NCBI GenBank assembly: GCA_963717505.1
Contig: OY970342.1
Span: 1,184,001-1,248,000 of the forward strand
Reading direction: 5' to 3'
Length of the DNA: 64,000 bases
Origin: Candidatus Eiseniibacteriota bacterium
Lineage (GTDB): Bacteria; Eisenbacteria; RBG-16-71-46
Numbering within the stretch: position 1 is the stretch's first letter; each line of letters opens with the position of its first letter. A program made the position numbers and the translations under genes. Shown piece after piece: positions 1 to 64,000 of the stretch. Below the pieces are notes generated by a model. It had not been told where the DNA came from, searched no databases, and was given only the letters and a program-made list of their open reading frames with translations.

Positions 1-2368
1 TTCCGAGTTCGCGCTCGCGGAACCCGGTGGCTTCGACCAGGGCGCGATGTTCCAGTCCCGCGCGATCCATTTGGACCTCCACGCGCTCGCCCTGCTCGGG
101 GGCAGGCTGGTCGTGCGCCGGCTGGTTCTCGACGGCCCCGCCCTGCACCTGCTGCTCCGCGCCGACGGCACGACCAACCTCGATGGAGTCGGGGCGCCGC
201 CCGAGGCCGCGGCGGCACCGGGCGCGGGTGGCGGCCCGCGCCTTCCGCTCGAGTTGGCGATCGAGGATTTCCGGATCGACAACGGCCGGGTGCTGGTCGA
301 CGACGTGCGTGCCGCGCGGCGAATCGCTTTCACCCTGGGAACCCGCACCGCACTCGGGCTCAAAGGATCGCGCGTGAACACGCACGGGCTCACCCAGATC
401 GACGACCTGGCATTCGGCCCGGCTTCAGCGGCACGCCTCGAGGATCTGAATCAATCGCTGGCGCCGCTCGAGTGGCAGATCGAACATCGCGGCGCGTACG
501 ACCTGGCGCAGAAGAAGCTGGCGCTCGAGACTCTCGGGCTCCGTTTCGGCAAGACGCGGCTCGCGGTGACCGGGGTCGTGGATCAATCCCGCCCCGAGAC
601 CCGGGTCGATCTTCGCGCGCGCGGCTCCGAAGTGTCGCTCGGGGACATTCTGTCGTTCCTGGCAGAGGCCGAGGCCGGTCCACTCGCCGGGCTCGACGGC
701 GACGGCACCCTCGCGTTCGATCTCGCGGTGCGCGGCGAGTTGGGTGCGCCCGCGCCGGGCGCGCCCGAGGCCGGGCTGCCCGACGTCACCGGCACGATCG
801 CGCTCGCGAACACCTGGGTGCAGCTCGCTGGGGCGCCGGCCAAGATCGAGAATCTTTCGCTGACCGCCACGTTGTCGCCCGATGCGCTGGCGATCGACGA
901 CCTGCAGGCTCGCGTCGCCGGCCAGCCGGTGCGCGGCACCCTCGCGGTCCAGCAGTTCGCGGATCCTCGGGTGACCTTCGCGATTCATGGCGACGTCGAC
1001 CTCGCCGCGGTGGCGCCGCTGGTCGTGGCCAAGGACACCCGACTCTCGGGTCGCGCGGCGCTCGACGTACGTGGGAACGGGCGGGCGAAGTCGCCGGAAA
1101 CCATGGCGCTCGAAGGGCATGCCCGGCTCGCGGACGTGCGCGTCGAACAGCCCGCGCTGGCGCGACCCATCGAGAAGATCTCGGGCGACATCGAGTTCTC
1201 GCAGACGCGCGCGCGGGTGACTGGATTGTCGGCGCACGCCGGACCATCATCGTTCAAGCTCGACGCCACCATCGATCGCCCGTTGTCGCTGACCACGAAG
1301 CCGGGCGATCCCAAGCCGCCGCCGCCGGCAGCCATCACGTTCTCGTTCGTATCGCCGAATCTCGACATGGCCGATTTCTCGAAAGGCGGCGGTGGCGGGC
1401 CGGTGCCGCTCAATGCGAATGGTCGCGGGCGGGTGGCGATCGGGAAGCTGAAGAGCGGACGCCTCGAGATGGAGCGCGTCACCGCAGATGTGGTACTCGA
1501 ACCCTGGGTGCTCGAAGCGCCGCGCTTCGGCGCTCGCATCTACGAGGGGCAGCTGTCGGGCGCGGCGCGCTTCGACGTCACCGATCCCGCCCACCCGCTC
1601 GTGACCCTGGACTCGAAGCTCGACAGCGCGCGCGTCGAGCGGCTGCTCGGCGCCTGGGTGCCGCCCGGCCAGTGGCTCCAGGGATCGATGAGCACCACGA
1701 TCGACGTCGCCGGCGATCTCTCCGACCTCCAGCGATCGATCACCGCCGCCGGCCTGGCGGCGGTGTGGAACGGATCGCTGTCGGACCTGCCGGTGCTCCA
1801 AGAACTGGGAGCTTTCACGAAGGTACCGTCCCTGTCCAAAGTCACGTTCAAGGATCTGCGCTCGAGCTTCCGAGTGGAGCGCGGCCGGGTCATGACCGGT
1901 CCGGCGCATCTTTCCAGCAACCGTGGCGATTGGGACGTATCGGGCTCGGTGGGGTTCGACGGTTCGCTCGACTACGTCGCGAGCATCACGCTGCCGCCGT
2001 CGGTGGCGCAGGACATCGGCGCCCGTGCAGCGCTTGCGGCCGGCGCGCTGGCCGACGACCAGGGACGCGTTCTGCTCGACCTGCGCATCCGCGGCACCAC
2101 CAAGCAGCCGAAGATCTCGTGGGACTCGAAGGCCACCGGCGAGCGGATGCGCGGCCGCCTGTCGAGCGCGCTCGAGGAACAGATGAACAAGCTCCGCAGC
2201 CAGTCTCGCGACACGGCGGCGGCGCTGGAGCGGACCGGCGGCGACAGCGCGCGGGCGATGGCCCGACTCCGGCAGAAGCAGCTCGAGGACAGCTTGCTGC
2301 AGCAGGCGGGCAAGCTGCTCGAAGGGTTCTTCGGCAAGGGCAAGGGGAAGCGCGACACGACGAAGTGA
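1..2368 (+). CDS. AsmA family protein (5'-partial; frame is open from the window edge)
   Basis: Frame of ORF 47..2368 has no stop back to nt 2. Repeating beta-rich segments and an AsmA-like C-terminus (GSVGFDGSLDY...LDLRIRGTTKQPKISWD). Confidence 0.8.
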   Translation, partial: SEFALAEPGGFDQGAMFQSRAIHLDLHALALLGGRLVVRRLVLDGPALHLLLRADGTTNLDGVGAPPEAAAAPGAGGGPRLPLELAIEDFRIDNGRVLVDDVRAARRIAFTLGTRTALGLKGSRVNTHGLTQIDDLAFGPASAARLEDLNQSLAPLEWQIEHRGAYDLAQKKLALETLGLRFGKTRLAVTGVVDQSRPETRVDLRARGSEVSLGDILSFLAEAEAGPLAGLDGDGTLAFDLAVRGELGAPAPGAPEAGLPDVTGTIALANTWVQLAGAPAKIENLSLTATLSPDALAIDDLQARVAGQPVRGTLAVQQFADPRVTFAIHGDVDLAAVAPLVVAKDTRLSGRAALDVRGNGRAKSPETMALEGHARLADVRVEQPALARPIEKISGDIEFSQTRARVTGLSAHAGPSSFKLDATIDRPLSLTTKPGDPKPPPPAAITFSFVSPNLDMADFSKGGGGGPVPLNANGRGRVAIGKLKSGRLEMERVTADVVLEPWVLEAPRFGARIYEGQLSGAARFDVTDPAHPLVTLDSKLDSARVERLLGAWVPPGQWLQGSMSTTIDVAGDLSDLQRSITAAGLAAVWNGSLSDLPVLQELGAFTKVPSLSKVTFKDLRSSFRVERGRVMTGPAHLSSNRGDWDVSGSVGFDGSLDYVASITLPPSVAQDIGARAALAAGALADDQGRVLLDLRIRGTTKQPKISWDSKATGERMRGRLSSALEEQMNKLRSQSRDTAAALERTGGDSARAMARLRQKQLEDSLLQQAGKLLEGFFGKGKGKRDTTK

Positions 2369-2387
2369 CGCTTCGGCGAATTCGTCG

Positions 2388-4448
2388 TCACGACCCTCGG
2401 GTCGAATCGCGATCCGCCGAGGAAGTTCGCGCCAACAGGTCCGCGTGCTCGCAGTCCTCGATCCAGAAACGGACCAGTTCTGCGGCCGCGAGCGGCGACA
2501 TGCCATGGGTCCAATCGGCGAGCGGTTGCTCATCCGCGCGCCAGGTCGACGGAATCCCGCCCACGCCCTCGCCGGCCATCCAATCGGTGAGCGCCACCAG
2601 TCGATCGCGCGTCGTCGCCAGGGATTCGGCGCTGCGCGCCGACGAGCGGACCACCGCCGACAACCAAGGACCCAGCCACGAGCTCGCGGCGCTCTCGTCG
2701 TCGGGGGTGGACCGCAGGCCGAACGGAGTCGCGAGCTTGCTCTCCAGCGACTCGACCACCCGGGTCGCACGATCGGCTGGCAGCAGCGCGGGACTGAGCG
2801 CCACCGTCCACACGTGTTCCGGCCCGAGCCCACGGACCGGTTGATCGTCACGCAGCCGGTCGTACAGTCGGCCGCGCTTGGCGTCCCAGAACAACTCGAG
2901 AAACCGCTTCTGGTGATCCTGAGCCCAGGCCAGATAGAACGCGGCGATCTCGCGGCGCCCCGCGGCGCGCGCCAGTCCGGCCATGGCGATATAGGCCTGT
3001 GACCACAGCGCGTTCAGGCCGGCACGCTTGACCGGGTGCGGCACGCCTTCGTCGTCGGCTTCGTGCGTGACCAGCATGCCGTCTTCGTCGACGCGGATGC
3101 CGCCCGGCGCTCCGGAACGGTAGTAGCGCATGACTTCTTCGAGCGCCGGATAGAGCGTGTTCTTCGCGAAGTCGGTGTCGCCGCTGCGCCGTGCGCAGCG
3201 CTCGCCGGCGATCACCAGCCAGAGCGATGGCTCGGCGTCGCCATAGACCGGCGTGCCGTCGGACTCGAAGCGCTCGGGCGCCAGCCCCTCGTTCAAGTAC
3301 TCGATGTACCCGCGCAGAATTTCGCGCGCGGGATCGAACGCCCGCACCGCGATCAGGCCGGTCACGGCGCGCAGGGCCTCGCTGCCGCGCTCGATCACGG
3401 GGGGCAGCGTGCTGGCGAATCCGAGGCGATGCTCGCGCCGCCAGAGTCCGGCATCGAGTGCGCGCGACAGGATTCGCGTGACTTCGGGGACCGGGGCGAC
3501 GTCGGCGTCGCGCTTGCGCGCCCGGGCCGCCTCGGTGGCAGTCGCGCGCGCGCCGTGGTCGGCGGCGCGGCCCCACAACTCGAGCCGGTCGCGTTCGTCG
3601 CGCCCGAGTGCTTCCACGCACTCGTCCAGGGTTCGGGGCGGCACGGCGCCGAGTCGCGCCTCCTGGGCCAGTGTGCGGAACAGCGCGTCCTCGGTGGCAG
3701 CCACCAGGTGTAGGGATTGGTTGGCGCTGACCGTGCCTTCGATGTGGCCCGGCAGGAACGCCCGCTCGAAGGCGCCGTCGGCGTAGCGCACGCGCGTCCA
3801 CGCGCGCGCGGGCATGAACGCGCCGTTGTGCCACAACGTCAACGCGGGACGCTCGGCCGAGATCCGAATGCGGACGCGACCGGGAATCCCCTGGACCTGG
3901 GGCCCGTCCTCCGGCGCGAGGGTCTCAGCCGCGTCGTCGGACTCTGCGGCGTCACTCCCCCAACCGTCGGTGCCGTCGCTCGGCGACTGAAGAAACGCGA
4001 GGGGCCGCGATACCACGACCGGACCGGCGTGGAATCGGAGCGGGGGACCTTCCAGGAGCCGATAGGTGACGACCACGGCCTGGTGTTCGTACACCAGCAT
4101 CAGGGACTTCTCGACCAGGGCCGACTCGAGCCGGTAACGCCACGTCGGCCAGGGGTCGACGGTGAACGATTCGAGCAGACGATGCCCCGCCGGGCGCGCC
4201 ATACCGTTCGCTTGGACCAGGCAGCCCAGCTCGAAACTGCCCTCGGGCCCGGCGGCGCGCTCATCGATCCGGAGAAGAGCCGCCGTCAGGGTACCTGTGG
4301 GGTCGGGGGCCGAGAGGTGGGAATGAACCGAGCGCAGGTTGGCTCCCGGCGCGGTTCCCGAGGCAATTCCGCCAACCCCGTTGGCCAGCCACCATTCGCA
4401 GGCGATGGCCCGCGGGAGCCGGCTCAGGACGTCCTGTCCGAGGCCCAT
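2388..4448 (-). CDS. Glycogen debranching enzyme / amylo-alpha-1,6-glucosidase homolog (GDE_N + GDE_C), catalytic motifs degenerate
   Basis: N-terminal EWWLANGVGGIASGT resembles GDE_N EWLxTNGLGGYAS. C-terminal GLAPERF, PSLW, NALW, TPFGLRS and SWLGPW segments. Confidence 0.75.
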   Translation of the reverse strand: MGLGQDVLSRLPRAIACEWWLANGVGGIASGTAPGANLRSVHSHLSAPDPTGTLTAALLRIDERAAGPEGSFELGCLVQANGMARPAGHRLLESFTVDPWPTWRYRLESALVEKSLMLVYEHQAVVVTYRLLEGPPLRFHAGPVVVSRPLAFLQSPSDGTDGWGSDAAESDDAAETLAPEDGPQVQGIPGRVRIRISAERPALTLWHNGAFMPARAWTRVRYADGAFERAFLPGHIEGTVSANQSLHLVAATEDALFRTLAQEARLGAVPPRTLDECVEALGRDERDRLELWGRAADHGARATATEAARARKRDADVAPVPEVTRILSRALDAGLWRREHRLGFASTLPPVIERGSEALRAVTGLIAVRAFDPAREILRGYIEYLNEGLAPERFESDGTPVYGDAEPSLWLVIAGERCARRSGDTDFAKNTLYPALEEVMRYYRSGAPGGIRVDEDGMLVTHEADDEGVPHPVKRAGLNALWSQAYIAMAGLARAAGRREIAAFYLAWAQDHQKRFLELFWDAKRGRLYDRLRDDQPVRGLGPEHVWTVALSPALLPADRATRVVESLESKLATPFGLRSTPDDESAASSWLGPWLSAVVRSSARSAESLATTRDRLVALTDWMAGEGVGGIPSTWRADEQPLADWTHGMSPLAAAELVRFWIEDCEHADLLARTSSADRDSTRGS

Positions 4449-4638
4449 GACCCGGCAAGGGTACTACAGGCCCGGCGGCGGGCTGGTGGGGATGCCCCGA
4501 GGGGTCACCCGAGGGCCGGCCGGCGACGGACCCAACGGAGAGCTTCCGCCGGAAGCCCCATAGACTCCCGCGCCCCGGAGTCCTAAGCTTGTTTCTGGCC
4601 GCAAGCTGCGGCTCCTCAACTCCCCCAGGAGACGCCCT

Positions 4639-5229
4639 ATGGTCAAGAAGATCCTGCTCACTGTTCTCGGTCTCGTCGCAATCTGCGTCGTCGCAATACT
4701 GGCCATCGCCGCCACCAAGCCGAGCACATTCCAAGTTGAGCGTTCGGCCTCGATCCCGGCATCGCAGCCCGTGGTGTTTGCTCTGGTGAACGATTTTCAC
4801 CGATTCCAAGAATGGTCTCCGTGGGAAAAACTGGATCCCAACATGACCAAGGAGATCAGCGGACCGGAAGCCGGCGTTGGCGCGATCTACTATTGGAAGG
4901 GCAACCAGGACGCGGGGGAAGGCCGCATGACGATCACCGAGAGCGTGCCCGACTCGAAGGTCGCGATGTCGCTCGAATTCATCGCGCCCATCCCGGCTAC
5001 GAACCAAGTGGAGTTCAGCTTCGAACCGGCGGCAGAAGGCACCCACGTGCGCTGGACGTTGAACGGGCATTGCCCGTACTCGATGAAGATCATGACGGTG
5101 TTCATGAACATGGACGCCATGATCGGCAAGGACTTCGAAGAGGGGCTCGCCAGCCTGAGCCGAGTGGCCCAGGCGGCACCGCCGATGCCCCCTGACACCA
5201 CCAGCACGGAGGCAAGAACAAGTTCCTAG
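4639..5229 (+). CDS. SRPBCC (polyketide cyclase/START-like) family protein with N-terminal membrane anchor
   Basis: VERSASI, DFHRFQEWSPW, GVGAIYYWKGN, IGKDFEEGLASL; AGGAG RBS upstream. Confidence 0.85.
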   Translation: MVKKILLTVLGLVAICVVAILAIAATKPSTFQVERSASIPASQPVVFALVNDFHRFQEWSPWEKLDPNMTKEISGPEAGVGAIYYWKGNQDAGEGRMTITESVPDSKVAMSLEFIAPIPATNQVEFSFEPAAEGTHVRWTLNGHCPYSMKIMTVFMNMDAMIGKDFEEGLASLSRVAQAAPPMPPDTTSTEARTSS

Positions 5230-5270
5230 CTACCCACCCCCTCAACGTCCCGCAAGATTCGGAGGTCGTC

Positions 5271-5819
5271 GTGAGTTTCAAACGGTTACTAGCTGCAGTC
5301 GTCGTCGCCCTGTGTATCGCTCCCGCCGCCGCGCATGCCGCAGAGGTCGACGCCTCGCTCGCCAAACTCCTCAAGATCGCCGGACAAGCTGAATATCCCC
5401 CGGAATGGACGGGGATCTGGGAGTCGGCGGATACTCTCTACGATTGCGAAGGCAACTTGATCTTTGGCTTGGCCGCCAGCATGGACACGGTGTGTGCCGG
5501 CGATCCGATCGAGCCACCGGACGAGACCGTCCAATTCGATTGCACGGGCGATACCACCCCCCCGGACATCGACGTCACCTGCACCGGCACTGACATCGAC
5601 GGGAACTGCACGACAAACTTCACGTTCCGTATCGAGGAGACTCTGGTAGGGAACGTGCGGACGTATGTCTACACGATCAACACGAGCTCCTCCGCGGGCT
5701 GCACGAAGCCTGGGGATTTTTGCTTCGTTCTCCGCGGGACGAAAACCCGAATCTCGTCGAACTGCACGACCGCGACCGATAAGGCGTCGTGGGGGCAGGT
5801 GAAGACGCGCTATCGCTAG
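5271..5819 (+). CDS. Secreted Cys-containing hypothetical protein with C-terminal SWGQVKTRYR tail
   Basis: GGAGG RBS before GTG; signal peptide ending AHA; 8 Cys in the mature part; tail ATDKASWGQVKTRYR. Confidence 0.7.
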   Translation: MSFKRLLAAVVVALCIAPAAAHAAEVDASLAKLLKIAGQAEYPPEWTGIWESADTLYDCEGNLIFGLAASMDTVCAGDPIEPPDETVQFDCTGDTTPPDIDVTCTGTDIDGNCTTNFTFRIEETLVGNVRTYVYTINTSSSAGCTKPGDFCFVLRGTKTRISSNCTTATDKASWGQVKTRYR

Positions 5820-5834
5820 GCGGAGAATGCGGAA

Positions 5835-6998
5835 CTAGACCGCCTGCGGGCGCAGCAACGCCGACAGGGGCACGATGCTCACGCCCTTGAGGCGTTTGAC
5901 CGCGAGCGCCTGCGTCAACCATTCGCGCGACTGCGGGGTGGCGCGTAGCAGCACGATCGCGCTGCCCCGCGCGCGTGCGCCCTCGAGCACCATTTGCCAG
6001 CGGCGGTCCAGGGCGGCGCGTCCCTGCGAAAGCGCCTCGCGATCGATCACGTCGTGAGGTTCGTCGTAGACCACGCCGATCTCCGCCGCGAGCGACTTGC
6101 ACACCGAGCCTGCGACCGGCGTCATGTGCAGGAACGGGACCTTCTGACGCCGCAGCTCTCGATAGACGGCCGACATCACCGCCATGTCCTGGGTGGCGAG
6201 CGAGCCCATCTGGTTCGACACCGCGGCGACGGAACCGGCCTGTCCGAGGTACTTGCGCACGGTGTTGGTGATCTCGGCCGGCTTCATGGTCACGAGGATG
6301 GTGCCCGGGCCGGGATTGACCTGCGGGTAGTTGATCGGTTCGAGCGGCAAATGGAGAACGACCTCGCGTCCGGCGTCGCGCGCGCCGCGAAACCAACCGG
6401 CGCTCGCGGGGCGCGCGGGGGCCAACGCGACCGCGAAGGGCTGCGGGAGCGACAGGAACGATCGCGCGAGCTCGGCATCGTCGCCGAAGCCGTAGACCAC
6501 GACCGCCACGCGCACGTCGCTCGAGGCCTGGCCGTCGGGATCCCGGCCGCGGCGCACGACCAGCTCGTGAGTCGCGAGTCCGCCCATCTCGGCGAGCAGA
6601 ACGACCTCGAACTCGCCGTCGCGCGCGTACCGCTCGCGCCCCCGCACTTCGACGCCCGACTCGCCGAGGCGGCTCGTGAGCGCGTGGTTGAGCTGCAGGA
6701 ACGAGGCGCCGTTGCCGAGGCCGACGCGCCAGCGGACGCGCGCCTCGCCGCCCTCGGCCGGGACCTCGCGGATACTGTCGGGCTGGACCCCGCTCGCCTG
6801 CAGGGCCTCGCGCAGCTGCCCGGCCACGAGCCGGGTGACCTCGGCCTCGCTCCCCCAGGGGGAGTAGCGCGCCCAGGTCAGGCTGCCCCGGTCCCCCCTG
6901 AGCAAAAGCCAGGCCTCACCGGCCAGGAAGATGGCGGCGGCCAGAACGGCAACGAACACAATGCCTGAGAGGGCGCTCCTGGGCTTTTTCTTCGGCAT
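5835..6998 (-). CDS. Divergent polysaccharide deacetylase family protein (YibQ/DUF610) with N-terminal TM and extra domain
   Basis: VAVVVYGFG, EVVLHLPLEP, PGPGTI, SNQMGSLAT motifs; start placed at ATG 6998 (MPKKKPRS followed by a TM helix). Confidence 0.8.
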   Translation of the reverse strand: MPKKKPRSALSGIVFVAVLAAAIFLAGEAWLLLRGDRGSLTWARYSPWGSEAEVTRLVAGQLREALQASGVQPDSIREVPAEGGEARVRWRVGLGNGASFLQLNHALTSRLGESGVEVRGRERYARDGEFEVVLLAEMGGLATHELVVRRGRDPDGQASSDVRVAVVVYGFGDDAELARSFLSLPQPFAVALAPARPASAGWFRGARDAGREVVLHLPLEPINYPQVNPGPGTILVTMKPAEITNTVRKYLGQAGSVAAVSNQMGSLATQDMAVMSAVYRELRRQKVPFLHMTPVAGSVCKSLAAEIGVVYDEPHDVIDREALSQGRAALDRRWQMVLEGARARGSAIVLLRATPQSREWLTQALAVKRLKGVSIVPLSALLRPQAV

Positions 6999-7183
6999 AG
7001 TGGGCGGCGGGCACGTTAAGGCCGGCGCATGATCCGCGCAACGTTTTTGCACTTCAGTGACACGGGAATAGGGGGTGGGTGACAGGCTTCTTGGGCTCAC
7101 GGCCGATACCAGATGTGAGGCGCGGCTCCCCCCCGCGATGACTCGTCCACCCGATGTGCAGCAGCAACTCTGGGAGGTGCCAG

Positions 7184-8029
7184 GTGAATCGCAGGCTACG
7201 CCCCTTGGTCTTCGGTTCGGTCACGGTCGCGCTGTGTTCGACAACCCTCGCGTTCGCATGTGACAAGAACCAATCGGCCGCAACGACCACTGCAGCCAAG
7301 ACGACGACCACCAAGTCCACGACGGCGAAGGGCGCAAACGCGACGTTTGCCGTAGCCGGCGTTCAGAGTTCCTGCTCCTACAAGGCCAGTGCGGCCGGCG
7401 TGACGACGGCGAGTGCCTCCGGTTCCTGTGCCGCCAAGAACACAGCGGTCGCCGCGAGCGCGGGCAAGAGCTGCTGTGCTGCCAAGGGCGCCAAAGCGAA
7501 CACCACGACCGCGGCCAAGGCCACCACGACCCAGGGCGAAGCCAGTTGCCACTCCGAAGACGCCAGTGCGGCCGGCTTCGATGCCGTCCTCACCGGCGGC
7601 GGACAGTGCAACGGCAAGGGCGTGACCACCATGGCCGGCCGGACGAGCCACGGCGAGTGCGATGCCTGCTCGGACATGGCGATGTGCGAGGACGAGCTCA
7701 AGACGGCGGGCTCGCAGTTCCAGGTGGTGCCGCTCAAGAACGGCGTCATGTACGTCTACACGGCCAACAACTCCAAGAGCGTGCACGCGGTGCAGACGGC
7801 GATCGCGCGCCGCTCCGAGCGGATCAACGCGCTGGTGTCGGCGACCAAGGCGAATCTGTGCCCCGACTGCAAGGCCATGCGCGGGGCGCTGGCGAGCGGC
7901 AAGCTCACCCGTGAGGTCGTGAATGTCGAAGGCGGCTCGATCAGCCTGGTCACGTCGAACGACCCGGCGATCGTCGCGAAGCTGTATGCCATGGCGGGGC
8001 TCGAGAACACGAAGGCAGTCAAGAGCTGA
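7184..8029 (+). CDS. Exported Ala/Thr/Cys-rich hypothetical protein
   Basis: GGAGGT RBS before GTG 7184; signal peptide ending LAFAC; low-complexity linker; CDACSDMAMC and CPDC clusters. Confidence 0.7.
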   Translation: MNRRLRPLVFGSVTVALCSTTLAFACDKNQSAATTTAAKTTTTKSTTAKGANATFAVAGVQSSCSYKASAAGVTTASASGSCAAKNTAVAASAGKSCCAAKGAKANTTTAAKATTTQGEASCHSEDASAAGFDAVLTGGGQCNGKGVTTMAGRTSHGECDACSDMAMCEDELKTAGSQFQVVPLKNGVMYVYTANNSKSVHAVQTAIARRSERINALVSATKANLCPDCKAMRGALASGKLTREVVNVEGGSISLVTSNDPAIVAKLYAMAGLENTKAVKS

Positions 8030-8052
8030 TCGCGGTCCAATCCCACGCGCGG

Positions 8053-8081
8053 AGGCCGGTCCGGAAACGGGCCGGCCTTTT
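8053..8081 (+). terminator. Intrinsic terminator
   Basis: AGGCCGGTCCG-GAAA-CGGGCCGGCCT stem-loop followed by TTT, 23 nt after the stop at 8029. Confidence 0.75.
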
Positions 8082-8100
8082 GCGTTAGGCTCTTTCGGTC

Positions 8101-9660
8101 ATGGCGCTCTCTCCATTCCGTCGTCGCGGGCTGGTGATCCTCACGTTGGCGGTCACCGTGCCCGCCCTGGTGTTGGCCGCGATCGCCGTCGGCCTGACGC
8201 TGCGCATCTCGCGTGCCGTCGAAGACGAAAGCGTGCGGTTCAACACCTACCTGGCCCAGCTCGTGGCCGAGGCCTTCGAGCAGGAGCTGATGGATCACCT
8301 GCGTCACGGGGTACAGGCGGCGGAAAACGTCGCGCGCAACGGGGGCGACGTACCGCAGATCCTGGCCGCGCTGGGCGGCGAAGCCTCCGAGTTTCGCGGC
8401 GCGCATTTCGTCGGACTCGAGGACCTGAACGGCTACTCGCTGCTGATCATCGAATCCCAGCCGCTGCTCTATTCCGTGGGCGACGGGTCGCACGCGGGCG
8501 AGCAATTCGCCGGGGTCCTGATGCGCGACCCCGAGGGCCAGGTGATGGGCGCCGGCGGCTGGTGGATCAGCTCGCGCGAGTTCCTCACCGGGCATCTCGA
8601 GCGCGTGGTGCAGGACCGCCTGCCCTCGAATCCGCGCATGTACGGTGGTTTCGAATCGACGCGCCGCCTGAGCGTTCAGCTGTTCGATCCCGCCGGCCTC
8701 GAAATCGGCCGCGTGCGCACGCCGGAGTACGGGCGCACCGCGCGCATCGAAGCGCTGCAGGGGCCGTTCGACGGCTACTCGGTGCGGGTCGCGGCGACCG
8801 CCATCTCGACCGTGGTCTGGGCCGGGCGATTCGTCACGCTCCAGGTCGCGTTCATCGTTCTGATGGCGCTCGCGGTCGTGGTCGCCGCGGTGTTCGGGCT
8901 GCGCTATACGATTCGGCAGCTCGAGCTGGCGCAGCTCAAGGCAGGCTTCGTTTCCAACGTGACCCACGAGCTCAAGACCCCGATCGCGACCATCCGGCTG
9001 GCCGTCGAGACGCTCGAGCTCAAGCGGGTCCGCAATCCCGAGGAGGCCGAAAAGTTCCTGCAGATGATCAGCCGCGAGACCATTCGGCTGAGCCATCTGG
9101 TCGAGAACATCCTCGACTTCGCGCGCCTCGAGGCCGGACAGCGGGTGTTCCGCATGGAGCCGATCACCGTGTCGCAGATCGTCGAGGAGGCGCTCGAGAC
9201 GTTCCGGCCGCGGCTCGAGCACCTGGGGTTCACGCTCGAAGAGCAGGTTCCGGACGGGCTGCCGCGGGTCAACGTCGACGGCGTCGCAATCACCCACTGC
9301 GTGCTCAACCTGCTCGACAACGCGGTCAAGTATTCCAAGGAGCGGAAGCACATCCGGGTGGCCGCCGGCGCCAAGGGCGACGATGTGTGGATCGCGGTGA
9401 CCGATCAGGGCATCGGGATCGCGCCCGGCGACCGGGATCGAGTGTTCGAGAAGTTCGTGCGTCTGGAGACCGGCCTGGTCCACGACGTCAAAGGCTCAGG
9501 CCTCGGTCTGTCGCTGGTCGCGCAGATCCTGGCGGCGCATGGCGGGCGGGTCGAGGTCGAGAGCGAACCCGGCCGCGGCAGCACGTTCACCCTGCATTTG
9601 CCGGCCGCTGGCGGTATGGTATCGGAACCCGAGGAACCCGGGCGGAGAACGGCGTCCTGA
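8101..9660 (+). CDS. Membrane sensor histidine kinase (HisKA + HATPase)
   Basis: Two TM segments; H-box SNVTHELKTP; N-box NLLDNAVKY; DQGIGI; GSGLGL. Confidence 0.93.
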   Translation: MALSPFRRRGLVILTLAVTVPALVLAAIAVGLTLRISRAVEDESVRFNTYLAQLVAEAFEQELMDHLRHGVQAAENVARNGGDVPQILAALGGEASEFRGAHFVGLEDLNGYSLLIIESQPLLYSVGDGSHAGEQFAGVLMRDPEGQVMGAGGWWISSREFLTGHLERVVQDRLPSNPRMYGGFESTRRLSVQLFDPAGLEIGRVRTPEYGRTARIEALQGPFDGYSVRVAATAISTVVWAGRFVTLQVAFIVLMALAVVVAAVFGLRYTIRQLELAQLKAGFVSNVTHELKTPIATIRLAVETLELKRVRNPEEAEKFLQMISRETIRLSHLVENILDFARLEAGQRVFRMEPITVSQIVEEALETFRPRLEHLGFTLEEQVPDGLPRVNVDGVAITHCVLNLLDNAVKYSKERKHIRVAAGAKGDDVWIAVTDQGIGIAPGDRDRVFEKFVRLETGLVHDVKGSGLGLSLVAQILAAHGGRVEVESEPGRGSTFTLHLPAAGGMVSEPEEPGRRTAS

Positions 9661-9703
9661 ATCGGCCGCGCCGCCTGCCCGTCGAAACCCGAAAGGAAAC
9701 CCC

Positions 9704-10426
9704 ATGAAGCGCGTGCTGATCGTCGAAGACGAAGAAGGACTGCTCGAGGGCCTGTCGCATAACTTCAAGTTCGAGGGCTACGAAGTGATGACGGCGAAGA
9801 CCGGGACCGAAGGTCTCAAGATCGCCCTCAAACAGAAGCCCGACGTCATCCTGCTCGACATCATGCTGCCCGAGAAGGACGGTTTCACCGTGCTCAAGGA
9901 GCTGCGGCAGCGGCATCGGGACATCCCGGTACTGATCCTGACCGCGCGCAATTTCGAAGCCGACGTGCTCAAGGGCTTCGACCTGGGCGCGGACGACTAC
10001 GTCACCAAACCGTTCGGCGCGAAAGAGGTGGTGGCGAGGGTCAAGCGCCTGCTCCAGCGCGGCACCACCGGCGCCGGCACCGGACAGCCGATTCCCGCGA
10101 TCTATTCGTTCGGCGACGTCGAGGTGCGGTTCGAACCGCGCGAAGTCCACAAGAGCAGCAGCCAGGTTCCGCTGTCGTACAAGGAGTTCGAGCTGCTCAA
10201 GTACCTGATCGAGCACCGCGGACGCACCGTCTCGCGCGAGGAGCTGCTCGAGGAGATCTGGGGCGTGGACGAAGATCTGGGCGTCACCACCCGCACCGTC
10301 GACACCCACGTCTCGAACCTGCGTTCGAAGCTCGGCACCGGATTCGAGACCCCGTTCATCGTGGCGGTGCACAAGGTCGGCTACAAGTTCGTCGAGCCGC
10401 CGGGCGCCAAGGCGGTCGGCGTCTGA
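9704..10426 (+). CDS. OmpR-family response regulator
   Basis: MKRVLIVEDE, LLDIMLP, GADDYVTKPF, winged-helix RTVDTHVSNLRSKL. Confidence 0.95.
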   Translation: MKRVLIVEDEEGLLEGLSHNFKFEGYEVMTAKTGTEGLKIALKQKPDVILLDIMLPEKDGFTVLKELRQRHRDIPVLILTARNFEADVLKGFDLGADDYVTKPFGAKEVVARVKRLLQRGTTGAGTGQPIPAIYSFGDVEVRFEPREVHKSSSQVPLSYKEFELLKYLIEHRGRTVSREELLEEIWGVDEDLGVTTRTVDTHVSNLRSKLGTGFETPFIVAVHKVGYKFVEPPGAKAVGV

Positions 10427-10448
10427 TCGAACGCGGGTCCCTTCCGGC

Positions 10449-11390
10449 TCAGTCGCCGGAAACGTAGTCGGCGGCGGCCCGCGCCAGCTTCGCGAACTCT
10501 TCGAGCGTCAGCGTCTCGCCACGGCGCTCGACGGCGATGCCCGCGTGCCGGCACAAACGCTCGATCTGGTCTTTGCCCAGGTCGAGGGCGGTCGCCAGCG
10601 TATTCGCGAGTTGCTTGCGACGCTGCTGGAACGAGCCGCGGATGATCCGGAACAACAGCGCTTCGCTCGGCACCTGGACCGGCGGCTCGGTGCGCAGGAA
10701 GAATCGCACCAGCATGCTCTCGACCTCGGGCCGTGGCCAGAACGCCGATGCGTGAACGGTCATCAGCGGCTCGAGCAGCGCATGGTAGCGGGCGAACAGC
10801 GTCAGCGACCCGTATTCGGGGGATCCTGCGGCGGCCGCCAGACGCTCGGCATACTCCTTCTGCACCAGCAGCACCGCGGCGCGCACCACGGCCCGCTGCG
10901 CGAACAGATGCTCGATCACCGGGGTCGTGATGTTGTACGGAATGTTGCCGACCACGACCAGCCGGTCGACGCCGTACTCGCGGGCGAGCGGGGCTAGATC
11001 GAACTCGAGGAAGTCGCCCTCGACCAGAGTGACCCGGGGCAGATCGCCGAACTCCTCGCGCAGATGTTCCGCGAGTCCGGCGTCCTTCTCGACGGCGATC
11101 AAGTGACGCGCCCGGCCGACCAGGTGCTCGGTCAGGGCACCCGTGCCGGGTCCGATCTCGACCACGATGTCGTCTTCGCGCAGATGGCAGTGCTCGGCGA
11201 TCCGCAGGGCGACCTGGGGGCGGACCAGGAAGTTCTGGCCGAAGCGCCGGCGGGGCGAGAGCCCGCGAGCGGCCAGGATGTTCTTGATCTGCTGGGGGCC
11301 GCCGCGCTCGAGTTGGGCGCGCTCGCGAACGTGGGGAGAAACCCGCGCGCGATCGGGAGTCGAGGACGCGAGACGACGACGGCGTTGCAT
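10449..11390 (-). CDS. rsmA: 16S rRNA m6,2A1518/1519 dimethyltransferase
   Basis: FGQNFL, EIGPGTG, GNIPYNIT, FQQRRKQL. Exact start uncertain. Confidence 0.95.
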   Translation of the reverse strand: MQRRRRLASSTPDRARVSPHVRERAQLERGGPQQIKNILAARGLSPRRRFGQNFLVRPQVALRIAEHCHLREDDIVVEIGPGTGALTEHLVGRARHLIAVEKDAGLAEHLREEFGDLPRVTLVEGDFLEFDLAPLAREYGVDRLVVVGNIPYNITTPVIEHLFAQRAVVRAAVLLVQKEYAERLAAAAGSPEYGSLTLFARYHALLEPLMTVHASAFWPRPEVESMLVRFFLRTEPPVQVPSEALLFRIIRGSFQQRRKQLANTLATALDLGKDQIERLCRHAGIAVERRGETLTLEEFAKLARAAADYVSGD

Positions 11391-11399
11391 GCCCCGATC

Positions 11400-12389
11400 T
11401 TACGGGACGCGGGCGATCGTTGCCGGACCTTCGGCGCGAAGCTCGGCCAGCGCGTGCGCGGCATGGTGTCGCACCCACCACTCGGGATCCTGAAGCAGCG
11501 GCGTGAGCGGCCGGATCGCGGTCGGGTCACCCAGGCGGCCGAGCGAGCGAGCGGCCTGCGCGCGAACCTCCCACGAGCCGTCGGTCAGGGCGCGGATCAG
11601 ATCCGGCGCCGCCTCGGTCAGGCCCAGCCGGCCCAGGGCGCGGGTCGCGGCCACGCGCAGATCGGTCGATGAACTCTCGAGCCGCCTCAGGATGGCGGGG
11701 ACCGCCGGCCGATGCCCCGCCGCTCCCAGCCGCTCGATCACCGAGCGTTCGAGAGCCTCATCGCCGATCCCCGCCAGCAAACGTTCGGCGAGCAATGCCG
11801 TGGCTCCCGGGCCGAAGGCGCGCAGCAGCGCCGTGCGCGAACGTGGCGTGCGCGAGGCGAAGTACGAGGGGTGATCGAGGATCCAGCGCAGGGTGCGCGC
11901 GTCGCGCTGCCGGGCGAGCGACTGTGCCGCGGCGTAGGCGACCAGCTCCGGTCCCTGTTCCAGTGCGTCGCGCAGCGCACGACGCGAGGATGCCGAGTGG
12001 ATGAATCCGAGCCGGCGCGCGGCCAGCTCGCGGCGCCACGGCGACTCGTGGCGCAGGGCCCGGCGTTCGCGTCGGTGGTGGCCGAGATCCGCGATCGCGT
12101 TCGACAGCCGGCGGAGCGCGCGGCCGTCGAGGTCGAGCGCCAGCGTTTCGAGCGCACCCCAGAACGTGACCTCGTCGGCGGCGCGAGCCTGCCGCCGGAT
12201 CGCGTGTGCGGAGCCGTCGGGGCCGGAATGCTCGCGCCAGATCCGCGCCACGACCGCCATCTGCTCGCGCGCGCGCTGCCGGTCGCGCCGCGAACGAATG
12301 CGCCCGAGCCAGAGCGCGGCCGCGACCAGGCCGAAGAACAGGACGGTCGCCGAGACCGTGGCCAGGAGCGAGAACACCGTGGGCATCAC
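11400..12389 (-). CDS. Membrane-anchored HEAT-repeat protein
   Basis: N-terminal TM; repeats of the form D.SWEVRAQAARSLGRLG and DPEWWVRHHAAHAL. Confidence 0.8.
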   Translation of the reverse strand: MMPTVFSLLATVSATVLFFGLVAAALWLGRIRSRRDRQRAREQMAVVARIWREHSGPDGSAHAIRRQARAADEVTFWGALETLALDLDGRALRRLSNAIADLGHHRRERRALRHESPWRRELAARRLGFIHSASSRRALRDALEQGPELVAYAAAQSLARQRDARTLRWILDHPSYFASRTPRSRTALLRAFGPGATALLAERLLAGIGDEALERSVIERLGAAGHRPAVPAILRRLESSSTDLRVAATRALGRLGLTEAAPDLIRALTDGSWEVRAQAARSLGRLGDPTAIRPLTPLLQDPEWWVRHHAAHALAELRAEGPATIARVP

Positions 12390-12466
12390 CCGGGTTTCGG
12401 CCCCGGTCGCTCCGTGCTTGAGACGGGGCAGAGCCGGATTTGTGATCGCGTCCGCCGAACCCGAGA

Positions 12467-12820
12467 ATGCCGCCGATGCCTCGTCGTTCCCACCCGTGGC
12501 GCGGATGGCTCACGCCCGCACTCGCCCTGCTCGCTGCCGGTCCGCTGTCGCTGACGGCCGCGCTGCTCGTGCTCCTGCTCAACGCCCGTCAATTCGCCTC
12601 CGGGCCGGGGGAGCCGACCGCGGGGCGCGAGGAGGCCTGGGCCGCGATGTGGTTCGCCCTCGGCATCGTGGCGATCGGCCACGCGGTGTCGGCGGCAACC
12701 GCCGTGGTCCTCGCGGGTCGCTGGCTGATGCACCGTCGGCCGCTGGCTCTGCCGATCCGCATCGGCATCGGGTACGGCCTGGTGGCCGCGATCGTCATGG
12801 TCTGGTACTTCCTGTCGTAG
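12467..12820 (+). CDS. Small hypothetical membrane protein (3 TM)
   Basis: Three hydrophobic segments; fills the gap between the HEAT gene and tatD. Confidence 0.55.
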   Translation: MPPMPRRSHPWRGWLTPALALLAAGPLSLTAALLVLLLNARQFASGPGEPTAGREEAWAAMWFALGIVAIGHAVSAATAVVLAGRWLMHRRPLALPIRIGIGYGLVAAIVMVWYFLS

Positions 12821-12833
12821 CCGATCCCGGGGC

Positions 12834-13607
12834 TCAGCTCGAATCACCGATCGGCATGCGGAACAGGTCGCGGGCGTTGGCGGTGGTCAGGCGCACCACC
12901 TCTTCGATGGACAGGCCGCGTGCCTGCGCGATGCGCGCAACCACACGGCGGAGCAGCGCAGGTTCGTTGCGCTTCAGCGAGCGCGGTTCCGGCTCGAGGT
13001 AGGGCGAGTCGGTCTCGAGCAACAGCATCTCGGCCGGCGCCATCGCGAGCGCTTCGTCCAGCTCGGCGTGACCGTAGGTCGCGCAGCCGCCGATCCCGAG
13101 TTTGAAGCCGAGCCCGGCGGCGCGTTCGACCGCGTTCGGGCCATCGTCGAAACAGTGGAGCACCCCGCCCGCCGCCGGTCGCATTTCCTCGAGGATCGCC
13201 AGCGTGTCCTCGAGTGCGCTGCGCTGGTGGATCACGACCGGCAGGCCCATCTGGTCGGCGAGCGCGAGCTGGGCGCGGAACCAGCGTTCCTGGTCGGCGC
13301 GCGGCGCGTAGTCCCGGAAGAAGTCGAGCCCGGTCTCGCCGATCGCGACCACGCGCGCATGCCGGGCGTGATCGCGGAGCGTTTCCAGGTACGAGTCGGG
13401 GACGCGGGCCGATTCGCTGGGATGAACGCCGACGCACAGGTAAACATTGGGGTGAGCGCGCGCCAGATCGTGGGCCTTGGCCACGATCTCGGGCGCATAG
13501 GCGATCTCGATGAAGTGCCGGACCCCGGCCTCGAAGGCGCGGCGCAGGACGTCCTCGCGGTCCTTGTCGAAGCGCTTGTCACACAGATGGCAATGGGTGT
13601 CGATCAT
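12834..13607 (-). CDS. tatD: TatD family DNase
   Basis: MIDTHCH, GVHP, IGETGLD, LHCF, LETDSP, RNEP. Confidence 0.95.
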   Translation of the reverse strand: MIDTHCHLCDKRFDKDREDVLRRAFEAGVRHFIEIAYAPEIVAKAHDLARAHPNVYLCVGVHPSESARVPDSYLETLRDHARHARVVAIGETGLDFFRDYAPRADQERWFRAQLALADQMGLPVVIHQRSALEDTLAILEEMRPAAGGVLHCFDDGPNAVERAAGLGFKLGIGGCATYGHAELDEALAMAPAEMLLLETDSPYLEPEPRSLKRNEPALLRRVVARIAQARGLSIEEVVRLTTANARDLFRMPIGDSS

Positions 13608-13759
13608 GCGCTGCACGTGGCAAAGCCGTGGACGTCGTCGAAGCACGGGTCGTCGAGCAGGGAGCCGAGCATCGTGTCCTCGGCGCGGTAGACGGTGCCC
13701 ATGCCGCCCGAGCCGATCGCCTCGAGGATCTTGTAGTGGGATAGTCGACGGCCGATCAC
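13604..13759 (-). pseudogene. 51-aa remnant of a Hanks-type Ser/Thr protein kinase (not in the ORF track)
   Basis: Translates as MIGRRLSHYKILEAIGSGGMGTVYRAEDTMLGSLLDDPCFDDVHGFATCSA*; AGGAGG RBS; TGA overlaps the tatD ATG (ATGA). Confidence 0.75.
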
Positions 13760-13833
13760 GAAGGGCTTCCTCCTGGCCGGAACCGCGCCAGTCGCGGGCG
13801 CGAAGCGGCCGCAGGGGATCCCGGAGGGGGAAG

Positions 13834-14268
13834 ATGATGGTCGAAGGTCGACCGGGACCGCAACGCGCAGCTGCCCTGGCGGCCGATCTGGCCCGGGCGC
13901 TCGACGCTGAGGACTACGACGCGGTCGGGCCGCGCATCGCCGAAGACTGCGTCTACGAGACGGCGACCGCGGCGATCCGGGGAGCCGAGCCGATCGTCGC
14001 GTCGTACGCGACTTCGGGCGCGTGGACCCGGCGGACGTTCGAGGACGTGCGCTACGAGAGCCGGGTCGAGTCGCTCGACGACCACTCGGCCGCGATCGAG
14101 TTCACGGACTACCTGCTGTCGGCCGGGAACGGATGGCACCGCTATCGCTGCCGCCAGGAATTCACGTTCGGCGACGACGATCGCGTGATCCGCATCATCC
14201 ACCGCGAGCTGCCCGGCGAGCGCGAAGCGCTGAATGCGTTTCTCGCCCGATGCGGGATCGAGGCGTGA
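13834..14268 (+). CDS. NTF2/SnoaL-like protein
   Basis: GGAGG RBS; ALDAEDY...IAEDCVY...IRGAEPIVASY and IIHRELPGE pattern. Confidence 0.7.
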   Translation: MMVEGRPGPQRAAALAADLARALDAEDYDAVGPRIAEDCVYETATAAIRGAEPIVASYATSGAWTRRTFEDVRYESRVESLDDHSAAIEFTDYLLSAGNGWHRYRCRQEFTFGDDDRVIRIIHRELPGEREALNAFLARCGIEA

Positions 14269-14319
14269 CCCGCGACCTCGATCGCCCTCGCCGCGGGGTA
14301 GACCGTTCGCAGGATTCCT

Positions 14320-15402
14320 CTACGGCATCACCAGAACCAGCCTCGGGTAGATGAGATTCTCGTTGGCGACTCGTTCGCGATTCAGATCCCAGATCTCGGG
14401 CCAGCGCGCCACGTCCCCCAGCTCGCGTTGGGCGATGAGGCTCAGCGTGTCCCCCGGCTTGACCGTGTAGTTCTTCTTGCCGGGCACGGGCTTCATGAAG
14501 ACCTCCGACGAGCTCGACAGGTACTCGCGCATCAGATCCGCGTACTGCGGCGTCGCCTTGAAGCCGTCGATTGCCTGGTTGATCTCGTAGACGAGGTCGT
14601 AGTTCCCCTTGGGGACGCCAACCGCGTACTTGGACTGGTTGAGGTTGTATTTCACGATGACGGTGCGTGGATGGTTCTTGATCTCCTCGGCGGCGAAGGG
14701 GTAGTCGTAGATCAGCGCGTCGGCCTGATCGTTCTCGACGGCTTCGAACCAGCCGTCGTCGCCCGAGAACTTGCTGATGTGCGCCCCCGGAATGTTCTGC
14801 TCCACCCACCGCTCGGCCGCCGGATCGTCGTAGATGGCGATGCGCTTCCCGGACAGATCGCCGGGCGAGCGGAACTGGGAGACCATGCCTTCGTGCACGA
14901 TCATGCACAGTCCGAAATCGAGGTATCCGTTCGACCAGTCGACACCCTCGATGGACGGATCGGGGACGTAGCCGGCCATGATGAGATCGATGTCGCCGGC
15001 GGCGAGCCGCGCCGGCAGATCCTCGTAGTCCGCCTCGAGCACTTCGACCTTCTTGGCGCCGATGGCCTCGGCGACGACGCCGGCCATGCGAAAGTCGAAC
15101 CCGTCCTCCTGCTTCCGTGCGTTCACGAAGTGGAGGGGCGGCGCGTCGGGCTCCATGCCGACACGCATCGTGCCGCTGCTCCGGACGCGAGCGAGGACGC
15201 CGCCCTGGGAGGAAGGCGTCCCGCGCGTGTCACCGCTCTCCTTCCGATCCGCGCTCGGCAAGCCGCCCGGGAGCTTGAAGGGCAGGCGGTCACGATAAGA
15301 CCATGCGGCAAAGCCGAGCACGGCCAGCCCCACGACGACGATCAGCAGACGGCCGGCCGCCGTGAGACGGACGGCACCTTTTTCCGATCCCCACATGTTC
15401 AT
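14320..15402 (-). CDS. Membrane-anchored family-3 (polar amino acid) solute-binding protein with C-terminal LysM domain
   Basis: TM LLIVVVGLAVLGFAAW; VRSSGTMRVG...PPLHF...DGFD; LysM YTVKPGDTLSLIA...NLIYP; ATGA overlap with the upstream gene and GGAGG RBS. Confidence 0.85.
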   Translation of the reverse strand: MNMWGSEKGAVRLTAAGRLLIVVVGLAVLGFAAWSYRDRLPFKLPGGLPSADRKESGDTRGTPSSQGGVLARVRSSGTMRVGMEPDAPPLHFVNARKQEDGFDFRMAGVVAEAIGAKKVEVLEADYEDLPARLAAGDIDLIMAGYVPDPSIEGVDWSNGYLDFGLCMIVHEGMVSQFRSPGDLSGKRIAIYDDPAAERWVEQNIPGAHISKFSGDDGWFEAVENDQADALIYDYPFAAEEIKNHPRTVIVKYNLNQSKYAVGVPKGNYDLVYEINQAIDGFKATPQYADLMREYLSSSSEVFMKPVPGKKNYTVKPGDTLSLIAQRELGDVARWPEIWDLNRERVANENLIYPRLVLVMP

Positions 15403-17049
15403 CGACGTCCCTCCGTTGCACCGACCTCGACCAACATCGCCGAGGCGCCGCTGTCGGCCGGCGCCCCGCTCAATAGAGACATGACGGCCTTGGCGACGTC
15501 CAAGCCGGACTGCGCCGCGCCGTTCATGTATCCCTGAAAGTCGTAACTGCAGTGCTCGCCCGCAAAGAAGAGATTGCCGACCGGCATCCCCTCGGAATTG
15601 GCGATGGTGGTCCACTGGCCGGGCTTGTAGCAGGAGTAGCTGCCCTTGGTCCACGGGAAGGTCGGCCAGTGGAACCGGGACACCTTGCCGTTGCGCTTCG
15701 CCAGCGCACCCGGGTACGCGCGCTCGATCCCCGGCAAGAGCCGCGCCGCCGCCGCCTCGGCCGTGCCGTTGCCGGACTCGATGCCGAGCCGCCCGCCCGA
15801 GTAGAGCGTGAGCCCGCCCTCGGCGCCGGGCTGCAGGAAGCTGTTGTCCCAGGCGAGCTGGAACATCTCGTCCGAGTAGGTGGAGCCGGTGTAGCCCTGC
15901 TCGATCCACGGCCGGTTGCGGAACCCAACCAGAACCTTCGCGTTCGTTCCGTAGCCAAGCTCCTGAATCGCCTTCTTTTTGACCGGCGGCAGATCCACCT
16001 GCTCGAACGTCACTTCGCGCAACAGCGTGAACGGAATCGCCAGGACCACGACGTCGGCGTGCTCGTCCTTCGCGCCACTGTCGGTCTGGAAGGTCAGCGT
16101 GAATCCCTTGCCCCGGCCGCGAATGGCCTCGAGCCGGTGGCGCCTCTGAATCTGCGGAGCGACACGCCGGGCCAGTTCGTCCACGAGCTGCTGGTTGCCG
16201 CCGCGCACCTTGTAGCGCTCGTCGCTCTCGCCGAGCAGGTCGAACCGGGCCGCGTCGGCCAGGTCCCCCGTGCCGATGAGGAACAGGAAGTTGAGCGCCG
16301 ATTGCTCGCCCGCTTCCAACCCGTACTCCGTGACGTACGCGACATCGAGGACCTTGCGCAGCCAGCCGCTCGCACCGATCGAGTCGAGGTACTCGGCCAC
16401 CGACATCCGATCGAAGGTCGCCGCCGCCGCCTTCGGTCTGCCAGTCGACGACCTCGCCCATCGAGTCGTAGTGCTCCTGGATCTTCTTCGCCAGCGGCAC
16501 GAACTCGCGGGCCGCCTGGGCGATCGTGTAGTGCCGGCCGCCGACGAAGTACGTCTCCTTCTTGAGACGGCTCGCCTCGGGGTCCAGGGTGTCGAGCTGC
16601 CCGAGGCCGAACTCGTTCATCAGGGCCAGCATCTCCTCGTGACCGCTGTCGATGAATTCACCGCCCAGCTCGGTCGTGATCCCGGTGCCGAGGAGGTCCT
16701 TGGCCGTAAACATCCGGCCGCCGGTCCGGTCGGAGCCTTCGAAGACCTTTGCGGTCAGGCCGGCCTTCTGGAGCTTGTAGGCCGCGTTGAGTCCGGCCAT
16801 GCCGGCGCCGACGATGACGACACGGGCGGCGCCTGCGCCACGCGCGGACCCTGCCCGCGACGACTTCCCGGGGGTGCAGCTCACCATCGCCCCGGCGGCC
16901 GCCAGGGCAGACACCTGGAGGAAGCGCCGGCGGCTGTAAGCCATCTCGACCAGCTCGTCGAGCGGCGGGAGGTCCGTCCGTTCGCGAGCGGCCAGGGTCG
17001 CCAGCCGAATGGCGCGGTTGATCGAATCGAACAGGGGCGTTCGGGCCAC
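15399..17049 (-). CDS. Tat-exported flavin monoamine oxidase family protein (one frameshift near 16420)
   Basis: SRRRFL twin-arginine signal followed by a Cys (AMVSC); VVIVGAGMAGL; RTGGR; ELGGEFI; second frame 15399..16406 has FFAGEH...GYMNGAAQSG. Confidence 0.85.
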
Positions 17050-17088
17050 GGTTACCTCCCTCGAGAACGTCGGGTCGATCCCCGGCGC

Positions 17089-18828
17089 TCAGTCGTTGAG
17101 CAGGACGCGAAGTTCGTTGATCCTCGACTGAAGCGCCGCGCGGTCCACGGTGCGATAAACGTCCGGCAAAACCTCCTTCGACGTGCACTCCTGGACGGCC
17201 ACGAGGATCTGTAGCTCGCGCTCCAGATGGCTCGAGGCCGAGACGAAGTCCTCGAAGACGCCTTTGAGCACCTCGCGAGGGATCGGCAGGTCGCTGCCAT
17301 CGCCGCCGGCATCCGCGACCAGGGCCGCCCGGGCCAGGATGGCTTCGATGTCCGCCCCCGAAAGGCCCGACGGGTCGCCGGCCACCTCGCGGATCGACGT
17401 GGCGTTCGTCGTGAGGCCGCCCTTCTTGAGCATGATCTTGAACAGCGCGTCGTACTCCGAATCGTTCTGGGGGTAGAAGAGCGCGAGATGCTCCTCGGCC
17501 CGCCCCTGACGCTTCAAGTCGATCGGCAGCAGGTCGGGCCGGCAGGTGATCAGGAACCAGACGATCCGGCCGCGGTACTCGGTATTCGCCATGAACGAGG
17601 CGAGCTGGGCGAAGACGCGATTGGACGTGCCGGAGTCGCCCTCCTGATTGCGGTCGCCGAGAAACGCGTCGGCTTCGTCGATGATGACGCCCACCGGCCA
17701 CATCGCGTGGAGCAGCTTGAGGATCTTCTCGAGATTGCCTTCGGTCACGCCCTGCCACTGGGAACGGAAGTTCAGGAACTTGACGCACGGAAACCCGATC
17801 TCGCCGGTGAAGCAATTGACCAGGAAGGTCTTGGCCGAGCCGACCGGCCCGGCGATGAGATAGCCCATCGGCACTCCGCGCAACCGGCCCGACAGGATGG
17901 CCTGGGCCGCGCGGCGCAGCCGCTGCTTGACCCCTTCGTGCCCGGACACCATGTCGAGGGTGAACTTCGACTCCACGTATTCGAGGAGGCCGAAGCACTC
18001 GGCTTCGAGCACCGCCTTCTTCTGTTGGCGTAGCTCGCCGGCGTCGAGCCGCGCCCGTCGCTCGTCCACCGAGGACAGGATCTGCCGGAGCTGGATGCGC
18101 GCCAGACCCGACGTGAGTCGGGACAGCCGCTCGGCGGTCAGATCCGAGTTGGCCGCGAACCACGCTCCATCGCGGACCGACTGGATGAACGCGAGCCGCT
18201 CGGCCTCTCCCGGCCGCTCGACTTCGATCTCGATGGTTTGGGGCGAGCGCACGATCCGCGTGCTCAGGTCGGCCAGGTTCTCGGTGACGAGTACGAACGT
18301 CACATTGGCGGCGAGCAGCGCCGGATCGGTCGACCATTTCTGAAAGAACAGGCGGGAGGCGCGATCTTCGGCGCCGGCGTCACCGGCTGATTCGGGAATC
18401 AACGTCTCGGCGTAGGGGAAGATCACCGCCACGCCGACCGAGGAGGGTCGATTCACCATCTGTTTGAGGAACGAGTCGAGCAGAGAAAGGAACCGGCCCG
18501 GATCGCGCGGGGTCGAGCGCGCGTAGTCAGTACCGTGGATGGCGTCCACGGCCTCGAGGACCTCATTGAAGAGCTTATGGGACTCGCGGGTATGGAAGGT
18601 GGCGCCGTTGGCGCGCTGGTACTCGAGCACGACCTCGCGCGCGCCGAAGATCCGCTCGGCGAGCCACGCCGTCAGCGGAAGGAAACGGGGAGTGCTCCCC
18701 GACTCGGGTGGCACCGGGACGACGTCATGGGTGTTGCCGTGCAGGATGAACGTGTTGCCGAGGCGGGCCCGAATGCCGTGAACCAGCCTGCCGGCCCAGG
18801 CCGGCCCGATGTCGGCCGCCGTACTCAA
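17089..18828 (-). CDS. Classical-clade AAA+ ATPase with a degenerate N-terminal AAA-like module
   Basis: Walker A GPVGSAKT; pore loop SQWQGVTEGNL; Walker B VIIDEAD; SRH ITCRPDLLPIDLKRQGR; TTG start overlapping the upstream TGA. Confidence 0.85.
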   Translation of the reverse strand: MSTAADIGPAWAGRLVHGIRARLGNTFILHGNTHDVVPVPPESGSTPRFLPLTAWLAERIFGAREVVLEYQRANGATFHTRESHKLFNEVLEAVDAIHGTDYARSTPRDPGRFLSLLDSFLKQMVNRPSSVGVAVIFPYAETLIPESAGDAGAEDRASRLFFQKWSTDPALLAANVTFVLVTENLADLSTRIVRSPQTIEIEVERPGEAERLAFIQSVRDGAWFAANSDLTAERLSRLTSGLARIQLRQILSSVDERRARLDAGELRQQKKAVLEAECFGLLEYVESKFTLDMVSGHEGVKQRLRRAAQAILSGRLRGVPMGYLIAGPVGSAKTFLVNCFTGEIGFPCVKFLNFRSQWQGVTEGNLEKILKLLHAMWPVGVIIDEADAFLGDRNQEGDSGTSNRVFAQLASFMANTEYRGRIVWFLITCRPDLLPIDLKRQGRAEEHLALFYPQNDSEYDALFKIMLKKGGLTTNATSIREVAGDPSGLSGADIEAILARAALVADAGGDGSDLPIPREVLKGVFEDFVSASSHLERELQILVAVQECTSKEVLPDVYRTVDRAALQSRINELRVLLND

Positions 18829-19712
18829 CGTCGGGTCACCTTGCGGCCGCTCCGGCCCCCCGGGTCGCCTTCGGTCGGCGCCACGTCCACGTCGGACAGT
18901 CCCGCGCCCCATTCGCTCGCGCCTTCGCGCAACAATGCCTCCATCTCGCGGACCACCCGGCCCGAGCTCTCCGACTGCAGCACAATGGCATCCAGCTCGC
19001 CCGCGATCGCCTCGGGATCGCGCATCGAGATCGAGTTCTGGTGCAGCACCTCGAGCAGCGAAGCCATCGAGTCGAGCTCGGTGGACAGGGCCTTCATCGT
19101 GCCGAGCGCGTCCGCGTTCGACGCCAGCAACCGTCGCTTGAGCTCGAGGTTTTCGCCGATGGCGGCCCGTGCCCGATCGTTCAGGTTCGTCTGCTCGAGC
19201 TCCTGTTCGAGGCGTGCGATCTCCTTCTGGATCCGCTCGGGCGGACGCGCGGCCAGGGTCTGGTCGTATCGCTGGAGCGCCGTCATGCGCTGCACGCAAC
19301 CGTCGAGGATCTGGTCGAGCTTGTCGCGTTGTTCCGACAGGTAGACCTGGGAGATGCCGTGAAGTCCCTGGTAGTTGGCTTCGATCTGACGGCACTGCGA
19401 CTCCAGGGCGGCGTATCGGCGCCCGAACTCGGGAACGAACGAATCGATGATCCGCTTCCGTCGATCCATCACCCCCCGGAGCGCCCGCTCCCGCCGCCGG
19501 CGCGCGACCCATCGACGGAGCGGACCCGAATCGAGAAGGGGCAGCAGTACCAGCTGCCCGCCGACCCAAAGCAGAAGGGGCAGGGGACTCTGCGCGACGA
19601 GCGACACCAGGACCACGCCGCCCAGGAGGATCGCCTGATACTGGTTGAGGATCAGGTCGCTCAGGATCGACCCGGCCGGACCGCGGTCCTGATCTCGATC
19701 GGGCAGGGCCAT
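18825..19712 (-). CDS. Hypothetical protein with N-terminal TM hairpin and long coiled coil
   Basis: Two hydrophobic segments (ILLGGVVLVSLV; LLLWVGGQLVLLPLL) followed by heptad-rich helices; tightly packed between pspA and the ATPase. Confidence 0.75.
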   Translation of the reverse strand: MALPDRDQDRGPAGSILSDLILNQYQAILLGGVVLVSLVAQSPLPLLLWVGGQLVLLPLLDSGPLRRWVARRRRERALRGVMDRRKRIIDSFVPEFGRRYAALESQCRQIEANYQGLHGISQVYLSEQRDKLDQILDGCVQRMTALQRYDQTLAARPPERIQKEIARLEQELEQTNLNDRARAAIGENLELKRRLLASNADALGTMKALSTELDSMASLLEVLHQNSISMRDPEAIAGELDAIVLQSESSGRVVREMEALLREGASEWGAGLSDVDVAPTEGDPGGRSGRKVTRR

Positions 19713-19720
19713 CGCCCGAA

Positions 19721-20467
19721 TCAAGAGCCCCGGTTCTCGGCGACTCGCGGGCCCACGGTCGGGGTCGCCGGCGTCTCCGTGACCGACGCCGGCTTGGCCA
19801 GGCCCATCTCGGCTTCGAACTGCTGAAGAATGCTGGCCGCTTTCAGTTTGCGGGCGGTGCGCTCCCGCTCGATGGTCTGCATGTCGATCGATCCCGTCGC
19901 GATCTCGACCGCCGCCTTCGATTCGGCGGCCTCTTGCTGGATCCGCTCGAGGAACTTGTCGGCCGTGGCCGCCACGCCGTAGGACTGCAGCTCGACGATG
20001 GCGTCCGCGGCGCTCTTCATCACGACCGACTTCTTGTGTTCCTTGAGCGCCTTCTGGCACATCTCGATCTTGGCCTTGAGCTTGGTCTTGAGCGACTCGA
20101 CCGAGACGCTGGCCGAGTCGTGTGCGTTCTTCGCCGCCGTGAGCTGATCCTCGGTGCTCGCGAGGTCGACCCGCAGCTGCTGGATCTGGATCGCGTCGTG
20201 CTCGGCCACGTCGCGAGCCGCCGCCGACCCGTCTCGCAACGCCGCCTGGATCGAAGCCGTGAGCTGCTTGTCCTGGCGCACGAGCCCGTCCCGTTCCTCC
20301 TCGAGGCGCAGCACCGTCGCCCGCGTCGCGACCAGGACCGAGTTGAGCTTCGGCATCGTCGTCCGCATCTCCTCGATCGCGTCCTCGAGCATGACTTCCG
20401 GATCTTCGGCCTTGGAGATGAAGAAGCCCATCCAGGCGCGGAACAGCCTAGCGATTCTCTCGAACAT
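19721..20467 (-). CDS. pspA: PspA/IM30 (Vipp1/ESCRT-III superfamily) protein
   Basis: Amphipathic N-terminus MFERIARLFRAWMGFFISKAEDPEVMLEDAIEEM (cf. EDPEKML); all-helical coiled coil; GGAGGT RBS. Confidence 0.88.
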   Translation of the reverse strand: MFERIARLFRAWMGFFISKAEDPEVMLEDAIEEMRTTMPKLNSVLVATRATVLRLEEERDGLVRQDKQLTASIQAALRDGSAAARDVAEHDAIQIQQLRVDLASTEDQLTAAKNAHDSASVSVESLKTKLKAKIEMCQKALKEHKKSVVMKSAADAIVELQSYGVAATADKFLERIQQEAAESKAAVEIATGSIDMQTIERERTARKLKAASILQQFEAEMGLAKPASVTETPATPTVGPRVAENRGS

Positions 20468-21128
20468 GACCACCTCCCTGTGTCGTGGGCGGCACGGTGG
20501 CCGAGATGGGGTTCTCGGACACGAAATAGCGGACGGTGTCCGCGATCCGGTTCTCCTCCGCGCGCTTGCGGTCCCGCCATGCGGCGAGACTCGATTCCTC
20601 CTCGCGAACGTGCCGGTTGTTGGCGTCGATCTTCGCCCGGAGCTGGGCCACCTGCTGCTCGATCTCCTTCTCGAGGCTCCGATTTTCCGTCTCGCCGGCC
20701 GCGCGCAGAGCGGCGACCGTTTTCTCCAGCACCTTTTCGTAGGTGTCGAGGGCACGGTCGCGTTGCACCGCGTCTTCCACGATGCTGTCGACCGATACGC
20801 GGGCGGCATCCAGCGCCACCAGGATCGACTTTCGCTTCACGTCCTCGGGCAGGTCTCGCAGGTGCTCGCTGTCGAGCATCTCCGCCACCTTGAGGATGGA
20901 ATAACCGTGGGCGGGTGTGACGATCCGGGCCGCGGAATAGATCTCGTCGAAAACCGTAGGGTCGGCCACCGGCTTGGCGAACGCGGCTTCGGGAACGGTT
21001 TCGGGTGCGAGTTCTCCCGCCCGTCTCGGAGCCGCCGCCTTGCCTGATGGATTTGGTCGCGCCGGTGCGCCTTTGGCGTCGGCCGGACGGTCCGTCACCA
21101 CGAAAAAGTCATACCACTTCTTCGTCAT
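20448..21128 (-). CDS. Hypothetical protein, first gene of the pspA operon (C-terminal coiled coil)
   Basis: GAGG RBS; MTKKWYDFFVV, Pro/Ala linker, FDEIYSAA...YSILKVAEML, coiled-coil tail; overlaps the pspA start. Confidence 0.75.
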   Translation of the reverse strand: MTKKWYDFFVVTDRPADAKGAPARPNPSGKAAAPRRAGELAPETVPEAAFAKPVADPTVFDEIYSAARIVTPAHGYSILKVAEMLDSEHLRDLPEDVKRKSILVALDAARVSVDSIVEDAVQRDRALDTYEKVLEKTVAALRAAGETENRSLEKEIEQQVAQLRAKIDANNRHVREEESSLAAWRDRKRAEENRIADTVRYFVSENPISATVPPTTQGGGHVRENR

Positions 21129-21155
21129 GGTCGAGCCCCCTCGCAATGGGGCGGC

Positions 21156-21164
21156 ATTCTAGCA
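21156..21164 (-). promoter_or_regulatory. Putative extended -10 promoter (TGcTAGAAT) for the pspA operon
   Basis: Minus strand reads GTGCTAGAATG about 28 nt upstream of ATG 21128. Confidence 0.5.
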
Positions 21165-21216
21165 CTTGCCGCCGGCGGAGTCGGATGCCGCAGCAGGGGT
21201 TCGCGCCGGAACGCGA

Positions 21217-22938
21217 CTACCCTTTCGCCGGCTCCTTCAACTCGATCCGCGGGAACAAGATCTTCGATTCGGCCAGCTTGCGGCTCGCCGCCGCCGGGCC
21301 ATAGTTCGGCTGGGCCGCCTCGCCGCGCGTCTCACCAGGTTTCCCCGGCAACGCGAGCAATGCCCACAGCTCTTCGCTCTTTGCCGGGACTACCGGCCAG
21401 GTCCACACCGCCACCAGTCGTAGCGTTTCCAGCAGCGCGTTCAGCGTCGTCGCCAGCTCGGCGTGGCGCGTGGGATCCTTGGCCACCGCCCACGGCTTGA
21501 CCCGTTCGATCAGCTCGTTGGCGCGCACCACCGGCTGGAGTGCCGCGTCGAGCGCCTCGTCGATGCGGATCTCCTGATAGGCCTTGGGTGCCTCGACCGC
21601 GGCGACCTGCGCCGCCGCGATCAAGGCGTCGAGCGCCGAGCGTGCGGTGGGATCGGTGAGCGACGCCGGATCCCACTCGACCGGCGCTTCGCCGCCCAGA
21701 TACTTGTGCACCATGGTCACCGTGCGGCTCGCCAGGTTGCCCAGGTCGTTCGCCAGATGGGTGTTGATATGCTCCACGTACTGCTCGTACGTGAACTCGC
21801 CGTCGCGTCCGGTCGGGATCGCGTGCGCCAGGTAGAAACGGAGCGCATCGGGACCGCCCATTTGGGACAGCGCCACCGGATCCATCTGATTGCCGAGCGA
21901 CTTCGAGAGCTTCTCGCCCTTCATGTAGATGAAGCCGTGGACGTACACCTGTCGCGGGAGTGGCACGCCGGCCGCGAGCAACAAGGCAGGCCATAGCACG
22001 CAGTGGAATCGGCTGATGTCCTTGCCGATCAGGTGCAGCGCGTTGGTGTACTGCGGGTGCGAGGTTCCAGCCCAGGCTGCGCCCGGGCGGCCCTGCCCGT
22101 CGAGATGCTGGAACTCGTCCTGGCGGGTCGCGCCGGGCCCGGCGACGTCACCCTCCTTGGCCAACCACCACAGCGAGTACTTGCGCTCGGGCCAGCCGAT
22201 CGCCGACAGGTAGTTGAGCAACGCGTCGGCCCACACGTACACGGTGTGGCCCTCGCCGCCCGGGATTTCCTCGGGCAGCGACACCCCCCAGGGCACGTTC
22301 GGGCGCGTGACGCTGACGTCCTGGAGTCCATCGCGAATCACGCTCAGCACTTCGTTGCGACGGTAGTCGGGCTGGATGAAGTCGGGATGAGCTTCGAGGT
22401 GCTTGAGCAATGCCTCGTCGTATTCCGAGAGGCGGAAGAAGAAATTCGTCTCCCGGATCTTGCGCGGTTTCACCTTGTGCTCGGGGCAGCGGCCCTTGGC
22501 GTCGAGGTCCTTCTCCTGCTTGAACGCCTCGCAGCCCTCACAGTACAGGCCTTCGTAGTCCGACTCGAACAGCACCGGCTGCCCGGTCTTGGGACTGTGT
22601 GCGTCCCACAGTCGCCGGAACAGCTCCTGGACCGCGAGCGCATGGCGCGGGTCCGAGGTGCGCACGAACTGGTCGTGAGAGATGTCGAGCGCCTTCCAGG
22701 TGTCGACGAACTTCTTGGCGATCTCGTCGACGAAGGCGCGGGGTTCCTTGCCCACCGCGGCCGCCGCATGGGCGATCTTCTGGCCGTGCTCGTCGGTCCC
22801 GGTCAGGAAGAAGGTCTTGTCCCCGCGTTGCCGGTGGAAGCGCGCCAGGCTGTCGGCGAGGACTTTCTCGTAGGCGTGACCGAGATGCGGCGGACCGTTG
22901 ACGTAGTCGATCGCGGTCGTGATGTAAAAGCGGGGCAC
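21217..22938 (-). CDS. metG: Methionine--tRNA ligase (short form, no C-terminal Trbp domain)
   Basis: FYITTAIDYVNGPPHLGH, TGTDEHG, CEGC..CPEH knuckle, YVWADAL, IGKDI, KLSKS. Confidence 0.96.
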   Translation of the reverse strand: MPRFYITTAIDYVNGPPHLGHAYEKVLADSLARFHRQRGDKTFFLTGTDEHGQKIAHAAAAVGKEPRAFVDEIAKKFVDTWKALDISHDQFVRTSDPRHALAVQELFRRLWDAHSPKTGQPVLFESDYEGLYCEGCEAFKQEKDLDAKGRCPEHKVKPRKIRETNFFFRLSEYDEALLKHLEAHPDFIQPDYRRNEVLSVIRDGLQDVSVTRPNVPWGVSLPEEIPGGEGHTVYVWADALLNYLSAIGWPERKYSLWWLAKEGDVAGPGATRQDEFQHLDGQGRPGAAWAGTSHPQYTNALHLIGKDISRFHCVLWPALLLAAGVPLPRQVYVHGFIYMKGEKLSKSLGNQMDPVALSQMGGPDALRFYLAHAIPTGRDGEFTYEQYVEHINTHLANDLGNLASRTVTMVHKYLGGEAPVEWDPASLTDPTARSALDALIAAAQVAAVEAPKAYQEIRIDEALDAALQPVVRANELIERVKPWAVAKDPTRHAELATTLNALLETLRLVAVWTWPVVPAKSEELWALLALPGKPGETRGEAAQPNYGPAAASRKLAESKILFPRIELKEPAKG

Positions 22939-23052
22939 GTGGGCAGATTCCGGTTGGGGACGAGAAAAGTGGTTGAGCGGCCGGCCGAGCGGCGCGACTA
23001 CGGCGGTGTGAGGGGGCGGAGAGGCCGTGCGCCGGTGTCCATAGGGCGCGGC

Positions 23053-23061
23053 AGTATAGCA
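23053..23061 (-). promoter_or_regulatory. Putative extended -10 promoter (TGcTATACT) for metG
   Basis: Minus strand GTGCTATACTG in the metG/ECF divergent intergenic region. Confidence 0.45.
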
Positions 23062-23142
23062 CGCGTGGCCGCGAGCTGCCCGGATGGGCAGCGGCAACAG
23101 AACCGTGATACTCGCGCGCTTGCTTCGTAGAATGCTGGTGAC

Positions 23143-23706
23143 ATGGCCTTCGATGCTGCGCTGACGAGCCGGCTCGCGACCTGGGTGTTCGCCGCCAACG
23201 AAGCGGATTGGGACGCGTTGTACGCGGAGCAGCTGCCGCGCGTCTACAACTTCTTCCGCTACCGCGTCGGCAGCGGTGCGGTCGCCGAAGACCTGACTTC
23301 GGTCACCTTCGAGAAGGCCTGGGTTGCCCGCAATCGGTACCGGCGGGATCTGGGGGCGTTCACGACGTGGCTGCTGACCATCGCCCGCAACGTCGCGACC
23401 GACCACTATCGGCGCCGTCGGGATCACGTTCCGCTCGAGGACGCTCGAGGCGTGGCCGCGGCCGACGATGCATCGGACGAAGCGGAGCGCCGGTCGGATC
23501 GCGTTCGACTCCGCCAGCTGCTGGCCGAGCTGGAGGAGCGGGAGCAAGAGCTGATCGCACTGAAGTATGGAGCCGGACTCACGAACCGGGCGATCGCCCG
23601 GATCACGGGGCTCAGCGAAACCAATGTCGGAACGGTTCTCCACCGGACCGTCCGTTCTCTTAGAGCGGCGTGGGACGAAACCCCGGCCGCGAGCAAAGGA
23701 GCATGA
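23143..23706 (+). CDS. ECF RNA polymerase sigma factor
   Basis: AEDLTSVTFEKAW, FTTWLLTIARN, region 4 IARITGLSETNVGTVLHR. Confidence 0.92.
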   Translation: MAFDAALTSRLATWVFAANEADWDALYAEQLPRVYNFFRYRVGSGAVAEDLTSVTFEKAWVARNRYRRDLGAFTTWLLTIARNVATDHYRRRRDHVPLEDARGVAAADDASDEAERRSDRVRLRQLLAELEEREQELIALKYGAGLTNRAIARITGLSETNVGTVLHRTVRSLRAAWDETPAASKGA

Positions 23707-24684
23707 AGATGGACGATCGTTTTCTCTACGAGGCGCGCCGCGATCCCGAACCGGCGTTCGCGGAGGGCTTGCGAGGCCGGCTGCGTCGCGCGGAATCCAG
23801 CCGCGTGATGGGCCGCGTGCCGTTGCGCCCGACGCTGGCCGCTGCGGTCCTGGTCGGCACGGTCGTGTCGATCTTCGTGTTCCCGTCGGTGCGGGCGTCC
23901 GCGCAGGCCATGCTCGACCTGTTCCGCGTGCGCAACTTCGCGCCGGTGGCGTTCGACCCACAGCGGCTCGAGAAGCTGCGCGACATGGACCACGATCAGC
24001 CGCTGATGATCTTCGACAAGAAGGAAGTGCTCCATGAGCCGGGTGAGCCGGTGACGGTCGCAACCCCCGAGAAGGCGGCGGAAGTGGTCGGCTATCCGGT
24101 GCGAACTCTGCAGTTCCTGCCGCGGGGGCTGGCGCTTCAGAGCGTCAAGGTGGAGGACCGCGGCGCCATGCGGCTGTCCGCCGATGCCGACAAGGTGCAC
24201 ACGCTGCTCGAGACTTTGGACCTGGGCGACCTCCGGTTTCCGCCCGAGCTGGACGGCCAATGGGTCACGGTGCGCAAGCCGCAAGTCGTCTACCAGAACT
24301 ACGGCGTCGGAAAGCTCCAGGCGACGCTGATCCAGGCGCAAAGCCCGGAAGTGGAGCTGCCGCCGGGCGCGGATCTCCCGCGACTGGCCGAGATTGGGCC
24401 TCCGGATCCTGGGCGTCGACAAGACCCAGGCGCGCCGTTTGGCCCAGTCGGTGGATTGGCGCACGACCCTGCTGGTGCCGGTGCCGATGAACGCCGCGTC
24501 GTTCCGCGGCATCGAGGTCCAGGGCAATCCCGGGCTGCTGATCGAGACGGTCAAGCGCACCGAGGACGGTGATTCGCAGCGCGAAGGCACCATGGTGCTC
24601 TGGTCCGACGCCGGCAAGCTCTACGCAGTGGTCAGCAACCTTCACAGCGGGGACACCGTGTTCATGGCGGAGTCGGTGCGGTAG
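23703..24684 (+). CDS. Putative single-pass anti-sigma factor (frameshift near 24397)
   Basis: ATGA overlap with the sigma gene; TM followed by VRASAQAMLDLFRV; continues in frame 24394..24684 (LRILGVD...DWRTTLLVPVP). Confidence 0.7.
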
Positions 24685-24696
24685 CTTCGGCGCCGC

Positions 24697-25632
24697 ATGA
24701 CCGAGCCCGTCATCCAGACTTCCGGACTGCGCAAGCAGTTCGGCAGCAAGGTCGCCGTCGAAGACCTCTCGCTCACCGTGCGCCGCGGGGAGGTCTTCGG
24801 CTTTCTCGGCCCGAACGGCGCCGGCAAGACCACGTCGCTGAAAATGCTGCTGGGCTTGATCGAGCCCAGCGCGGGGTCGGGTCGCATGCTCGGCCGCCCG
24901 ATCGGCGATCGCCAGGCGCGGGCGCGGGTCGGATTCCTGCCCGAGCACTTCCGCTTCCACGACTGGCTCTCCGGCCGCGAGTTCCTGCACTTCCACGGCC
25001 GGCTCTACGGCATGCCGGCAGCGCGAATCGCGGCTCGCGCCGACGAGCTGCTCGCGCGCGTCGACCTGCTGGACGCCGCGCACCGCCGGCTGCGCGAGTA
25101 TTCGAAGGGCATGCTCCAGCGCGTCGGGCTCGCGCAGGCGCTGCTCAACGACCCCGAGGTGGTGTTCCTCGACGAGCCGACCTCGGGGCTCGATCCGCTC
25201 GGGCGACTGCTGGTTCGCGACCTGATCCGCGAGCTGCGCGAGCGCGGAACCGCGGTGTTCCTGAACTCGCACCTGCTGGGCGAGGTCGAGGCGACCTGTG
25301 ACCGCGTGGTGTTCGTGAAGCACGGCCGCACGGTGCACGAGCTGATGCTGGCGGACCGAGACGGCGTCGACGTCGAGCTGCGCGTGGGGCCCTGCGATGC
25401 CGCGGCGCTCGCGGCGCTGGCAAGTCTCGGGCGGGACCTCGACGGTGACCGCCTGGCGCTGGCCGAGGCCGGGGGCGTGGTGCGCCTGCGCGTCGACGAC
25501 GAGTCGCGGCTGCCGGCGATCGCGGCGACGCTGGTCGGCCGGGGTGTCGCCCTCTACCAGCAGCGCGCCGCGCGCAAATCGCTCGAGCAGTGGTTCCTCG
25601 AAGTCATGGGTGGAGACGGGAGGCCCGGATGA
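24697..25632 (+). CDS. ABC transporter ATP-binding protein
   Basis: GPNGAGKT, YSKGMLQR, FLDEP, NSH. Confidence 0.93.
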   Translation: MTEPVIQTSGLRKQFGSKVAVEDLSLTVRRGEVFGFLGPNGAGKTTSLKMLLGLIEPSAGSGRMLGRPIGDRQARARVGFLPEHFRFHDWLSGREFLHFHGRLYGMPAARIAARADELLARVDLLDAAHRRLREYSKGMLQRVGLAQALLNDPEVVFLDEPTSGLDPLGRLLVRDLIRELRERGTAVFLNSHLLGEVEATCDRVVFVKHGRTVHELMLADRDGVDVELRVGPCDAAALAALASLGRDLDGDRLALAEAGGVVRLRVDDESRLPAIAATLVGRGVALYQQRAARKSLEQWFLEVMGGDGRPG

Positions 25633-26464
25633 AGGCGATCTGGACCATCGCGCACCTCACGATCCACGAGGCGGCTCGCCGGCGGATCCTGCTGGCACTC
25701 CTGATCTGCGGTGGGGCGTTCCTGGTGCTGTTCGGCATCGGCCTCCACTTCATCGCGCGCGAGACCGGCAAGGATCTGAGCAGCGTGGTCGAGCGTCGCG
25801 CCGTCCTCACCTTCATCACGCTCGCCGGGCTCTATGCGATCAACTTCCTGATGGTCATGACCGCCGTGCTGCTGCCGGTCGACACGCATCTCGGGCGAGA
25901 TCGCCTCGGGCGTCATGCAGACCGTCGCCTCGAAACCGGTGCGCCGCGTCGACATCGTGCTCGGCAAGTGGCTGGCGTTCGCCGGCCTGACCGCCGGCTA
26001 CCTGGTGCTGATGGCGGGCGGCGTGCTTCTGATCTCGCGAGTGATCGCGCACCTGACCCTGCCCGGCATCCAGCGCGGGCTCCCGCTCATGCTGCTCGAA
26101 TCCTGGGTGCTGGTGTCGCTGACGCTGGCCGGAGGCGCGAGGTTGAGCACGGTGACCACCGGCGTGGTGGCGTTCGGCTTCTACGGCGTGGCGTTCATCG
26201 GCAGCTGGGTCGAGCAGATCGGCGCCCACGCCAACAACCTCGCCGCGCGCAACGTCGGCACCATCGCCAGCCTGATCATGCCGACCGAGGCCATGTGGCA
26301 GCTGGCCGCGCACCACATGCAGCCGCGCGATCATGCGCGACCTGGCGATGACGCCGTTTTCGCCGGTATCGGTTCCGAGCGCGGCGATGGTCGCCTGGGC
26401 CGCTGCCCACGGGCTGCTGACGCTGATGCTGGCCGTGCGCTGGTTCGGCAGGCGGCCGCTCTAG
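25629..26464 (+). CDS. ABC-2 type permease (frameshifts near 25887 and 26326)
   Basis: TM segments spread over three frames; SGEIASGVMQTVASKPVRR..IVLGKW motif; ends RWFGRRPL*. Confidence 0.8.
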
Positions 26465-26516
26465 GCGCGGCGCGCCGTGCAGCCGGGGACCAGAGATCGG
26501 GCCCCCGGCCGAGGTC

Positions 26517-29188
26517 TCATTGCGTGCGAACCATGCGCTTGGACCAGGAGTGGCCGGCGGCTTCGAAGCGAATGACATAGAGCCCGGGCGGCACCACACC
26601 GCGACCCTCGCCGCTCCAGGTTGCCTGATGGCTGCCTGCATCCTGGACACCCTCGACCAGCACCGCCACCGTGCGGCCCTGGATATCGAGCACGCTCAGC
26701 TTCACCGAGGTGCGCCTGCCGAGCGCATAGTCGATGCGCGCGTAGTCCGCGCTGGGGTTCGGCGTCACGTGTCCGAGCGAGAAGCCCGCGGTCATCGCGC
26801 CGGCGGTGACCGAGAGCGGACCGAAGGTCACGGCCGGGCCCGACGGACCCCAGGCGCGCAACCGGTACCAATAAGTCGCCCCGGCTTCGACGTTGCGATC
26901 GAGGGCGACGACTTCCGAGCCGGACTCGCCGACCTCGACCGCCGCGGTCCCCCACGGTCCGTCACTGGCGGCACCGCGCTCCAGCTGGTAGCCCGTGAAC
27001 GAGCGCGGGTCGCCGAACTGCCAGCGCACCTCGATGCCGGTTTCCACCGGAATGGCGTCGAAACGGGCGAGCAATGTCGCTGTCGGCAGGTCGGAGAACA
27101 CGGCGAGCCCCGGCCGTGGACCATCGCTCGCGTATCTGAAAGCGCCTCCGACAATCACCGAGTTGCCGATCGCCGCAACGACCGCGGGATAACCGTCCAG
27201 GTCGGCGTCCCAGGGCAGGACGTCACCCGTGTAAGGGTCGAGGGCGGCCATTCCGTGACGCGACGCACCACCGACGTTGTCGAACACGCCCGCGACGTAG
27301 ATGGTGCCGTTGTTGATTGCAATCGATTGGACATAGCCGGGATTCGGAGCCCAGGGGCCGACCGACCCGGTGGCACGGTCGAGGGCCGCGAGACCGCTCC
27401 GATCCTGATTGCTGATGATCTCGAACCCCCCGCCCACATAGATCGTGCTGCCGTTGGGCTTCACCACGGTGCAGCCGCCGGTAGGCTCAGCGTGCCAAGG
27501 TGTGACGGCGCCGGTTGCGACGTCGAACGCCGCCAGAAAGATGCGATCCTCACTGGCCATGCTCGCAAAGTTTCCTGCCGCGTAGAGCGTACCGCCGTCC
27601 AGGGCGAGGTCCGCGACCAAGGCATCCGGGCTCGGGTTCCACGAGGTCGCCGTACTCGATGCGGTGTCGACGGCGGCCAGGTACCTCCGGGACTCGCCAC
27701 CGATCGCGAGGAAGGATCCCGCGGTGTAGACCGTCTCGCCGTCGACCGCGACGTCGTTGACGGGTGCATCCGGGTTCGGGTCGAACGAAAAGACATCACC
27801 CGTGGCCGAGATCGCCGCGAGATAATTGCGGGGGACTCCACCGACGGAGGTGAAAAGCCCACCGACATAGATGCGGTCGCCGTCGACCTCGATGCAATCC
27901 ACCTGACTGTCGACCTCCGGGTTCCAGGACGTCGCCTCGCCGGTGGTCAGGTTGATCGCGGCAAGATTGGCCCGCCGCACTCCGTCCACGTTGAAGAGGT
28001 CGCCGCCGACGAACACGGCACTCCCGGTCGCGGACAGTGCGATGACGTATCCACCGATCACGGGGTTCCACGCGGTGGCATTGCCGGTTGTCGTGTTCAG
28101 GGCGGCGAGTCCGAATCGGGGCTGGCCACCGATGCTCGTGAAATCGCCGAGGGCATACACCGTGGTGCCGCTGACGGCGAGTCTCGAGAGCGTATTGTCG
28201 GCGTTCGGATTCCAGCCGGTAGCGTTGCCGTTGGTGTTGTTCAGCGCCGCGATGTAGCCGCGGGACTGGCCGCCGATGGTCGTGAAGTATCCGCCGGCAT
28301 AGATCGTGGTTCCGTCCACGGCCAGCGAGTAGACTGCGTTGTCCGGATCGGGATTCCACGACGTCGCATTCCCGGTCGTGGCGCTCATGGCCGCCGCGAA
28401 GTTACGCGACTGGCCGCCGATGGAGGTGAACGAGCCGCCGGCGTACACCGTGCTGCCACTGACCGCGAGCGCGGTCACGCCGTCGTCCGGGTCGGGGTTC
28501 CACGATGTGGCGCCGCCGGTGGCGACACTGATCGCTGCGAGATTGCGGCGAGGTTGACCCCCGATGTTCGCGAAGAAGCCGCCGACGTAGATCGTGCCGC
28601 CGCTGACCGCAAGTGGCGAACACTGCCCGCTCGGGTTGGGATCCCAACCCGTGGCGGCCCCGGTGCCGGCATTGATCGCTGCCAGGCCGTTGCGCGCGAG
28701 CCCGCCGACGGTCGCGATAGTTGTCCGGCGACATAGACCGTCGTCCCGCTGACCTCGATCACGCTCACGCTACGGTCGGCCCCGGGATTCCACGAGGTCA
28801 GATTCCCGAAGGCGTCGATCTGCGCGAGATTCGATCGCAGCTGTCCACGGACGTGGGTGAAGTCGCCACCAATGAACCATCCGCCGGCGCCATCGGGGGC
28901 AACCGCGAATACCGCTCCACCAATTCCGGGATAGGGCTGAACGCCGGCACCGCTCGTGGTGTTCAACACGACGCCGCCTCCCGAGGCGGGACCGACGGTG
29001 GAGAAGTTGCCGCCCAGGTAGAGCGTGTTCCCCGACACCGCCATGTCGAGCACAACACCGTCGGGGACCCAGACCTCTTCGCGCAGGGTCTGCGCGCGTG
29101 ACGGCGACGTCACCAGTATCGTGACCAGAAGGACGAGTGGCGCGAATCGCGAAACGGCGCTATTGGGGTGGCGCGCGACGGGATTCAT
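26517..29188 (-). CDS. Secreted beta-propeller repeat protein with C-terminal FlgD-Ig/T9SS-A-like domain (several frameshifts 28480-28730)
   Basis: Signal peptide; about 14 repeats of ~48 aa (YxGGxFTxIGGxxRxxLAA...TGxxTxWNP); tail PNP...LDIQGRTV...W.G...PGLYVIRF. Confidence 0.8.
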
Positions 29189-29377
29189 GGGACCTCCGCG
29201 CTGGGCGCGCACCGGGCGCGGGACTTGTCGGCGGCGGGGGGAATCCGTGGTGGCCGGAAAGCGGCGCCGGGGCCATCAAACGACAATAAGTCTAGGCCGC
29301 CTCTTGGGTCCGACAAACGAAAAGGCGATTTCAGATCCCGCTTCGAAAAGCCGACGCTCGCCGACGGCTCTGGCTAC

Positions 29378-30452
29378 CTAAACGCCCGTGCCCCGGTGGC
29401 CTTGAAAGCCGCGTGTACCGGCGACTCCGGGCGCTAGCGCGAGCTGCTGGGCGGCGGCCCGGGTGATCTCGGCCACCAGCGGGGGCTTCGATCCGACGGT
29501 AACCCGCAAGCGATCGCCATGCGGAGGCTCCGGGGTCAGCTCGAGCACCGAGCCCCGCAGGTTGTTCTGGGCACTGCCCGCGGGAGACTCAGCGACAGGG
29601 TGACCTCCCGTGGATCGACCACCACGAACACCTGGTCGCCCGGTGCGAACGATTCGTCCCCCGAGGCGGCGGTCAAGCGCAAGTCGCCGACGCGAACCTG
29701 AATGACATCCCCGGATGCGACCTCGACCGATCCACACAACAGATTCAAGCCCATGAAGTCCGCGACGAACGCGGAGCGCGGATGGCGGAGCAGTTCGTCG
29801 CCGGATCCGACCTGGGTGACCTCGCCGCCGGCGAGCACCGCGATCGGTCCGCCGAGCGCCAATGCCTCGGAGGGATGGTGCGTAACGAAGATGGTCACGC
29901 AGTTGAGCTCGGCCACCAGGCGCGCGAGTTCGGCGCGAACCGCACGCCGCGTGGTCACGTCGAGGCCGGTGAGCGGTTCGTCGAGCAGCAGGAGCTCGAG
30001 GCTCGACCGCAAGCGCTCGAGCGATCGACACCCGTTGCCGCTGTCCGCCCGACAGCTCGCGCGGCCGGCGGCGCCCGAGATCGCCCACGCCCATGCGCTC
30101 GAGCGCGCGGCGGGCGCGACCGGCGGGATCGGACATTCCGGCCGCCCGCGGGCCAAACGCGACGTTGTCGAGTGCGCTCAAGTGCGGGAACAGCGCGTCG
30201 TCCTGCGCGACATAGCCGACCGCGCGCCGCTCGGGTGGCAATCCAGGTGCGCGCGGCCGTGTCGAACCAGATCTCGCCGCCGATCCCAATGTGCCCGCGG
30301 TCCGGGCGCTCGAGACCCGCGAGCAACCGCACCAGCGTGGTCTTGCCCGAGCCGCTCTCGCCGACCACGACCAGGGTCGAGGGCGACTCGGCCCGAAGCG
30401 CGATCGAGAGCCGGAACTCACCCAGCTGTTTGTGGACGTCCGCCCGGAGCAC
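29378..30452 (-). CDS. modC: Molybdate ABC transporter ATP-binding protein with TOBE domains (multiple frameshifts)
   Basis: GESGSGKT (frame 29955..30452); VGYVAQDDALFPHL and LSGGQRQR in a second frame; LLLDEP and FVTH in a third frame. Confidence 0.8.
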
Positions 30453-31242
30453 CGAGCCCCCCCGCCGCCGCCGTCGGCAGCGACCGCATCGCGAACAGGA
30501 CGACGAACGAAACCACGACCAAAAGGACGGACATCGCGAGGGCTGCGCCCAGATCGGATTGCATCGCCACGTAGACCGCGAGCGGCAGGGTCTGCGTCAC
30601 GCCGGGCAGATTCCCGGCGAACGTGATCGTCGCGCCGAACTCGCCGAGTGCCCGCGCCCAGCTCATCGCCGCCCCGGCGACAAGTGAGGGCATCACCAGC
30701 GGCAGCACTACTCGCGAAAAACGTGTCCATTCCGAAGCGCGTAGCGTCGCCGCGGCTTCGAGGTAGCGTCGATCCACGCTCGCAAACGCGGCGCGCGCCG
30801 ACCCGACGAAGAACGGCGCCGCCATGAACGCCTGCGCGAGGACCACGGCGGCAGTGGTGAACGGCAGCGTGTACCCGAACGCCGCTAGTCCCTGGCCGAC
30901 CATTCCGGCGCGGCCAAACGCCATGAGCAGTGCGAAACCGGCGACGGTCGGCGGCAACACCATCGGCAGGTCGACCAGGACTTCGAGCAACCGTTTGCCC
31001 GGAAAGCGCCGCGTGGCCAATACCCACGCTGCCGGGGTGCCGAGGACGATCACGATGGCGAGCGCCGCCGCGCTGGACGCGAGACTGAGGCGCAGCGCTT
31101 CGACCACCGCGGGGTCGCGCAACCGAACGAACAGGACGCCGGGCTCGACTCGAACGAAGAGAGCGACCACCGGCAGCGCCAGCAGGCCAAGAAGGAGTCC
31201 AAGCCCGGCCGCGGTCGCGACGCGCCAGAGCACCGCGCTCAC
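30418..31242 (-). CDS. modB: Molybdate ABC transporter permease
   Basis: DLPMVLPPTVAGFALL, EAAATLRA, WARALGEFGATITFAGN. Confidence 0.92.
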   Translation of the reverse strand: MSAVLWRVATAAGLGLLLGLLALPVVALFVRVEPGVLFVRLRDPAVVEALRLSLASSAAALAIVIVLGTPAAWVLATRRFPGKRLLEVLVDLPMVLPPTVAGFALLMAFGRAGMVGQGLAAFGYTLPFTTAAVVLAQAFMAAPFFVGSARAAFASVDRRYLEAAATLRASEWTRFSRVVLPLVMPSLVAGAAMSWARALGEFGATITFAGNLPGVTQTLPLAVYVAMQSDLGAALAMSVLLVVVSFVVLFAMRSLPTAAAGGLGAPGGRPQTAG

Positions 31243-32081
31243 GGCATGACGGCCGGCAGGAACCCGCGGTCGGCCAGCAGGGACTGGCCTTCGCTGGACA
31301 GCAGAAACGCGATGAAGGCGCGAGCGGCGCGGGGGTTCGGCGACTTCTTCAGCACCGCGATCTGGTAGGTCGCAAGGACATTGCCGGAATCGGGAATCGC
31401 GATCGCCGCCGCGTAGCGTGAGACCGATTCGGTCAGGTCGGACTGGTAGACGATCCCGGCGTCCGCCTCGCGCAGCTGGATCTTGGACACGACCGCCTTC
31501 ACGTCGTCCTCGTTCGAGACGACGTTGGCGAGCACGCGGTCGGCGAAGTCGTCGCCGTATCTGGGCATCGCCGACAACTTGGCCAGCGACTGTCGCGCAT
31601 AGCGCCCGACCGGGACCTCCTCCGCGCCGAGCACGATCTTGACGCCGGGCCGCGCGAGGTCCGAGAGCTTCACGACCGCGTTCTGCACCGAGGCGGGAAT
31701 GATCACCACCAGCCGGTTGTGCGCGAACACCCGCGGCGTATCGACCACGTGCCCGGCCGTGATCACGTGCTGCATCCAGCGTTCGTCGGCGGAAGCGAAG
31801 GCGTCACCGATTGCGCCGTTCTCGATCTGGGCGGCGACCAATTGCGATCCGCCGTAGTTCATGCGGAGTTGAACGTTCCGCTCGCGCATCGGCGCCGAGC
31901 TGGCATCGAACGCTTCGGACAGTGAAGCGGCGGCGAACACGACCACGCGGCCGGTCGGCGGCGGGGCCTTTTCCGGCGTCCCACAGGAAGCGAGGGTAGC
32001 GAACAGCCCGAGCACGCCCACCACCCTCCAGGCGCGATGTGCGCTATGCCGGACGAGCCCGGGATGCGGCCGGTTCTTCAT
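31239..32081 (-). CDS. modA: Molybdate ABC transporter substrate-binding lipoprotein
   Basis: LASC lipobox; VFAAASL; GGSQ..AQIENGA; VPVGRYA; ADAGIVYQSD. Confidence 0.9.
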   Translation of the reverse strand: MKNRPHPGLVRHSAHRAWRVVGVLGLFATLASCGTPEKAPPPTGRVVVFAAASLSEAFDASSAPMRERNVQLRMNYGGSQLVAAQIENGAIGDAFASADERWMQHVITAGHVVDTPRVFAHNRLVVIIPASVQNAVVKLSDLARPGVKIVLGAEEVPVGRYARQSLAKLSAMPRYGDDFADRVLANVVSNEDDVKAVVSKIQLREADAGIVYQSDLTESVSRYAAAIAIPDSGNVLATYQIAVLKKSPNPRAARAFIAFLLSSEGQSLLADRGFLPAVMP

Positions 32082-32097
32082 GGTTCCTCCGAAAAGT

Positions 32098-32481
32098 TCA
32101 GTCCAGGACGGCATCGACTTCGATCTCGACCCGCCAGCGCGGATCGAGCAGACGCGACACGACCACCATGGTCGAGGCCGGCCGGATGTCGCGAAACACT
32201 TCGCCGTGCGCTCGACCGATCGCCTCCCAGTCATGCGCGTAGACCAGGAACATGCGGGTTCGCACGACGTGTTCGAGCCCGGCCCCGGCTTCGCGCAGCG
32301 CGGCCGCGATGATCTCGAAGCAGCGCCGGGCCTGCTGCTCCGGATCGGCGGGGCACGAACCGTCCGGCCACACCGGCGCGGTTCCGGCGACGAACACCCG
32401 ATCGCCGGCCCGCACCGCGCGGCTGAAGCCGATCGTCGGCTCGTAGGGAGATCCCGAAGAGACGCGTCGGCGTGCGGTCAT
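32098..32481 (-). CDS. RidA/YjgF family protein (Rid7-like)
   Basis: SSGSPYEPTIGFSRAVR, VVRTRMF, RPASTMV, VEIEVDA. Confidence 0.9.
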   Translation of the reverse strand: MTARRRVSSGSPYEPTIGFSRAVRAGDRVFVAGTAPVWPDGSCPADPEQQARRCFEIIAAALREAGAGLEHVVRTRMFLVYAHDWEAIGRAHGEVFRDIRPASTMVVVSRLLDPRWRVEIEVDAVLD

Positions 32482-33398
32482 CCGTTCGAGTCCGAGGGAC
32501 CTTCGTCGTGTGGGCCAGGGTCCGCGGATCCGTTGGCGGCATCGGGTCCGCCGCCCTTCTTGCGCTTGCCGCAGTGGCAATCCCCGCACTTGTGATAGGG
32601 GCCGGGGGGCAGATCGGCGTAGGCAATGCGATGTTCCTGGCCCTCGTCGTCGCGCACCCAGACCGCCTCGCGGTAGGTCTCGGTGCGGGTGACCTGCACC
32701 TCGCCCTGGCCGGTGCGGATCTTGGTTCCCAGGGCCGGCAGCCGCGCGGCGCTGTCCCGATAATGGGCCAGCTCGTACGCCAGACAGCACATCAGTCGCC
32801 CGCAGGCGCCGGAGATCTTGGTCGGGTTTAGCGCCAGCTGTTGCTCGCGCGCCATCTTGAGCGTGACCGGATGGAATTCCTTGAGCCAGGTCGAGCAGCA
32901 GAAAGCGCGGCCGCACGGGCCGCAGCCGTCGAGCCGCTTGGCCTGGTCCCGGATGCCGATCTGCCGGAGTTCGATCCGGGTGCGGAACTTCGCGGCCAGG
33001 TCCTTGACCAGCTCGCGAAAGTCGACCCGATGCTCGGCCGAGAAATAGAACGTGATGCGATTGCGGTTGAACGCGACTTCGGTCTCGGACAGATCCATAG
33101 GCAGTTCCCGCAGCTCGATGCGCTCGCGGCAGTAGGCGAACGATTCCTCTTCCAGCTCGCGATTGTGGTCCTCCTGGTCGAGATCCTCCTCGGTGGCCTT
33201 GCGGATGATCTCGTGGCTGACGTTCCCCGGGCGCTTGAGCTCGACCAGCGTGCCTTTCAGGTGAATGCGACCGAAGGCCTCACCCAGCTCGCTCTGGACG
33301 ATGACCGGATCGCGCAACGCGAGCCACAGGTTGCGGGAGTTGAGGAAGAACTCGCGGCGCGTGCCGCGCAAGGCGACCTGCATGATCTCGGACATCAC
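32478..33398 (-). CDS. ricT: PSP1-domain protein RicT/YaaT
   Basis: RVDFRELVKDLA, RIELRQIGIRD, GPCGRAFCC, KISGACGRLMCCLAYE. Confidence 0.92.
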   Translation of the reverse strand: MMSEIMQVALRGTRREFFLNSRNLWLALRDPVIVQSELGEAFGRIHLKGTLVELKRPGNVSHEIIRKATEEDLDQEDHNRELEEESFAYCRERIELRELPMDLSETEVAFNRNRITFYFSAEHRVDFRELVKDLAAKFRTRIELRQIGIRDQAKRLDGCGPCGRAFCCSTWLKEFHPVTLKMAREQQLALNPTKISGACGRLMCCLAYELAHYRDSAARLPALGTKIRTGQGEVQVTRTETYREAVWVRDDEGQEHRIAYADLPPGPYHKCGDCHCGKRKKGGGPDAANGSADPGPHDEGPSDSNG

Positions 33399-33619
33399 GC
33401 ACCTCTATCGGGCGGCGGGACCGCCCAGACGCCGGGCAAGAGCCGGCGATTCCTCCGGAAGTCTATGAAGAGCCCGGAACCTGCCGGGCGACCGCCCGAG
33501 CATACTCCAGCGCCGGGGCGGGTTCATCACGGCCGGGCAGGTGGTCGGCCGAACCGCGCGCGAGGGCGGCCGGTCCAAGCTCGTGGCCCCGCCGGGTCGC
33601 GAGCGACCCGGTGGCGCGA

Positions 33620-34057
33620 CTACGCGGCGCGGGCTCCGTTCTCGGAAACGTCGTCGAGGTGGAGGACATAGAGGACGCTGCCGTCGTCGGGATCCGAGTA
33701 CCGGAGGATGAACTCCTCGACCTCGAGGTGAGACCGGCGAAAGTAGCGGTCGTCGGATTCGCCGACGCCGCGGTCGATGTGCTGGGTCGCCGACGTGACC
33801 TCGGGCGAGTTGAACTGCACCTGGACGACGTCGCAGCGCCGGATCGGGACTTGTCGGTGACTCAGCGCCGCGAGTGCCAGGAACACCGTGGTCCGATCGA
33901 TTCCGAGCTCATCGCTGTCCTGGATCCGGCGGCCGCGGCGGTCGAGAATCTCCTGGTAGTCGAGCGGGCGAAGACGGCTGGCCGCGGGACTGTCACTCCC
34001 GAAACGCTGGATGACCAGGTCGTCCCGACTCCGGCCGGGAGGTGGCTTCGCCGTCAT
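33620..34057 (-). CDS. Hypothetical protein
   Basis: GAGGA RBS; 145-aa ORF with ordinary composition between holB and ricT. Confidence 0.6.
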   Translation of the reverse strand: MTAKPPPGRSRDDLVIQRFGSDSPAASRLRPLDYQEILDRRGRRIQDSDELGIDRTTVFLALAALSHRQVPIRRCDVVQVQFNSPEVTSATQHIDRGVGESDDRYFRRSHLEVEEFILRYSDPDDGSVLYVLHLDDVSENGARAA

Positions 34058-34092
34058 GGGTCCTCGAGGCTGCTCGAGCGCCGGAACACAGC

Positions 34093-34115
34093 AAGAAGGG
34101 GCCCGGGCGGGCCCC
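34093..34115 (-). terminator. Possible intrinsic terminator after holB
   Basis: Minus strand GGGGCCC-GCCC-GGGCCCC followed by TTCTT. Confidence 0.4.
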
Positions 34116-34159
34116 GCTCTCCGGTTTTCGGCCAGTCGACCCTGCCGGTAGAGGTCGAA

Positions 34160-35350
34160 TCAGTAGCGCCAGCGGCCGGCGGCGTGCGCCGGCCATTCGC
34201 TCGTTTCGAACCCGGGATCGGCGGCGCGGCGCATGGCCGAGAACAACGCCAGGTCCGGGGTGACATTGCCCTCGATCGACCGCAACGCCTCCTCCAGCAC
34301 CAGCAGTCGGCGCCGGATCTCGGAGGCCGAGATCGTCCCGGCCAGGCGCCGCAGCTCGGGCTCCCGGTCGCGATTCACCAGGGCCTCGCGCGGCATGCCG
34401 GCACTCGCGCGCAGCAGGTCGCGCAGCCACAACTCCTGGAACTCGACCAACCGGCGCAGGGTCTCGCGCCCGGCGCGGCCGAAGCGATTCACCGACTGGA
34501 TCGCCTTGAGCAACGAGGCGCCGTCGCCGCGACGCGCGGCCTCGAGCAACGCCAGTGACTGATTGCGCGCCTCGAGCGGCTCGGTGTCACGCAGTGTGAT
34601 CGCGCGCCCGAGCGAGCCTCCGGAGAGTGCGGCGAGCATTCGCGATTCGGCCGGGGAAGCGCCGAGGGCTTCCTGCAGCGTGCCGGCCACCAGCGATTCC
34701 GGCAGCGGCGCGAATCGCACGCGCTGGCAACGCGAGCGGACGGTGGCCGGCAGCCGCGCCGGCCGTGCGGTGGTCAGCACCCAGACCGTGGACGCGCCCG
34801 GTTCTTCGATGGACTTGAGCATCGCCGAGCACTGGTCCTCGCGCATCCGGTCGGCGTCGCGCACTACCACCACGCGGCGCGAGGACTCGAAGGGCTTGTA
34901 GGCCAGCTCACGCAGCAGCTCGCGGGTGAGGGACAGGCGGATCGACGCGGCTTTCTCGTAGTTGAATACGAACCACGGGTCGGATCGCCAGGCCTCGAGC
35001 GTTTCCGAGATGGCGGTATCGAGTTGCTTCTCCTCGCCCGATACCGGGAACAGGAACTTGAGGTCGGGATGCTGGAGGCGGGCGGCGCGTTGGCAGGAAG
35101 CGCATCGGCCGCACGCGTCGGTCGCCGGGCGCGGCGCTTCCAGTTCGCCGAACAGACCGGGGGCGTCGCTCGTCCCGGGACTCGCGCACAGAATCGCGCG
35201 GGCGAAGGCGAGGGCTGCCGTGCCCTTGCCGACGCCGGATGGACCGTGGAAGAGATAGGCGTTGGCCAGACGGCCGGCGGCCAGCGTTCGGCGCAGGAAC
35301 TCCACCGGTTCCGCTTGTCCGAGGATGCGATCCAGCTCGGGAACCGGCAA
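34160..35350 (-). CDS. holB: DNA polymerase III subunit delta'
   Basis: ILGQ, AYLFHGPSGVGK, CGRCASC, HPDL, LKSIEEP, TVRSRCQ; TTG start after AGGAG. Confidence 0.93.
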   Translation of the reverse strand: MPVPELDRILGQAEPVEFLRRTLAAGRLANAYLFHGPSGVGKGTAALAFARAILCASPGTSDAPGLFGELEAPRPATDACGRCASCQRAARLQHPDLKFLFPVSGEEKQLDTAISETLEAWRSDPWFVFNYEKAASIRLSLTRELLRELAYKPFESSRRVVVVRDADRMREDQCSAMLKSIEEPGASTVWVLTTARPARLPATVRSRCQRVRFAPLPESLVAGTLQEALGASPAESRMLAALSGGSLGRAITLRDTEPLEARNQSLALLEAARRGDGASLLKAIQSVNRFGRAGRETLRRLVEFQELWLRDLLRASAGMPREALVNRDREPELRRLAGTISASEIRRRLLVLEEALRSIEGNVTPDLALFSAMRRAADPGFETSEWPAHAAGRWRY

Positions 35351-35379
35351 AGGAACTCTCCTGTCGGTGGGGGCTGCGG

Positions 35380-36576
35380 TTACTGCAGCCACTCCTGGGG
35401 ATTCAGCGACTGGCCGCCGCGGCGCACTTCGAAGTGGAGCGCAGGGCCCTTGAGCGAGCCGGTCTCGCCGCTCTCGGCGATGACTTGTCCACCCTGGACT
35501 TCCTGGCCGACCAAGACGCCGACTCCGGAAAGATGACCGTACAAGGTGTAATAGCTGTCCCCGTGATTCAAGATCAACATGACGCCATAGGTGCCGAAGT
35601 CCTCGCTCACGTACTCGACCCGGCCGTTGGCTACCGCCCGTACCGGCGTACCGATCGGGGTCGCGATGTCGATCCCGTTGTTCATGGTCACCGTGCCCCA
35701 CTTGGGATGGGTCTCGGGACCGAAGCGGCCGATCACCCGGCCGTCGACCGGCCAGTTCAGGCGCCCCTGGCCCCGCGAGAAATCCCCGGCGTAGGGCGGC
35801 CGGAACGACTTGGTGGCGCTCTTCTGTTTCTGTTCCAGGTCGGCGAGCAGGCGCTGGATCGCGCGCGCCGTCTTCTCGAGCTCGAGTGCCGCGGCTTCGA
35901 ATGCCTCGCGTTGCGTCTGGATCTTCTGCACCGACTCGGCGCGCTCCTGGCGCAGCGAAGTCAGGCGCCGGCTCTCCTGGTCGGTGCGCTGGGCATTGCG
36001 CTGGACGTCGGTCAGATTGCGCGACAGGCGGCTCTCGCTGGCTTCGACCATGTTCTTCTCGGCCTCGATGTTCTCGAGCAGGACGCGATCCTGCTCCGCG
36101 ACCATGACCAGGAAGTCCCAGCGCGACAGCAACTGGGCGAAGGACTGAGTCGACAGCAGGAACTCGAGCTCGCGTCCGTTGCCATAGATGTAGACACTGC
36201 GCAAGCGGCGAGCGAGTTTGGCGCGCTGGCCGCCGAGCGAAGCGACACTGCGGTCGAGGTCCGCGCGTGTCGCCGCCAGCTCGCGGTCGAGGCGCGTGCG
36301 CTGGCCCTGGAGCGCGCGCAGGCGCTTGCGAGACGTACCCAGGTCGCGCTCGGTGCGCTTGAGCTGACCGACCGCCTTGACCTCCTGGCCCTTGAGGCGT
36401 CGCGCCGCCTCGCGCTTCTCTCTCGCTTCGTTCTGGATGCGCTCGAGCTCGGCGCGCTTGGCGGCGGCGTTGAGGCTGTCCTGCGCCCCCACGTTCGGCG
36501 CGAGCAGGGCGGAGGCGAGCGCCAGCCCCAGGAGCGCGACGCGGTAGCGACGCGTTCGACCCGACCGCGGAATCAC
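35380..36576 (-). CDS. envC: Murein hydrolase activator EnvC (coiled coil + M23)
   Basis: Signal peptide; long coiled coil; WPVDG, NNGIDI (first Zn His replaced, as in EnvC), LYGHL, LHFEVR; follows ftsX. Confidence 0.88.
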   Translation of the reverse strand: MIPRSGRTRRYRVALLGLALASALLAPNVGAQDSLNAAAKRAELERIQNEAREKREAARRLKGQEVKAVGQLKRTERDLGTSRKRLRALQGQRTRLDRELAATRADLDRSVASLGGQRAKLARRLRSVYIYGNGRELEFLLSTQSFAQLLSRWDFLVMVAEQDRVLLENIEAEKNMVEASESRLSRNLTDVQRNAQRTDQESRRLTSLRQERAESVQKIQTQREAFEAAALELEKTARAIQRLLADLEQKQKSATKSFRPPYAGDFSRGQGRLNWPVDGRVIGRFGPETHPKWGTVTMNNGIDIATPIGTPVRAVANGRVEYVSEDFGTYGVMLILNHGDSYYTLYGHLSGVGVLVGQEVQGGQVIAESGETGSLKGPALHFEVRRGGQSLNPQEWLQ

Positions 36577-37430
36577 GGTCCGACCGAACGCAGGACCCGG
36601 CCGAACGCGAGCACCGCCGACAGCCATCCGAGCACGACCACGGTACCGACGAACGCCAGTCCCCAGGTCCACGGCAGGAACGCGACGTTGCCGATCTGTG
36701 ATTCGAGCGCAGTCGCGAACGCGTACACCAGCCCGAGCGCCATGGTCGATGCGACCAGCGCCACGAACAGCGCTTCGAAGATGAACGGCGTCGCGATGAA
36801 CGCGTCGGTGGCGCCGAGCCGGCTCATGATCTCGACCTGCGGGCGGCGGGCGAGCACGGTCAGTCGATTGGTGTTGTACAGGACGAACAGCACCGCGAAC
36901 GCGACCAGGATGCCGACCACGATCGAGGCGCGCACCAGACCGGCTTGGATCTCGTCGAGACGACGCACCCATTCTCCGCCGTAGCGTACCGCCTCGACTT
37001 CGGGGAACTCCTCGACCTGCTCCGCGGCGCGCTCCATGGCTGAATGGTGCAACAGCTCCGGCCGCAGCTTGACCCGGAACGAGGCGGGCAGCGGGTTGCC
37101 GCCGACCGCGTCGAGCAACGAACGGTCGCCGATCTGCTGGGCGAATTCGTCCCAGGCGTCGTCGCGCGACACGTAAGTCACGCTGCCGTAGAGCTGTTGC
37201 AAGCGTCCCATCAGCACGTCGCGCTGCGCGGGGGTGACGCCGTCGTTCAGGTAGACCACCATCTCGCGGCGATCGCCGAGCAGGCCGATCGCGATCCGGC
37301 TGTTGTGCGCGGCCAACAGGAAGATGCCCGACAGGGTGAGTGCAGCCGCCAGCGAGAAGACCGCGGTCGAGACCAGGCCCCGGTGGTGGCGGATCGAGCG
37401 CCACGCCTCGGTGAAGAAGAAGAGGTGCAC
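36573..37430 (-). CDS. ftsX: Cell division permease FtsX
   Basis: YVSRDDA, NPLPASF, RRPQVEIMSRLGATDAFIATPFIFE. Confidence 0.9.
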   Translation of the reverse strand: MHLFFFTEAWRSIRHHRGLVSTAVFSLAAALTLSGIFLLAAHNSRIAIGLLGDRREMVVYLNDGVTPAQRDVLMGRLQQLYGSVTYVSRDDAWDEFAQQIGDRSLLDAVGGNPLPASFRVKLRPELLHHSAMERAAEQVEEFPEVEAVRYGGEWVRRLDEIQAGLVRASIVVGILVAFAVLFVLYNTNRLTVLARRPQVEIMSRLGATDAFIATPFIFEALFVALVASTMALGLVYAFATALESQIGNVAFLPWTWGLAFVGTVVVLGWLSAVLAFGRVLRSVGP

Positions 37431-37432
37431 GG

Positions 37433-38134
37433 TCAGGGCCTCCCGCCGGCGACCGCCTGGAGCGGCGGCATGCGGGTGTCCCCGCCGGTGATCCGCCCAT
37501 CCTCGAGCGTGAGCACCCGCCCGCCCACGGCGTGGGCGACGTCGGGGTTCGTGGTCACCAGCAGGATGGCCGCGCCTTCCTGGTGGATCCGGCGCAGCAG
37601 GGCGAGCACGTCGTCGGCGCTCCGCTTCTCCAGGGCGCCGGTCGGCTCGTCGGCGAGCAGCACCGCCGGACGATTCACGATCGCGCGCGCGATCGCCGCC
37701 CGCTGCTTCTCGCCGGCCGACAGCTCGCTCGGGAACGCCCACTGATGGTGCAGGAGCCCGACCTCGCCCAGGGCGTGCACGACGCGCGGCACGACATCCT
37801 CGGCCGAAAAAAGACCCAGGATCCGCACCGCCAGCGCGACGTTCTCGAACACCGTGCGGTCGTGGAGGAGGCGGAAGTCCTCGTACACGATGCCGATCGT
37901 CCGGCGCAGGAGCGCACGCTGCGGGCGCGTCAGGTTGCCGCTGCGGAAGGTGCCGACCGTGACGGTGCCCGACGTCGGCCTCGTCTCATGGGTGATCAGG
38001 CGAAGGAGCGAGGTCTTGCCGGCGGCACTGTGGCCGTGAAAGACCACGCACTCGCCCTCGTCCATGTGCCATGTCACCGAGTCGAGCGCCAGGCGCTCTC
38101 CGTAGCGCTTGGAGACCTGCTCGAAGGTGATCAT
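37433..38134 (-). CDS. ftsE: Cell division ATP-binding protein FtsE (atypical motifs)
   Basis: GHSAAGKT, LRRTIGIVYEDFRLL, LLADEPTG; adjacent to ftsX. Confidence 0.88.
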   Translation of the reverse strand: MITFEQVSKRYGERLALDSVTWHMDEGECVVFHGHSAAGKTSLLRLITHETRPTSGTVTVGTFRSGNLTRPQRALLRRTIGIVYEDFRLLHDRTVFENVALAVRILGLFSAEDVVPRVVHALGEVGLLHHQWAFPSELSAGEKQRAAIARAIVNRPAVLLADEPTGALEKRSADDVLALLRRIHQEGAAILLVTTNPDVAHAVGGRVLTLEDGRITGGDTRMPPLQAVAGGRP

Positions 38135-38174
38135 CCGCTTCCACCCTATCAGAGGCCGAACGGTGCCTCAACGC

Positions 38175-39512
38175 CTACGACGTGCGGACCTCGATATGGG
38201 CCTTGCTGCGGAGTCCTTTCATCCAGTCGTCGTAGCGTTGCTTCTGCTTGATCTGCGCGACGGCCTCGGGCAGCTCCTTCTTGATCTCGGCCAGCTCGTA
38301 TTCACGCTCGGGCTTGCGATCGGTGAGCTTGAAGATGTTGAAGCCCGCTTGATTGGTCAGCACGTCGCTGACCCCGCCAATCGGCAGCTTGTCGAGCCCC
38401 GCCCGGATGTTCGGCTGGAGCGTGGCCATCGAGATGAACCCGAGGTCGCCATCGGCGCTCGCCGGGCCCTCGTACTTGCTGTATCGACGCGCGAGCGCCC
38501 CGAAATCAGCGCCTTTCTTGGCCTCGGCGTGCACCCGATCGGCGATCTTGCTCGCGCGCTCGGCGTCGGCGTCGGTCAGCGGCACCTGGATCAGGATGTG
38601 GCGGACGTGCGCCTCGATCACCGGGTTGCCCCGCGCATCCAGGGTGTCCTTGCCGGCGCGAGACTTCACCGTGTCCCGCTCGATCACCTCGAGGACGTGC
38701 CATCCGACCGACGAGCGCAGCGGGCCGCTCAGTTCGCCCGCCTTGAGCGAGAAGGCCGCATCGTCCAGCTCGCGATCGAGCAGTCCGCGGCGGAGGAACC
38801 CGAGGTCGCCGCCGTTCTTGGCGGTGGCCGGATCCTGGGACACCTCGCTCGCGACCTTGGCGAACTTCTCACCGGCGACCAGCCGCTTGCGCACCGCGGT
38901 CACGTCGCGGCGGGCCTTGGCATCGATCGCGGAATCGGCGGTCACCGGAATCTGGACGACCGACAGCCGGAGTTCGGCCGGCATCTTGGGAAACTCGGAG
39001 CGGTGGGCGGTGAAGTAGGCTTCGGCCTCGGCTTGCGGCACCGTCTGTTTTGGGAAGGTGCGCTGCATGAGCTTGCTGGCCACCAGCTGCCTGCGGATCT
39101 CCTCGCGATACTTCTCGCGCAGCTTCTCCTCGGTCGTATTCTCGCGCCGGAGCTGTTCCTGGAACTCCTGCTCGCCGCCGAAACGGTCGCGCACGTCTTT
39201 CATCGCCCCTTCCAGCTCGCGAGCGACCTCGGCGTCGGTGGCGCTCAGGCCCTGGCGCTTGGCTTCGTTGACGATGAGTTTTTCGTCGATCAGCTGGTTC
39301 AGGATCTCGCGCCGCAGCGTGTCGACCGTGGTCGAGTCCGGGCGGCTCTGGGAGCGCATCAGCAGCAGCGCGAGCTGCTCCTCGACGTCGCTTTGCAGAA
39401 TGACGTCGTCGTTGACCACCGCGGCGACGCCATCGGCGCGTTGCGCGGCCGCGGGCAGGCTGCCGAGCAGGAGGAGCAGGAGCGGAAGCAACCGAAACAA
39501 GCCTCGAGACAA
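38175..39512 (-). CDS. surA: SurA-like chaperone/parvulin PPIase
   Basis: DGVAAVVNDDVIL N-domain; two parvulin domains (GGDLGF, DGDLGF); TTG start after GGAGG. Confidence 0.88.
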   Translation of the reverse strand: MSRGLFRLLPLLLLLLGSLPAAAQRADGVAAVVNDDVILQSDVEEQLALLLMRSQSRPDSTTVDTLRREILNQLIDEKLIVNEAKRQGLSATDAEVARELEGAMKDVRDRFGGEQEFQEQLRRENTTEEKLREKYREEIRRQLVASKLMQRTFPKQTVPQAEAEAYFTAHRSEFPKMPAELRLSVVQIPVTADSAIDAKARRDVTAVRKRLVAGEKFAKVASEVSQDPATAKNGGDLGFLRRGLLDRELDDAAFSLKAGELSGPLRSSVGWHVLEVIERDTVKSRAGKDTLDARGNPVIEAHVRHILIQVPLTDADAERASKIADRVHAEAKKGADFGALARRYSKYEGPASADGDLGFISMATLQPNIRAGLDKLPIGGVSDVLTNQAGFNIFKLTDRKPEREYELAEIKKELPEAVAQIKQKQRYDDWMKGLRSKAHIEVRTS

Positions 39513-39754
39513 CGTCGAACCTCCGTCAGAGTGTCGCAGCGACCGGCCGGCACGGTTGACAGGGCCGTGACGGGGATCGCTGATGGGCGAGCGGCCGAGC
39601 AGTATAGCCATTACGACCGGGGGACCCAATGATTCCCCCGGGGCCTTCGATCCTGGCCCGTGGCGCTGGTCCGGCCCAACCGCCGCGCTCGTCATGGAAT
39701 AGCGAACCGAAACCACCTCGGGCAGGATATTAGGAGTCGAGGACCCCCACTCCG

Positions 39755-41908
39755 ATGCATCCTTCGTTTACGGGACGACGCCTGCTGGCAATCCTGGCCG
39801 TGCTGCTGGCGGTCGGCCTCGGCGTACCCCGGTTCCTGACCCACAATCCCTACCAGCGGCTCGGGGTCAACCTCCAGTGGCGCGGTCAGGACTTCCCTCG
39901 CATCGAGCGGCTGATCGGCCCTCCGGCCTCGGCACTGCTGCAGCGGGACGACGAGATCCGTGGCATCGACGGCAGGATGTTCTCCTCATCCGACGAAATG
40001 GAGGAGTACTTGAAGAAGGCGGGGTGGCCGACCGGGCCGTTCACCCTGACGATTGGCCGAAACGGACGCGTGTTCAACATCGTCTATCCGCCGCTCCGAC
40101 TCGGCGCCTGGCAGCGGCTGCGACTGTTCATCTTCCCGGTCTCGGCGATGGTCGCGGCACCTCTGGTTGCATTCCTGTTGGTGTGGCGGCGCCCCGACCT
40201 GCGTGCCGCCTGGGTGTTCCTGTGGTTCGCGGCGTTGCAAGCGATCGGCGTCATCTGGAGCATCTACAAGGTTCCGGTGGTCGAGCCCGGGCCGACTCTG
40301 CGGCTCTATCTCGACGTCTTTCGCGGACTCCTGCTCTGGTTTCCGGTCAGCTTCCTGCACTTCATGACCGTGTTTCCGCGGCCGCGCTGGGAGTCGAGCC
40401 GCCGCACCGAGTCACCCTGGTTCTGGCTGGTGGTCGTCGCGTATTTGGCGCCATTCGCACTGCTGCTCACCGGCCGCGGGCTGACCTACGAACCGGGCGG
40501 GCCGGTGGTCTGGTTCGCTGCCGTCACGCTCGGACTCGGGATCGTTTCGCTGATCGCGCGCTACGCGTGGCCCGGCGACTGGCGGCCGTCGGCCATGGAT
40601 CGAGTGCTCGGCATCTTGGTCGCCATCGTCCTGACCTTGGCGACGCTGCTCGAGGTGTTTCCCGAAGAGAGCATTGGGGCTTGGTTCCCGGTGCCGCTGG
40701 TGCGCATCGCCCTCACCGTGCATAGCATCGCCTGGCTCCTGTCGCCGTTCCTGATCGCCTGGCTGCTGGCCAACGATCCCGCCTTCGATCCGCGGCGGCT
40801 GCTGGCTCGAACGCTGCCGTACGCGATTCTCACCGGCGTGCTGGCCGCGCTCTATCTCGGCACCGTTCTGGTCGGCGAGCGGATGTTCGCGGCGATCACC
40901 GGCGAACAGGCCATGGCGTTCAACGTCGTGGCCGCGTTGGTCGTGGCGTTCGCCTTCGCGCCGCTGCGCGAGCGCCTGCAACGCTGGCTCGACCGGCTGT
41001 TCGGACGCGACCCCCACGCGCTGCGACGGGCACTCGACCAGTCCGGGCGCGAGCTGCTGGGTGCTCTGTCGCGCGAGCAGGTGATCGCCTCGGTCGAGGC
41101 CGGACTGGAACGCGGCCTCAAGCGCCCGGTGGCGATCGAATGGCCCGAGCGCGGAATGCCCCGGGTCGCCCCCGGCGAGGAATTGCCGATGGACGCCCTG
41201 GACGGCATCGAGAACTTGCTGGCTCAGGCCGGCATCCGACTCGAGAACCTGGCGCTCCAGGAGGAACAGGCGCAACACGAGCGCCGCGAGGTCGAGCTTC
41301 GGGAAGCCGCGACGCGCGCGGAGCTGCGCGCCCTGCAGGCGCAAGTCCAGCCCCACTTCCTGTTCAACGCGCTGAACGCGCTCGCCTATCTGATCGAGAC
41401 CGACTCGGCGGCCGCGCAGCGCTTCACCGAACGATTGGCCGACATGTTGCGCTACGCCGTCGAGGCCGGCAGCCGGCCGGCGGCGCTGCTCTCGGACGAG
41501 ATCGATTTCGTCGAGGACTATCTGGGTGTGGCGCGGGAGCGCTACGAAAACCCGCTGACCTTCGAGTACCATGGCGCCCGGGAATTGCTGTCGCTGACCG
41601 TGCCGCCGCTGCTCCTGCAACCGCTGGTCGAGAACAGCCTCAAGCACGGCTGCAGTCCCGATCGGCGCCCGCTCCACCTGGTGCTCGAGGCGCGCCGCAC
41701 GGCCGATTGGGTCGACCTGGTGTTCACCGACGACGGCACGCTGAACGGCAACGGTTCGGTGCGCGGGCTCGGCGTCGGACTCGAGAATCTGGAGCAGCGG
41801 CTGCGACGATTCGGCGGTCTGGATGCCAGCGTGACCGCCGCGCCCCGCACGCCGGGAGGTTTCGAAGTGCACATGCGCTGGCGGTCACCCGAAGAGGTCG
41901 CGGCATGA
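39755..41908 (+). CDS. LytS-type histidine kinase with PDZ-like N-terminal domain and multi-pass membrane region
   Basis: ALQAQVQPHFLFNALN, LQPLVENSLKHG, GVGLENL; PDZ-like GPPASALLQRDDEIRGIDG; about 9-10 TM. Confidence 0.9.
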   Translation: MHPSFTGRRLLAILAVLLAVGLGVPRFLTHNPYQRLGVNLQWRGQDFPRIERLIGPPASALLQRDDEIRGIDGRMFSSSDEMEEYLKKAGWPTGPFTLTIGRNGRVFNIVYPPLRLGAWQRLRLFIFPVSAMVAAPLVAFLLVWRRPDLRAAWVFLWFAALQAIGVIWSIYKVPVVEPGPTLRLYLDVFRGLLLWFPVSFLHFMTVFPRPRWESSRRTESPWFWLVVVAYLAPFALLLTGRGLTYEPGGPVVWFAAVTLGLGIVSLIARYAWPGDWRPSAMDRVLGILVAIVLTLATLLEVFPEESIGAWFPVPLVRIALTVHSIAWLLSPFLIAWLLANDPAFDPRRLLARTLPYAILTGVLAALYLGTVLVGERMFAAITGEQAMAFNVVAALVVAFAFAPLRERLQRWLDRLFGRDPHALRRALDQSGRELLGALSREQVIASVEAGLERGLKRPVAIEWPERGMPRVAPGEELPMDALDGIENLLAQAGIRLENLALQEEQAQHERREVELREAATRAELRALQAQVQPHFLFNALNALAYLIETDSAAAQRFTERLADMLRYAVEAGSRPAALLSDEIDFVEDYLGVARERYENPLTFEYHGARELLSLTVPPLLLQPLVENSLKHGCSPDRRPLHLVLEARRTADWVDLVFTDDGTLNGNGSVRGLGVGLENLEQRLRRFGGLDASVTAAPRTPGGFEVHMRWRSPEEVAA

Positions 41909-42720
41909 ACCAGACGCGTCGAGCCCCTGCTCCCGCCTTGACCGCGCCGGCTCCGGTGCGGGTGTTGGTCGCCGACGACGAGCCGCGCGCGCGCCAGTTC
42001 ATCGAGCGGCTGCTCAGCGAGCATGCCGATCTCGAAATCGTCGGCACCGCCCGCGGCGGCGCCGAAGCGCTCGAGCTGACATCGCGCCACACGCCCGACG
42101 TCGTGTTCCTCGACATTCACATGCCCGATCTGTCCGGGCTCGAAGTCGCGCGGCAGATCGCGCGCGAACGCTCCGGCGCGCTGCCCCACATCGTGTTCGT
42201 CACCGCGTACGACCGCTACGCGGTGGACGCGTTCGAAGTCGCGGCCCTGGACTACGTGCTCAAGCCGCTCAAGCGCGACCGGCTGGCCGAGACGGTGCGC
42301 CGCGTGGTGACCGAAGTCCGCAACACCCCGCCCGCCGCGCGCGCTCGAGAACTGCGGGCCGCCCTCGAGCGGCCCGAGATCGAACGGCAGATGCCGCCGC
42401 TCCGGCGACTGCCGGTCCGCCATCGGCGCGAGGTCAAGCTGCTGGAATTGACCGACGTGCCGATGGTGTTTTCGCGCGACCGGCTGGTGCTCGCGCGGGC
42501 CGACGGCCGCGAATACCTGGTGGACTACACGCTCCAGGAGCTGGAGCAGCGGCTGCCGCGCGATCAGTTCGTACGCGTTCATCGCGGTGCGCTCGTGAAT
42601 CTGGATGCGATCGAGTCCTACGGCGGCGAGGACGGCGTGCTGGTCCTCAAGCTGCGCGACGGGACCCGCGTCGAGGCGAGCGAACGACGCGCGGCCGAGG
42701 TCCGCCGGCGTCTGAAGTAG
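41905..42720 (+). CDS. LytTR-family response regulator
   Basis: ADDEP, FLDIHMP, FVTAYDRYA, DYVLKP, FVRVHRGALVN; ATGA overlap with the kinase. Confidence 0.93.
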   Translation: MNQTRRAPAPALTAPAPVRVLVADDEPRARQFIERLLSEHADLEIVGTARGGAEALELTSRHTPDVVFLDIHMPDLSGLEVARQIARERSGALPHIVFVTAYDRYAVDAFEVAALDYVLKPLKRDRLAETVRRVVTEVRNTPPAARARELRAALERPEIERQMPPLRRLPVRHRREVKLLELTDVPMVFSRDRLVLARADGREYLVDYTLQELEQRLPRDQFVRVHRGALVNLDAIESYGGEDGVLVLKLRDGTRVEASERRAAEVRRRLK

Positions 42721-42750
42721 AGCCGTGGGTCTCGGACCCGGCGCCGGGAA

Positions 42751-44181
42751 TCAGCCGCCGAGGCCCTGAAGCGCTCCGAGGTCGGGGAACGGCCACGCCA
42801 GGCGCTCGAGGCGCGCCGCATCGATCATCACCGGATGCTTGCGGCGCAGCGTCTCGGTGTACTCCTGCATCCGTGCGTTCTGGCGCTCCTCGAGGACCAT
42901 GCCGTGGAGCTGCTCCAGCAGATCCGGGGGCAGGGACTCGAACGGCGGCGCCTGAGGGCCCGCGCGCGCAGCGTACTCGGCGCGCAGGTCGCTCTCGGTG
43001 GGTGGCTCAACGTGCGCCAGTATTTCTTCCTGGTACAGCGCCTGGAGCGCCAGGCCGTCGGCGCGATCTTCGGCCGCGCGGCGCACGGCCGGCTCCTCGT
43101 TCAGGCGACGCGAGCGGCCTTCGACCAACACGATCTTCTGCAGCACCGTGGTCTCGAGCCAGCGCGCGATGGCCGCGGTGCTCGAGAGGTTCGGTCGATC
43201 GAGCCGAGCCAGGTCGACGATCGCTTCCGACAGCATGTACCGCTGCCAGCCTTCCTCGGTGCGATAGCGCGCCAGCAGGACCAGCTCATCCGGGAGACCG
43301 GTGGTGTCCGAACGCGTGCCCTGGACGCGCGAGAACACGGCCTGCGCCGCGTCGGGTTCGAGTCGGAAATCGTGGGAGCGCTGCATCTGCTCGACTGCAC
43401 GCTGCAGCAGCAACCGTTGTTTGCGCACGCGAATCTGCTGCTCGAGCTGGGGCGCAATTTCGGCGAGCGGCGGCACGTCCCGCTGTCGGCGGTCGGAGAC
43501 CTGCGCCAGGAACCACGCATCCGAGCCGACGCGCACCGGACCGATCACCTGGTTGAGCGGGGCGTTCCGCAGAAGACCGTCGAGCGGCTCAGGCATCGCC
43601 CCGCCCGGGACGTAGCCGAAGTCTCCGTCGGGTTGCACGACCCCGGTCGTGTTCATGCGCAGCGCGACCGACGTGAAGTCCTCGCCGGCCTCGATGCGTT
43701 CGCGCGCATGGAGGAGGAGCGCGTCGCTCTGGGCGTGGATCAGCCGAACGTGCGATTCGGTCTTGCTCCATTCGTAGTAGCGCTCGAGCTCGGCCTGACT
43801 GACTGGAAGGTTGGTCGGCGCGAAACGCGAGGTCATCTCGCGCATCAGCGCCGCGTCCTCGGCCTCCCGGGCGGCGCGCATCGACTCCTCGGGCGGGATC
43901 AACCCGCGTTGCCGAGCCTCGAGCCGCAACAGCTCGCGTCGCACCAGCTCGTCGAGCAGGACGAGCTTCGCGCTGTCGGGGTTCTGCGGATACGCGTTGC
44001 CCGAAGCGCGCGCTGCCTCGAGGAACTCGCCGACCGTGATCGTGCTGGGTCCGACGCGCGCCAGGGGGCGAGACTCGAGCGTGCACGAGGCGAGGAGGAG
44101 CGGGGCAGCGGCGAGCACGAGTGCCAGGACGCGAGCGGGGCACCGGCGCACTTCGAAAAGGAACACGGGTGAAGGAGTCAT
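42751..44181 (-). CDS. Parvulin-type peptidylprolyl isomerase lipoprotein (PrsA/SurA-like)
   Basis: LLLASC lipobox; LARVG...ITV; GEDF..VA; DGDFGY; directly after mfd. Confidence 0.75.
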   Translation of the reverse strand: MTPSPVFLFEVRRCPARVLALVLAAAPLLLASCTLESRPLARVGPSTITVGEFLEAARASGNAYPQNPDSAKLVLLDELVRRELLRLEARQRGLIPPEESMRAAREAEDAALMREMTSRFAPTNLPVSQAELERYYEWSKTESHVRLIHAQSDALLLHARERIEAGEDFTSVALRMNTTGVVQPDGDFGYVPGGAMPEPLDGLLRNAPLNQVIGPVRVGSDAWFLAQVSDRRQRDVPPLAEIAPQLEQQIRVRKQRLLLQRAVEQMQRSHDFRLEPDAAQAVFSRVQGTRSDTTGLPDELVLLARYRTEEGWQRYMLSEAIVDLARLDRPNLSSTAAIARWLETTVLQKIVLVEGRSRRLNEEPAVRRAAEDRADGLALQALYQEEILAHVEPPTESDLRAEYAARAGPQAPPFESLPPDLLEQLHGMVLEERQNARMQEYTETLRRKHPVMIDAARLERLAWPFPDLGALQGLGG

Positions 44182-44256
44182 GAGCGAGCGACGGACGTTA
44201 GTCGAGCCGCACCAGAGTGGCAACCCACGGCGGGGGTTCGGGTCGGGCACTGCGCG

Positions 44257-47697
<3,441 letters not shown>

Positions 47698-47720
47698 GGC
47701 TCCCGTTCGTGCGGCAACGC

Positions 47721-47750
47721 AAAAAAGCCGCCACGAAGATCTCGTGGCGG
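47721..47750 (-). terminator. Intrinsic terminator between the TlpA gene and mfd
   Basis: Minus strand CCGCCACGA-GATCT-TCGTGGCGG followed by CTTTTTT. Confidence 0.75.
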
Positions 47751-47788
47751 TGCCCATCGTCTGCCGCTCGGGCGCTAGCCCCGGCGGC

Positions 47789-48412
47789 TCAAGGGTCCGA
47801 TACGTCCCCCGCGGTCGCCGGCTCGGCGATCACCTCGGTCAGAACCCGTGACAACTCCCGCATGGCGCGATCGCATTCCGCGTGACTCGACTGGTCGCTG
47901 GGATGGTATTCGCCACCGGGATGGATCCAGCGGACCCGCCCCCGACGGTCGAGCAGGAACGACACCGAGGTCCACTCGTGCTCGGGATGGCCGTCGAGCC
48001 AGTAGCGTCCCAGGGTCGTCCACTTGGAGTCGACCGCGATCGCGCCGCCGAAACCCAGCTTGCGCGCGTGATTCGCGATGTCGCGATCGGTCACTTCCTT
48101 CGGCACCTTGGGATGATAGACGCCGATGACCACGAGATCGTCGGGGTAGCGGAGCCTGAGCTTCTCGAGGACCGGCAGGGTCGCCTTGCAGTAGCGACAG
48201 CCGTCGGTCCACCAACGCATCAACACCACCTGACCGCGCAGGTCTTCGACCGACCTCGGCGTCGCCCCGATCCAGCGGTCGAACGACCAAGCCGGCGCTG
48301 GACGGCCGAGAAGTTCCTCCCCAGACTCGATCGCCGTCGGTCCGGCCACGGCGGACACCAGCGTGGCGAGAGCGACGGCGGCCTGGATCATCACCGATCC
48401 GATGAGCATCAC
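47789..48412 (-). CDS. TlpA-like thiol:disulfide oxidoreductase
   Basis: LRGQVVLMRWWTDGCRYC (CxxC); SFLLDRRGRVR; N-terminal signal. Confidence 0.85.
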   Translation of the reverse strand: MMLIGSVMIQAAVALATLVSAVAGPTAIESGEELLGRPAPAWSFDRWIGATPRSVEDLRGQVVLMRWWTDGCRYCKATLPVLEKLRLRYPDDLVVIGVYHPKVPKEVTDRDIANHARKLGFGGAIAVDSKWTTLGRYWLDGHPEHEWTSVSFLLDRRGRVRWIHPGGEYHPSDQSSHAECDRAMRELSRVLTEVIAEPATAGDVSDP

Positions 48413-48506
48413 CGGGAAAGCCTAACGCAATCTGGTCTCTCGCCCCAATACATGCTATCGTCCCCGGCATTCGGAAACGGTCAAACCTGATCCAGGGAGG
48501 ATTCCG

Positions 48507-49315
48507 ATGAGGCGCGTACTAGTCCCTTCTGTTTCGCTGCGGCCCTTGTCGCCGGAATCGCATATGCGATGCCCGAGACGCTCGATTACGTCGATCGCGC
48601 CGCGCCCGACTTCACCTGGCCCGCCACGGACTGGGATGGTGACGGAGTCCACGACCGCCTCGACCGCTGCAACAACACGTCCAAGGGCTGCATGGTCGAC
48701 TCCTATGGCTGCGGATCGGACTTCGACGACGACGGCGTGTGCGACGGGGTCGACCAGTGCAACGACACGCAGCCGGGGACGAAGGTCGACAAGCACGGCT
48801 GCCCGGTTGGGAAGAAGGGCTATTCGACGCAACCCTCGGCGCAGAAGGCGCCGGTGTCCCCGCAGCCGGCGAAGCCGGCGCAGGACGACACGCCGGACGA
48901 GGTCCAGAAGCAGCTGACCGCGAAGGGCACCATCCGGCTCGAGAACGTCTACTTCGAGCCGAACAGTGCCAAACTGACGCCCGACTCCGAGGAAGCCTTG
49001 CGCAAGGTGGGACGCTCGCTCGAGAAATACCCGGACCTGCGCTTCGAAATCGAGGGCCACACCGACAGCAAGGGTGCTGCGAACGTGAATCAGAGGCTCA
49101 GCGAGCAGCGGGCACATTCGGTTCGGGAGTTCCTGATCTACAACTTCAAGCTCACTCCCTCGAACTACACGGCTCGCGGCTACGGCGAGACGCGGCTGGA
49201 GAACGACGAGCGCAACGACGAGGAGCGGATGCGCAATCGCCGGGTGGAGATGCGCCTGCTGAACCCCGATGCGCTGCCGAGCGGCGTCAAGGTCAAGCAG
49301 GATGACGGGCGCTAG
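48507..49315 (+). CDS. OmpA-family protein with thrombospondin type-3-like Ca-binding repeats (signal peptide frameshifted)
   Basis: DWDGDGVHDRLDRC and DFDDDGVCDGVDQC; EGHTD, NQRLSEQRA, GYGE, NRRVE. Removing two homopolymer bases at about 48525 and 48534 gives signal MRRVLVLLFAAALVAGIAYA in frame with 48569..49315; GGAGG RBS. Confidence 0.88.
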
Positions 49316-49352
49316 CCCGTGGGGCGAATCCGGTGAAAGGTAGCTCGACCGC

Positions 49353-49802
49353 GTGAAAGCCAAGATGTTGCTCGCCGAAGCGGCGACCGGTCACCCCGAC
49401 GGCACGGTCAGCATGCTGCGGGCGGGGATCACGCACGTGTGGACCCAGCCGAACCCGCCCTTCGGCATCCAGGCGGCACTGGTGTCGCGCATCGAAGCCG
49501 ACCTCGGCGACACCGGCCAGCACCAATTCGACCTGCGATGCATGAACGACGATGGCGCCGAAGTCATGCCCCGGCTGTCGGGACACTTCGCGGTCGCGGC
49601 GGGCGGCGGCGCCAACAACCTCATCCTCAATTTCAACACACCGCTGCCCAAGCACGGTCGCTATACGTTCGTGCTGCGCGTCGACAACGTGCAGCTCGAT
49701 CATTGCACGGTGCAGTTGTCGCCGGCGCCCCAGGGCCAGCATCCGGGCGGGCCGGGATTGCCGCCGGGCGGGCCCGGGCCGGCCAAGCCCCCGGGCGCCT
49801 AG
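49353..49802 (+). CDS. Hypothetical beta-sandwich protein (DUF6941-like) with Pro/Gly tail
   Basis: MLLAEAA...DGTVSMLRAGI...GRYTFVLRVD pattern. Confidence 0.6.
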   Translation: MKAKMLLAEAATGHPDGTVSMLRAGITHVWTQPNPPFGIQAALVSRIEADLGDTGQHQFDLRCMNDDGAEVMPRLSGHFAVAAGGGANNLILNFNTPLPKHGRYTFVLRVDNVQLDHCTVQLSPAPQGQHPGGPGLPPGGPGPAKPPGA

Positions 49803-49809
49803 GCCGCAG

Positions 49810-51917
49810 CTAGGCGGGTGCCGGTACCCGGCGCGAGGTCATCCCCCAGCGCGCGATCGTGGTTTCCGCCGCGAGCAGGATCAACGCGGCGATGATGAAC
49901 AGCCCCCAGAGTTCGCGGCCGAAACGCGCTTCGCGCACGCGCTGAGCGAGGTCGCTGCCCGGCCTCAACACCTGCGCGCGCCCGCGCGGAAACCCGGCGA
50001 CGATCGCCTCCGGAGCCAACGCCGACAAGTCCGACTCGCGCGGCTCGGGGTTCACGGCGAAGGTCCCGCGCAGCCGGCCGTCGCGCAGCACCCGGTAGAG
50101 CCCGGGCTGTTCGAGCGACTCCGATCGCAGGCGCAACGCGCCGCGTTCGGAGACCAGCTCGACCGCGACCTCACGACCGTCCTGTCGCTCGATCCGCCAC
50201 ACGCCGGTGCCGCCCGGCGCTACGTAGCGATCGCCCGGCGCGAGCGAAGCGGCGGCGGTGCCGCGGCCGAGGACTTTGACGGCCTGGTGCACCAACGGCA
50301 GGAACGCGCCGCTGACCGCGAAGTCGGATTGACCGGGGTCCAGGAGGACGTTGAGCACCAGCGCGCGCGGGGCCTCGACCAGCGCTGCGTGCGTGCGGTC
50401 GAACTCGAGCAGCACCCGGCCCTCGGCGCCGGGCGTGAACGCGCGCACAGATTGGAACCGAGCGCTCGAGAACGCCTCGCCGGCGCGCGACGGAAAACCC
50501 ACCAGCGCCGGGTGCCCGGCCACCGCGCGCATCAGCCGCCACACGGCACCGGCCGTCGCGGGCTCGATCGCGCCCACGGTTCCGGCGCCGGTCTCGCGCA
50601 GCACGGTCGAGTTCCAAAACGCGGGGTCGGCCTGGCGGCCAATCGCAAGCACCAGCGCGCCGCCACTCCGGTAGTAGTCGAGCACCGCCTGAAGCTCGAC
50701 CGGGCCCAGGCGCTCGACGTCGTGGATCACCAGCGCGTCGGCGTCGGCCAGCTGCGCGGCGAGTGCGGTGCCGCTCCCCACTTCGACCGCGAGGCCGGAG
50801 GCCGGCGAGCCGGCTTCGAGCGCGAGACGCAGGGCCGAAGGTGCGCCGTCCTCCCGGAGCACGATGCGCAGCGTTCCCGAACGTCCGGAGGCGAACACGC
50901 GTGCGTTGTCGCCCAGCAGGGCGTCGTCGGGGATGCGGGCGATACCGCCCTGGTCGGGAAGGCGTCCGAGCGGCAGCAGCGTGCTGCCCTCGCCGCGGGC
51001 GGGGATCGAAGCGAAGCCGCGCCCGAGAGCTTCCGAGGTTCCGACCTCGGTGACTTCGACCGCGAGATCGCCCGCCGGAGCGTCGAAGCTCGCGATGCTC
51101 ACCGACAGGGCGGCGGCGGCCGAGGACCCCGACGTCTCGACGTCGCCCGGGGCGAGCAGCGCGTCGGAGACCATGGCGTTCGCGCGGTTCACGGTGTTGA
51201 TCGGGATCACGAACACGCGGGACTCGCGCCACGGACCGTCGGGTGCCGTCAAACGGTCGGGCGGCGCCCCGCCGCCCTCGGTGCGCGCGGCACCGCCCAA
51301 TCCGGTTCGCTGGAAGTCGGAGATCCAGAACAACTCGCGATTGAGCGCGCGCGATTCGCCGAGTGAGCGCGCCGCCAGCGCCAGCGCCGCTTCGTGGTCG
51401 GTGGTGGCCGCACTCCCCGCGATCCCCTGAATCGCCGCACGCACGCGGCCCAGGTCGGAGCTGGGTCGTGGGGTCACCGGCTGCGGCGTGCGGTCGTAGG
51501 GGACGAGCAGAATCTCGTCCTGGGGGCCGAGCGAGCCCAGCAGGTCTTCGACCACGCGGCGGGCCTCGTCGAGCAGCGTCGCACCGCGCGCCCCGCCGCT
51601 GGCGTTGGCCCCCATGCTGCCGCTGCGATCCACCAGCACGACGACACTGGTCGCGGCACCACCCGCGAAGCCGACGGTGCCACGCAGCGCGGGCCGCGCC
51701 ATCGCCAGTGCGATCGCGGCAACTGCCAGCGTGCGCAGGATCAGCAGCAGCCACTGCTTGATCTGAGCCTGCGGATCTCGCTCTGGTTCACCTCGGAGAG
51801 GAATTCGAGCGAGGGGAAGCGGATCTCCTTGGGCCGGCGGCGGGTGAACAGGTGAATGACCACCGGGATCGCGGCCGCGAGCAGCCCGAACAGGAACAGC
51901 GGATTGAGGAAACTCAA
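49810..51917 (-). CDS. BatA-domain / VWA membrane protein (frameshift near 51765-51790)
   Basis: N-terminus LSFLNPLFLFGLLAAAIPVVIHL...RFPSLEFL; WLLLILRTLA...ARP; MIDAS DRSGSM; C-terminal FAVN...ESDL...RELW TM. Confidence 0.85.
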
Positions 51918-52531
51918 CGGGGGTACTCCGAGAATCGGCCGAGGGCGTCATCCCACCACTCGAGGCGCGTGACCGGATGGATCTCCCACGAGGACACGCG
52001 GCGATTGGTCGGGGACGTGAAGTCGGGATACTCGTAATCGTAGAGGAGCCAACCCGAGATGCGCACGCGCCGCGTGCCGCGCTCCCAGGCGGTCACGGTT
52101 CCGCGCGTCGGACGGAACAACTCGCCGAGCCGAGCGTAGCGCCAGGACGACGAGTGCCGGTGCCACTGGGGTGTGATCTCGGCGGTCACGTACAGGAAGG
52201 GCGGGTCGTCGGGTCGATGCTGGGCCGGCACGATCTCGAGATGCAGATCTCCGTCCGATGCGCGCACCATGCGCTGCACGTAGCCGTCGAGCGAGACCGC
52301 GCGCCGCTCGATGCCCGAGTACTCGGCCACGCTCAGCTGTCGCGGCAGATCGGCCATCGCCGCGAACGTGGTCGGTTCGACGGCCGCCGGTTCCTCGATC
52401 CGGTCCTTCATGTCGCGCAGATGCCGAGCGGCGACACTCGCGGTTGGCGACTTGCCCACCAGGTGAAGGTAGAAGGCGGAGGCGGCCATCCCCGCGAGCA
52501 GCGAAACGGTCGCTGCGGCGCGCAGGATCAC
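51914..52531 (-). CDS. Membrane-anchored hypothetical protein with DGDLH / AEITP / WEIHP motifs
   Basis: N-terminal hydrophobic helix; start and stop overlap the DUF58 and BatA genes. Confidence 0.65.
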   Translation of the reverse strand: MILRAAATVSLLAGMAASAFYLHLVGKSPTASVAARHLRDMKDRIEEPAAVEPTTFAAMADLPRQLSVAEYSGIERRAVSLDGYVQRMVRASDGDLHLEIVPAQHRPDDPPFLYVTAEITPQWHRHSSSWRYARLGELFRPTRGTVTAWERGTRRVRISGWLLYDYEYPDFTSPTNRRVSSWEIHPVTRLEWWDDALGRFSEYPR

Positions 52532-53488
52532 ATCAGCCTCGCCCGCTTCTCCAGGTAGGCGAGCAGCGCCCGGTCGAACGGCGTGCGCGTGTCGATCTGC
52601 ACGTAGTCGATCCGGGCCTCGCGGCAGCTACGGCGATAGAGGTCGGTCCACGCCGCGAGCTTCTCGCGGTAGCGCCGCGCGATCTCCCACGGCTCGGTGG
52701 TCAGCCGCTCGCCGCTCTCCATGTCGACGAAGGTCGCCGTGTCGGTGTAGGGAAAATCGAGTTCGTCGGGGTCGAGGATGTGGAACACGATGACTTCGTG
52801 ATTCCGATGCCGGAAGTGCTGGAGCCCGGACAGGACCTCTTCGGGCCGTCCATGAGGTCCGAGCACAGGATCACGAGCCCGCGGCGCTTGATGCGTTCGG
52901 CCAGCTCGTGGAGCACCGGCCCGAGGCGGGTGCTTCCCTGCGACGCGTGGGCGCCAAAGGTCTTGAGCAGGACGTCGAGGTGCGAGCGCATCCGCGCGCG
53001 GCGGGCACGTAGGCCAGCGGACGATCGGCGAACAGCAGAGTGCCGACGGCGTCCTGCTGATGGAGCATGAGGTAGGCGAGGGCGGCGGCCAGCGACTGGG
53101 CGTATTCGAGCTTGCTCATCGCGGCCCGCGGCGAGCGAAAGGCCATCGAGCCGGACAGGTCGAGCAGCAGGTGGCAGCGCAGGTTGGTCTCTTCGGTGTA
53201 CTGCTTCACCAGGTAGCGGTCGCTGCGCGCCCAGACCTTCCAGTCGATGTTCTTGAGCGGATCGCCGGGCATGTACGGGCGGTGCTCCGCGAACTCGACG
53301 CTGAAGCCGTGGAACGGGGAGCGGTGCATGCCGGCGATGAACCCTTCGACCACCAGGCGTGCGCGCACGTCGAGGTGCGCGAGGCGCGCGACCACGGCGG
53401 GATCGAGAAACTGCCGGTCGGCGGCGGCACCCCGGGCGACGCCGCGGTCGGGCTGGGCGCCGGACGAGGCGCGCGGAAACGAGCTCAC
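52528..53488 (-). CDS. DUF58 domain protein (frameshifts near 52830-53000)
   Basis: GMHRSPFHGFSVEFAEHRPY.PGD..NIDWKV, LDLSGSM, LILCSDL, HEVIVFHILDPDE spread over three frames. Confidence 0.88.
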
Positions 53489-53489
53489 G

Positions 53490-54242
53490 TCAGTCCCGCC
53501 ACGCGGTCCACACCATCTCGTCGATCTCGTGTTCGAGCGGGCGCCGGTCGAACCCGCCCCAGACCTGGAAGCGCTGGAAGCCGGCGGCTCGGAGGAGCAG
53601 CTCCATCTCGTAGCGGAACGTCCAGCGCAGGGTGAAGCCGTAGCGCTTGGTTTCGCCCGTGGAATCGAGGACCTCGCGCTCGCTGGTCAAGATCTGATTC
53701 ACCGCGTCGTAGTGCGGCGTAGACCAGATGGACACCGATTGCCCGCCCTCCGGATCGGTGACGTCGCGCTCGTGCATGCGCTGGTCGTGATGCTCGACGA
53801 TGTAGCGAAATCCCGGAAAGAACAGATTGAATACCAGGAACCCGCCGGGTTGCAGGTGTTCGCGCATGCAGCGCAGCGCACGGATTTGATCGTCGGTGGT
53901 TGCCAGGTGCATGAATGCGCGGAACGGGATGGTGATCAACGCGTAGTGGCGCGGCATGGTGAAGTCGCGCATGTCGGCGACGTGGACGCGCGGCGCGAGC
54001 TTCTGCGCGGCGGCTTTGTCCTTGAGCCGGGCGAGCATCGCCGGCTCGCGATCGATGCCCTCGATGTCGACACCCGCGGCCAGCGTCGGGATCAGGATGC
54101 GGCCGGTGCCGCAGCCCGCCTCGAGCACCGGGCCACGGGCCGCACGGGCTTTCTCGAGGTAGAACGCGAGGTCGGCGTCGTACCACGAGTAGATCAGGTC
54201 GTACAGAGCCGGGTCGGTGTAGGTGTGGGCCGACGCGGTCAT
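53490..54242 (-). CDS. Class I SAM-dependent methyltransferase
   Basis: GPVLEAGCGTGRI, GIDREPAML, ADMRDF, PFRAFMHL, HLQPGG. Confidence 0.9.
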   Translation of the reverse strand: MTASAHTYTDPALYDLIYSWYDADLAFYLEKARAARGPVLEAGCGTGRILIPTLAAGVDIEGIDREPAMLARLKDKAAAQKLAPRVHVADMRDFTMPRHYALITIPFRAFMHLATTDDQIRALRCMREHLQPGGFLVFNLFFPGFRYIVEHHDQRMHERDVTDPEGGQSVSIWSTPHYDAVNQILTSEREVLDSTGETKRYGFTLRWTFRYEMELLLRAAGFQRFQVWGGFDRRPLEHEIDEMVWTAWRD

Positions 54243-55606
54243 GCCCGGTGTCCGCCGGCGCGACTGCGGCCTTTCCATACCGCATAGACCGGCAGGCCGA
54301 GGGCCGCGATGATCACGCCGGCCGCCGCCCGCCAGCCACTCGAGAGCAGGTCGCTGGCGATGATCACGACCACCACCACCACGAACAACAGCGGGGTCAC
54401 CGGATAGAACGGCGACCGGTAGGGCGGCGGGGGGCCTCCGGTCGTCCGCTCGCGATGGCGCTGGACGAAGAGCGCGGCGGTGGTCAATCCGTAGAACAGC
54501 CACGACGTGGTCACGAACCAGCCGGAGACGTCTTCGAAGCCGCCCGACAGCAGCAGCCAGACGCACGACAGCACACCCTGGATCCACAGGGCGAGCGAGG
54601 GCGTGGCGCGCCGCGGATCGAGCGCCGCCAGCGGCTTCCACAGGAGCCCGTCCGCCGCCATCGCCTGCGTCACGCGCGGACCGGTGAGGATGGCGCCGTT
54701 GGTGGTGCCGAACGTCGACACCGCCACCAGCACCGCGAGGGCGGCGCGGCCCCACTCGCCAAGCAACCGTCCGATGGTCTCCGAACCCACGGCCTCGTAG
54801 GTCGCGACTTCCCGCGGGGTGAGCACCGTGAAGTACGCCAGGTTGGTCAGCAGGTACATGACGATCACCAGCACGGTGCCCCAGATGATCGCGATCGGCA
54901 GCGTGCGCTGGGGCTCGACGATCTCGCCGGCGACGTAGGTCGCGTCGGTCCAGCCGTCGTAGGCGAAGAACACCGGGATCATCGCGACGATGAAGGCGAG
55001 CAGCAGCGGCTTGGAGCTGGCGGCGGACGCGGCCTCGGGCGCGGGTCCGGGCGGGTATACCGCCGGCAGCAGGAACGCCGCGGCGCACAGCGCCAGGATG
55101 CCGATCACCTTGGCGGTGGTGAACAGGGATTGCGTGCGCGCGCCCTCGCGCACGCCGAGCCAGTTGACGAACGTCAGCAACAGGATCGCGGCGCAGCCGA
55201 TCGGCATCTGGGCCGAAACCGGCAGCCGGACCGCTTCGCAGAAGTAGAGCGCAAACACGCTGGTGATCGAGGCGATGACCGTCGGCTTGATCACCCACAG
55301 ATTGGCCCAGCCGAACGCGAAGCCCCAGCGATCTCCGAAGGCCTCGCGAATGTAGACGTAGAGCCCGCCGGTCTTGGGACGCGCCGAGGACAGCTCGGCC
55401 AGCACCAGCGAGCCGCACATCGACATGACGCCGCCCAGCACCCAGGCCAGCAGCACCAGGCCGACGGTGGTGATTTCCTGAGCCACCGAGTGCGGCGAAC
55501 GGAAGATGCCGGAGCCGATGATGTTGCCGACCGTGATCGCGGTCGCGGCATAGAGTCCGATTTGGCGTTTGAGCTCGACGTGCTGCACCGGGGCGGCGGT
55601 GGCCAT
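54239..55606 (-). CDS. APC family amino acid permease
   Basis: IIGSGIF, AELSS..P.TGG.Y, FAYDGW, AGEI..PQR.LP; about 12 TM. Confidence 0.93.
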   Translation of the reverse strand: MATAAPVQHVELKRQIGLYAATAITVGNIIGSGIFRSPHSVAQEITTVGLVLLAWVLGGVMSMCGSLVLAELSSARPKTGGLYVYIREAFGDRWGFAFGWANLWVIKPTVIASITSVFALYFCEAVRLPVSAQMPIGCAAILLLTFVNWLGVREGARTQSLFTTAKVIGILALCAAAFLLPAVYPPGPAPEAASAASSKPLLLAFIVAMIPVFFAYDGWTDATYVAGEIVEPQRTLPIAIIWGTVLVIVMYLLTNLAYFTVLTPREVATYEAVGSETIGRLLGEWGRAALAVLVAVSTFGTTNGAILTGPRVTQAMAADGLLWKPLAALDPRRATPSLALWIQGVLSCVWLLLSGGFEDVSGWFVTTSWLFYGLTTAALFVQRHRERTTGGPPPPYRSPFYPVTPLLFVVVVVVIIASDLLSSGWRAAAGVIIAALGLPVYAVWKGRSRAGGHRA

Positions 55607-55610
55607 GGGC

Positions 55611-56610
<1,000 letters not shown>

Positions 56611-56794
56611 GAGATCCTCGGTCGGAGAGGTTGAAACGCGAGCAGGGGGCCGCGGTGCCTCGAGTGAGCCCCACGGGCGCAGGAAAGTCGCAGGAGCCTA
56701 GCACGCCCCTAGGAGCGCGACCAGGATTCCACGGTGCGGACGCGGCGAGTCGCGTGTCCGGCGCGGCGCCGGGTCACGGAGAAGTCAGGGATGA

Positions 56795-58027
56795 TCATCC
56801 AGGTCGGGCCGTCAGTCGAACCAGGCGGAGCGATCTGCGATCTCCGTCGCGTTCGATCCAGCACGCGAGGGCCGCGCGCTCGCCGGCGACCGCGATCCAG
56901 GGTTCCTCGATGTTGCCGCCGAGGAACGTCCACGGTGTGAAGTTGCCGGCGGCGTCCAACCGGCGGAGGGCGAGCACCGTGCGCGCCGGCCCAGCCCGCG
57001 GCGTGGCTTCGACCGCGATCAGCGTCGAGCCGTTCCATGCCGCGACCTGCGGCCGCGTCGCCGAGGCCAGGCTGTCGCCGACCGCGCGGCGGAGCCCCAT
57101 GGCGCCGCGCTCGGCGCTCCACGGCGCGATGTAGACGCCGGTGTCGGGGGCCGCCGTGAACCACGCGTAGTGCCCGCCGTCTTCACGGCTCCAGCTGATC
57201 GAGGCGCCGACCCCGACGCAGCCCCCATCGCGCCAGGCGTCGGGCGAGATCACTTCGTCGACCACGAACGTTGCGTTCTCGTCCGACACCGCGATCGCCG
57301 GATCCCGAACGCCGTCCTCATCGGTCCGGTAGGCAATCGCGATGCGACCGTACGCGTCGCTCAACGCGCACGGTCCGCAGCACGGGCATACGCGGTAAAA
57401 CCCGCGTTGCGCCGTCCAGGTGCGCCCGCCCTCGAGGCTGGTCGCGTAGAACAGATCGGCGCCGCCAGCGCCGGACCCCGGGTCGCGGGCGCCGATCCAG
57501 GCCACCAGCAGGGCGCCATCGGGACGAAAGACCAGGGCCGGCATCGAGTGGTTCCGCACCGATGGGAACTCTTCGTGGACCGAGGTCGGCGCGCCGAGTG
57601 TGGCGCCACCGTCCCCGCTCGCGCGCACCACGATGTTCGAAGCACCGGGGTCCTGTTTGTCGCGTTCGTTCCAGGCGATGGCGAACGCCGCTCCAGGGCC
57701 GAACGCCGCGGCCGGCCGGTTTTCGCGTGAAGCGAGGACGCTCCCCGGCCGTGCGTTCACACGCACCGGCTCCGAGAACGTGAGGCCGCTGTCCGCGGAC
57801 AACGCGAGCCAGACGTCCTGCGCCCCCGCGGCACCGGTGACGAACGTGAACGCCACGCGGCCGTGCGGATCGGCGGCAATGGCCGGCGCCCGCACGTCGA
57901 GGGTCGCGAATCCGTGCGGGGTCACTTCGCGGAGTCGAAACTCATCCGGAACCGGCGTCGAGGCGCCGCAACCCGCGAGCGCGGGGAAAAGCAGCAGCCA
58001 GGCCGAGGTGCGGCGCGCGAGGTGCAT
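56795..58027 (-). CDS. BNR/Asp-box (sialidase-fold) lipoprotein with CPCC motif
   Basis: LAGC lipobox; Asp-boxes SADSGLTF, SGDGGATL, SLEGGRTW; VCPCC. Confidence 0.75.
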   Translation of the reverse strand: MHLARRTSAWLLLFPALAGCGASTPVPDEFRLREVTPHGFATLDVRAPAIAADPHGRVAFTFVTGAAGAQDVWLALSADSGLTFSEPVRVNARPGSVLASRENRPAAAFGPGAAFAIAWNERDKQDPGASNIVVRASGDGGATLGAPTSVHEEFPSVRNHSMPALVFRPDGALLVAWIGARDPGSGAGGADLFYATSLEGGRTWTAQRGFYRVCPCCGPCALSDAYGRIAIAYRTDEDGVRDPAIAVSDENATFVVDEVISPDAWRDGGCVGVGASISWSREDGGHYAWFTAAPDTGVYIAPWSAERGAMGLRRAVGDSLASATRPQVAAWNGSTLIAVEATPRAGPARTVLALRRLDAAGNFTPWTFLGGNIEEPWIAVAGERAALACWIERDGDRRSLRLVRLTARPG

Positions 58028-58040
58028 GCGCGCAAGACTA

Positions 58041-60098
58041 CTACCGGAGCTTGAGAACGCGCAGGGCGGGGCCTGTCACGCCACGGGCGGTCCACGGCGC
58101 CAGCCAATAGAAGCCGGCGGGGACGCTCCGGCCCTGATCGTCGCGCCCGTCCCATGCGGCGGTTCCATCGGCGCCGATCCTCAGCTGCCGCACTCGGCGT
58201 CCCGCGAGGTCGAACACGATCGCCGGTCCGGACTCGACGCCCGCGAAGCGAACGAAATCGGCGAAGGGATTGGGCCATGCCCGTCGTGGGCGAGACTCGG
58301 GGCTCGGCACGTGCGCATTCGCATGGCGGACGCGGCCGATCACCGTGAAGCCGAAGCGTGCCTGGTCGAGCGGCAGGGGCAGGAACTCGCCGGCGTCCGC
58401 CGAATCCGCGCCCGCCGCGCGATAGACGTAGCCGCGAAGCGTGAACCAGCCCGGCTCGATGCTCGCCACCTCGGACCACGGCGTCACGTAGGGCATCGCG
58501 AAGTCACCGCGCATCGTGGTCGTCCCACCCACCCGCGGCCAGACGCGAATCGAATCCTCGAAGGAGTCGGGAACCGCCACGGTGGCGGTGACTTCGTAGA
58601 GCACGGCGGGCCGCACCATGCGGTCGCGGTCGAATTCACCGAGCCCGCGTTCGAGGACGTTGAGCGTGTCGGCTCGCACCTCGCGCCACGCGGTTGCGGC
58701 GACTTCGTCGTGCCAGATCCCGATCTCGGGTTGGACCCGGTCCAGGGCCGCGGCCACGTCGAGCCGCCCCGCGCCGGTCTCGGGGTCGTGGCCCGTGGCG
58801 CCGAGGTCGTGAGCGCCGAGTCGCAACAGATTCTGGAAGTCGGTGTCGATCAATTCGGGGCGCCGCGACGCCAGGAGTCCGACCGCGCCGGTCACGAAGG
58901 GCGCCGCGAACGAAGTTCCGGCCGCGGCGACATAGCCGGGATGGACTCCGCCCGCGGCACTCGGGTAGGTCATGAAGGTCGTCCATACCCCCTCGCCTGG
59001 TGCGACGAGATCGAGACCCGGTCCGTAGGAGGAGAATCGGGCTCGACGGTCGGTCGGGTCCGAGGCGCCCACCTGAATGCACAGTCCGTCGGCCGCGTAC
59101 GCGGCCGGATACTGCGGCGCCGATCCGTCGCGATCCCCGCGGTTGCCGCTGGCCGCGACCACGACGCAGCCGTGCACCAGCGCTTCGTGGAGTGCCACCC
59201 GTTCGAGCGTGCTCGGGGTCGATCCCGCGAACGACAGATTGACCGCGCGAGCGCCGGCGCGCACCGCGTGATGGATGGCTTGCGCGATCCAGAACGATCC
59301 CGACACACCCGAGGCGCCGGAGGTGATCTTGATCGGCAGGATGCGTGCACCGCTCCCGACCGTGCCATCACCGCCGCAGACGCCCGCGATCCCCAGGGAG
59401 TCGAAGTGCGCGCCATCGTGAGTGCCTGCGGCGGCGACCCCGGTCACCGGCGTGCCGTGTCCCCGCAGGTCGCGGACGTCCGTCCCGCCGTCGGCGACGT
59501 TGATGCCGGCGAGGAGTCGCGCGCTCCCGTCCGCGAGGCGGCCGGAGAACTCCGGGTGATCCGGATCGATGCCGGTGTCGGCGAACGCCAGCACGACGTC
59601 GGCGTTGCCGACGCTCGAACGCCAGGCATCGCGCGCGCGGATGTCGGCGCCTTGCATCCCGCGATTCTCGAGCCCCCACTGGCGGCCGTCGCGGAACAGC
59701 GGATCGTTCGGAAACGAGGCCGAATCGGATTGGGTCACGGCGGGATCGACCGGAGCGAGCCACCAGACCGCGGGTTCACGCCGGGCGTGTCGCTCGACCC
59801 ACGCGACCGAGGGATCGCGCTCGAGTGCGGCGAGCGCCGAGTCGGCCGCGGCCGAATCCCGCGCTGCCAGCAGAAGAACCCGTGATGCCGAGGGGCCGAG
59901 AGCCGGGTCGTCGATTCGTGCCGCGACGCGCAATCCCCAGCGCTCGGAAAGCCGACCCAACACGGCCGCTGACCACGCCGGCGACACCTCCGTCGACGCC
60001 GAAACCGGGGGACGCAGCGCGACGATCAACTCGCGAGCCGGGTCGGACTCCGCGGCGAGTGCAACGCCGGCCAGGATCGAAAGCGCAACCAACGACAC
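58041..60098 (-). CDS. S8 subtilase with C-terminal FlgD-Ig/T9SS-A-like domain
   Basis: Catalytic triad ADTGID / GHGT / GTSFAAP; PNDP; tail WPNPF...FDLAGRRVR...WDGRDDQGRSVPAGFY. Confidence 0.9.
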   Translation of the reverse strand: MSLVALSILAGVALAAESDPARELIVALRPPVSASTEVSPAWSAAVLGRLSERWGLRVAARIDDPALGPSASRVLLLAARDSAAADSALAALERDPSVAWVERHARREPAVWWLAPVDPAVTQSDSASFPNDPLFRDGRQWGLENRGMQGADIRARDAWRSSVGNADVVLAFADTGIDPDHPEFSGRLADGSARLLAGINVADGGTDVRDLRGHGTPVTGVAAAGTHDGAHFDSLGIAGVCGGDGTVGSGARILPIKITSGASGVSGSFWIAQAIHHAVRAGARAVNLSFAGSTPSTLERVALHEALVHGCVVVAASGNRGDRDGSAPQYPAAYAADGLCIQVGASDPTDRRARFSSYGPGLDLVAPGEGVWTTFMTYPSAAGGVHPGYVAAAGTSFAAPFVTGAVGLLASRRPELIDTDFQNLLRLGAHDLGATGHDPETGAGRLDVAAALDRVQPEIGIWHDEVAATAWREVRADTLNVLERGLGEFDRDRMVRPAVLYEVTATVAVPDSFEDSIRVWPRVGGTTTMRGDFAMPYVTPWSEVASIEPGWFTLRGYVYRAAGADSADAGEFLPLPLDQARFGFTVIGRVRHANAHVPSPESRPRRAWPNPFADFVRFAGVESGPAIVFDLAGRRVRQLRIGADGTAAWDGRDDQGRSVPAGFYWLAPWTARGVTGPALRVLKLR

Positions 60099-60173
60099 GC
60101 GAATTCTCGCCGGGGTGGACGCGGGGGCTGGCGCAAGATCACGTCAGCAATTCGTGGGCCGGGGTGAATCGCT

Positions 60174-61046
60174 TCAGCGAACCGATTCGAAAGAGGTCCT
60201 GGCCTCGTTCGACAGGCGCAACTCGTCGATCTTCCCCTGGAACGCGTAGAACGGGGGGTGCGTGATGCGGCCGCCGGTCGTGAGGTTGCCGCTGAAGTTG
60301 CTGAGACGCCTGGTGTCGAAGTAGTTGCCGATCAGGACCGGCGCCATGCTCGAGCGCACGACGCCACGCACGGCGTACTGAGCGTCGAGCGTGCCGTTGA
60401 TGAAGACGCGCACGACCTCGCCGTCGAGCGACACCGCGACGTGCGTCCAGCGATTGACGAAGATTTCGCTGACCGAGGCGAACGACTGCGGTGGGGTGGC
60501 ATCGTCGGCCTGGTAGACGAAGACCAGACGCGACGGACTGACCCCGAACGTGATGCGCTCGAAATACGCGGGGGCGGTCGGATCGGTGAATGCGTTGACC
60601 AGTTGGCGGCCGGTCAGTGCGAGCAGCCAGCTCTGCTCCTGGGGTTGCTCGGTCCAACGCGCGGCGATCATGCTCAGCTCGGCGTTGCTGAGGTCCGAGG
60701 GCTCGATCCAGGCTTCGACGGTGAAGCGCGAGGTATTGAGTCCCGGTGCGAAAGGAACGAACACCCAGGACTCGATCGAGGACGTGAACACCCGCGCGCT
60801 GCTGAAGCGGCCGAAGTCGGTGCGCGTGTCGAGTCCGGCGGTGCCGTGGAACCCCTGGCGTCCGCTGTCGGCCGAACGCTGACTGCCGATCTCGTTGAAG
60901 TGCCATAGCGCCACCGTCACCGAATCCTCGGCAGGCGGGATCGACGCCGGCACCGGGTTCGCCGGGTTGCCCGCAGGCCGCGCGCACGAGTTCACCGCGG
61001 CCGTCCACACGGCGAGCACCAGCGCCAGCCCGATCGCGCGGCTCAC
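60174..61046 (-). CDS. LamG/concanavalin-like domain lipoprotein
   Basis: Signal ending VNSC; VALWHFNE, FTVEAWI, WTHVAV, FQGKIDELRLS; GTGA overlap with the upstream gene. Confidence 0.8.
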   Translation of the reverse strand: MSRAIGLALVLAVWTAAVNSCARPAGNPANPVPASIPPAEDSVTVALWHFNEIGSQRSADSGRQGFHGTAGLDTRTDFGRFSSARVFTSSIESWVFVPFAPGLNTSRFTVEAWIEPSDLSNAELSMIAARWTEQPQEQSWLLALTGRQLVNAFTDPTAPAYFERITFGVSPSRLVFVYQADDATPPQSFASVSEIFVNRWTHVAVSLDGEVVRVFINGTLDAQYAVRGVVRSSMAPVLIGNYFDTRRLSNFSGNLTTGGRITHPPFYAFQGKIDELRLSNEARTSFESVR

Positions 61047-63154
61047 GGCATCTGCTCCACGGCCGAAAGCTGGATCCGAACCGCATTCTCGGCCTCGAAG
61101 TCGCCGACCTGCGCGTAGAGTTCGCCCATGCGCCCTAGAGTGTAGGGGTCGCGCGTGGCCGTGATCACGGGACGCCAGGTGGCGGCCGCCTCCTGGGACT
61201 TGCCGGTCAGGAGCAGCGACCAGCCGATGCCGATCGTCGCCATCGGATTCCTCGGGTCGAGCGCGCGCGCGCGCTGGAAGGCCCGGCCCGCGGGCTCGGG
61301 TTCGTTCGAGGTCAGCAGGACTTCGCCCATCATGAGCCAGATGCCGGCATTGTTGGGCACCATTCGGATCAGTCGTTCGAGGCACGAGCGGGCCTCGTCG
61401 AGCCGGCCCAGCAGTCGCGACAACATCGCGAGGTTTCGGAGCGCCTCGACGTCGTTGCCGTGAATCAGGAGCCGAGAGCGCAGCCGGTGGTAGGCGACCA
61501 GAGAGTCGTTCTCGAGCCAGGCGGGCCGCGTGCCGAACTCGGGCCCGACCTCGTAGAGCACCGCCGGGTGCGGACGCGTCGAGGCGCGCACGGTGAGACC
61601 GGGGATCACCGCGGCGGTGTCGAGCATCCACACCACCTGCGGGCGGGTTTCCGCTTCGGGCCAGGAGAAGTAGATCCAGCGGATCTCGTTGTCGTGGACG
61701 TACCGGGCCAGGACCTCGAGCGAATCCACGAACGGAAAGCCCACCGGCTCGAGTCCGGCGAGCCAGGAAATGTGCCCCTTGCGGGCGACGATCTTGTCGC
61801 CGGGGCGCGCATGCCGGCGCAGCGAATCCGCGACTTCGAGGGTTTCGACTGGAAGCTGGTTCATGACGCGCGCCTGGACGCGCTGCGACGCCGCGATCGC
61901 GGGGATCAGCGGCAGCACGACCAGCAGCGGCTTGAGCCAGACGCGAGGGGTGCGCAGGACCAGGGCGAGCCGCGGCGAGGCGAAAGCCCAACCCGCGAGC
62001 ATCGCGTACACCGGCAGGATCGCGAGCGAATAGCGCTCGGAGTAGAAGACCGGCACCAAGGTCAAGAAGAGCAGCGCGCCGGCGAGCAACAGCGGCCACA
62101 CGCGCCGGACGATGCCGTCGACCACCGCGAGGGCCAGGCCGATCGCGGCGCACGTCGCGACCGGCAGGGTCAGCAGCTGGGTGGCATCCTGCCGGAGGTG
62201 GTCCCAGACGTTGAAGGCCATGCGGGCGAACACGGCGCCCGGATCGCGCGCGATGACGTGCGCCAGCGTCGGGAATTGCGACTGGAGATCGCGCTGATAG
62301 TCGTCCCAGGGAATGCCGCGCGCGCGCGCGAACACGTCGTAGGCGATGTTGTGGTGGAACTGGAATCCGGCGGCACCGCCGTGCAATGCCGACCACGCCA
62401 TCCACGGAACGACCGGGACCAGGAACCCGGCGGCGAACGCGAGCGCGCTCCGCGTGCGCGCCCCGGTGCCGGCGGCACCGAACGCGATCGCGACCAGGCC
62501 GGCGGGCAGGAGCACGGCGCCGTTGTAACGCGTGAGAAACGCGAGTCCGATCACGGCTCCGGCCAGCGCGGCGCGGCCGGCGGCGATCGGTTGCGCGGGA
62601 TCACGACCGAGCAGCACGAAGAGCCCGGCGGCCTGGAGCGCGATCGCCAGCGCGTCGGTCGTGGCGGAATAGGCATGTCGCAGGAAGTGCGCATTCGCCG
62701 CGATGAAGACCACCGCCATCAGGCCGAGGCCGGCTCCGACCCGCACCCGCAGCAGCAGAAACCAGAGCGCGAGGATCGCGACCGAAGCGGCGACCGAGAT
62801 GAGCTCCGCCGCCAGGAACAGGTCGCGGATCACGAAACCCACCAGGGCGAGAACCACTTCGTACCCTGGGCCCACGACGCCGTAGCGGCTCGCGTCGAGC
62901 CGCCCCCGCTGAATCTGTGCCGCCCCATCGGCGTAGGACCCGTAGAAATCGGTCTCGGTCATGATGTCGCCCACGCGGTGGGGCCCGAGCGCGATCGCGA
63001 GGGCCACGATCGCGAACGCTGCGATCGCCACGGCCGCTGCAATTGCGATTCCCCGGTCGGAGGCGATCACGGCGCCGGCGGGTGCATTGGGCCGGAGCCA
63101 AGGCTCGGCCGACGCGGCTGGCGGTGGGGCGGAGCGCTTCTTCGCGGGCGTCAT
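61043..63154 (-). CDS. GT-C (ArnT/PMT-like) membrane glycosyltransferase with C-terminal TPR
   Basis: ETDFYGSY loop, GPGY, TDAL, LAFLTRY, ERY; about 11 TM; TPR helices at the C-terminus. Confidence 0.78.
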   Translation of the reverse strand: MTPAKKRSAPPPAASAEPWLRPNAPAGAVIASDRGIAIAAAVAIAAFAIVALAIALGPHRVGDIMTETDFYGSYADGAAQIQRGRLDASRYGVVGPGYEVVLALVGFVIRDLFLAAELISVAASVAILALWFLLLRVRVGAGLGLMAVVFIAANAHFLRHAYSATTDALAIALQAAGLFVLLGRDPAQPIAAGRAALAGAVIGLAFLTRYNGAVLLPAGLVAIAFGAAGTGARTRSALAFAAGFLVPVVPWMAWSALHGGAAGFQFHHNIAYDVFARARGIPWDDYQRDLQSQFPTLAHVIARDPGAVFARMAFNVWDHLRQDATQLLTLPVATCAAIGLALAVVDGIVRRVWPLLLAGALLFLTLVPVFYSERYSLAILPVYAMLAGWAFASPRLALVLRTPRVWLKPLLVVLPLIPAIAASQRVQARVMNQLPVETLEVADSLRRHARPGDKIVARKGHISWLAGLEPVGFPFVDSLEVLARYVHDNEIRWIYFSWPEAETRPQVVWMLDTAAVIPGLTVRASTRPHPAVLYEVGPEFGTRPAWLENDSLVAYHRLRSRLLIHGNDVEALRNLAMLSRLLGRLDEARSCLERLIRMVPNNAGIWLMMGEVLLTSNEPEPAGRAFQRARALDPRNPMATIGIGWSLLLTGKSQEAAATWRPVITATRDPYTLGRMGELYAQVGDFEAENAVRIQLSAVEQMP

Positions 63155-63241
63155 AAGGCGAGGAAGCGAGAGGTGACGTTGGACATTCGCGCCAGTCTAC
63201 GCGCGCGTTCCGGGCCGCCCAAACGGTAGGATGGCGATCGC

Positions 63242-63454
63242 ATGCCCGAATCCACGCGTTCCGAAGCGAGCCCCGGCTTGTGCGCGACCTGCCGGCACGC
63301 GCAGCGGGTCGAAACTCCGCGCGCGGTCTACTGGCTGTGCCGGCTGTCGTTCACCGACCCCCGGTTCGACAAGTACCCGCGATTGCCCGTGCGCGCGTGC
63401 GACGGATACGAGCGAAGCGAACCGGAGGAGCCGAAGCCGCTTCCCGAGTCGTAG
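63242..63454 (+). CDS. Small 4-Cys hypothetical protein
   Basis: GLCATC...WLC...DPRFDKYPRLPVRAC. Confidence 0.65.
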   Translation: MPESTRSEASPGLCATCRHAQRVETPRAVYWLCRLSFTDPRFDKYPRLPVRACDGYERSEPEEPKPLPES

Positions 63455-63492
63455 GCGCAGGGGGCCGAAGGCCACGACCGCGCCGCGACTGC

Positions 63493-64000
63493 CTAAGGCA
63501 ACACGATGATGCGCTGGACGGCGTGGTGCCCCGGGGTGGTGAAGCGCGCGAAGTAGAGCCCGGGCGGGGTGCGCCCGCCCGCCGCGTCCCAGCGGACGTC
63601 GTGACGGCCCGCCTCGAACGTGCGATCAGCGACCGTGGCCATCAAGCGTCCGGTGAGGTCGAAGACCTCGATGCGCACCGGGGCCACGGAAGGCAATTCG
63701 AAGTGCAGGGTCGTTTCGCGCGTGATCGGGTTCGGCCGCGCCGGAAAGAACTCCACGGCCGCCGGCAGATGGTCCCCGACGCCCGTGGTGGTTACCGGGC
63801 GTGCGCGCAGCAGCACGACCAGGTCGTTCTGCGTTGCGGCGCCGGGCAAGGGCTCGTCGGAGGACTCGAAGGTCAGCAGCGCTTCGTAGGTTTGATCGAG
63901 CGTGGCGCCGTCGTCGTCGAAGTGGATGTTGTACGTGCGCCCCACACCCGCGACCAGCCCGCCGCTGAACCCGCCGACGATCGAGAAACGGCCGCTGCCG
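63493..64000 (-). CDS. C-terminal part of a secreted protein with FlgD-Ig/T9SS-A-like domain (5'-partial)
   Basis: RPNP...FDLTGRLM...GRHDVRWD...PGLYFARF; the frame appears to continue to the window edge. Confidence 0.75.
   Translation of the reverse strand, partial: GSGRFSIVGGFSGGLVAGVGRTYNIHFDDDGATLDQTYEALLTFESSDEPLPGAATQNDLVVLLRARPVTTTGVGDHLPAAVEFFPARPNPITRETTLHFELPSVAPVRIEVFDLTGRLMATVADRTFEAGRHDVRWDAAGGRTPPGLYFARFTTPGHHAVQRIIVLP

Follow-up and report, generated by a model that had tools for sequence, protein, structure and literature searches.

A PspA-family protein co-inherited with a membrane hairpin protein and a tandem AAA+ ATPase: a candidate bacterial module for membrane remodelling

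Introduction

How are bacterial ESCRT-III proteins such as PspA and Vipp1 disassembled and recycled? The question is raised by a six-gene operon in which a PspA gene is followed by genes for a membrane protein and an AAA+ ATPase, located in a 64-kb stretch of DNA that was analysed as a whole and is called the window in the following. In the accessible text of a 2025 review, a Vps4-like ATPase is stated to appear absent in bacteria (PMC7619361). The accessible text of Ravi et al. 2024 (mSystems, PMC11237479) describes PspA adjoining a protein with two AAA+ domains, of which the N-terminal copy is inactive, together with solute-binding and peptidoglycan-binding partners, with an optional ABC ATPase/permease in longer operons, and with partners called 'Snf7 homologs with a TM segment'; from these gene neighbourhoods and by analogy with Snf7/Vps4, ATP-dependent membrane remodelling is proposed there. 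The novelty ascribed to the operon in the initial annotation was somewhat overstated, since association and proposal are both contained in that text, while we likewise found no experimental study of a system of PspA and a two-domain AAA+ ATPase in the literature. The module described herein provides a concrete three-protein candidate for disassembly and recycling, including a predicted recognition tail.

Results

Operon organization and genome setting

The operon and its preceding box are arranged as follows, with all six genes on the minus strand of the window:

21156..21164, minus strand: extended -10-like box TGCTAGAAT, 28 nt upstream of gene A
20448..21128, minus strand: gene A, 226-aa cytoplasmic protein of no family (no Pfam/NCBIfam match)
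19721..20467, minus strand: gene B, PspA/IM30 (ESCRT-III superfamily), 248 aa, divergent subfamily (PF04012)
18825..19712, minus strand: gene C, 295-aa membrane protein with predicted transmembrane (TM) hairpin, cytoplasmic all-helical bundle and acidic-then-basic tail (AlphaFold2; no known family)
17089..18828, minus strand: gene D, tandem AAA+ ATPase with TTG start (Pfam AAA at residues 324-449)
15399..17049, minus strand: gene E, flavin amine oxidase with Tat leader, MAO/LAAO/putrescine-oxidase family (Pfam Amino_oxidase and twin-arginine leader)
14320..15402, minus strand: gene F, signal-anchored periplasmic amino-acid-type solute-binding domain with C-terminal LysM (Pfam SBP_bac_3 4.2e-15, LysM 1.1e-5)

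Co-orientation and junctions could be confirmed as initially annotated: A and B overlap by 20 nt, B and C are separated by 8 nt, C and D share the stop/start overlap TTGA, a gap of 39 nt lies between D and E, and E and F overlap in ATGA. The whole cassette, 7.6 kb long, is inserted between metG and tatD; in 5/5 same-family genomes without it, these two genes adjoin each other. In the window, 88 nt separate metG from gene A. The source genome is a single 4.16-Mb contig, in which gene B is the only PspA. The absence of pspB and pspC, first noted for the window, extends to the whole genome, where neither Snf7 nor PspB nor PspC gave a match (PspB and PspC at E<=0.1; completeness 86.7%); no PspB/PspC component of a classical Psp/Lia system (pspFABC, liaIHGFSR) was found.

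The extended -10 element proposed initially is conserved: of the 23 related loci in which a start could be assigned to gene A, 20 have TGnTAnnAT no more than 90 nt upstream of it. The box is the sole occurrence of TGNTANAAT in the 64-kb window, where 0.33 are expected and where at least one occurrence arose in 30 of 100 shuffles. A scan for two-hexamer sigma-70 promoters gave none.

PspA and its C-terminal tail

By both sequence criteria applied, gene B is a member of the PspA/IM30 family. It matches PF04012 at 2e-15 (57.5 bits, cut-off 33.9) over profile positions 3-206 of 220 and Vipp1 8qhv at E 2.3e-5 across residues 1-202, with further structure matches to Synechocystis and Nostoc Vipp1/PspA entries. 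Its C-terminal extension ends in a short motif, which we consider a candidate recognition tail:

19751..19762, minus strand: PTVG motif, PspA residues 236-239, end of the C-terminal extension

The consensus of the family of D-associated PspAs at this site is K/P-T/S-I/V/M-G, with G239 invariant (alignment A5). The strict form K/P-T/S-I/V-G, a pattern composed after inspection of the D-associated sequences, is present in 65/68 of these and in 0/16 canonical PspAs; canonical PspAs end in a similar K/E-Q-L/M-G, found by a looser pattern in 9/16. The motif is also kept in a truncated half-PspA paralog of Balneolaceae (hhalign 97%, 1.6e-11).

The ATPase D

The classical AAA domain expected from the initial annotation is present, but as one of two AAA-like domains:

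17974..18828, minus strand: D1, residues 1-285, degenerate AAA-like domain (alignment A2 and structural model)
17089..17973, minus strand: D2, residues 286-579, classical AAA domain (PF00004, 2.8e-17)

In D1, Walker A is replaced by LHGNxxD and Walker B by [DP]YAE[TS]. The model of D (pLDDT 83) starts with the AAA-like alpha/beta domain at about residue 10 and shows no separate N-terminal domain. D2 carries the Walker A motif GPVGSAKT, an invariant pore loop NFRSQWQGVTEGN, the Walker B motif IDEADA and the Arg fingers KRQGR, and across 21 D sequences of 47-75% identity GPVG[ST][AG]KT, IDEADA, SQWQG and KRQGR are kept. Judged by these motifs, D2 belongs to the classical AAA clade with the exception of the sensor-1 Asn, which is Cys in this protein (TCR is set against TNR in the alignment to AFG2 from the PDB) and Ala, Cys or Ser throughout the D family. 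Walker A additionally reads GPVGSAKT in this lineage versus GPVGTGKT. Owing to the altered sensor 1 and Walker A, hydrolysis by D may be slow or atypical. D2 looks active beside a degenerate D1, and with its invariant pore loop, Walker B and Arg fingers in a Cdc48/p97 tandem fold, D looks like a threading machine.

Foldseek aligned D over about 600 columns to D1-D2 of Cdc48/p97/NVL (E 1e-18), and its best 60 PDB matches comprise AFG2, VCP, Cdc48, NVL and NSF, with Vps4 not among these 60. Matches to NCBIfam models were obtained for CDC48 (5.3e-19), PAN (1e-12), FtsH (5.7e-12) and CdvC (1.6e-6), all of them far under the respective cut-offs. An MIT domain was found neither by Pfam nor in the model, which begins with the AAA-like domain aligning to D1 of Cdc48/p97, and D shows no further known ESCRT-III-binding domain. 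With two AAA domains, no MIT and closer resemblance to Cdc48/p97/AFG2, D does not qualify as Vps4/CdvC, and the label 'Vps4-like' used initially has to be abandoned. Orthology to Cdc48/p97/VAT was rejected as well, since D reaches 68 bits against a CDC48 cut-off of 802.65 bits; in addition, the N domain is absent and D1 is degenerate.

The membrane protein C

In the AlphaFold2 model of C (pLDDT 87), the membrane segment is followed by a helical bundle of about 210 residues and by the protein's own conserved C-terminal tail, which is acidic, then basic:

19533..19643, minus strand: TM hairpin of C, residues 24-60 (modelled as helices 24-40 and 44-60)

Because an Arg-rich stretch follows TM2, the positive-inside rule places both termini in the cytoplasm, which is the topology we assume for C. 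Relatives fall into 1359 representative clusters at E<=1e-3. C has no Pfam match, and among its members 0/22 matched PF25587 or PspC at E<=10. Comparison with PspA/Snf7 yielded an hhalign probability of 0.9%, no Pfam hit and no ESCRT-III protein among the fold matches listed, fold searches with helical bundles not being decisive. The nearest named neighbour in the ESM Atlas is an Rv2743c-family cluster (score 0.88), which we take as a lead only. C adjoins D with overlapping stop and start codons in at least 16 of 35 Acidobacteriota-type loci, and in Balneolaceae C is translationally coupled to the adjoining half-PspA paralog. This gene order suggests that C may serve as the hub of the module.

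Accessory genes A, E and F

Gene A encodes a conserved N-terminus (MxKKWYxxFVV), a Pro/Ala-rich linker and a conserved C-terminal domain. It has no match in Pfam or NCBIfam, no relative in the PDB and no profile similarity to PspA, and its nearest ESM Atlas clusters are unnamed clusters from Acidobacteriota. By tblastn it was found in 25/35 Acidobacteriota-type loci, the remaining ones being mostly truncated upstream.

Family and leader of the Tat flavin amine oxidase E agree with the initial annotation, while the gene, spanning 1651 nt, is frameshifted in the window by one extra base within a run of GGC near 16416-16419. At this site one base fewer is found in independent metagenome contigs from three public runs (X1, X5, X3; X2 0 of depth 2.89), and relatives encode E in a single frame. 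The difference is therefore an assembly error and not a sign of a pseudogene. For gene F, the best PDB matches are amino-acid-binding proteins. As anticipated, a partner combining solute and peptidoglycan binding recurs: SBP_bac_3 with LysM in the window corresponds to a PBP+OmpA protein as partner of PspA, C and D in the related locus L087.

Co-inheritance of PspA, C and D

Two samples were surveyed, comprising 201 genomes of the window's phylum (sample 1) and 201 genomes of the Gracilimonas phylum (sample 2). In sample 1, D is present in 12/201 genomes and C in the same 12, adjoining D in every case. PF04012 matches all 12, in 10 of them over the cut-off and in two at 30.8 and 31.7 bits, and in 11/12 a match lies on the contig of D at a distance of at most 5 kb; only one D-negative genome contains a strong PspA. 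In sample 2, D is found in 51/201 genomes and a strong C (E<=2.8e-58) in the same 51, with two further marginal C matches in other genomes. All 51 contain a PspA of 55-74 bits, located within 1.6 kb of C in 50, while 24 D-negative genomes have canonical PspA only (114-187 bits).

Of these 51 genomes, 36 have C and D close to each other, five have them on one contig at a distance of at least 0.3 Mb, and ten have them on different contigs; in five further genomes picked for a solitary D, PspA adjoins C elsewhere in 5/5. Co-occurrence of PspA, C and D thus does not require linkage. Since genomes within each sample are related, these counts overstate the number of independent events. A check defined beforehand asked whether D usually occurs without PspA; with PspA in 63/63 D genomes this is not so, and both PspA and C accompany D in 12/12 and 51/51 genomes, in line with the single unit of PspA, TM protein and ATPase envisaged initially. 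The data support PspA, C and D as one functional unit, and their constant co-inheritance makes them a testable candidate for an ATP-driven PspA remodelling machine.

Complex prediction

Complex prediction for the PspA C-terminus with the ATPase, suggested in the initial annotation, gave a score of 0.39 for D with PspA residues 190-248 (runs 0.39, 0.37 and 0.43; contact agreement at least 51%, partner pLDDT at least 51), compared to 0.00 for the best of three controls. The mark for passing is reached by 58/80 solved complexes and 2/110 mismatched pairs; passing scores of at most 0.60, however, account for only 7 of the 80 solved complexes and for both passing mismatches. The result is a weak pass, which by this calibration would be wrong more often than right unless the pairing was already likely.

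Discussion

The operon is a real, coherent system, and we lean slightly towards reading it as a module that remodels or repairs membranes and has a special PspA subfamily at its core. This model builds on what the sequences show: which genes are present and how their proteins are built from domains, that PspA, C and D are strictly inherited together, that the PspA tail carries a motif and that the promoter box is conserved. In it, PspA would polymerise on the cytoplasmic face of the inner membrane, where C, anchored by its TM hairpin and with its helical bundle in the cytoplasm, would hold PspA and couple it to D. D, as a soluble Cdc48/p97-like tandem AAA+ ring, would grip the flexible C-terminal extension of PspA ending in K/P-T/S-I/V-G, and the D2 pore loops would pull subunits from the polymer, resulting in ATP-driven turnover analogous to that of ESCRT-III by Vps4 with an unrelated mode of recognition. 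E and F could be lineage-specific periplasmic accessories through which the module is linked both to the cell wall and to a cue, either an amine or an amino acid, and A a lineage-specific cytoplasmic one. We infer every physical contact, the direction of disassembly and these roles of A, E and F. Following the accessible text of a study on Synechocystis, PspA rods themselves bind and hydrolyse ATP (PMC11746142), so that PspA dynamics do not strictly depend on an external ATPase.

The tightest Acidobacteriota neighbour of D is C and not PspA, so that the true substrate could be C or a different membrane protein. C and D would then constitute a pair for membrane-protein extraction or quality control, comparable to Cdc48, Msp1 or FtsH, with PspA only co-recruited as membrane seal or stabiliser without being threaded. 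We consider this unlikely: it accords with C and D lying side by side in 12/12 sample 1 genomes, their stop and start codons often overlapping, with the Cdc48-like rather than Vps4-like nature of D and with the conserved tail of C itself, but leaves unexplained the dedicated tailed PspA subfamily in 63/63 D genomes and the translational coupling of C to the half-PspA paralog in Balneolaceae, and in the complex prediction D and the PspA tail passed weakly.

Alternatively, D could act as holdase, assembly factor or negative regulator that keeps PspA inactive or loads it onto C without any disassembly, in analogy to the sequestration of PspF by PspA and to Hsp70-assisted assembly of Vipp1. A changed sensor 1 and a degenerate D1 could indeed mean slow hydrolysis and long-lived substrate binding, and PspA binds the AAA+ protein PspF in Proteobacteria according to the accessible text of the 2025 review (PMC7619361). 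However, D2 shows no variation in its pore loop, Walker B and Arg fingers, which is what an active translocase would be expected to show, and D has no DNA-binding domain and falls into the classical AAA clade instead of the NtrC clade, which renders this reading distinctly improbable. It is very improbable that a unit for amine sensing or transport in the periplasm (E, F) merely came to lie by a generic stress gene through chance or shared regulation, or that the locus is an anti-phage island: E is dispensable (missing from 3/29 loci holding both D and F), the cassette is an insertion between metG and tatD and D weakly matches IetA/IteA, but in two phyla the occurrence of PspA, C and D coincides exactly, unlinked cases included, the PADLOC hit of D (7e-6) extends over no more than the generic AAA core, and no defence family is matched by A, B, C or F.

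Returning to the remodelling module, a broader claim would be that bacteria of several phyla hold a complete ATP-driven ESCRT-III-type machine, composed of a PspA subfamily with a MIM-like tail (K-T-(I/V)-G), a 2TM helical hub of a new fold family and a polymer-recycling Cdc48-like tandem AAA+ unfoldase; we offer it tentatively, at rather less than even confidence. In its accessible text, Makarova et al. 2024 (PMC10936438) infer an origin of Vps4 from a Cdc48-type ATPase, and on that view the pairing of PspA and D could represent a solution reached separately by bacteria or a remnant of ESCRT-III regulation as it was before Vps4. Cultured, non-pathogenic strains carry the module (Gracilimonas amylolytica, G. 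mengyeensis, G. tropica, G. halophila and Fodinibius salsisoli), which makes the hypothesis directly testable in vitro and by genetics.

Comparison with known systems

With ESCRT-III/Vps4 (CdvB/CdvC) the module shares a polymer of the ESCRT-III superfamily, known here from genes, with a dedicated classical-clade AAA+ ATPase, and a flexible C-terminal tail whose short conserved motif is comparable in position to a MIM. In contrast to that system, D has no MIT and two AAA domains and is nearer to Cdc48/AFG2 than to CdvC (CDC48 5.3e-19 versus 1.6e-6), the PspA tail motif is unrelated, and a 2TM hub protein is the obligatory third partner. Type II AAA+ unfoldases (Cdc48/p97/VAT/NVL) resemble D in the tandem D1-D2 fold, the aromatic pore loop of D2 and the Arg fingers of the second region of homology, but D has no N-terminal double-psi-barrel domain, and neither Walker motif is retained in its D1. 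As in Psp/Lia systems, where PspB/PspC, LiaI or mycobacterial PspM/Rv2743c serve as anchors, a small integral membrane protein stands beside PspA, presumably as tether; unlike these anchors, C has a large cytoplasmic bundle and no sequence match to their families. We know of no classical Psp/Lia anchor that is tied to a dedicated ATPase.

The system closest in composition is that of Ravi et al. 2024, as far as described in the accessible text (PMC11237479), with PspA, a two-AAA-domain protein with inactive N-terminal copy, a TM partner and a solute-binding and peptidoglycan-binding protein. Its fuller layout of PspA, PBP+OmpA protein, ABC ATPase, C and D is present in L087, which encodes an ABC_tran protein, while the window has LysM in place of OmpA and no ABC ATPase/permease, and adds gene A and the Tat amine oxidase. 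The TM partners are termed Snf7 homologs in the paper's description, by which the families are compared here; for C, no similarity to PspA/Snf7 could be detected. To this published neighbourhood we add three specific and falsifiable points: PspA, C and D are co-inherited exactly, C is suggested to be the hub, and the PspA tail carries a motif.

Organisation of the operon and its genomic setting

The initial annotation described six co-oriented genes with short or overlapping junctions, a description that was reproduced exactly, with all genes on the minus strand and junctions, in the order A to F, of a 20-nt overlap, an 8-nt gap, TTGA, a 39-nt gap and ATGA. F forms the 3' end of the operon, and the neighbouring gene is convergent.

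Features of the operon (window coordinates)
21156..21164, minus strand: extended -10-like box TGCTAGAAT upstream of gene A
20448..21128, minus strand: gene A, without a family match in Pfam or NCBIfam
19721..20467, minus strand: gene B, PspA_IM30 (57.5 bits against a cut-off of 33.9)
18825..19712, minus strand: gene C, without a family match in Pfam or NCBIfam
17089..18828, minus strand: gene D, TTG start, classical AAA domain at residues 324-449 (Pfam/NCBIfam)
15399..17049, minus strand: gene E, flavin amine oxidase with a twin-arginine leader
14320..15402, minus strand: gene F, SBP_bac_3 and LysM behind a signal anchor

The host genome, assembled as one 4.16-Mb contig, is 86.7% complete, and a whole-genome profile search found one PspA copy in it. 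That pspB and pspC are lacking had been noted for the window only; neither PspB, PspC nor Snf7 gave a match anywhere in the 4.16 Mb at this completeness. Together with a small convergent ORF (about 13870-14268, plus strand), the operon lies between metG and tatD (window 13607-21217). Since metG and tatD are directly adjacent in all five same-family genomes without the operon and, among 86 further genomes in the family, D is present in just one, this 7.6-kb block looks like an inserted cassette. Just upstream of metG and on the opposite strand, an ORF of 187 aa, which by its translation probably encodes an ECF-type sigma factor, overlaps the start of a 300-aa ORF resembling a membrane anti-sigma factor (23143-24572, plus strand).

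The sequence TGNTANAAT occurs once in the 64-kb window, at 21156..21164 on the minus strand, with 0.33 occurrences expected and at least one found in 30 of 100 shuffles, and this uniqueness, taken alone, is weak evidence for a promoter. The extended -10 box reported initially was further compared over 35 Acidobacteriota-type related loci, in 23 of which the start of A could be placed. In 20 of these 23, TGnTAnnAT (mostly TGCTACAAT) is kept 28-53 nt upstream of A within otherwise dissimilar spacers, and this footprint supports a real extended -10 promoter; of the remaining three loci, one carries TACAAT without TG and two have no box. A two-hexamer sigma-70 scan returned no promoters; the three terminator-like sites (3.8 expected) all lie within genes, and no meaningful terminator was found. 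A search for RNA runs covering the locus listed none.

Gene E, 1651 nt long, shifts its reading frame within a run of GGC near 16416-16419; removal of one base gives 1650 nt, and in related loci E occupies a single reading frame. In the public metagenome runs X1 and X5, the sole covering contigs, near-identical and built from short reads (489 nt with five other differences and 209 nt with one, respectively) omit one base at 16419, and a more distant contig in run X3 omits one at 16416, while the deletion was not seen in run X2 at a depth of 2.89. As these three contigs are one base shorter and the relatives' genes are in one frame, we read the frameshift as an insertion error of the assembly, with the gene intact in nature. 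Similar indel errors may be present in other genes of this single-contig assembly of 86.7% completeness.

Gene neighbourhoods and co-inheritance of PspA, C and D

Scanning a genome collection with D confirmed 485 relatives, and neighbourhoods were obtained from 80 of their loci. A, C, D and ORF ends were followed by iterative HMM search; rows for B and F were excluded because over-long high-GC ORFs had merged adjacent genes and caused drift, and PspA in related loci was identified with a separate clean profile. In the 35 Acidobacteriota-type loci of the 80 listed, the order A-B-C-D-E-F is held as far as the contigs extend, with E lying between D and F in 26 of the 29 loci that have both and absent in three; among the loci listed, A is confined to this type. 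Three contigs labelled Gammaproteobacteria, Dokdonella and Pseudomonadota (L022, L023 and L026) carry an operon about 70% identical to the Acidobacteriota version and without E, which may reflect mis-binning or recent transfer.

The 27 Balneolaceae-type loci of the 80 listed encode, in this order, PspA, a 158-aa protein, C, an enoyl-CoA hydratase, a CNNM/CorC protein and D. By hhalign (97.4%, 1.6e-11), the 158-aa protein is paralogous to the C-terminal half of PspA. It retains both the EMG site and a KTIG tail (L045:4431-4904 and 26 other loci of this type), and in at least 11 loci its gene and that of the C homolog overlap by stop and start. Genes for the hydratase and the CNNM/CorC-type transporter follow the PspA-C module at L045:5791-7936, L082, L083 and L085, and in Balneolaceae and related genomes they stay beside PspA and C even where D is unlinked; their products may be further accessory partners. 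A further locus, L087, shows the order PspA, PBP+OmpA protein, ABC_tran protein, C and D.

Co-inheritance was followed in two samples of 201 genomes each, one from the window's phylum and one from the Gracilimonas phylum. In the former, D is present in 12 genomes and C in the identical 12, adjoining D every time (the shallower profile of the C family, A1, detected C in only seven); all 12 have a PF04012 match, on the contig of D within 5 kb in 11, and beyond these genomes there was a single strong match, to a canonical PspA, besides three marginal ones. In the latter, D is present in 51 genomes and strong C matches in the identical 51, with two marginal C matches elsewhere. A PspA of 55-74 bits accompanies D in 51/51, at most 1.6 kb from C in 50 of them, while 24 D-negative genomes have canonical PspA only (114-187 bits). 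In this sample, 36 genomes have C and D close together, 5 have them on one contig but separated by at least 0.3 Mb, and 10 have them on separate contigs; in five extra genomes chosen for an isolated D, PspA adjoins C elsewhere in every case. Genomes within each sample are related, and the 63 D-bearing genomes do not represent 63 independent events.

The gene-neighbourhood survey proposed in the initial annotation thus found D always accompanied by PspA and C in both samples, and ATPase homologs occurring mostly without PspA, which that annotation had named as contrary to its reading, were not seen. Co-inheritance of PspA, C and D holds in two phyla, in linked and unlinked layouts alike, and their assignment to one functional unit is strongly supported by these comparative data.

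Characteristics of the ATPase and of proteins C and A

Across an alignment of 21 homologs of D (A2, 47-75% identity), the second AAA domain, D2, is invariant in Walker A (GPVG[ST][AG]KT), pore loop (NFRSQWQGVTEGN), Walker B (IDEADA) and Arg fingers (KRQGR), while the sensor-1 Asn, as seen from alignment to AFG2, is replaced family-wide by Ala, Cys or Ser. Residues 1-285 make up a further AAA-like domain, D1, with LHGNxxD in place of Walker A and [DP]YAE[TS] in place of Walker B (PYAET in the window protein). The AlphaFold2 model of D (pLDDT 83.3, pTM 0.77) aligns with D1-D2 of Cdc48, p97, NVL and Rix7 over about 600 columns (E down to 8.8e-19, TM at most 0.59), and the solved proteins closest in sequence are AFG2, VCP and Cdc48. 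Neither an MIT domain nor a separate N domain was found in D. The tandem AAA fold, the degenerate D1 motifs and the lack of these two domains identify D as a Cdc48-like ATPase of type II whose D1 is dead. The earlier designation as Vps4-like can therefore not be kept in the narrow sense of homology, since D is a tandem AAA protein without MIT and matches CDC48 at 5.3e-19 against CdvC at 1.6e-6 in NCBIfam. A PADLOC defence search gave only one weak, generic AAA match for D. One related ATPase (L024:8001-9902) holds a Pro/Ser/Glu-rich repeat of about 54 residues (PSPEPRA-like units) in a D1 surface loop, which thus tolerates large insertions.

Protein C is kept from Acidobacteriota to Balneolaceae, with 17-21% of residues identical along the whole protein (A1), and its profile reached 1359 representative clusters at E<=1e-3. 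Its model (pLDDT 87) shows a transmembrane hairpin, formed by helices 24-40 and 44-60, and after it six helices in the cytoplasm, and the Arg-rich stretch after the second transmembrane helix suggests that both termini are cytoplasmic. C has no Pfam family and no PDB relative, and hhalign profile comparison found no similarity to PspA (0.9%). With the model, Foldseek returned nothing at E<=1e-3, the best match being the BAR-PH domain of APPL2 (6.9e-3, TM 0.17), and the top Z in a wide VIA-align search was 11.1, with BAR/F-BAR matches at 8-10, where the noise level for helical bundles is about 13; ESCRT-III entries were absent from the best 50 rows. Neither search yielded a convincing fold match for C, and both speak neither for nor against a BAR-like or ESCRT-III-like fold. 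A suggested kinship with Rv2743c/PspM (ESM Atlas, 0.88) found no support in Pfam scans of 22 C members at E<=10. For A, too, relatives with a known function could not be detected, and hhalign found it similar neither to PspA (8.6%) nor to the Balneolaceae 158-aa protein (0.4%); PDB sequence searches with the profiles of A and C gave nothing meaningful.

The C-terminal tail of D-associated PspAs

In an alignment of D-associated PspAs (A5), the conserved EMG site is followed by an extra acidic or Pro-rich extension of 20-45 residues, which terminates in K/P-T/S-I/V/M-G and then basic residues. A strict form of this pattern, composed after inspection of the D-associated sequences, is found within the last 30 residues of 65 of 68 of them (the exceptions being PSLG, KTLG and RQIG) and is missing from all 16 canonical PspAs taken from genomes without D. 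A similar motif, K/E-Q-L/M-G, closes the canonical PspAs too, at the position equivalent to the EMG site.

Complex prediction of the PspA C-terminus with the ATPase, as proposed initially, gave a weakly supportive result. D (A2) with PspA residues 190-248 (A5) scored 0.39 (runs of 0.39, 0.37 and 0.43) compared to 0.00 for the best of three controls, a value within the weak range up to 0.60, in which only 7 of 80 solved complexes but both passing mismatched pairs lie (the mark is reached by 58 of 80 and 2 of 110, respectively). Contact agreement between runs was at least 51% and partner pLDDT at least 51, and no interface was reported. Binding of D to the PspA tail thus receives weak support from modelling.

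Proposed function and relation to known systems

We propose a model in which D, as a Cdc48-like unfoldase, would recycle PspA polymers by way of the PspA C-terminal tail, with C serving as membrane hub of the PspA-C-D module. This model is plausible but unproven, and we hold it to be slightly favoured over its negation. It should be noted that PspA rods hydrolyse ATP intrinsically, according to Junglas et al. 2024 (PMC11746142). Full-text literature searches turned up no experimental study of this ATPase, which agrees with the initial annotation in that no experimental characterisation of the system was known.

The initial annotation supposed that PspA-AAA neighbourhoods might have been noted in surveys, and they indeed appear in Ravi et al. 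2024 (PMC11237479), where an association of PspA with a two-domain AAA+ ATPase is reported, extended to ABC and PBPB-OmpA genes and likened to Snf7/Vps4. The ATPase described there fits D, and the longer layout corresponds to the gene order of L087. According to a 2025 review (PMC7619361), a Vps4-like ATPase appears to be lacking in bacteria, and Makarova et al. 2024 (PMC10936438) place ESCRT systems only in archaea and eukaryotes and trace Vps4 back to Cdc48. The window operon is a variant of a PspA and two-domain AAA+ system already noted in silico, whose proposed mode of action, through PspA, C and D, would be alike to that of ESCRT-III/Vps4, while D itself falls outside the Vps4 family.
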